DNA of 62,840 bases, counting the filler, from Collodictyon triciliatum (Eukaryota): NCBI GenBank assembly GCA_043381765.1. It is 9 parts of 9 records of this genome, joined end to end, with 100 filler letters (N's around TTAATTAATTAA, not from the genome) between each part and the next. Parts side by side here need not be neighbours in the genome. Positions count along the whole stretch, not along the records: positions 33,640 to 40,259 come from JBHJMP010004345.1; positions 40,360 to 49,409 come from JBHJMP010004347.1; 7 more parts are not named here. One strand, written 5' to 3'. A program made the translations under genes and the position numbers. Numbering within the stretch: the stretch's first letter is position 1; each line of letters begins with the position of its first letter. This document shows positions 1 through 62,840 of the stretch, piece after piece. A model generated the notes under the pieces. The model was not told where the DNA came from. It saw only the letters and a program-made list of their open reading frames with translations, and made no database searches.

Positions 1-98
1 GAAGAGAAGTGAAGAGAAGTGAAGAGAAGTGAAGAGAAGTGAAGAGAAGTGAAGAGAAGTGAAGAGAAGTGAAGAGAAGTGAAGAGAAGTGAAGAGAA
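1..98. repeat. (GAAGAGAAGT)n tandem repeat, intronic
   Basis: Perfect 10-mer array at the window edge. Confidence 0.95.
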
Positions 99-132
99 GA
101 ATTATAACAAAACAATTGGGATAGCCTCATAC

Positions 133-2575
<2,443 letters not shown>

Positions 2576-3261
2576 TTAGTTGAAGGGATCCCGGGCGATG
2601 CGTGTTGTCTTTGAGATAAAGTCCTTTTCGACCAGTCCAGCAGGAAAACTGTGTAGTTTATGTGTGTCATTGAAATGGGTTGTGAAACCGCGATGGGAAG
2701 ACGCGTAAACAGGAGTAACGAATCCGTTACATCCGACAACCAACAACGGAATAAATGACATCAATCATTCCAACTAATATCACTTCCACATTTGTAGTGG
2801 TATATACAAAACCCTCTGGATCTAAAGGGAAACAAAAATCTGTGGCTGGCTCACTTCCCGAGAATCGCGCTTCTTCAGCCCATGCAAACCAGAAAAATGA
2901 ATGCTTTACTACACAATTATTACCATTAACACGCTTAATTTTGTTTGGACACGCAATGCGACATTACGTGGATGACTCCTTGGGACAATCTGTTGATTTC
3001 CTCGCACATATCTTTCTTTACGAGTTTTTTTTAAGTAGTGATCGCCTTTGTGTGTATTGCGATTGTATATATATATTCGTCTTGTCCCCTGCCATAATCC
3101 AGTGCGCGGCTGAGACCTTTCGCATAACTTTCTAACCACCTATATTTTTTTTCAAACAAACAAACAAAACAAAACAAAACAAAACAATAAATAAACAAAC
3201 AATAAACAAACAATATTCTTCTTATCTCTGCGCGCATGTTACACGTATTGTAAGATAAGTG

Positions 3262-5451
3262 ATGGAAGGAGAGACGGCCGAACGCGAAGAACTTCGACGC
3301 CGGATTCTCCGAGCTAGAAATGACCCTTTTCTCAATCCACGAGACCGGGCACGACAAATACAAGTACGTTCCTATGACCGATATTAAGGTCAAAATAAAA
3401 TAGACATAGGGCTCTCTGAAGAAAAACAACAACAAAAAAAAAAAAAGCAACAACTATTCTTTCAAAGTTTTTATCTCGTGTGTACCTCTTTTGGATGTGG
3501 AGATAAGACCTTGGAAGCCATATTAGAACTGTCAGGCCAACGCTCTGACATTTTATGATGAAAAATTCACTGTCTAATTATTGTATTGTAATGGTAGAAT
3601 TTAATTTCTCCCGGGTCGGTTCCAGTGTCGACGAGCCATCAACTTATCGAGAGGATCCATTGGGTCGTAACCGAATCTGATTTGGCTACTACTTACCACG
3701 TAACTCCTGTTAATACCATCCATCTTAATATAAAGTGACTATTTATTATGAATGTACATAATGCCTGTAAATTATATGCTTTTTTTAAAAAAAAAATATT
3801 TCAATAAATCATTTTTATTCTTCCTTTCAATTTGTGAAAAATAACGGAGAATGAAAAAATCAATGTATATCATATTGCTATCTTTTACAATGCGAAAAGG
3901 GACACGGGCACCACACAAGGGGATGCAAACATTATCGTGTTAATTGTAAAATTCGTGCGGAATGTTGTGGGAGATTTTATCCCTGTCGATTCTGTCATGA
4001 TGAAACAAGCGATCATAAAATAGACAGGTAATATCTTAATTGTACGTTCAAAAATAAGAAAAATAAACCCCTGCAAAAACCGATGTTGCATTAGAAAGAT
4101 AGTGCGACCTACACTTGTCTACATCAACCACTTTGTTGCCTTTGGTGTATGGCCACAGAGTGAAACCAACCCTTAATGAATCATATAATCACTTTCATAC
4201 AAAAAAAAAAAAAAAGATATGCTACACAAGAAATGCTCTGTATGTTCTGCAATACTATTCAGCCTGCTGGACAAGTCTGCACGAACTGTAACGCCACAGT
4301 AGCGAGATATTATTGCGATATTTGTAAATTCTTTGATGACACCCCTGGGAAAAATATTTACCACTGCCAGTATTGCAACATCTGTAGAGTAGGAAAGGTG
4401 CCACAGCAAGAATCATAATTAGAATACTATGATATCATATAATCCACACCTCGTTTTGAAATGATAATTGTATCAGTAACGACATTTTATTTTGTATATA
4501 TAAAAATTCAAAAGGGGCTGGGTATAGATTATTTTCATTGTATAAAATGCAACGCTTGCATGTCCATGAATTTGACATCTCATCAATGCATTGAAAACAC
4601 GCTGGAGTCAAACTGTCCCGTGTGCCTTGAATCTATGTTTGGATCAACAATACCAGTAGTTTTTATGTCATGCAATCATTGTATGCATACAACCTGTTTT
4701 GAGCGGTATACGGGCCTCAACTATTCGGTACGAAATGCATATATTTGGATGTCATGCCATAATTATAGGACTTAGTATACTGTAATTACAAATAACAAAT
4801 AATTTCTATTCAATTTTATCAAAATCTTTTTTCCCCCAAGAAGCAGCATCCAGCATTAATGATAAAAAAATTTTTGGCTTTTGGTTTCCTATTCCATATA
4901 GTGCCCGATATGTTCAAAATCTCTCGGAGATATGTCTGGGTTCTTCAGTAGGATAGACGCTTTCATGAATACACAATATTCACACGAAGAGCTCAAGTAA
5001 GGAATACTGTTAACCCATATCGACAATTCAACATCAAAGTCAGCTAGGCTAATATAAAGCCTTATGTCTAATGTTTATATTGTCCAAATTTGTGGCTTTA
5101 TTCATGTATATAACCACTTCCTTTATTCTATTTTTATTTTTCATGGAAAAATTCCATAGACATTTTTCTTGCTTCATTTTATCATCTGTAGCACCAGTAT
5201 TTCGAGCTCTCTTAAAAAAAAAGGATTATTTGTGCAGGGACTGCTTCTCACATATTTTGTGCAACGACTGCGAAAGAGAAAATGTTGTCCCACACCATTA
5301 TTCATACCATAAGTGCCCTCAATGTGGCTCCTACAATACTCGGGTATTAGAAATTGGACAACAGTTATCCGTTGCAGATGCAAGTCCTCACACACAAGGG
5401 TCACAATCAGCATCTTCCTCATCACCTTCTGGGAATCATACTCAAGACTGA
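3262..5451 (+). CDS. RCHY1: RING finger and CHY zinc finger E3 ligase (Pirh2), about 7 exons
   Basis: Spliced product contains GCKHYRVNCKIRAECCGRFYPCRFCHDE (CHY), YYCDICKFFDD..IYHCQYCNICRVGKGLGIDYFHCIKCNAC (CTCHY), NCPVCLE..CNHCMHTTCF..YSCPICSKS (RING-H2) and ILCNDC..YHKCPQCGSYNT (zinc ribbon); ends TGA. Confidence 0.93.
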
Positions 5452-6627
5452 ATTATGCCCAGTATTGAAAAATGACTTGCATTCAAGTAGCCAGTTTGTG
5501 ACGTAACTTTATTTTCATAAATTACTTTGCAGATAATTGTACAGAAGAGTAATTATTAATTGCATCAAATCTAATATTAAATAGAAAAATTGAAATTCAG
5601 AATAAATAAAATATAAAAAGGCACCATTTTTTGCTCTACGAGTCGCAATTCCAACCCTTCTTTTTTTTTAATTACACATAGGATTCTTCGTAAGAACAGT
5701 ACAGAGTGATGAACTACTAAAAACAAATAGTTATGAAATAAAGCCTTCGGAAGATGATAGGACCTTATGTGATAATCAAATCATAGCGTCTCGTGTTCCT
5801 AGCAAGCTTGTGCATCACCAATAACCATATGACATGCATACAGTGTCTTAAATTTCTTTTCATCTGATACGCGATGCATACAATATACGATATGCAACCC
5901 ATCGATTCATTTTTCGATCCTTGGACTACTGAGTTAATCATAAACTCCCTTGAAGCTCATGAGTTCAGGCTCACGCGCTTGTTGGTTTTCCTCTGGTCTC
6001 AAGCATGCCGGAGGCACAGGCTACAATCAACACGGACTCTATTCAAAAGGCAGGTCTATCAGAGCAGCAGCGCAGAAAAGAAAAGAAAAGGCGTCACTCT
6101 GGCCTCCAATGAACACCTTACGTTTTCTTTTTTTATCTATCTACTTCAATCCCCTCAGCCCTATCCTCCTCACACGACAAGAACTAGCGGAGTCTGCCAC
6201 CGCGCCTGAACACACGGCCTACTTCCCAGGACAAGCTCCTTGCGGCCTAACCGACAAGCGCTCCACAAACGTTTGTGACCATTTCTGTGATGTCACTTTT
6301 TGTTTGTTTCGGGGCGCCCAGAGCCAGAAACGTCCGTTTCGAACAGCAGGGGCGGAGACGCACGAAATTTACTTTGAAATTGACTGGTTGAATGATTGAA
6401 TGATTGAATGATTGAATGATTGAATCACGGTGTGAATAAGAGAAAAAAAAAATAATGAATGTGTGAATGGCATTTGCATCAATCGACCTCAAACGCACAC
6501 GAAATTGATTAGTTATCTAAATTTTCTCCTCTTTTTTTTTTTTTTTTTTTTTTTCTTTTGGCTGGCCGGGGTAAAATAAAAGATTTTTTTTTTTGTATTT
6601 TTGGAGGTTTGTTTTATAAAGGAAAAC

Positions 6628-6727
6628 NNNNNNNNNNNNNNNNNNNNNNNNNNNNNNNNNNNNNNNNNNNNTTAATTAATTAANNNNNNNNNNNNNNNNN
6701 NNNNNNNNNNNNNNNNNNNNNNNNNNN
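6628..6727. other. Artificial contig linker 44N-TTAATTAATTAA-44N (also 13359-13458, 20091-20190, 26816-26915, 33540-33639, 40260-40359, 49410-49509, 56126-56225)
   Basis: Eight identical 100-nt spacers carrying stop codons in all six frames. Confidence 0.97.
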
Positions 6728-8370
6728 AAGTGGGACAAGCTGGTCAACAATATCAAGTCCATAATCGCCTCTTGGAAAAGATTCCATCTTTCAGACATCG
6801 GAAAAGCAAGACTATGGAACCAACTCATGCTATCGACCCTCATCCACAACATGAAGGGCTCTCACCTGCCACAAAAGCATCTCGACACACTGGAGAGTAT
6901 ATGCCGCACCTTCATCACAACAAAGAGACAGCAATACAAAATCAAAACACTGATTAAGCCACCCACAGAAGGAGGCGTTGGACTCATCACACCCAAAACC
7001 GCATGGATATCACTGACCATGAAGTGGTGGACGGACATGTTCATGCAGCCGAAAGGGTTTTGGCAAATTGGGATGTGGAAACTCATCACCAAACTGTGTG
7101 CAGACTTCAAAACACAGTTGCAACAAAGAACAATACCACAACCACCTCCAAACACACCAGAGCCTTTGCCCTTGCGTTGGCAGATTCTGTATACTCACTG
7201 CGAAATGACAATACCCCTGAACGAGCCATTAGCAGCAGGAAAAATATGCTGGGACAACCAGAAAGGCTTCTGCATCATCAAACAGGTTCACGAAGGCAAC
7301 GCGGCCACCATCAGAGAAATCTCACTCAAAGAAGACGGCTCATACATCACAACGCCAGGCTCCACTGCATTCCGCACACAAGATGCACAGGCAACCACAG
7401 CCATCCTGAATAACAAAGAAAAATGGCGCTCACGCAGACCAATCTCATACGACATCCCGTCGCCATTCTTTTTCCGCCTCAAGAACGAACGCTCGTCTAA
7501 CGGTGCGCAGTCTATGCAGTTCTCGATGGCTATGGACTACTCCATATTCTTTCGATACAAAATATCGCCGCCGACATCCTACAAAAAGGCAAAACATCAA
7601 CGGTGGGGAGAAACACTGGGCATCACCCACGCCCCGCTCACCGCGAGCTGGAGACAAGCACGAACAGCGCAAGTCCTTCCAAATCACCGCTCTCTCATGC
7701 ATAATATCACCAATAGGGAGCTATGGATAGGCACACGCGCGGCAAAAGCCGGCAAAGTCTCCCAACAATGCACAATTTGTAGCAACGGTGATAAATCCAT
7801 TGAGCACACATTTGTGCAATGTCCCTTCGCTCAAAACCTGCGCGAAACAGCCAGTGAGATTCTTCGACTAACACTCAAGACGGCTTCGGCTGTTTGTCCA
7901 ATCCAGGCGATATTTGGGCCTCTGCAACAGCTGCGTCCAGATGCAAAAACATTCTGGGCATTGACGCGAGGCCATTTGCTATGGACTATGTGGATAGAAC
8001 GCATATACTCACGCAAAGCAATACTCAACAACCAGCCGCCATTCCTGTTAATAGACTGAATGACATCATACAAATCCCTTTTCTCAACAGCTTTCTTCGC
8101 CACCTGCACGTTCTCTATTAATCAGACCCTGTGAGAAGAGACATGTGGAAAGAAGCTCAGAAAGATGTTGAACATCGCTTTGTATCTCTCATGCAAGCAC
8201 AAGACCCAGGTTACAGGCCAAACCGCAGGATGCAATTCCTGATTACCGACTACTACTTATCTGCCAACCAGCCACCAAGTAGCGTTCATGCAAACGATTG
8301 CTATCAAACCAAAGCCAACATCTTCACCATCCTGCACAAAATTGAAAGGAAGAATAAAAAAAATTGAGGA
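6728..8370 (+). mobile_element. 3' portion of a non-LTR retrotransposon (L1/Tx1-like ORF2 C-terminus), decayed; 5' part cut by the contig edge
   Basis: Intronless, more GC-rich ORF with post-RT motifs W..FHLSDIGKARLWNQL and IKTLIKPPTEGGVGL, plus a zf-RVT-type knuckle CTICSNGDKSIEHTFVQC. Apparent frameshift near 8040 and in-frame TAA at 8119; A-rich 3' end. Confidence 0.85.
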
Positions 8371-8565
8371 GTTAAAAATAATTAAATACAAACAATTAAA
8401 CGACAAAACAAGACCACGTCAATATTTTATGTCAAAATATTTAGCAAAGTGCAAATTACCAGCATATTTTCATGTTCATGAATGATTTCAGTCACGAAAT
8501 AACATAATTTGACACAAACATAATACATTTATTATCACTATTTAGTTCATAGTGTTGTTTATTTT

Positions 8566-8840
8566 ATGTCTTTCCTCAACAGCTTATCTCTTGACATTCT
8601 TCGTTACTCAGACCCTGTGAGAAGAGACTTGTTGAAAGAGGCTGAGAAAGAAATTAAACATCGCTTTACCTCTCATGCAGGCACAAGACACAGGCTACAG
8701 ACCAATCTTGAGATGCAATTCTTGATTACCAACTTCTCCACCAATCGGGTGTGAATGAGCGTCCATATGAACAAAGGTCAGAAAACCGAAGATAAAAACT
8801 CCACCACCTTGCAGAAATAGAAAATAAAACAAGTTGAGGA
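8566..8840 (+). mobile_element. Diverged second copy of the retrotransposon 3' end
   Basis: Aligns by eye with 8080-8370 (shared tcagaccctgtgagaagagac, aacatcgcttt, ctctcatgca, gatgcaattc.tgattacc.ac, ttgagga). Confidence 0.8.
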
Positions 8841-9149
8841 AATGGCAGACAGAGAACCTTGCATGCAGGCCCATCGTAAATCGTTCCATCTCGTATAGCC
8901 AAGAAGCCCGCTAATGTATGAATCATTACAAACGAGCAGCGTTACCAACACATAGAAATTTGGAGTTCAAATAATGTTTTTGTTCATTTCACATATTTTT
9001 TTAATTTCCTTTTTCGATTTCTTCTACATGGCGTTACACCAGTAGCAGCTGTACACACAGTTTTACCCAGTCCTGGTTCAATCTTGCATTGCAGCATCGT
9101 TATGGTGATAGGCTTGTTTGAGTGAGGGTATATTATCGCCTCGGTTGTC

Positions 9150-10192
9150 ATTCATTTGTCGTGAATTTCAATATGTGAGCCTCTGCAGTAAGGGTCATTC
9201 CTTGATTTGCCGCTTCCTTTTTTATTGCAAAAAATATTCAGATATTCATAATAACTGGGCTTTTGTATGCTTGTGTTTTGATATAATCGGATACGAGAAT
9301 GACACGAGTTTTATATAATTCATATGTATCCTCCATCAAACATGATGCATTCAGTGGCATCAATTAATTAAGATTCATACACAAATTGAGAAAAATGTGT
9401 GAAGACCAACGCGATAATCCAAGCATAGCTGGTATGTGACGTTTGGGCGAGTAGAATGACTCCTATGGTTTAGATAGTCGATCTTTTACAATAAATATAC
9501 GAATAATGAAACAAGGAAGCAGCGATGCTGTGTTGCGTATGTAAAGAAAAGATAAAGAAACAAAGAAAAAACTAGGGAACCTAAAGTGAAAAGAAAAATA
9601 AAAGGAAAATACAACCAAACCGAAAGATGAAAAGAAAAATGAAAAGAAACATAAAGAAAACGAAAAATATTAAAGAAAACTGATAAAAAAAGCGAACGAA
9701 AACGAAAAGGAAAGGGAAAGGGAATGGATAGGAAAAGAAACATAAAGAAAACGAAAACTATTAAAGAAAACTGATAAAAAAGCGTACGAAAACGAAAAGG
9801 AAAGGGAAAGGGAATGGAAAAGGAAAAGAAAATGGAGTTAGGTAAAGCGAAAAAAAAACGAAAACGAAAGAAAACGAAAATGAAAGGAAAAGAAAACCAA
9901 AACGAAAGATGAAAAGAAAAATGAAAAGAAACAAAAAATACGAAAACGAAGACGAAAACTAATAAAAAACGAAAAGGAAAAGGAAAAGGAAAAAAGCGAA
10001 AACGAAAAGGAAAAGGAAAAAGGAAAAGGAAAAGGAAAAGGAAAAGGAAAAAGAGAGTAAAAGAAAAAGAAAAAGAGAAAGAGAAAGAGAAATGGAAAAG
10101 GAAAAGGAAAAGGAAAAGGAAAAGAAAACGGAGAAAGGAAAAATAAAATGGAAAAACGAAAAACGAAAAACGAAAACAAAAAGGAAAAAGAA

Positions 10193-10230
<38 letters not shown>

Positions 10231-10281
10231 GGAAAATGAAAAGAAACAGAAAGAATACGAAAACGAAGACGAAAACTAATA

Positions 10282-10315
<34 letters not shown>

Positions 10316-11240
10316 GGAAAGGAAAAGGAAAGAGAAAGAGAAATGGAAAAGGAAAAGAAAAAGAAAAAGAGAAAGGGAAATAGAAAAGAAAAAGAAAAAG
10401 GAAAAGAAAACGGAGAAAGGTAAAATAAAATGGAAAAACGAAAAACGAAAAACGAAAAACGAAAAGGAAAATGAAAACAAAAACAAAAACAAAAACAAAA
10501 ACAAAAACAAAAACAAAAACAAAAACAAAAACAAAAAAACAAAAACAAAAACAAAAACAAAAACAAAAACAAAAACAAAAACAAAAACAAAAACAAAAAC
10601 AAAAACAAAAACAAAAACAAAAACAAAAACAAAAAACAAAAACAAAAACGAAAACGAAAAGGAAAAGGAAATAGAAAACGAAAGGGAAAATGAAATTGAA
10701 ATGATAAAACCAGATAAGAAAGGAAGCAAATAAAGAAAAAGGAGAAGGAAAAGGAAATATTTAGTTCTTACTCTTTTCCATGATTTCGACGAGATCCCTC
10801 AAAGGACACGGTGTGCTGCCAGCGATCGGCTCGAACAGTTGCTGGGAAAGCCCGAGGTTGGACACGCAGTCGACATCGGTTTCTTCTCCATCGTATTTCA
10901 CTGCGCAGCAAAGAGAGTATTTATGGTGCTGTTATTTGGGACTCTTCACAACACGCTTGCTTTGAAAACATATACGCAGCGTTTCAGTCTGCTTCGTCTC
11001 TGGCTTTCCTGCTTTGTGAGTTGCTGCGATTTCCTGTTTGATTGTTTGTTTGTGATTCTGCTTGATCGAAGAAATCGGTTTGATATGGAAAGACTGAAGA
11101 TTCACGGAAATACAGCTTATTTGGTAGACTGAGATTCGTTATATAAGGGAGGAAGCGCATCTGCAACGCCACTAAATCTTCCATTTTTCTATTTCTCTTT
11201 TTTTTAATTCTGGTTTTTTTATGAGTGTTCGCTAGCTCTT
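9150..11240 (-). CDS. Hypothetical small spliced gene of unknown function, with a large repeat-filled intron
   Basis: A phase-consistent GT-AG chain can be built (EIAATHKAGKPETKQTETL|LKYDGEETDVDCV..LVEIMEK|RVILLAQ..FSQF|EAANQG..NE*), with a clear gtaag donor near 10771. No recognisable domain; start uncertain. Confidence 0.3.
9540..10760. repeat. Compound A/G-rich simple-repeat block (GAAAAG, CGAAAA, AAAAAC units) with higher-order internal duplications
   Basis: Directly visible; explains the K/E/T-rich and F/S/V-rich pseudo-ORFs. Confidence 0.95.
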
Positions 11241-11600
11241 CCATTGGTCGATGCAATCGTGTTTACTTGAGATTGAGGACGGCGATGCATTCCATATCAA
11301 AATGGGCATCACGAGAAAACTGACGGCTGTGTAACAGGCGTGGGCGGGAGGTTTCTTGGTGAAGATTAGGAATGGCAGTTATATGCTGTGTAAAGTTTTT
11401 GCCATGTCCTGATTCCCAAGAACACAAGATACATCGGTAGAAAAATAATAAGGTATCAGATAGGCTATACGATATATATATATATATATGATATACATGA
11501 AATGACTGCAAAGGATGAGATTTTGATTCAAGCTTTTCTGGTGATGGCATGTGTCAATAATATATCCAGTGAATGATTAAACATGGAACGTGGATTTCGT

Positions 11601-12300
11601 TCATCGCCTCAAAGTCTTTGTGTCGCGGAGAAGGACAGCGGCTCTGAAAGCATTTGCAAGAGACATATGCCAGTCTCCAGAATAACCTTCATATTCTCCA
11701 AACCAGGCTGAATGCCTGTTGAGTGGCGTGAAAGTGACTCGGCACTGTATACGCACACACAGATAGCCCAAATAATATTCTATCATGATGAGGAGCTATA
11801 TTGAAAAACAACATAAAGTCATGTCTTTGGGCAATCGATTGTTTGTGATAAACCTTGGCGAGCTTGAACTTTGGACATCGGCTGCAAGCTCCGTTTTCTG
11901 CGATGATGTAAATATTTTATTTCAGTTTGGCTTTTTGAGTGAGGGATTTTGTTGAGTTTGTGAGAAATACTTTTGTGCAATTAGTTTTTCTTTCTGTATT
12001 TGATAAACAAGAAAGTGAAGGAGTGATTGGTTGTGAAGTATCCACCGAGGGATTCATTCCGCTTTGTCCAGAGGCGAAGAGGAAGCCCTTTGCTGCTGTC
12101 GCTTGGCTGAGAATAATATGCGACTTTGTTATGCGCAAAAGTACTTTAGTCAAAAGAGAACTTGTGCAAGTATTGGGATGATACAATACCTTTAAGGGCC
12201 GATCGCTTAGGGGAAAGATTCCGTGTGGATGATGTCCTTCGTAGAGCGTCTCTTTTTGGGAGTCAACCTTTACTTTGGCTGAGACGGTGTTTTTTATTTT
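11601..12300 (-). CDS. Hypothetical spliced gene of unknown function
   Basis: Phase-consistent candidate exons ..HPHGIFPLSDRPLK|PSDSSKGLPLRLWTKRNESL|ENGACSRCPKFKLAK|CRVTFTPLNRHSAWFGEYEGYSGDWHMSLANAF..RR*. No start or family identified. Confidence 0.25.
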
Positions 12301-13621
12301 GTGAAAAGTCTGCTCACCCAACAAAAAACATATCTTTAAAATCAATAAGGAGTCCTATTGTGCGGTGGTGTATACTGACGCCAAAACAATTACAAAAAAA
12401 TACAACAAAATAATAACCAAAAAACTATTGGAAAAGGAAAAGAAAAGATAAATGCTCAATAGAATTTCCTTTCTTAAAAATAACGCTAGATAAACTGAAA
12501 GCGAAAGGGATTATGCTTGCCGCGCGCCTTCCTTGATTTGCGTACCAAAAAAAAAAGGAATGAACTCCTCCCAAGCACAGAATAGAGGACAATAGTCATG
12601 TCCGCAGGCTATTGCTGTAAGTGAAAATATCTTCGTGTCTCTTCATCTATACATTCACTTTTTCTCTTTTATTTCTCTCTATCTTTTTGTTCTTCATTCC
12701 GATATCTTGCTAACACGCCTATACCAGAAAAAAGTGACCATCAAGAGACCAAAAACAATCAGGCTGTCTGCAGAGAATGCTTCTTCCATTTGGTTGAGAC
12801 AGATACACCAAACGACTGACATCAACAGGTCTTGGCTTTGTGAAAAGCGTGACTATTCTTGTTCAGTTTATTGTTTTTGGCATCATTCCTACATTATACG
12901 ACTCAATAGAAGTCACCAAGTCTCATCCAACTTTTGAAATGGTGCTTATTCGACAGAGGCGACAAAGCAGCGATTGCAGCGTCGAGTGGGAAAGGTAATA
13001 GAATCACGCAAAATACCATATATGGCTCTCTTGTAGCACATATATTTAATCCATTTGTTCTCTCTGTGATATCATTAAATCAGATTATATGGAATCGTTG
13101 GAATTATATGATATTACAATCCAATTTTCTTAATCATTATTATATTTTTCATATATATATTTAATTCTGTATTTTATTGATAACTGTTTTGCTAACCTTT
13201 CTTGCATTATCCACTTGCAGACTCCAACGTGTTGACCCATGTAATGACTCCACTGGATAAAACACAAGACTAGAGCTTGACTTTGTTATTCTGTATGTTG
13301 ACGGATGAATTGCAGTAATTATATTTTATTTAATTTTTTGTTTTCTATTTTGATAAAGNNNNNNNNNNNNNNNNNNNNNNNNNNNNNNNNNNNNNNNNNN
13401 NNTTAATTAATTAANNNNNNNNNNNNNNNNNNNNNNNNNNNNNNNNNNNNNNNNNNNNGTTTGTTTGTTTGTTTGTTTGTTTGTTTGTTTGTTTGTTTGT
13501 TTGTTTGTTTGTTTGTTTGTTTGTTTGTTTGTTTGTTTGTTTGTTTGTTTGTATGTTGTTGTTGTTGCTTTGACGCTGTTATGAAAAAGGAGTTGAAAAG
13601 CGATGTTCTCAACCTTCGCAG

Positions 13622-16600
13622 TTATGGAAAATCTGCTTCTGATTCAAAAATGAGCTTCTTTCTAATTTCCTTGCTTTGTTGGGCTGCGTTACGATACATA
13701 ATATTTAAGGCTGTCAGTCCTATGAGAATAATTGAAGTTTGATTGCTTTACCCGATGACGAAATGTGCTAATATATATTTTGAATATCTTCCTAGGAGCA
13801 TTAATTATGTTCGTGGCTTTACAAAGGGCGATATATCTTTCAATTTACCTGAGCTGTATTGCCAATACTCCATATTTTTCTGAGCTGCCATTTGGTAAAT
13901 ATTACTGAGGGATAAGGCGGACCTGGATTCAAAGAAGAGTAAGCAAAATATCCCGATGCTCTTAAATTAACGTTCATAGTTTATTTTTATAAAAGAATGA
14001 GCTAATATATGATAATATAACGATGAAAAGTAAATACTACCGGGGCACAAAATCATCTATTTCCTCTCCATCCATCATAAAAGCCAGATGATATAGCTCT
14101 TGGTACTTCATTATTTCTTCTACGAGATAGAGTTTTGCTGATTCGATTACATCCTTACTGGTATCAATCGCGCTGTTTTTGCAATAGATCCACAATGTGC
14201 CATAATTTGGGTCTGCATTCACACACAACTACAGGGGACATATGTTACATATTACGAATTACATCCAAATAAATAGAGGACAATAATATATGTAGAAAAG
14301 CAAACGTATCAACGAATACCCTATCTATCTCATTTGTCGGGCTGTTCACTCCTTTTGTGAGATATTCGAGGCGAATGAACTCAACAAAGGAATCTCCGTA
14401 TTGCGGTGTAAATGATATCGCATAATTTAAGAGTTTTCGAGCTATAGGGTATATAAAGGTTGTTATATTTCTATCAAAAAAAAAAAACTCATCTTCATTC
14501 AAAAGCACCATGCTTTTTCTATTATGAATTATCTGCAATATTATATGTATCAGACTTTAAAGAAATGAAAGCTATATGTATACCTAGCCTAAGGTTAAAG
14601 AATTTTGACAAAGGATTCATCACAATTCTTGCGCCTTCACACCAAACTTCTCCTGACTTCGGCGTTTCTCGCACTGCATCAAAGAATGTTTGGAGTTGGG
14701 CGTCCTCACTGATATTTACCATCAACTGAATCAGGATGGCCCATAACCTTCCTGTTCCAGGATGACGCTACAGAATAGAATCACAGCAAAATATGTTGGT
14801 TCCATTAGACTCCAAAAAAAAAAAATAATCAAACACCCACTTGGTCGATGCCTCTTACGAAAATTGAATATTTGAATATTAGATGATGGTGGTTATTACC
14901 TGAAGAGATTCTTTCGCTCTCTGAATGGCAGAATCAATTCTTGCTCGTCTTATCTCAAACATTATCAGTTCATGTGATACTTTCCATTCATGATTAAATT
15001 CTAATTGTGTGTCTCTAAGTATCGATGCTGCTGCATCTTCATTCATGGAAAATTCCTCAATCCTTGCGAGACCAATCATCAGCATATATTTCATCTGTGA
15101 ATCGTGTTTAAAATCGACCCTGGTTATTTCAGAAAGGTACATGATAAAGGATGGGTGTATAACTTATCTAACATGACCAAACAAAACAAAGAGTTAAGAG
15201 AAAGCAGAAAGCAGAAAGCAGAAAGCAGAAAGCAGAAAGCAGAAAGCAGAAAGCAGAAAGCAGAAAGCAGAAAGCAGAAAGCAGAAAGCAGAAAGCAGAA
15301 ATACTTTTTTCTTGGCTGGAATATCCGAAATGGCCCTTTGAGAGAGGCGTATCGAAGTTTCAATACTGCCCAGGCCAGATTCAATTCTAGCACATTCAAG
15401 CCATACCTGGTTTGTTTATTGTTTTTATTTGTTTTTATTTGTTTTTATTTGTTTTTATTTGTTTTTATACATAAAAAATTATATTTGGAAACTGACATGG
15501 CTGAAAAGAATAAAAGAAAAACATAAGGGGATAGAATTCAAAAAGAAAATATATAATCACAGGCAAATGATACCTTCCAACGATGGCTCACTGGGCAACT
15601 GTTCAGTGCCTTAATCATAGCATTCTTTACATCAGCAAAAGTAACCGAGTGTTTTTTTAAAAGCAAACGCTCAAGGGCTAGGGAATACTCGAAATGAATT
15701 TTCCATATCGAATCACTTGATAGATGCTGGACTGAATCTTCCAACACTTTTTTCAATGTGGTTAAAGGGATATGCCCTTCACAGACCATTTTTTCAGAAA
15801 GCCGAAGTGCCTGAAACCAGATAGGGTGGTAAGAATGGATTTTGTGTAGTCCTTTCATGCAGATATCGTAAGCTGCTATATAGTTTCCGCATCTCTCTTC
15901 AAACTTTGAAGCGTCATAAAATAGATGCTCAGGCATATCTACCTTCCCAAGGAGATACTAATATGATGGTAGGCAAAGGAAGTGTTTAAATTTAATGTGT
16001 ATGATGTTCATATTTGATATCGACCTACTTGAATTATATCTCTTGCCCCTGATTCATTCCCAATTCTGGCCTCCATCCATGCTCCTTCCAGAGCAACTTT
16101 AACAAGGTTTTTTTTATCTTTTACATTCATCGCCAACTGAATTACTTGCCTCGCCTATAATTATTTATTTCAGCTCACATTAATCAAGAGCTTTTTGTTA
16201 ATCCTTTTCTTTCATGATGTAAAAATATTAAACCCCACTAACATTTCAATATTACCTTTTCAATGCTCTTGTTTCTTTCCTGGAGTTTTATGTATTTTAT
16301 TACAAGCGTTTTGTAATAATTTGTCTGCTTCAGCCCCTCGAGAAGAAGGCCCTAAAATAGAATAATCGTTTTGCTCTTCGCATTAAAAAAAAAAAAAAAT
16401 AATAGAAAGTAATATGATATGATTGTATACGCCAGTAAGGCCAGGAAAAATTCACATAAATAATCTGTTTACAATATAAGGGCGTTAAGGAAATAGCATC
16501 GCTATTGGATATGTCAATAACCTCGCATTCTTTAAAGCATCCACACTCTTCTTCTAACTTGGACCATTCTAGCCACCCTTGATGACTAGAAGATTTGAAG

Positions 16601-19517
16601 GTAACGGATTGTCTGAAAAAGTGTCGCGCGTCGCTTAGCAGTTTTTCTCTTTTAGCCATCCCAGCCAGATCCAAACCTGAACGAAAGGGGAAGGGTTGGT
16701 TTTTTTAAAAAGACATTTAAATTAGAGGAAAATAAAGAGAGCAATACAATCATCTTTCACAAACATACAACTAAATGTGCAACCAATATGTTGTCTTTGC
16801 TCTATTTTCTCTCAATAGATAAAGGAAAGAAAGTGCTTCGAATGAGTGTTTTAATATTCGATTCTTGATCAAGCATGTTAGATTAAAGTTTCAAAAAGAC
16901 ATATATTATTTTCTCTCTAATCGATAAAGGGGAAGGAATTTTGTATAAATATATAATTTTGGGGTTTTTCCTATTAAACTTACATATTTTGGACCAATAA
17001 TCTTTAGGAATGGCCAGAATGGACTTTTCTATTCGCTTACGAAAACCATTGAAGGTTTCCTGTTACATGAGTATCATATTTTAATATTTTTTTCCTTTAG
17101 TATCATATTTTAATATAGAATTACACGTGAATTTTTAGTCCGTATTTTTATGCAGCATTCATCGCAGCATTGGAGTTGTGTAGAAAAAAATAATCTTTTG
17201 GACAATAGATGAAATGAATCACCTTTTCAAGAGGCTGAAACTTTAGAGGAATCTGTTTCTGGTTGATTTTTTCGACGGTGCTACCCAATTCATCCGTTTT
17301 CGCTTGAATTATTTCTCCAGGCTGTAGGGGGCAAACATCTGTACATTCAGAAGAATTGGACTCCAGAGGTTCCTCCACCTTGTGACGGAAAAATAAAACT
17401 TTCGCAGCTATTCCATGGTCAGTGTTAACCGAAACATCCTTTATCTCGTGTCCCTTGGAAACGTTCGAATGGTTATCATCACATCCCCATAGCTCATTCT
17501 CCGTAGGACTTTTCACGGAAGGAGAAAATGCGATGTTGTAGCGATTATGATTAGCTATATTCATCCGATTTAAATCTTGAGAGAGCTTCTCTGGAGTATG
17601 TTCGAATACACTGTCGTAGTAAACACCATCCTGATTTCTTCCTTTGCTATTCAAATATGGAGATTGGGGGCTAGCTCCCGTAGTATTTTGAACTCCGTTT
17701 CTTGATGGGGTTAACAGAAGAGAAGTATTGTTGCGTATATTATCACGAGTACCGATGGGATATGTTTGTCTTGCGTGTGAATGATTTCTTTGTGTTGTCG
17801 TGTTGCTAGAAAATCTTCCAGGATAAGAACGAGAGTATTTCTCATCTTTAGATAGAGAATCGTGTTCTATTCCCTGGTGAGATACTCTGTCCTTGTTTTG
17901 TGTACAATAGCCACATTCCGATGATAATACGAGAGATTGTCTTGGTAAGGCAGCTTCGATATCCAACTTGGCTATCGAATCTTGAAGCGCATCCCTTTCA
18001 TGATTTACGCCAGTAAAGGTTGTGACAGAAAAAAATGAGTGCTCAGGCGTAGTAGACGATAACAAGGTGGTCAAATTTTGTGGTTGTTGGGTTCTTTTGA
18101 CGCTAGGAATCTCCAATGCCAAGGAAGTGTTGGAGTTTGGGATGAAATCTGCTACTATGTTGAGGCCTGGGTCTAATTGTATCCCTTTTCTCTGGTCCCA
18201 CACACGCACTTCGGAGGAGGGGAACGTCCTGTGCTCATGCAATATTGGAGAGCGACCCCTGATAGATCCTTTTAGACAGCTTGAAAAATCGGGTCCGCAA
18301 TCAGGCCCGAACAAATAAGCTGCTGGTGACCCCATAAAACCTCCGAGTGTATCGAATGGTTCTTGAATACCTGCTGAGATTTTATGTTGTTTTTTTTTTA
18401 AAAAAAAAAAAAAATAGAGCGCATTCTTCCATAATTTAATACGCCATGAGATTATAATAGATATGACGTCTGTGGTTGTTTACTTGAAGCATTTGTTTTG
18501 CGTATCTCTTTTGATTCGCTCATCCCATAATTAGAATTAATAGGAGGGCAGCCCTGCAATATTTTACAATCTTCTTGATCCGTTGGGATTCTACTGTAAG
18601 TATTTAAATAAAAAAAAAGAAGCATCTGCAATAAATGGTAATATGGAAAATATAAACCCCAAAGTTGTATAAACAGCTACGATGTCAAGTAAATTTACCC
18701 TGGAGCACAGTGTTGAATGGTTGGTGCAGTAAGCGTTTTATTTACTTGAGGTATCGACCTACCCATATTTACTCGATTTTGGGTGGATACGTAGTTTTGC
18801 GTCCTACGTGGGGAATTAGGCCGCCGGGGGATAGGAAATCCTCGTGTATTGTTTACCGTTTGATATGATTGTAATGTTCTGCTTGGGTTGCTATGATTTT
18901 CTGGGGATGACTGCATATTGGAGCCTATACCGCTTGCGTGATAAACTGAGTTAGATTCTAGCATATTTGAGTTCGATAAGTTATCCATAGGAACAGAATC
19001 TGATGTCCCTTCTACTGTCTGTTGTATATGACCAATATTCGTTGAGCTCCTTGACTGGAATCGTTGTTGGCGACGATTCAACGAATTTCCGCTCTTGTTT
19101 TGCTCATATCCAGTAGGCCCTAATGTATACACGGAAAAAAAAAGAGTTAGCTATAAGAACGGCTTTGGGAAAAAAAAACAATACAAAAGGAGGAAAATAC
19201 TCTGGAGATAGTTTACATATATTAAACATGCTGTGGCCAACTTTTTTTCTTCTTTTAAATCTTATTTTTAATTTGTGCAAGGTTGTGGAGGTTTTTGCCG
19301 CGCTTTAGCAACCCTTCACAAGCTGGGAGGTTTCGTGTTGTTGTTTCCATATTTGGTATGCTTTGTTTCTTTTGCTTGCAAAGGTATGTTGGTTTGATTG
19401 TTTGAGATGAGGCAAATAAAAGAGGATATTACCGGTTGGTTCTGAGCTTTGTCGGTGCCCTGTATGCGAATATCTTCCTTTTCCTCTCTTGTGGATGTGA
19501 CCTTGAGAAAACTGCAT
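13622..19517 (-). CDS. HAT/TPR-repeat protein (PRP6-like helical repeats) with a long S/N/P-rich disordered N-terminus
   Basis: Exons encode QGWLEWSKLEEECG, ASKFEERCGN..PIWFQALRLSEK, VWLECARIE, TGRLWAILIQL, PKSGEVWCEGARI, FTPQYGDSFVEFIRLE and CVNADPNYGTLW, ending ..RKKLIFESEADFP* (TAA 13622-13624). Large exon near 17220-18370. 5' start uncertain. Confidence 0.8.
15200..15302. repeat. (GAAAGCA)n heptamer array, intronic
   Basis: Directly visible; starts just inside a minus-strand donor. Confidence 0.95.
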
Positions 19518-20018
19518 GGCTTATGTAACCTCTTTTGACTTGCGTTTGTCTTCCTTCGATATGGTGTGCCTTCTAGCTGGAGGGGTAATGTTGTTGTGTG
19601 CGTTTCTTCTCCCTCACTTTTGTACTTATCCTCTTATTTCTCCTTTCTTTGCCTCTTTGTCTTGGTTGTTCTTGACAGAAAAACACTTTTTCAGGTGACT
19701 TTCGGGAATGCCTACGTGTCTAAAGAGTATGTTACGAATTAACAGGGATATTGTAGGGTGGGTTTTTCTTAGACTTAACATGTTCAGGGAAAGGTATTCA
19801 TTATTATTTTTTTCTCCTTTCTCTCCGCCTTTGGGCTAAATATCTGCAAATTTTCATTCATTCATCTGAGGAGATACAAAGACCGGCAAAAGGAGGTTGG
19901 ACAGACAACCCTATCTTCTTCTCATTCCCACAAATCCGATAATAGAATATAAGAGCAATTTTTTAGATTGTATTCCTTCGAGGTTCGCTTTTTTTTTTTG
20001 TTTTTTTGTTTTTTTTTT

Positions 20019-20090
<72 letters not shown>

Positions 20091-20190
20091 NNNNNNNNNN
20101 NNNNNNNNNNNNNNNNNNNNNNNNNNNNNNNNNNTTAATTAATTAANNNNNNNNNNNNNNNNNNNNNNNNNNNNNNNNNNNNNNNNNNNN

Positions 20191-23626
<3,436 letters not shown>

Positions 23627-24275
23627 AGAGTTCTGACCTGCTTTCACTTCGAGTGGACTCTTTGAAATGGCGGGCAGGTCCAGGGTCTCATCCCAACATA
23701 GACAGAGTTTATTTCAAAGACTTCCACCCCATTAAAAATGCATTTCTCATGTTGTGTATGAATAAATGTTCGAGCCGAAGGAATGACGGTTATTGAGTGT
23801 AGAGAACCCACGCATGGCTCCACCTTTAATCACGATGAAGACCGTCCCTCATATGAGTCTTTATCATATAGATGGCATAGGAAAGCGTGCATATGTATTG
23901 TTTTGACGAATATTTTTTTTTAAAAAAAAAAGTGGAATGTCCTTTTATGTCGAAGTCTGGATAAAAGCCGCTTTGGGAGATAAATAAAACGCCACGAAAG
24001 GTTGTTTACAAAAATATAATGTAAGATAAATCACAGAAGACCAAGGACAGGATAGAATAAAGCCGAAGTGCTGTGATTTTTTAGTGCATCAGGCCAGTGC
24101 AAGTCCGGAAGAAAAGAGAGACAGAAATAGACATCAAGGCGAAGGGTCACCAGGAAAATTCAAGCGATGAGTTCGTATGTACAAGGTGAATTTTTTTGTG
24201 GTATTGTCTTATCAATAAGAGTGAGTATATCCAGGTGGCAGAGATTATGGATTCACGGCATTTTGGTGCCGCATC

Positions 24276-26669
<2,394 letters not shown>

Positions 26670-26760
26670 TCTGTGCTGTTGAGCGCAAGTGTAGAGTGCG
26701 GGTTGCTGTAGGTTCTTTTTGGCTTGACTTGTGCCAGTGAGGCCCTTCGCGACTAGTCTG

Positions 26761-26799
<39 letters not shown>

Positions 26800-26915
26800 C
26801 TTTTTTTTTTTTTTTNNNNNNNNNNNNNNNNNNNNNNNNNNNNNNNNNNNNNNNNNNNNTTAATTAATTAANNNNNNNNNNNNNNNNNNNNNNNNNNNNN
26901 NNNNNNNNNNNNNNN

Positions 26916-29900
26916 TGATTAGTCGTACTGTTCTTGGATTCTTTGCGCAACCAGGAGGCTCAAGCAAATGAGTTTCCCAACGTTCGGGCAGAAAAAGAGC
27001 GCAGCACAACGGACAACGGACGGTAGTAGGGTTTGAATGGGCTAAAGAGAAGCTGTATTAGTTTACACATAATGAAACTGGCAAATATTCCGACCAAGTT
27101 TACGCTGAACAAAAAAAAATCAATTGAGAGGGCATATCAATACTCACGCTGGCATTTTATTGTGTGACTTTTCCTCTGGCTACCAAGAATTACCGTCTGA
27201 CACACATCACACTCGATGTATTTATCCTGCGTTTTTATCGTTTATTAAATTGAAGGGAATTAATATATTGACGATTAAGTGTTTAAATAGAAAATGTATA
27301 CTATACCTTATCTGAGCAATCGCGAGTTAAATGGTGTCCAAGATTTTTGATTTCTATCAGCTGAAATGGAATGTGAATGAAGTACTTCACAGTTCGAAGA
27401 ATTTTACAGTAATAGAGGAATCAGACAATATTATATTTTGAAATTCTTCTTAAAATACAACCTGATTGCAATGAGTACATGGAAATATCATGGGGCAATC
27501 ATTTTGTCTGTGAGCTTCGATAATTTTCATAGTTGCTTGAGACTCAGTGTAGTTACAAAAACGACAAATTCTGTATTTTTTTTTTAGTTTCTTAACACAT
27601 ATTAATATAGACATAAATCAACTTGGTTACTCAAAAAAAAAGAAGCTCATACGCTTCAAGATGGTCTTTTTGGGCACTGGATTGTTCTTGATTCCGAAAG
27701 GACGGCCTTTGTTGAAAAAAATACAAATTTATTCAAATACTGTTTTCATTTATTTATTTATTTTGATTTTATTCAAGAAGCACGATAAACCATGTCCTGC
27801 TCGATATTTCCTCTAGAATTTTCTTGTATGGACTCTTGTTTGCAGCCTGTTTTGCACATCTATTTTAGTCATTTTGCAAGAATTTCTTACATATCAGAAT
27901 TATTACTCACTAACAACGAAAAATATTCACATATATTATTCCACATATTTATGCAAAGATAGGAAAAAAACGCACAGTTTCTTTATCAACACCTGATACA
28001 GCATTCTTGGCTTTTTTTCATGCATAACATAGTTTAAATAACATAAATATCAAATGTGTATATTTCCTTTTGAGACAGACTTTTATTACAAATTATATTC
28101 ATGGTGTCTTAATCGCAACGATGTAAGAAATGCCTATGTGATAAGCTGAAATCTACCCAATTCTTCGCCGGTCCTTGAATCAGATGAAAACACATATAGC
28201 AGTTGAAAAGTTAAAATACGAAGGTATAAGATTATACAAGATAGCCGAGTTGGTAGAACTTTACTTTGAATAGAATAAAGAAGAAAAAAACAGAATCTCT
28301 TTTCTTTTGGTCTATAGTTACCTCCCTTTCAGTTCATGATTCCCTCCTTAATATTAAAAATTGTTTTAGATTTTATCATTTTGGCAATACTATAAATAGA
28401 TATCCAATTTAAGATATAATCGAAAGGCAATTCATACCATGATTAGTATAAATTCTTTTGGCATTTTCAAATCCCTTCAGGAGAGACTGTACGATTATAT
28501 CAAAAAGAATGAATTATATGAGGGTTTTATATACGAAATCTCGCACTATATTGGCTTTTCTTTACCTGAAGTTGAACCGGTTTTAATCTTTTGAGAAGCG
28601 GTTGCATATCAGCTTCATTAGCGTGTAGATGTAAGATAGACAGCAGCTTTGAAGTCAACATGAGTGCATTTGTCAATTAAGTGCTAAACTGAATGCAGAA
28701 AAAAAAAAGGTATAGATCACTTCGAAAAAAACCTGCGAATTTTAAATACCTTGATTGAAGAATTCCTGACATCTTCATTTGAATACGTTAAGTATGGCAT
28801 TGAAAAGTCTATGACCCTCTGAGTCACCGCAAGATATTATAATAATGCACTCAGCACATGAATTATATTTAGTTGTTTTTTCAAGTATCATCGGTACATA
28901 AATACAATCTCCAAAATAAAACCTTCGCATTCATCCCTGACCGCCTGGAAAGTCCATCTGAGGCGAGTATGTCACTAAGGCGCTCCATTCTGACTGATGG
29001 GGACTTATTTTATTAATATAAAAAATATAAACCATCTGTAAATGTGTTTATTGCTATTTATTGCCCTACGGTGAATAGCTTTGGAGTTGGAGTGTGCGGG
29101 AATATCCATCAAATGAGGGGTCAGTATGTTATTCGATAAGTTCTAAAATTTTATTTGATATTATTTAATTTCTCAACATATTCAGGATTTCTTTCGAATT
29201 TACTTATTGATTAATGTAACCAATAAATTTGCACCTCAGACATGATAATTTTTTTGACAGAATCTGATGATTTTTCTCTTAGCCTCGTATTAGAGTCACT
29301 CATTTTTTGTACTAAAATAGCTGCGATACCAGCAAAGTGGGTATCGACTTTGGTAGATTGCAAACTCTTTGAGTTCTCTACAAAACATAAAACATAATAA
29401 TTTCAACTTGAGAAATTTAAAGGCGAAAAAACATAGATTTATTTCACTTGACTTAAGCTTTGAGTAAGGTTGTCGAGGGTACTAATTTGGAATCAAACCA
29501 ATAATCTTGTCGAGCAGCTCGACTGATTTGATGGAGACCGTGATGGAGCTGTCCAACATTAGTTTTTCCACCAGCTTGGTGGTTTCTTTAATATTCGCAG
29601 ACTTAAATTTTAAATATTAGTGTTACTGCGCCTTAGTGTTCATTCACACAAAAAAAAAACGTTTTTATGTGAAAAAAATACAAACATTAATCCACGATGC
29701 GTTTATTTTCGAAATCATTTCGTCAATACCCTGGTGATTATTTTACACATTTATTAAACCGCTGTTCAGATGCAACACAAAGCCTATGAAATGAATGGGT
29801 TCTTAATTATGTCAGATAATACCTGTGATTTGTTGCTCCAAGATTTTGAGTACAGTTAACGGATGGTGACTTCGCCATATACTTTTATCAAGCTCTTCAT

Positions 29901-32900
29901 TTCGTGAGCTGCATCAGGTGTGAGGTGCTCAAGTCCTGGTATATCTCTATCTGCAGCAAAATGAAGAAGGAAGAAGAAAATGAAAAATAAACCAAAAAAC
30001 AGACGAGGCAAGATAAAGGAAAAGATAAGAAATCAATACAGATTTGTGAGTGAAAATAAAACATGTCTTTATATGTTGTACCTATTGAGCTTCTCGTAAA
30101 TTCATTCGTTTCCATCTAAAAAAAATAAAAATGCATGACCGCTCATTTCATGATGACTCGATCGATATTTTAGTTCATTTCATTCTAGATACTATTTTAA
30201 ATCTAAGAAACAGATATATTTTCTATTTAAACATGAGACAGACCTTTTCGGGAATATTCATGTGTCCTTTTTTAGGATTGTTTTGTGTTTGAATCGTCGG
30301 TTTACTCTGGACATTTCTTGTAAAAGAAAGGAATCACCTTGAATTAGATTGGTTCATAGGGATGAATTTATAGTCATAAATAAATTTGGTTACATTTTGC
30401 GTTTATCCACTACTAGGTCAGAGAAATGCTGTTGATTTTGTTTACGAATAGATTATTGATTAGTTCAACCAATCGTTGATTTTCACTTATAATAGTAAGC
30501 ATGGAGAATTACCTTCTGGTCACCAAAACCTACAGCATAAAATAAATTAAACTTGATGTGGCTTCATCGCTTGTGGAACCGAAGTTTATGGACATTAGAT
30601 TGTATGTATTGGAGTATGAATAAAATAATGACCATCATGGCCGAAGGTATCGGAACTTCTCTGTATTTTTCCTTTTGATTAAATAAATGTAAACATGTAT
30701 AAGTAAGTCCAAAAATGGTTTTGATAAATCGAGTACATTTTATTATCTCACCAATATTGCTCCATTATAAATATTTATTTTATTCTACTGATATTATTTA
30801 CTTTCCTCGATCAAATCGTAAGCATTTTTGGCCTCATCATAATGACACTGGTCATCTAAATAATAGATTGTTTCATTTAAACTATTCAATACCACAATTT
30901 CATTGAAATCAAGATAAGTTCACTCATAAATTAAAAGCACAATGTTTCAACTATTCACATATCATTACCTTCCATTCTGAAGTAGATTTCTGCAGTACTA
31001 AAACGATTTAAGATAAGAAAAATTCTTCTATCCGAATAATTCATAAAATATTAGAAATTACTTTTCCACTGGTTCTTCCTGGGCCTTTTTCTAAAGGCGA
31101 TTATTTCATAAATTAACCAGTCAATTTATCTCAAGCGAGGCGATAATATATTTGTTTTGAAACTTTTGATTGGCATATTATTCGAGTATGTTTTTGAAAT
31201 GTTGACCTATGTCGCTATCATTCATCATCATTTAGGTTTCATGGTATGTTCTACCTCTTTGTTGAGAAGCGTGGTATCACGAATGAAATCGACTAATCCC
31301 AACATATCCCTATATTAGGTTAACTATAATAGCGGGATACAAGGGTAATGTTATATAATTAAAGAAATACAATTCCCTAACGGCGCCCATCTTTAATTCG
31401 CTTTCTTCTCTCTAATAATTTTGAAAAATAATGATTAGCATCTCAATTTTATTTCCATTATTTTTGGGATGAGATGAAAAGCTATCAGCTTTGCTGACCT
31501 TAATCATTATGGCATCGTCGAATTCTTCATTTGAAACAGCATCGACCTTTATTTTTTGGAGAGCTTCAATCGCTAAAAATGTTCTCTTTACAAGCTCCAG
31601 TCCAATCTTCATATTCTTTGCTTTTTCATAATCTTCTCCTGTTTCATTTGCTATCAATTTTTGCATAATAAAACAGCAGACTTACGTGGCAATATGCAAG
31701 AAATGCTAATAAGTGGCTATCTTTTATGTCGATTTACTTTCTGCTGCCTCTTTTTTCCCCAGTTCTAGCATCGGCGTAGAATCAGCAAAAATTTTCTCGA
31801 AATCAGCAATCGATACATCTGGATGCTCTGTTAACTTATCTACCTATATAATCCATGGGTTGCAGTGAAATCGCACAATATCATGATGAAACAAGAAAAA
31901 GAGGATACTGATGTGTTAATTTTTTCCCTTACCTGAACGAACGCATATGGTTTACTTTCAAGATCCTCACCTATGAATCGAAGTGCGACAATACCTACCT
32001 TCAAAGAGAATTATAAATTAGTAAATAAGTAAATGATAAACGTGTAAACAGTACCAATAAATGATAATGATACAGTTCGTTTCAGGTTGGCTGGAGTTTT
32101 TTCTTTAATATTTTGAGGTATATAGTATTCTAAAGCCCACTTTCAATTCGGAAAATGAAGTGGTTGATTTTTTTAGCAAACTGTAGCTAGAATATGTAAA
32201 AAAAAAAAAGTGTGAAGTTTGTGCTCATACTTGAATCTTCGGATTGTACTTGTTGATGTGGCATTTGTGTAATATGAGCTTTAGATACTGAAGTTTTGTA
32301 TTGATTTGGACGGTTTTCAGCTCTCTGGCCTTGAGTAAGATCATTTGGATGAATTCAAATGCACATTTTCTTAAAATAATCCGTATGATATCCAATTATC
32401 AATACTTCACTGATTTAATAATAATGGCCGTCCATGTGATGAAAATAAGTACACTTACATCATGAGAATAATAAAAAGAAAAATACCCTGAAACCAGATC
32501 TCTCGTTCGTGTCGAATGTAACATGTCTTGCATATTAGAAAATGGGCATAAATCAGGGCAACAACAAATAAACATTTCCTTATTCATTTGTATAGTTCAT
32601 ACGATTTGAATGTGATATTTTTCGTCAAAATTAAAAGATATCATTATGAATTTCAAGTCATTTGACTCACTTAACCAAGTATGAAGAAATAAAAACAAAT
32701 TGCACACATGCTGCAGTGTAAAACACAAAACAGGAAACAAAAACAAAAACAAAAACAAAAACAAAAACAAAAACAAAAACAAAAACAAAAACAAAAACAA
32801 AAACAAAAACAAAAACAAAAACAAAAAGGAAAGAGATAAGAAAAGTGCATACCCGATTTTCGTAAACAACTTATCCATCCCCGCATAAAAATCGACTTTG

Positions 32901-33193
32901 GCTGGTATTTTTGACTGATGTGAAAGAATCTGAACTCGGAGCACATGCATAGGCTGCAAAAGCATCAAAACCAACTCTTGTGGGAAGCTGCAGAACGGTT
33001 CAGAGCACCAACCTCGCGTGCTTGGGCCTTGTGAAAGCAACTCTGCAGCCGGAAAGTCTTTGTCCTCGCTCGAGGCATAGGCAAGTGCAAAGTCGACCTG
33101 GGCCGTGTGTGGGCGAACCAGGCTGGATGTTTCAAGGCTCTGGCTCGTGTTCTGCGTTTGTTGCTCGTGTTGCTGACTTTGTGCACTCTCCAT
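26916..33193 (-). CDS. CEP104: Centrosomal/ciliary tip protein CEP104 (last codons cut by the contig edge)
   Basis: N-terminal SSEDKDFPAAELL..GWCSEPFCSFPQELVL..QILSHQSKIP, NERSGFRARELKTV and VGIVALRFIG; E.YEKAK coiled coil; helical TOG-like middle; four C2HC fingers (ICRFC..H..DCPM, CTHCNQLIEI..HLTRDC, CDVC..H..KC, RCPLC..WETHLL..GCAKNPR). Confidence 0.92.
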
Positions 33194-33320
33194 CTTCAGT
33201 GGAACTGGTCTTTTTATCGGAAGCGCGCTCGTGTTCTTTGGCCGCACGAGAGAGACTGATCGGCTTCAGTGAGGCTTGCTTCGTTGCTATGATGTTCGTG
33301 GAGTATACATACGTAGTGCA

Positions 33321-33539
33321 AACAAAGAACCAAAGAACCAAAGAACCAAAGAAATAAAGAAATAAAGAAATAAAGAAATAAAGAAATAAAGAAATAAAGA
33401 AATAAAGAAATAAAGAAATAAAGAAATAAAGAAATAAAAAAATAAAGAAATAAAGAAATAAAGAAATAAAGAAATAAAGAAATAAAGAAATAAAGAAATA
33501 AAGAAATAAAGAAATAAAGAAATAAAGAAATAAAGAAAT
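33321..33539. repeat. (AAAGAAAT)n array upstream of CEP104 at the contig end
   Basis: Directly visible. Confidence 0.95.
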
Positions 33540-33639
33540 NNNNNNNNNNNNNNNNNNNNNNNNNNNNNNNNNNNNNNNNNNNNTTAATTAATTAANNNNN
33601 NNNNNNNNNNNNNNNNNNNNNNNNNNNNNNNNNNNNNNN

Positions 33640-40030
<6,391 letters not shown>

Positions 40031-41479
40031 GCTTGGAGCGCTTCGGTGTTTTGGGTCGAAACTGCACAGCTCCGTATACTTCATGCACAAATATATTACC
40101 AAACCGGTTGCATTTGTGTTCAAGAAAAAAAAAAAAGAAGTATAAAGAAAAGAATATAAGAGGAAAAGAGGAAAAGAGGAAAAGAGGAAAAGAGGAAAAG
40201 AGGAAAAGAGGAAAAGAGGAAAAGAGGAAAAGAGGAAAAGAGGAAAAGAGGAAAAGAGGNNNNNNNNNNNNNNNNNNNNNNNNNNNNNNNNNNNNNNNNN
40301 NNNTTAATTAATTAANNNNNNNNNNNNNNNNNNNNNNNNNNNNNNNNNNNNNNNNNNNNCTTCGCTCGCACTAATCTCCCTTTTCCAGATTCGATAATCG
40401 AATATGTAATTATTTACTGAATCATCATTTTCAATCGCCTTAACTGGATATTTCAAAATCTATACTTCGGCCAATAGACATATTTTGCACAAAATACAAA
40501 TACCAGAAAAGGGGATTTCAAATCCAATGATTCCAATCATTTACTATTAGTAGAGGCGTTCGTTGCGGATGATGGAAACGCGTTTTGTTTGATTAACGCA
40601 TTGCCGAGGTGTTTTCTTGTTTTTTTTTTCATTTTTTGATTGATTTGTTCTGTTTTGATTTGAGTTGGCCTGATTATTCCCTTCAATCCCGCTTCGAAAC
40701 TGACAACCTTGCGCTTCGATCGGCAATGATCCCGGCAAACAAACAAAAAAGCAGCCGAAGAGGGTCAAGTGCCAAAAGCCGCTGCGATTTGCAGGCAGAG
40801 TTTGTCTAAGTGTCTTCTGGTTATATTTTTATTGCACGCAGCCTGATTAATTATATGTAGTTTGACAAAGAGTGAATTCATAGAGCCGCTCTGGCCTCTA
40901 ACAAAGGAAGTCTTTGATCAGTTGGCGTTGCTTGCTTTATTTCCTTCTTGTTACCTAGCTCTGTTCTTTTATTTTATTATCTTTTCCTTTCTATATTGCA
41001 TTATTGCTGGAGGTCAGAATCAAACCACACACGACAAACTTTTTCATCTTGCTTTTTTTTTCTTTTTCTTTTTCTTCTTCTCGTTCAACCAGCAAGCAGT
41101 TGCGGTTTATGTAGTGTGCATTATTTTACTCTTTGTCGAAACATAACCGTACTTTTCGACTCTAATTCTTCCCCAAATTCTTTACTTAGCAAAAGCTGTC
41201 TTCTATCGCTACCAAAAACACAATAACCCCTTTTTTTTATATTTTTTTTTAAAAATAAGATAAAAATAACGTAATATATATAATGCAAAGCTCATCGCAC
41301 AAAAACAACGAAATAATCTCCTAAATACACATCATGTTTCCCTTTTTCTTTTTCGTCTTTTTTTTTTTTGTTTTTCATTTATATTTTCTGATCTTTAGAA
41401 AAGGATTCGTTTCAGAGTGGCTTTTTCTATTGCAGGGACGATCCTTTCTCCTGTTTCCCGTCCACTCTAAACTCCGAAA

Positions 41480-44400
41480 ATCGGTAACAAAAACTCGAGT
41501 GGCAAGAATTCGGCGTCTTCGGACGCTGGGTCAAAAAGCCGAAACAAGAAAGAATCCTCCAAGCGGGTTGAAGCAAATCAGGTTTTTCTTGCCACCCTCA
41601 TAGTACCTCCCTTGCAATATGTCCTTTTTTCTTAATGGACAGGCTCAAAACCAACACTCAATCAACCGTATTAAAATTACAGTCATTCATCTAATAAACA
41701 AATGCTTTTTTTTTTTGGTCTGGGCCGTGAACACTTCCACCATAGATATAATACTATTTATCGTCTGATATCATTTGTTCACTTGCCTTGCTCCGGCCAC
41801 TCAACGCCTATTCTTTTTTATACCAGAAACATAGCCCGTGCGAATTGATATATGCAAAAGCCTCCTCCTTCTTTTTTTTATTTTATAATTAACAATTATA
41901 CTCTGCAGACAAATGCAGCCACCCTGCCAGCACCAGCACAGCCACAGAACATCAACGTATCGCAGCTGGTGACATCAGAAAACTCTGGGAATTCTTCTCC
42001 AAGGAATGGAACGCCAAAGTCCACAGGTTCAAATTCTGCAAAAGGAGATGACTTTTCGGCACGCCCGGATCCGGTTGGCTCTTCGCCGATCTCTGATGAT
42101 GGAACTCCGGTCAAGCTAGAGAAGCTTCCTGGATTCAAAGGTACTACAGTTACATCTGGTTCAAAATAGGATTCGACAAATGCCATTCACATGAAAGACA
42201 CACCTTCTTGAATTGCAGTTTTCTTTGGCATATATATGTAAATCATTCAAGAAGGAGCGATTTCAAATAGCTAAAATCTTCATTGTTGTCTGTATCCCTC
42301 GCTTCTAGAACTTTTACCTCACACTATATTCTATTTTAAAGATCAAAGATCAATTATCATAATTACTCTGTCTAATGATTGAATATAGATGTCCCTGTTT
42401 CTGAAAGGGTTCTGCTATTTCAAAAGAAGCTTCGTCAGTGCTGTATAATTTTCACATTTGTCGATCCATCTGAAGATTCCCAAAGTCGCGATGTTAAAAA
42501 ACAGACTCTGGTAGAATTGGTTGATTACTTGAACTCGTCAAAGTCCCCATTCCCGGAACCGGTTTATCCAGATATAATGAAGATGGTAAAACAGAGAAAA
42601 ATCAGTCATCTACTTAACATTAATTTATCATTTTTCTTTCTGTCCCCCTATGCCTCTATCTTTATACCTGGCCATATGTCATCGCATTATTTTTTTATAT
42701 CGTTGATGGTAAATGGACAGATATACTGACCAAGTTTTATGAAATGAATTCCTTTCCCGCTCTGTCTCCTTCTTCCTTAGTGTTGTTGTCCTTTTTCCTG
42801 AATGAATCAAATGATGTTTTTTTTTCCCATAGCACGACGGAATAATTCATATGGTATTTTGCTAATTTATTATTCGGTTTAGTTGTCCCTTAATATTTGT
42901 CGCGCTGTTCCACCCAAACGCCCGAAAGACCCTGAAGGATTCGACCCCGAAGATGATGACCCTGTCTTAGAGGCAACATGGCCTCACTTGCAGGTATGGT
43001 CTTCCTTATGAGTTGCTTGCTTATAGTTGCAGTTTGGTATTGGTGATTGTGTTTTATTAATTTTACCTTTTCTGTTTTATTTTACCTACCTTTCTTCTCC
43101 TTTTGTATTTTAGGTTGCATATGAGTTCCTCCTGAGATTCGTCGAGTCACCTCACACAGACGCCAATATAGCCAAAAAATACTTGGATAACTCTTTCATC
43201 CTCCATGTAAACTCCATCAATCCGATATCATACACTTATATTTTAAACTATATATCACACAGCAAACAATATGATTAAGTCTAATTCGTCAACACTTTGG
43301 AATATCACCAGCTTCTCGAGCTATTCAACAGTGATGACCCTAGGGAACGCGACTATCTTAAAACATCATTGCATCGCGTATATGGAAAGGTTTTTTTTTT
43401 AAATACTTATCCTGGTTTACATACACTCTGGTGCTTCTTTGAGTAGGAAACGTATCGTAGTTTTCAACACTAATATATTGGATTATACCTGCCGACTTCA
43501 TTATCTATTTTACCTGAGCTTATCGCTGCCATTCACCAATAGTTCCTTTCCCATCGGGCGTTTATTCGAAAAGCCATCAATAATGTTTTCTACAAGTTTA
43601 TATTTGAAGAGGATGCCCAGAATGGAATTGCAGAGCTACTAGAAATTCTTGGAAGGTAATGTGTCACAATTGCCATGATTTAAAGTCTTAAAAACACATT
43701 TATCTAAATCACAGTCTTAATCAGTACATAAACCCTGATTTAATGATACTGTCTACAACCAACAGTGCCCCCTTTGATTATCGCGTACAACTTTGTATGT
43801 TCCAAGAAATTTCGTTTCTTTTTATTTATTCTTCTTACACTTCAGTATAATCAACGGCTTCGCACTACCTCTCAAAGAGGAGCACAAACAATTCCTTGCA
43901 AAGGCTTTGATACCGCTCCATAAACCTCGCTCTGTCACCATGTACCACCAGCAACTCACTTACTGCATGACGCAGTTCCTAGAAAAGGATTCCAAGTTGT
44001 CTGATATGGTCAGAATCCATCTATTAATTTTTTTCTTATGCGCTATTTTGCCCGTTGTGCAGAGTCGTTAAAGTATTTTCCACTTATCAATTAAAACCTT
44101 ACCATTTTTTTATTTGATTAAAAATTGAAGATAATTGATGAGCAACCCCTTTTTTCATTCAGAATTCTTTTAACAACTTTTCTTTCTAAAAAGATTGTAA
44201 CCGGATTGCTCAAATTCTGGCCTGCCACGAATAGCCCCAAAGAGCTTCTCTTTCTCTCCGAATTGGAAGAGGTTATCTGTGTTTATTTTCTTGAAATACT
44301 CATAAAAAGCAACCATATGAGTATAATATGCCAAATCATAATTCTCTTTTGTTAGTTTCAATATCTGCTATGAATCAAGTTTATATTCCATTCCTAAGCT

Positions 44401-46333
44401 ATTCCGCATGATTTAGATATTGGAATTGACCGATTCAAAGGAGTTTGGGCATTTTATCGAGCCACTTTTCCGAAGGCTTTCGAAGTGCATCTCATCATCT
44501 AACTTCCAAGTTGCTGAGCGTGCATTGTTTTTGTGGAATAATGAATACATATCCAGCTTGATTCAGGAACATAGAAAGATAGTACTTCCCATCATATTTG
44601 GGTCATTGTTCAAGAACTCCAAATCTCACTGGAACACGTAAATTACTCAAATGTGTCGTTATCTGTTATATATTGGTTTTGTCTGAAGTGCATGTATTTT
44701 GTTCTAATTTTTTTTTTGGCAGGTCAATACACAACCTCACCTACAACGTGCTCAAAATGTTCAATGACATGGATGCAGTGTTATTCGACGAATGCTCTGC
44801 AACATACAAAGCTGAACAAGCCAAGTAAATCAAAAAAAAACCAAAAGAAATCCAAAGAAATCCAAAGAAATCCAAAGAAATCCAAAGAAATCCAAAGAAA
44901 TCCAAAGAAATCCAAAGAAATCCAAAGAAATCCAAAGAAATCCAAAGAAATCCATAGAAATCCATANNNNNNNNNNNNNNNNNNNNNNNNNNNNNNNNNN
45001 NNNNNNNNNNNNNNNNNNNNNNNNNNNNNNNNNNNNNNNNNNNNNNNNNNNNNNNNNNNNNNNNNNNNNNNNNNNNNNNNNNNNNNNNNNNNNNNNNNNN
45101 NNNNNNNNNNNNNNNNNNNNNNNNNNNNNNNNNNNNNNNNNNNNNNNNNNNNNNNNNNNNNNNNNNNNNNNNNNNNNNNNNNNNNNNNNNNNNNNNNNNN
45201 NNNNNNNNNNNNNNNNNNNNNNNNNNNNNNNNNNNNNNNNNNNNNNNNNNNNNNNNNNNNNNNNNNNNNNNNNNNNNNNNNNNNNNNNNNNNNNNNNNNN
45301 NNNNNNNNNNNNNNNNNNNNNNNNNNNNNNNNNNNNNNNNNNNNNNNNNNNNNNNNNNNNNNNNNNNNNNNNNNNNNNNNNNNNNNNNNNNNNNNNNNNN
45401 NNNNNNNNNNNNNNNNNNNNNNNNNNNNNNNNNNNNNNNNNNNNNNNNNNNNNNNNNNNNNNNNNNNNNNNNNNNNNNNNNNNNNNNNNNNNNNNNNNNN
45501 NNNNNNNNNNNNNNNNNNNNNNNNNAGAAAAAAAGAAAAAAAGAAAAAAAGAAAAAAAGAAAAAAAGAAAAAAAGAAAAAAAGAAAAAAAGAAAAAAAGA
45601 AAAAAAGAAAAAAAAGAAAAAATAGTGAGACAAATACCAATTGATTTTTCTCTTAAAAATAGATCAAACAAAGATATGACTGAAAAATAATAACCACGTT
45701 TCGCATTTAGGATTCGCACAACTGAAACGGCAAGGAAAAAGAACTGGCAACAACTCGAGGTCATCGCCAAGAAAAATGCTGCGCTCGGGGTGGTACCTAT
45801 CCTTAACGCAGAGACCCTTTCATTCAACGGAGCGGGCCCAGCGAGTACATTTTACAAAGAAAAAGCGAAAAAAAAAGGAAAAAAAAAGAAAAAAGAAAGC
45901 TATTTACCTTCTCCGCATATTGAGACCAAACATCCCCTCCCCAATTCCTTCTTTCTTGGTGGCACACGCACAATCACATATCCAAATTATTTTTAATACT
46001 TGCGCCGTCAACTCCAACTAGTTGCGCCTGATGCTGCTCAGGAAGTCCCTCAAAAGACAGAGGCAGAACTGGAGGCAGATGAAGACCTCGACCAGTTGCT
46101 GAAGAAGGTTTTTACTTGTCTTTTGTTTCTATTTTTATCCATATTTGAATGGAACCTCTGTGAAGTTATTGCACAGACATATATAAGCTTGAATAGTGGC
46201 TTAACATTATCTCATTCTCGAACAGCCTCAAGAATTCCCAGCACCAAAGGGCTCCATTCGACGCAAGTCCATGTTACCCCATGACTCTGCAGTTATGCAG
46301 GCTCTGTCACAACACCAAAGTCCCGACTCTTAA
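41480..46333 (+). CDS. PPP2R5: PP2A regulatory subunit B' (B56 family); start codon unresolved (candidate AUC at 41480)
   Basis: [109 protein letters not shown], and C-terminal [15 protein letters not shown] 46331-46333. One intron spans an N gap. Confidence 0.96.
44847..44965. repeat. (AAATCCAAAG)n array running into an N gap, intronic in B56
   Basis: Directly visible. Confidence 0.95.
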
Positions 46334-46745
46334 GAGCCAATCGTTGTTTTCCCTCCATTTCTCCAAGCGCTTCACTCTTAAAAAGGATAACCAGTCGATA
46401 AAAAGAAAAAAAGAAAAAAAAAAAGAAAAAGAAAGAGGAGGACAGACGAAAGTTTGTCTCACGCTTTTTGGGACCAACAAACACACAAAATCACAAACGA
46501 ACAGAATAATCAGACATCACCCTTCACCTTATTTCCTCAATCTTTTACTCCTCAAACAATATGAATGAAATCAATAAATAATTTACGTGTTTCTCAAATG
46601 CTATGCAAACTTGGCCCTTTTCTGCCTTATCCCTTCAGTTGCTTTTTTCAATACCTTTTTAACGCAAAATCAAATGACTATAAGCTGCCTCATATGGCCA
46701 TGAGGGTCAATTCAGTTCGGACAATCTTAAATCAGCCGTGCATAT

Positions 46746-47020
46746 ATATCATATCATATCATATCATATCATATCATATCATATCATATCATATCATATC
46801 ATATCATATCATATCATATCATATCATATCATATCATATCATATCATATCATATCATATCATATCANNNNNNNNNNNNNNNNNNNNNNNNNNNNNNNNNN
46901 NNNNNNNNNNNATATCATATCATATCATATCATATCATATCATATCATATCATATCATATCATATCATATCATATCATATCATATCATATCATATCATAT
47001 CATATCATATCATATCATAT
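46746..47020. repeat. (ATATC)n array spanning a short N gap, intergenic
   Basis: Same repeat on both sides of the gap. Confidence 0.95.
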
Positions 47021-47434
47021 CACATCAACAAAATTTGAAGCGAGAATGAACTAGCTTGCGACTTTCTTTTGCAGACACCACGCCCAAGGCGAAGGCCAAA
47101 AGAACGACGAACACATGTCCATATATAGCATGAGCGTTTTCCATCATCTCCTTCAACGGGCTCTACTCTGTTCTTGGGAACAAAACGGAATCAGGAAATT
47201 CAAAATCCCCACATGCAAGCACAAAGCGAAAGATGCCAACAGATTAAAACAAAATATCACGCAAGTAGTGGTCGAAAAATCGCTCAGAAGGCTACGCAAG
47301 GGTATGAGACCGAATAACCTTTTTTTTTCTTCTTTTTCTTCCAATTCTCTTATGTTCTCCCTCTTCTTTGTCAGCTAAGTTTTGAAAATAATACAAGAAT
47401 TTATATATACACACATGCCAAGACAGAAGATCGC

Positions 47435-49409
47435 ATGAGGCCTGGGATTCTCCCCGAAGTTTCTCTTTTTGCAGCCCAAGGGCCAGAAAACTCTGTCGAA
47501 TCAAAAGCAACGGGCAAGGAAAAACAAGATACGCCCTCCTATTTCCTACCACCGCATCATGCCCCTGGGAAAAGCAAAGGAAAAAATCCGGAAACCATGG
47601 AGCTCTCCTCAAAAAGATCAGTGCCACACACCGCTGAAAAAATGGCAGAGCAGTCAAGTTCTTATAAGGGGAAAAGTGAAAAGGAAAGACAGCTGCATAG
47701 GCGAAGCCAGAGACAAAGGTCAGCTGTAGATTCAAACTCTGAACAAGAGAGTGAGATTCAGTCTCAACACATGTCAGAAACAACCCAGTCATCTAGCAAA
47801 GTTTCTTATGCTACAGCAGTTTACAAGGATGGTCGTCTAGTAATGCAAACAAAAGATATACAACTTACCGAAATATCTGATGTTGACAGTGACGAAGGTG
47901 GAAAAACTGCAGATGTTGATATGTTGAAATCCTTTGAAGACTTTGGGATTAATCCTGAAGAATATAAAGCTGGTTATAGAACAACGGATGATATTGCTGG
48001 ATTGACAGTTTGCGAATCAAAATTAATGATGAATGGGTCCAACAAAAGTGAACTACAACTGTCAAACTTGAGGAGAATAATACAAAAAAATGCCAACATT
48101 TACTGGAAAAATGTAGAGATTGAACCATACACATTGAGGTTTGTGAGCCTTATGCGTTGAAGATACTGAAATACTCACATATCGAAGCAATTCGGTGTAT
48201 TTTTAAGCAATATTATTATTATTAATTTATCATCATCATTTTTCTTTGCCAATGTAAATATAAGCACATCGTAAAATACCATCTATCAGTAAAGATGACA
48301 TTAATCCGTTTGAAACTAGGTTTTCAGACGCAACGCTTGAGGAGAGATATAAACAATCAATCCCACCAAAAATGCATACTAGATTTAAATTCATCACCAC
48401 CTTATTACTGTTGATTGCTATTTTCTTTTTATCAACAACAAAACAACGGTAAGTAGTATTAGTCTCAAAAATTTACATCGTTATCCACATACAGATAATT
48501 CTATATGAAAAATTTTAATTAGAAATTAAAATAATACATTATTTACTAGTGGCCTTGATACTTCGGTCGTCATCGTTGTTCAGTTATTTTCTTTTCTTGC
48601 AGCTATTCTGATGACTTACAGGGATAATATGCAACAAAAGTATCTATTCAAATTCTTTCTTTGAACTCACATATTCAAAAAAATTATTTGATGGATGATC
48701 ATATGCATAGATTCTCACTGAAATATTAGCCAAGTATTAACCAAATATATATTCGCTAATTTTTTCTTTAGGTACTATTACTTTTTTTCAGAACTAGTCT
48801 TCATGGCCTCTTTAATGGAAACTATGAGATATATTGTGAAAGAGTCTATTAATGTTGGCCCGACTATTCATGGTTTAGGAATGATTTCGGTGTGTATTAA
48901 TTCCTACATCTACTCCTGTCTAACCTAGTGTATAAAGGTATGTGATAAGTGATAACGCACATTAGCTCTTATCACTATCCGTTTTTTTTCTTTTCAGATT
49001 GGTACAACTTTCGTTACAACTCTCTTTCGGTATCGAGTAAGAGATACTTTACTATTGTCGACAACTTACACGGTACTTTATATAATTGGAGTGGGTACTA
49101 TTCATGGAATAAGACTAGCGGCCATTCCTTGGATAGCTACAGCACTGGGGCTGTATACATCATACTTTCTCGAGTCGTCCGACAGAGAGTATTTCTTAAT
49201 CGACCTTTATAATACGAATGAGTTTTTGATTCCTCCTCATTATGCCGAAGCCACATTTTTTAAGTTCATATTGCGCATAATAAAATATTCAAAACAAATG
49301 TGATGTGTAATATTGAATTTATTGCCATGAAACTAAATGAATAGCTACGATATTTATAGGAAATTTATACACAACGAGAAATTTGAAACATGCCGGAAAA
49401 TATTGCAAT
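47435..49409 (+). CDS. Multi-pass membrane protein resembling the N-terminal TM module of transmembrane class III nucleotide cyclases; truncated before any catalytic domain
   Basis: Long hydrophilic first exon, then YTLRFSDATLEERY, several hydrophobic segments, and YFLESSDREYFL followed by a helical linker ..CRKILQ at the contig end. The same module also occurs on some protist PDEs, so the enzyme is not determined. Confidence 0.6.
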
Positions 49410-49838
49410 NNNNNNNNNNNNNNNNNNNNNNNNNNNNNNNNNNNNNNNNNNNNTTAATTAATTAANNNNNNNNNNNNNNNNNNNNNNNNNNNNNNNNNNN
49501 NNNNNNNNNAAAGAAAAGAAAAGAAAAGAAAAGAAAAGAAAAGAAAAGAAAAGAAAAGAAAAGAAAAGAAAAAGAAAAGAAAAGAAAAGAAAAGAAAAGA
49601 AAAGAAAAGAAAAGAAAAGAAAAAGAAAAGAAAAGAAAAGAAAAAGAGCAGTGTATGATGACTCTTGCAGCCTGCCTTTTCCGTCATTTTTTTAAAATTA
49701 TAGCACGTTTCCAGCAACTCACAAAAAAAATTTCTTTTTTTTTCCCTTGACACATGGGCTTAGAACAAAGCAACACCCAAGAGATTATATTTGAAGTCTT
49801 CAGTCTCTGCATTCACTTCAGCATAAAATCATCTCAAA

Positions 49839-52800
49839 ATGACCGTAATATCCCACACTCCTTTTTTTCTTTTTGTTTTCTCACCCAACCTTAATATACC
49901 TCTTCCTTTTTCTTCAAGCTGATCCTTGCAGTCTTATGTACGCTATTTAATCTAGTAAATGAGTTTTTCAGAGCTTGTTCTTTTTATTCTCACATATTTC
50001 TTTTCTCTTGGTATTAATATCCATATTTACGCATTATTTTTCCAATTAGAAACAACACTTGTGGACAGCTGACGCTAAGGTTCACGGGCGTGGAGCAGTC
50101 ATATTCAAGTGGCATCCCGACGGTCAGTTTGTCGCCACGGCCGGCCAGGTTTGCACCATTGCGTTTGACTACATTGAACTCGCCAGTAACGTTGAGTTGT
50201 AGTTATTTAAATCCGAAATAAAGAAAAATTCATTTATTGATTCAGAACAAAGTGGTCAATATCTATACTCGCAATGGAGAGATTGTTGAAAAGATCAGCC
50301 TGGAAAGCGGGTACTCATGAGCACTTATATTCATATATAGTATATGTCAACTTAATATGAGTTACTTATTGAAATTGAACGCGTGTATTTGCTTGTGAAT
50401 GACACCTTGATTTTATTTTCCTTGACACTGAAAGGTTTGAATTCTACTAAATTTAATCAAGGCCATGCATCGCTTTGGACTGGGACTCCGAAGGAGAAAA
50501 GCTTGCGATTATGCAGGTTGGAGAAACACATCATCAATCATCAAAATCCGCGACAAGATCGTCCTTTTCAAAAAAAAAAAAACTTCCCAATAATTTGTTT
50601 CATCATTGACATTTTCTAATATTCAACTTTATAATACCCAGGATCTATCGGGCATTGTGCAAATATGGGATTTGAATACGAAGCGAACAACCAATCTTGA
50701 TACCGGGCTTCGTGAGCTCAGCTTCCTCAAGTGGGCAAAAAATGGACCACAGGTTTTTGAGACTTAACTCTTTTTCTCTCCCTATTTTTTTTTGAAAAAA
50801 AATATCATGCTATTTTGTCCCCTTATTTAATAGACATTTATTTATTAAACTGTAGCTCGCTATCGGCACTGCTAAAGGAAATCTTGTCATCTACAATAAA
50901 AAGACCCAGCGCAAAGTCACCACGATGGGCAAACACACAAAACGAATCATCTCAGGCGCATGGAACATTGACGGAAAGCTCGCTTTGGGATCCGATGACC
51001 GCTTTGTATATCTTTCTTATCACCTTAGCGATTTACAGGAATCAACCATTTTACATAATGAAGCATTTATCATGGTCATATTTTATATCGCCATATTTGA
51101 CTCATCAGTAAACACTTATTCACTTAAATTCCTTTTCCTTCTTTTTTTTCTTATAATATTGTATTAGTTGTCCATCAATAATGTCGATGGTGATGGAGTT
51201 GACCAGACTTCCCTTAAATACGACCCAGTTGATATTCAGGTAGGTTGCTATGTTGTGTTCAATATATTTAGCAATATATTTTGCTTTTTAAAAAATAATG
51301 CGTTACCTTTTAAATAATTGTTATGTTTTCCTGTTGAATCCAACTCTTGTATTTCCTGATACCTAGAGAAAAGTAAATCCTGACACAAGCATTCATATAG
51401 TTTGCCGAGATGAAGACTCTTTCTCGTTCGTCAGGCTCAAAAGAATCAACGGTCACTGTCAACATGGGACGCAAAACCATCTTCCTTTACAACATGGAAG
51501 ACTCTGAAAATCCCGTAGAACTTGCATTCCAACCAAAGTATGGGAATATTGTCTCTTTTCGGTGGTTCGGTGAGGGCTACATAATGTTGGGGTTTTCTGC
51601 TGGCTATTTGGTTGTCATTTCGAGCTGTATCCTTTCAGAATATATTGATTTAAACATCACTTAAATTATCTTGATTATGCCTCATTTCAAAAGAAAAAAA
51701 AACAGACGAGTCAATCATATGGGATATATTTTAACCAAATCAAAATGAAGCAAATCCTCAGCGCCTGTAAGCAAACAAAGTTTATCTTAACTCTATCCAG
51801 TAATGAAAGAAATCGGACAAGAGTTGTTTTCTTATCAATTCCATAAGGAATCCCTGAATGATATTGCCATATGCAGTGCTTTGAGAAAAGCTGCAACCTG
51901 TGGTGATAAATGCGTTAAAATTATCGACCTCTCTGATTGGAAGGTTAGATTGAATCTTAATAAGTAAATAAATAATAACAATTCACATGTTTCTTCAAAC
52001 AGGAATTGCTCGATGGCGTTGCTGACTTTTTTTTTAAAATGTTTGTAGGATGTGAAAACTGAAACGATAACCATGGAGGAGGAAAATGGGATGTTTGATA
52101 AATTAGAATGGACCAAAGATGGTCAGATTTTGTCATTTTCCACAAAATCCGGCTGCTTCTACAATTACCTCACCAAGCTTCCCATCCTCAATAGTGCCTT
52201 TGGACGACGCGTTGTCAGTGAAGATGATTTTTTCTATATGTTAATCTACTCATGTTTTTCTATTTAATAATGAGAAATGCACTTAGCTTACATGTTATCT
52301 TTTACAAGAAACGCATCGTTAATAATAATATTCTGATTTTTCTTTTACCGCTTTCATTCCCATGATTCACCTATATGAATTAAGACAATTTAAAATACAC
52401 TGAATAAGGCTTTCCTGAGCTCTCTGCGAGAAGTCTCTATAGTCGATGTGGGGGCCGAAAAGGACGATAAAGTAAACATCCCGATTGCAACAGAGCCCTC
52501 GTTAATAGGATTGGGCCCTAATCATGTAAGATTCGCTCAAAACGTACTATTAAATGCGCTGTTGCAATATTATACTTTCATTCATCCTTTTATACTGTTT
52601 TCATTTTTAAAATTGGGAAAATAATTCGTTTCGTGTCTGATAATTGTTCAAAATTACCATCCTATTTTGAAAGGCCGGGTTCTGTGTCAATAACCGCGCT
52701 TGGTTTTACCGAGCCAGAAAAGGCTCTCAATCACACATCAACGAAAGAGAATATCTCGGCACCGTGGATGACATAAAATTAAACAAGACTTACGCCGCTG

Positions 52801-54324
52801 TCCTTGCAGGTGGTCGCGTTCAACTTCACTTGATTGAACAAGGAACCCAATTGGAAGGAAGTATGTATCAGCATAGATTTCATAGTGCTATATATATGAA
52901 ATAATATCTTTTCAATATTTTTTGAAAAAGAAAAATTCGAATCAAATTAACTTAGCCATTGCTTTTAAAATTTGAACATCTAGACATGAAAGAAGGCCAA
53001 TTATTCCCACTCAAAGAGAGCGATGTTAAAGTTACGTCATGCGCACTTTCGGAGGACTTTCTCATTTATGCGACCAACACGGGTGGAATCCATTACTTTC
53101 ATCTGCTCGATTGGGTCGTGGTGAATGAGTATAAACACAGCAACCCCATAAGGTGGGAAATACCACTTGGATCACTCACAAAAATGAAACCCGATTTCTC
53201 CTTCCACTCACATTCATACAGTACCAGACATCTGGTGCTTTATTTTTAGAATAAATTTTAAATGATATATACCGTTTCATTTATTACAGGAAAATATTCG
53301 CCAATCCGAATGGAACTCGCATTATTTTTATTGATTCCAAATTGGTTGGTTATCTTTACAATCCTGTGAATGACCAGATTATCGAGATTCCAAAATTTTC
53401 AGGTAACGACATCATGTTTCGTTGACAAAACTTTGAACGGAAGAAAACTGGAAAATTTTAAATATACATACCGTAAAATAGAAATAGTAGAAACGGAAAC
53501 ATTTTTATTTATATATTCTAATCTCTATAAGAAAAACACTAACGCATCACAACTTCAGCCAGTCCAAATAAAGTGTTGTGGGATTCTGCTGACTGGGGCG
53601 TCTTTGTTACTTGTGATAGCAACATTTTTACCACTTACATTTACAGTATCAACAATATCAAAGGCGCAACCATCAACTTAATCGATACCACGAAGGCACC
53701 CCCAAATCTAAATCCGGTCTTGGTTTACAACGGGCAAGTCACTTCTCAGGTGCGACTATAAAAATTTAATGTTTATTGATGTAAATACAACACGACACAT
53801 CATAACGCCATACAATATATGAAAATGAAGTATCAAAATCGCAATTGTCCCCGCCTTTCCCCTTCTCTTTCTTTGGCTGATTTGATAAGATAAATCACAT
53901 ACTATGTAAACATAGACATTAAATGGACTCATCACAATGACGATGCTGTCAACCCACGACGCTCTTGGTCCTCCGCGCACCTTACCAGCCGACCAACTAC
54001 GATTTTCGTTTAATCAGAACCTCCAGCTTCTCCGCTTCAAGGGTTTTTTTTTTAACTGTGTTTTGCCTCTTTGTCTTGTTATCGAAGTTAAAATTAGAAC
54101 TAAGAGCTTTAAATGATTTTAGAGTATTAAATGTATAATTAAAGGACTAGATAAGGAAGACTTAGCATTTTCTCTGAAACTTCTAGATGCATGGGACATA
54201 GCCTTAATTCTGAAGAATAGAGAAAACTGGGTTTTACTGGCACAGGCAGCCCTCAATCAACTTGATGTCCAACTTGCTCTCAGAATATGTATTCTTTTCC
54301 TCTTTTTCCTTTTCTCGCTTTCTC

Positions 54325-54395
<71 letters not shown>

Positions 54396-55938
54396 TTATT
54401 GCTGTTATTGTTGTTTTTCCTTTTCTCTTTTATGTTTTTTGTTTTTGTTTTTGTTGTTTTTTCTATTTTCTATTTTCTATTTTCTTTTTTCTATTTTCTA
54501 TTTTCTATTTTTCTTTTTCTCTTTTCCTTTTTTTCTTTTCAGTAGCTATTCAAATTAATGTTTTGAGAACGTAAAAGTACATCCCTCACTGAGATACTAC
54601 GTTTAGACCGTCAGTTGGGGGATGCCGGAATGGTTCTTACGTTGCAAAATATCGCCGGGCTCGAAGAACGCAATCTCTTGGCTGGATATGTTGCGCTCTT
54701 GAACCAAGATTATTCTGCGTCTCAGGTTGATGTCTCACCAATAGGACAACATTTACCTTGTCCCACACACGGGCGCGCGCACATACCACCATCATATCGA
54801 TCTATGTCCGCGTTAATTTTATGTGCATATCTTCAGCAATATTTCCTTGCATCTACTCGTCCCATCACCGCATTGGAAATGAGACGCGACTTGCATCACT
54901 GGGACCACGCGCTGAAGTTAGCCAGTACACTCGACCCAGCCCAAATTCCTTACATCTCACGAGAGTACGGATTGCAGCTTGAATTCAAAGGTGATATTTC
55001 ATCTTTATTAGAAAGCAATGCCATATTTTCTTAGTTTGTATATTGCATCCATTTCTTTTATCTATTTATTTTAAATTACTTAAAGTTGCGCTACGAGAGT
55101 GGAATTGGGGGGTTGTACACGCAATTCTATACTTAAAATTGCGATTGAATTATGTATTATCTCTCCCTATTTTTTTCCAAATAAAAAAAGGACAATACCA
55201 AGAGTCGCTTCGCTGCTATGAATCTGCTATCACTGGCGAAGACAATGAGCACAATAAGTTGGCTCAGGCAGGATGTGCGAGAATGCTGATTCGCACGGGT
55301 GATATTGCCCGAGGAATCTGTAAGTATTGTATTACCCTCTCATTTCTGGCTTGGTAATTAGATTTTGAATATCATAATTACCGTCGCACTCTTGTATCAA
55401 TTTTGAAGCAAGACGTGCATTGGTTTTGACTATCATGCAATTTATTTTCCAGCGATGGCTTCTAATACCGGAAATAAATCCCTTTGTCGTGATTGCGCTC
55501 AAATACTGGAACTTATGCGGCAAACTAATGTATGATTTTAGCACAGAAATGTTTCAACGCCTCTGTGTTATTTGCAAGATGATATTGCTCTCTATGCAAT
55601 ATAACAAACCCATATTTCTTTTCCTTACCATGCATTAGGATGCCGCTGTTCTCTATGTAAAAGCTGACATGCATGAGAAGGCTGTTTCACTTTATCTTCA
55701 AAGTCTATTTATATTCATATATGATAATTACATCCATCGATTCTTTATTTGTTTATTTGTTTACTGCTCTTGCCATCAATTAGTGTATATCATGCTTTAC
55801 TGTGGTCATCCAAAAAAAAATTACACCAAATTTACGAATGCATTAAATCTGTAGGCAAAAATATCAACCAGGCAGCTCCTTTGATGAAGTATGTGACCAA
55901 TCCGAAGATGCTCATGAGCTATGCAAAAGCCAAAGAAG
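49839..55938 (+). CDS. WDR19: Intraflagellar transport protein IFT144 / WDR19 (3' part truncated by the contig end)
   Basis: About 19 exons splice in frame: LAIGTAKGNLVIYN..GKHTKRII, NPVELAFQPKYGNIVSFRWFGEGYIMLGFSAG, EYLGTV, ALEMRRDLHHWDHALKLA, IPYISREYGLQLEF and YAKAKE. Confidence 0.96.
51627..51800 (+). other. Putative U12-type (minor spliceosome) GT-AG intron in WDR19
   Basis: Donor T|GTATCCTTT, branch-like TTTATCTTAAC about 10 nt before CAG, phase 1; removal restores VISSLMKEIGQE. Confidence 0.75.
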
Positions 55939-56225
55939 GTTTGAACATTCCCACCTAGACATTTGGATTGCCTATGATGATTCTTACATGAAAGTATTTT
56001 TGTTACCCTACGTTCATTTTCTTCAATTTTTTGTCTTGTTTTGTTTTGTTTTGTTTTGTTTTGTTTTGTTTTGTTTTGTTTTGTTTTGTTTTGTTTTGTT
56101 TTGTTTTGTTTTGTTTTGTTTTGTTNNNNNNNNNNNNNNNNNNNNNNNNNNNNNNNNNNNNNNNNNNNNTTAATTAATTAANNNNNNNNNNNNNNNNNNN
56201 NNNNNNNNNNNNNNNNNNNNNNNNN

Positions 56226-56324
56226 CGAGCCGTCTTCTTTGAATGAGATTTCTCTGATGGTGGCCGCGTTGCCTTCGTGAACCTGTTTGATGATGCAGAA
56301 GCCTTTCTGGTTGTCCCAGCATAT
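56226..56324 (-). mobile_element. Fragment of the same non-LTR retrotransposon (5'-truncation junction)
   Basis: Reverse complement matches 7244-7342 over 99 nt with 2 mismatches by eye; similarity ends at 56324; the other end is the contig edge. Confidence 0.9.
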
Positions 56325-56646
56325 CTGTGCTGCCGCCAAAGTTGTTGGTGGGCAGTTGAAAACATTGTGTCATAATTTCCATATTAATACACGTCATTTG
56401 TGATCCGATCCTTGGCTTTTGCACCCTCCGAGCTACCATTACAGCTTGGCTTTACCCGCTCGAGTATAGCGCGGCAGTTCCGATCGGAAGCTAGAAGAGA
56501 GCTGCCTATGCGCCTGCTGAGTGTCTACAAAAAACAACCCTACATTCAAGAATACACAAAATAACAGGGTATTTAATTATTAATAATATGCAGTGTTTTA
56601 TATATATAGTTTTGTTGTTGTTTGGAGGCACTTCTAGTTTCGTTGA

Positions 56647-58854
56647 ATGGCGGGGGGTCTGGACTTTGTTGCCATCGGTGCCTTGTTGAGTCTCTCTGCT
56701 CTTTTTTCTGGCCTCACCCTTGGTCTCATGGGCTTGGATATTTTGCAGCTGGAGGTTTGTCTCTTATGCATTAATTTTTTATTTCTTCCTCTATTCTTTC
56801 TTTTTTCTTTTTCTTTTTCTTTTTCTTTTTCTTTTTCTTTTTCTTTTTCTTTTTCTTTTTCTTTTTCTTTTTCTTTTCTATATAACTTGTTTTCAAAACA
56901 TGTTTACTATTGTTGGGGCTCAAATAATTGCCTAATTCCAAATCTCATCATAGTTGATCATGTCCAGTGGCAATGAGCCAGAGGCCTCTTATGCAAAGAA
57001 AATCATGCCTATCCGTGAGTATGGTAACTTCTTGCTGTGCACATTACTTCTAGGAAATGTTGCTGTGAATGCCCTCCTGTCCATTCTCATGGCCGACCTT
57101 ACATCAGGTTTCAAATAATACGAATGCTCACAGCGTATATATCAATAGTTGTACACCACAATAACAAATCTGGTACATTTTAAATTTTATCATGCTTAAT
57201 GTTTCTTCTAAACCTAACTAGGGACTGTCGGTTTTCTTTTATCTACTGTATTGATTGTTATATTTGGTGAAATTATTCCCCAAGCCTCTTGTTCGAGACA
57301 CCCACTTGGTACTTTATATTCCCTTTCATGGTTAAAAATATACGGTTATATGCAATAATTTATAAGTCTCATTTTCTAAATGTGTTGCCTCGATTTTGCG
57401 TGTATGCCTTTAGCTGTGGGAGCACGCACGGTTTTCTTGGTGCGTATATTTATGCTTCTCACCTTTGTGTGCTCATGGCCAATCAGCAAGGTTCTTGACT
57501 TTGTACTCGGTGAAGAAGCTCGAGCAACATATACAAAGGGAGAAGTTTGTATTTTTTTTTAAAATAAGTATAATAATGATAATAATCAATTGTTGCTTTG
57601 AAGAATTTAACTAAATATACTTGGATCAGATTCACCCTTATCATCCTGATATTTATTTGGTCTTACCAGAGAAAATATTATTTTGTTCATTTAGCTGAAG
57701 CGTTTGATGGAAATCCATGTCGAAGAAAAACTCATCGATGTAGAGGAGCAAAAAATTGTGATTGGAGTGTTGAGTTTGTCGTCAAAATCCGTCACTGATG
57801 CGATGGTTCCTATCGAGGAAGCATACATGCTAGACGTATGCTTTATATATATTGCAGTTGATGACTATGAAACTTTTTTTTTCCCTTTATTCGATTCAAA
57901 GTGTGATGACTATGAAGCTTAATCCCTTATTCGTGTATTGTTTTTTTTTTTTTGATGGTCTTACAATCAAAGTGCTGTAAAGAAGAAAAACGGATGAACA
58001 AGATAAAGATATTGAAGCATATGATACCTTTCTTCATTTTGGGTGGTACAAATATAAAGAATTTTCGAATAATTTATTTCATGCAATCAAGCTTGTAACC
58101 TTGTACGGTGCAAAATGTTTAGATCAAGCTAACTTTGGACAAGACCCTTCTTGCTGAAATCCACGCGAAGGGACATAGCCGAATTCCTGTGTACGATGGG
58201 CAACGTGCCAATGTTGTTGGTGTTCTCTACATGAAAGACCTCATCCTTGTTGACCCAGATGTGAGTAGCGGAAGCAAAATTCTATCATATACACTTGGCT
58301 TCATTTTAACATAAAGAATGCAAATAAAATGAGCGCGATATCACAGCTCCATTTCCCCCTCTATTTCTGATTCACTAAAAACACAGGAGTCTACACCCTT
58401 GCGCTCGGTAGTGAGCGCATCGGGGCGCATTCTGTTAAACGCGACGTCAGACATGAAACTGGACCACCTGCTCAACGAGTTCAAGGGAGGCAAAGAAGGG
58501 CACATGGCCGTGATTCGGCAGCCGCAGGCAGAGGAGCGCAAGCTTTCCTTCAGTAGGGACACATTCCAAGGCACGTCGCGCGCGTCTGGCCTCGTTGTGC
58601 TGCCGGCCATCGGGATTGCCACACTTGAAGATGTCCTGGAGGAGCTGATTCAGGATGAGATTGAGGACGAGCGCACTGCCGCCAGTGAGAGAATCTTTTC
58701 ATACTCTGTTCTATTTCTCTTTTTCTCCGAGATTATCGGTTGTGTGTGTGGTTGTTTATTTTCACACGCTGTAGGTGTCACACGCAGCTATGCGTTCCCC
58801 ACGCTCATCGGCCGCTCGTCCACAGCACCGGCGCCTCCCCTTGAGCCCAAGTAA
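56647..58854 (+). CDS. CNNM/CorB-family metal (Mg2+) transporter: DUF21 + CBS pair, no cyclic-nucleotide-binding-homology tail
   Basis: [80 protein letters not shown] and [23 protein letters not shown] 58854. Confidence 0.93.
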
Positions 58855-59139
58855 AGAGACCGATAGAATGAAGCCGGGAAAGCAAATCACGCGTGGGTGA
58901 CACTTGGGGATGGGGATGGGGTTGAGGTTGGACACGGGATTATTTTTCTTTCTTTTTCTTTGGTGGCAGGGTAAAGCAGATTTATGATTTTCTATCGGGG
59001 TGTGTTCTACAAAGCCACGACAAAGGGAGGTTGGAACGACTGGGGGTGGGAATGGGTGCAGGGAAAAACTTTTTCGTTTCTGGGGTGGGGGAGGACAGAG
59101 AGGAGAAAAACAGCAGAGGTTGCATTGGGATGTGTTTTT

Positions 59140-62100
59140 CTAGTAGAACTCGTTGATGTAGGTGATATCGTCCCACGGGTGGCGGTAGAGTCCCTGCTTG
59201 AGGCGTTTCTGGTCGAGGAAGTGCCCGATGAAACCGGCGGTGCGACCCAAGACAAAGAGTCCGTTGAGCACTGCCAGGGAGAGCAAGAAATAAAACAAAG
59301 CGATGAGAATCCGTGTATGGCCCGCGTAAAAACAGCGAAAGTGATACATCGTTTGCAGGGATGCGACGAGTATGCGGGATGGGATTAAATGATGCTAACC
59401 TCCAAGCTTCAGGTACTCGTCGGCCTCCTCGCGGGTGAACGCGCCGCATGAGCGGAGCAGGTCCACAAACGTGGCAGCAACGCAGCCGTCCACATTGAGA
59501 ATCAGGTTGGCGCGCTTCTGGGTGGTCACTTGTTCCACCTCCAGGGCAAAGTTCAGAAGCTCGGTGCTGTATTATCATATGACATATAGATGAATACGGA
59601 GCGGGCAGGTAGAATGACGCCACATGACAACGTTGTTGGTGTGAGACGATGCAGAAAATTTCTATATTGCTACTGATTGTTGGTGATAGTGGGTGTTTTT
59701 TTTTCTTTTACCTGGGGAAGTGCTTGCGAGCATACTCTTTCAGGATGACAACGCGCATGTCGGGGTTGCTGAGGGACTTGATTCGGTGACCGATTCCGAG
59801 AATAAGCTTGTGCTGTAATTGAGAAAAGACAGGCGATATAAGTGGGATATGCTTGGTGATAGTTTTGATGTAGATAAAGGGCGACAGTGTTCATCAGGTT
59901 CTGTAGAGATAATGGTAGTTAACATCATAGCTTGTGTACCTCAAGCCTCATTTTCTCCACGAACTGTTTGGCGCTCAGTCCTTTGTCGAGAGCACTGGAG
60001 AACATCTAGGGTTTTGTGATTGTTTTTAGCGATGGTATTGCGCCGTTACAAGAGGTAAATATGCCAAGAATGTTTGACGAACAACAGGAGGAGTGGCTTG
60101 TGAGAGTTCAGAGACAGGGACGCAGGACTGTAAATAAGTGAGGTGCTAAATGCCTGAAGAGTCATAACAAACCTCAGCAGCACCATCGATGGCTCCTCCG
60201 AAGCGTGGGCCAATTGTCATCAAACCAGAGCAGAGGGAAGAGATGAGGTCCTTTCCAGCGCTGTTAGCAGAGTGAAAGAAAGTGTCGGTGAGACTTTATG
60301 TGCGCCCCTATGGGACATCTCCCAGTAAAATGCTGCATAGTTCAATCCGGGGGGATGTGATTAAAAGTATCCTAAATACAAACCGGGCCGTAACGATAGT
60401 GTTGTGTGCACCAGAGACAGCAGGTCCGTGGTCGGCGGTGATCTATTACGTTTAGGGACAGTTCTTCAGACCGAGTACTCACTTCAACTCTCATGTCAGG
60501 GGAATAATGGAATAACATTGGGTTCAATAGATGGTTGAGTAAAGCACCATCATAATCATCTCGATGTATCGGCATGCATATGCAGGTAGGCGGCGGCGGA
60601 ACCAGAGCAGGGATACGACACCTCCAACACCAATATCCTCCTATATCAGAAATGGATTCCATGCTTAGATATGGGAGCATAGCATAGCATAGCATAGCAT
60701 AGCATAGCATAGCATAGCATAGCATAGCATAGCATAGCATAGCATAGCATAGCATATCAGGGGTTACAAGTCATCTGGGCCATAACAAAGAGAGAGAAAA
60801 AGTATTCCTTACCTTGAAGACATTCGTGATGGGCATTCCGGCGTAGAGTAGTTCTTCTCCACGGTCATCGCAAATGCTTGAAACAAAGGAGCTATGTATT
60901 ATGATGATTTTTTCTCGTTAAAATTGGAAACCCAGGTATGGCTAACTGAGAATAAGCAAGAGGCAGCATCAGACATGGGTATAAGATGAGTGAACTTAAT
61001 CGTAAGTTAGTAGCCTAGAGAAAATGGGCAGGAATAAGGTACTGTTGGCGCAACATATACCTGGGCTTACGGATGAGACCGAGTTCCTGGGCCCAATCGT
61101 AGTCAATGGGAATCTTTGGGGCTTCTGGTTCAGGTTCCTCGATGATGACACCCTCCTGAACGAGTTTCTGGTAGGTCTGTGTTTTGAAGGTGGACAATTT
61201 AGTTTGGGCAGATATATGTGGGTGGTGGCTGCATTTGAAGCGAGAGGAGAGCGTTATAGTTGTGCGCAGGGGATACACGAGTTCTTGTCGCGCGTAGAGA
61301 GGCGGGTTGTAAGAAATTGCATTATGGGAATGCCGTACCTTTTTGATGGTGTTTCCGAATTCGTCGAAGCTTGCGGGGACAACTGCGCCAGCAGCACGGA
61401 GCGCATTGTTCTTTGCATCAGCAGTTTCCATTCCACCACGAGCTTGGGCACCAGCGTGACCGAATTGGACCTGTTCGGTATATTAAGAATTGAGATACCC
61501 TAAAATCTCTATGACTTCACATTATATTTGGCTCTATCGGTAAACCTATAATATTTACTAGGGATAGGAGAATGCTCGGTCAATCATAGGGAGAAAGGAA
61601 AATGCACCTCATACGCAAACATCTTTGCACAAGTACCGATACACCAGGCGACCAGAGGCTTGGTGATTCTCTTTTCCTCGAGAGCCTTGACTACATCATA
61701 CTCATCAATACCACCGAGTTCACCCAAAAGCACGAGCATCTTGATCTCAGGGTTATCTTGGTATCTCAGCAGGTGGTCGATGAAGGTGCTTCCAGCATAT
61801 CTACAGGAAAGATACAAACGTGAGGATGGTAAGGGGTATGGGTATGGGCCTGAGAGAAAATTGAGGAGCACCTTTATAATTTGAGTGGTAAATAGAAAGA
61901 AAAGTGTGTACCTGTCTCCACCAACAGCAATACCCTCGTAAACACCATTAGTCGTACGGGAGATGATGTTGTTAAGTTCGTTAGACATACCACCAGAGCG
62001 AGAGACGTAAGCAACGCTACCAGGGCGATAAAGCTTGGATGCCATGACGTTGTCTGCGTGTAAATTTCGTAAATAAGAGGGAGAGGAGAATGGCAGGAAT

Positions 62101-62824
62101 GACCATGGGTGTCGTGAATATCGTGTCATTTCCACGGTGTATCAGTAGGCGGGGAATGATGGGTTGATTCATTGGTTATATGATGCAATAAGGGATGCGA
62201 CTACAAAACTCACCGAGCATACCACCAGTGTTGCCAATACGGAAGCAGCCGGGCTTCACACCACCAACAGTAGCGGGACCGATGATTGTAACTCCCTGGC
62301 GATTTAAGGTTGAGATATGGTGAGTTCGTGTATGAGTGGTGCTTTAGGTGTGCACTTTGACAAGATCAAGGGTTTTTGCACTTGTGTTGAGGCGATAGGA
62401 TGTGGTATTCATGTGGGACGGGTACCTGCTTCTTTGCGCGCTTGTTGATCTGCAGAGTGCGTCTCTCTGGAACACCCTAAGAAGAATAGACGGACATATT
62501 GAGGTAAGGAATTTTTGTTATGGCTGTGATAGGTGGAAGAAGAAAGACAGATAGAGTGAAGGGTTGAGCTCAAAGTTAAATTCCACAGTTTATTTTTACT
62601 TTTGTTCAACAGAATAATGTGCTTGGAAAGAGAAGACATGGAGAGGGAATAGATTAGGAGAGAATCCGTGGTGCTTATTGAAAGGATTGATGAATGATAT
62701 AAAGTGTACCTCTGCGATGATGGATACGCATTTAATTGCGGGATTGCTCAGAATCTCCTGCATGGACTCATAGACTGAGCGGAAGGAGGAGAAGTTGACG
62801 ACTGTGTCAACTTCAGGGTATTTC
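59140..62824 (-). CDS. ACLY: ATP-citrate lyase, C-terminal CoA-binding/ligase/citrate-synthase-like portion (5' part off window)
   Basis: [56 protein letters not shown] (phospho-His), [27 protein letters not shown] and [12 protein letters not shown]; ends TAG. Confidence 0.97.
60676..60755. repeat. (AGCAT)n array, intronic in ACLY
   Basis: Directly visible. Confidence 0.95.
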
Positions 62825-62840
62825 TGTGTAAAAAAAAAAA

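Follow-up and report, generated by a model that had tools for sequence, protein, structure and literature searches.

The window, a stretch of 62,840 nucleotides from the Collodictyon triciliatum genome, carries a gene for a PP2A B56 regulatory subunit, three exons of which were matched to the B56 profile (PF01603) in a Pfam search at 60–95 bits against a cut-off of 25. The host is a deep-branching protist of the collodictyonid type, with Diphylleia rotans its closest named relative; exon 10 shares 81% identity with a protein of this species, and exon 3 shares 73% with Diphylleia P0121. RNA evidence came from contigs of runs X1, X2 and X3, all of one study, which we presumed to be RNA. In the resulting 11-exon model, an ATC at 41480 heads an open frame of 496 codons, and all ten introns are RNA-supported. 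At 44825 the RNA has a loose end whose sequence corresponds to the exon at 45711, and with the tentative C-terminal exons the protein would comprise about 605 amino acids. Coordinates are reported in Table 1.

Table 1. Features of the B56 gene, in positions of the window
Feature	Position	Strand	Evidence and remarks
Upstream ORF, 27 codons, rival source of an ATG	40726–40809	+	Inside the predicted outron; joined to exon 2 in no contig
Candidate spliced-leader acceptor, pyrimidine-rich tract and AG (41434–41435)	41420–41435	+	Sequence, and analogy with paralog L021; outside RNA cover
Predicted 44-nt 5' leader, no ATG; in-frame TAA 41468–41470	41436–41479	+	Last upstream ATG at 41334
Start context AAA-ATC-GG	41477–41484	+	AAA-A(TC/CG)-GG common to three paralogs
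Coding exon 1, candidate AUC start, Gly2-Asn-Lys-Asn-Ser6-Ser (41483–41500)	41480–41581	+	RNA over 41485–41581
Intron 1, GT-AG, phase 0; holds ATG 41852	41582–41908	+	Joint in X1 and X2 contigs
Exon 2, low-complexity linker, C-terminal KLEKLPGFK; no in-frame ATG	41909–42140	+	RNA
Exon 3, B56 profile positions 6–72; Met175 near its 3' end	42389–42585	+	Pfam PF01603; Diphylleia P0121
Exons 4–7, B56 domain	42883–42993, 43114–43206, 43312–43389, 43543–43655	+	All joints in RNA contigs; open frame
Exons 8–11, B56 domain	43846–44008, 44194–44271, 44417–44637, 44723–44824	+	All joints in RNA contigs; open frame; Pfam matches on two of exons 4–11
Tentative C-terminal exons, past N gap	45711–45844, 46022–46107, 46226–46334	+	Remainder inferred from P0121

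The first in-frame methionine of the RNA-supported model is codon 175 (42577–42579), deep inside the conserved domain as the first-pass annotation had proposed, and the model holds no in-frame AUG 5' of conserved coding sequence (the first five nucleotides of the frame lie outside RNA cover). Because exon 3 sequence 5' of Met175 matches the profile and resembles P0121, exon 3 is very likely translated. In the annotation of the Diphylleia ortholog, the protein counts as complete and begins at a methionine equivalent to residue 115.

The annotation had tentatively placed the start at the ATC, following an in-frame TAA at 41468, with AAA on its 5' side, G on its 3' side and neither ATG nor AG between stop and start; the sequence agrees on each of these points, and exon 1 reads as described, from xGNKNSSGK to RVEANQ at the donor GT (41582), with a basic stretch (8 K/R to 3 D/E). 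Two donors had been offered for the splice into the B56 frame. Contigs of both X1 and X2 join 41581 to 41909, whereas no such join is listed for the donor at 41567, and the acceptor AG, placed slightly off, occupies 41907–41908. The contigs begin at 41485 (X2) and 41494 (X1), X2 thus stopping 3 nt short of the ATC, and the stretch 40360–41484, being without true RNA contig cover, speaks neither for nor against any 5' end. An AT-AC intron near the start is unsupported, the X2 contig having no loose letters at 41485 and that of paralog L021 being continuous. Of the other AUG sources that had been envisaged, ATG 41852 is spliced out with intron 1 in both contigs, which also run through the AGs inside coding exon 1 without a joint, and an exon with ATG 40726 joined to 41909 is absent from the aligned contigs, whose cover starts at 41485. 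Exon 2 contains four out-of-frame ATGs, the first of which (41913, 19 codons) is also the first AUG after the ATC. Alternative AGs at 41397–41417 would likewise give an AUG-free leader.

The near-cognate start ahead of a myristoylation-type N-terminus gains support from paralogs. AAA-ATC/ACG-GG followed by Gly-x-x-x-Ser is present in four of the seven B56 genes examined, in each case on a first exon with a phase-0, in-frame splice. These are the window gene and three paralogs on other contigs, which have ATC (L021), ATC and ACG (L022) at this place. The four form one clade with Diphylleia P0121 and P0123 (UFBoot 96, in a tree that took in 33 of 241 homologs). Their exon-1 peptides (GNKNSS, GGGLSS, GGLISR and GAKHSS), compared by eye, keep Gly2 and Ser6 constant while residues 3–5 all vary, and in none of the four genes does an AG directly precede Gly2. 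In the three paralogs, an in-frame AUG follows 30–47 codons downstream of the near-cognate start. The first downstream AUG lies in the +1 frame in all four genes, which chance could well produce and which we do not count as evidence. Paralog L024 has an ATA-Gly-x-x-x-Ser that was discounted as a start, because inspection by eye showed an open frame running on upstream and an ATG exon ahead of it; paralog L025 had no callable start. Among metagenome contigs scanned for relatives of P0121, 0 of 161 candidates were confirmed.

For L021, a spliced X1 contig spans the ATC. Its 5' end is a foreign leader, attached at an AG that lies 11 nt ahead of the codon; a second contig has its 5' end 520 nt upstream, with four ATGs in the interval. 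The start evidence for this gene comes from one contig, and no X3 contig aligned to L021. The X1 contig carries one differing letter, its position not listed, and no difference is listed at the ATC. Since the shorter X2 contig, which does not extend to the ATC, also carries one differing letter, the simplest reading would be a shared strain difference near the exon joint.

The pattern of AAA, near-cognate codon, Gly and Ser6 goes beyond chance. On both strands of the window (123,064 nt) it matched twice, and at 36 other loci of the same genome (272,172 nt) five times; four of these seven matches are the B56 starts, leaving a background of about three in 395 kb. Without AAA there were 33 matches in 123 kb, or about one per 4 kb by chance; one such match lies inside an ordinary coding frame in L024. 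As controls, all 11 callable starts of Arf and G-alpha genes were ATG, none preceded by AAA (14 of 23 Arf and 5 of 8 G-alpha loci had no callable start), and AAA preceded the ATG in 0 of 60 leader-bearing mRNAs. ARL1-like L051 seemed to start at ATA, but this was dismissed: a GT-AG intron with ATAG at its end splits ATG-G off from the remainder. No significant start-enhancing hairpin was found behind the four B56 starts (z −1.06 to 0.10). The gene, like its three paralogs, is likely to use a near-cognate codon (AUC or ACG) as its translation start.

The foreign leader of L021 is not peculiar to that gene. An AUG-free sequence of 36 nt stands at the head of 64 of 64 matching public contigs; these have 60 distinct 5' ends, with the leader no more than 13 nt from the end of the contig, and the L021 X1 contig comes in addition. 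In 61 of the 64, the first ATG, 0–80 nt past the joint, opens the longest frame. The genome holds 19 leader copies with a GT donor, some adjoining U2 genes, and none was found near the L021 start or in the window. In a consensus fold of 11 copies, the donor is paired and a U5 tract follows stem II; the copies being nearly identical, covariation is seen at 0 of the 24 pairs. With GCUUUUUGC in place of the default AU4-6G, the Sm-like site is non-canonical, and an Rfam search of the leader gave no match. One leader shared by many mRNAs of the lineage is likely to reflect spliced-leader trans-splicing, which would likely remove upstream AUGs. The acceptor is demonstrated for L021 (AG at L021:4079–4078), and by analogy the leader may be joined to the window gene mRNA at the AG ending at 41435. 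The literature searched held no description of this process in CRuMs.

The N-myristoylation consensus calls for Gly2, a permitted residue 3 and Ser or Thr at position 6, which all four B56 exon-1 peptides fit, and an N-myristoyltransferase (NMT) gene is present (PF01233 on G000:C2495). None of the 241 fetched B56 homologs starts M-G-x-x-x-S/T, so these homologs offer no precedent for a lipid anchor; titles, abstract openings and passages searched held no myristoylated or non-AUG-started B56. Myristoylation and membrane anchoring of the window B56 are predictions from its motif.

We propose, with fair confidence, that the window gene encodes an AUC-started, Gly2-myristoylated and membrane-held B56, its upstream AUGs likely cleared by a trans-spliced leader. 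A pre-mRNA outron with several AUGs would be exchanged for the 36-nt leader at an AG near the start, as seen for L021 and presumed at 41435. The scanning ribosome would then take AAA-AUC-G as its first good candidate and initiate with methionine, as conservation and known near-cognate initiation suggest. After removal of the methionine, NMT would acylate Gly2, and the basic stretch could serve as a second membrane signal. Ribosomes that missed the AUC would reach out-of-frame AUGs first, so that full-length protein would depend on the weak start, and the AUC may throttle translation. In the three paralogs, the downstream in-frame AUG could yield a second, unanchored form. The arrangement would have arisen in the ancestor of one B56 clade within Diphyllatea.

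Among other readings, the least improbable, though still unlikely, keeps the AUC/ACG start with an unmyristoylated N-terminus that acts as a basic targeting signal, is acetylated or forms a Gly degron, or has the weak codon do no more than lower dosage. The motif is short and absent from the 241 homologs, and passages of PMC13082882 describe unacylated Gly N-termini as degrons in human cells; against this, the genome encodes NMT, and constant Gly2 and Ser6 around varying residues 3–5 are what selection for NMT recognition would be expected to leave. We think it distinctly improbable that exon 41436–41581 is noncoding and the AUG comes from elsewhere, be it ATG 40726 or another upstream exon spliced to 41909, an ATG micro-exon, or Met175. 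This genome does place ATGs on tiny first exons (ARL1-like L051 and RPL5), the 40726 ORF has a weak phase-0 donor, and the paralogs have their downstream in-frame AUGs. Yet both contigs use exon 41485–41581 and pass its AGs, no AG directly precedes Gly2 in four genes, the L021 leader is joined directly upstream of the ATC, and a Met175 start would remove Pfam positions 6–70; the conserved AAA-near-cognate-Gly-x-x-x-Ser would also go unexplained.

Another reading takes the ATC for a misassembled or rare-allele ATG in an ordinary AUG-started, myristoylated B56; as RNA ends 3 nt short of the codon, it is excluded only indirectly. Position 41482 lies outside contig cover and the assembly is fragmented (14,576 contigs), but errors at the same codon would be needed on three other contigs, with the identical substitution in two. 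Since the paralogs repeat the near-cognate start and spliced L021 RNA, whose strain differs elsewhere, runs across its ATC without a listed mismatch at that codon, and with every control start an ATG, we give this reading very little weight. Less credible still is editing of the start codon to AUG in the mRNA: ACG becomes AUG through C-to-U editing in plant organelles, a route that could apply to L022, whereas ATC would need C-to-G editing, for which we know of no enzyme, and for the L021 contig no alteration of the codon is listed.

Beyond the AUC-started, myristoylated B56 itself, we tentatively suggest, as a possibility we hold to be rather less probable than its alternatives, that in Diphyllatea trans-splicing rids the leader of every AUG and leaves the weak AUC/ACG codon as the only route to membrane PP2A-B56, with start-codon stringency acting as a dial on the amount of PP2A at membranes, and that this was kept in four duplicates. 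A lipid-anchored B56, if true, would be a new way of targeting PP2A. Near-cognate B56 starts also escape gene finders, as the Diphylleia annotation illustrates. If the leader reflects trans-splicing, then CRuMs, which sit next to the base of Amorphea, also have the process, and this bears on whether it is ancient or arose repeatedly. The leader further offers a ready primer with which full-length mRNAs of a poorly sampled lineage could be recovered from cultures and from environmental RNA, opening the start-codon claim to direct test.

Spliced-leader trans-splicing is described in euglenozoans, dinoflagellates, Perkinsea, Paulinella, cryptomonads and several animal phyla (PMC7986045, PMC7346339, PMC6053224, PMC12582326, PMC5619915), and CRuMs are not among the lineages listed in the passages of the first four. 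As in those systems, a common short 5' exon stands on unrelated mRNAs, with an AG acceptor, an outron, multicopy genes, a GT donor predicted to pair in stem-loop I and a candidate U-rich Sm-like site. The leader sequence and the Sm-like site differ, and the genes lie in inverted arrays with U2.

For the start codon, AUC in yeast ALA1 reaches about 20% of the activity of AUG, and ACG about 50% (PMC2909995); AUC starts carry methionine, and the A-rich yeast context matters chiefly for non-AUG starts (PMC5666671). According to the same papers, yeast GRS1 (UUG) and ALA1 (ACG) and human PTEN-beta (AUU) resemble the present genes in having a near-cognate codon in an A-rich context 5' of the next in-frame AUG, and their extensions carry a localisation signal, which in the window B56 would be the predicted myristoylation site. 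Unlike these, the B56 codon is mostly AUC, weak in yeast, and is kept in four paralogs, the window gene has no usable downstream AUG, and the hairpin that follows the PTEN-beta start has no significant counterpart.

Within the PP2A B56/B' family, the window gene shares the domain and stands apart from the fetched homologs in its N-terminus. Conserved non-AUG codons as the main or only start of a gene are rare. A close parallel is Hck p61, a mammalian Src-family kinase isoform that is myristoylated and starts at CUG. There, as predicted here, the Gly2 myristoylation site comes into being through the non-AUG start; family and codon differ, and Hck also has an AUG-started second isoform, whereas the window gene appears to have none.

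Profile searches placed Pfam B56 above cut-off in three exons of the window's gene, whose first exon has a single DNA match in the assembly and whose closest named relatives are Diphylleia rotans proteins (81% identity; Diphyllatea, CRuMs). All 10 GT-AG introns are spliced out in the assembled contigs of two RNA runs from one study (X1 and X2), bearing out the first-exon junction (41581–41909) proposed in the first-pass annotation. That annotation's reading of the first exon, in which neither ATG nor AG lies between the in-frame stop and the candidate AUC start, agrees with the sequence, and the next in-frame Met does fall inside the B56 domain, at codon 175 of the 496 codons open from the ATC. 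Because exon 3 (Pfam positions 6–72, 73% identity to the ortholog) is conserved yet lies 5′ of Met175, translation very likely begins upstream of exon 3. RNA cover begins 3′ of the ATC. Of nine other in-frame near-cognate or AAG/AGG codons in exons 1–2, none combines A at −3 with G at +4. Upstream of the gene lies a divergently oriented open frame that by eye is WD40-like.

Coordinates of features in the window and at related loci of the C. triciliatum assembly
Feature	Locus	Position	Sequence	Predicted N-terminus
Divergent neighbour	window	39019–39486 (−)
Predicted leader acceptor	window	41434–41435 (+)	AG
In-frame stop	window	41468 (+)	TAA
Candidate start	window	41477–41485 (ATC 41480–41482, +)	AAA-ATC-GGT
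RNA cover begins	window	41494 (X1), 41485 (X2)
Hairpin	window	41508–41531	UUCG loop
First intron	window	41582–41908	GT donor
Candidate start	L020		TCAAAA-ATC-GGG	xGGGLSSRR
Candidate start	L021	4066–4064	TCGAAA-ATC-GGC	xGGLISRKS
X1 cover	L021	3964–4079
5′ end, second X1 contig	L021	4597
Candidate start	L022		ACAAAA-ACG-GGG	xGAKHSSS
ATG-Gly frame	L025	829–860		MGSRSK
ARL1-like start	L051	443–650	ATG-G, then intron
Leader RNA gene candidates	L059, L064–L066, L163–L173	contigs C4254, C5890, C532, C3106 and others
Donor-less leader copies	L057, L058, L060, L061, L062, L063

Sequence searches recovered seven B56 genes with 5′ regions in the genome, a count that leaves aside two short contigs resembling L023. 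A comparison of first exons among these genes revealed a near-cognate codon before Gly-x-x-x-Ser in three paralogs (L020, L021 and L022), each with a first exon of 27–34 codons, a phase-0 donor and a stop-free splice into the B56 frame. A at −3, −2, −1 and +1 and G at +4 and +5 are identical in all four genes. The background rate of the pattern (AAA, near-cognate codon, Gly, Ser at residue 6) is about 3 in 395 kb. The paralog L023 has an ordinary ATG start (MFKKKF), like Diphylleia P0126, and L024 has an ATG exon upstream; the frame 5′ of the divergent paralog L025 is a possible first exon. Near-identical second copies on short contigs (L016 and L004 for L023, L142 for L135, L034 for L035) are either allelic haplotypes or recent duplicates.

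A midpoint-drawn LG+G4 tree of 40 sequences (384 columns) split the four near-cognate genes, together with Diphylleia P0121 and P0123, from the rest with UFBoot 96, and the window's gene paired with P0121 (UFBoot 97). The P0121 annotation begins at a Met matching residue 115 of the window's protein, without the LEKLP motif, which would fit a missed upstream start. We regard the feature as real: in one B56 clade the near-cognate start is conserved and generates a predicted myristoylation site.

The N-myristoyltransferase consensus is M-G-x-x-x-S/T, and a gene for the enzyme is present in the genome. No such N-terminus was found among 241 fetched B56 homologs, eight of which begin with MG. Callable starts of eight Arf-family and three G-alpha genes were ATG-Gly in 11 of 11, none with AAA preceding it (no start could be called at 19 further loci); therefore a near-cognate start is not general to myristoylated proteins or to the assembly. 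One of these 11 has an intron directly after ATG-G. Start codons on tiny first coding exons, as in L051 and in RPL5 (L132), which begins right after the acceptor, can imitate a non-AUG start.

At L021, an X1 contig with intron 1 spliced covers the ATC and runs on into 21 letters foreign to the locus. The X1 piece has one differing letter, its place within the piece not given, as does the X2 piece, which ends before the ATC. These 21 letters have 39 matches in the assembly at ≤1 mismatch (reversed control, 0). The L021 ATC lies 11 nt behind the leader joint and the first in-frame ATG 104 nt behind it; the window's ATC lies 44 nt behind its predicted acceptor. A second X1 contig on L021, carrying what is presumably a template-switch adapter, marks a 5′ end 520 nt 5′ of the joint; four ATGs fall in this interval.

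The leader end followed by GTATG occurs at 19 places. These donor-bearing copies lie in inverted arrays at a spacing of ~2.5 kb, some of them beside U2 snRNA genes. In the candidate leader RNA genes a GT donor follows the 36-nt exon, with stem-loops and a U-rich tract; in the predicted fold of 11 copies, stem I includes the donor and is followed by a second stem and the U-rich tract (no covarying pairs). Rfam gave no match to them. The six dispersed donor-less copies retain ~15 nt of upstream gene sequence and are followed by an AG repeat, the sequence after which is common to four; they may belong to a mobile element with leader genes either at its head or as its target.

Searching public contigs with a 23-letter leader tag gave 64 matches; in every one the tag lies ≤13 nt from the contig end and an mRNA-like frame follows. 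The 5′ ends are of 60 distinct kinds. Their longest 5′ reach gives the ATG-free leader exon, 36 nt, AACCGATCAAGTAGCTAACACTACCTAATCAAAGAG. In 61 of the 64 the longest frame begins at the first ATG, and the joint-to-ATG distance has a median of 9.5 nt and a maximum of 80 nt across the distinct ends. These full-5′-end contigs (L067–L130; GC 49–69%) from uncultured relatives are a resource for gene starts of the lineage. By sequence their source is a related but different organism, a placement drawn from two of the 64: a porin with Diphylleia rotans as sole relative at E 1e-10 (51%), and an RPL5 with 77–93% identity to exons of our assembly. A spliced leader on mRNAs of this lineage is apparently undescribed: no description for Collodictyon or Diphyllatea was found in the mostly open-access literature searched, and CRuMs are unnamed in the available portions of articles on leader criteria and distribution (PMC7986045, PMC7346339, PMC6053224, PMC12582326).

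We propose that the leader is trans-spliced to the window's transcript at 41435 and that initiation would occur at the AUC, with Met removal then permitting myristoylation. In the two-signal model, myristate and basic residues together hold a protein at the membrane, and the B56 N-terminus may be anchored in this way. Output would probably be low or regulated. In each of the four genes, the first AUGs met by ribosomes that pass the AUC (ACG in L022) would be out of frame. In-frame AUGs follow 30 codons on in L020, 31 in L021 and 47 in L022, and these three paralogs could also make an unanchored protein as a second form; the window's gene could not. The window's 10-bp hairpin, ~28 nt 3′ of the ATC, is not significant against shuffles (z −1.06), and a start-enhancing hairpin was unsupported in the four genes by the shuffle test.

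In yeast, AUC has about 20% and ACG about 50% of AUG activity (PMC2909995); AUC starts carry Met, and in yeast an A-rich context counts chiefly at non-AUG starts (PMC5666671); unacylated Gly N-termini are degrons in human cells (PMC13082882). The near-cognate start and the spliced leader would each surprise their own specialists. Among the matches listed in the literature surveyed, no non-AUG-started or myristoylated B56 was found; a non-AUG-started, myristoylated isoform is known in Hck p61.
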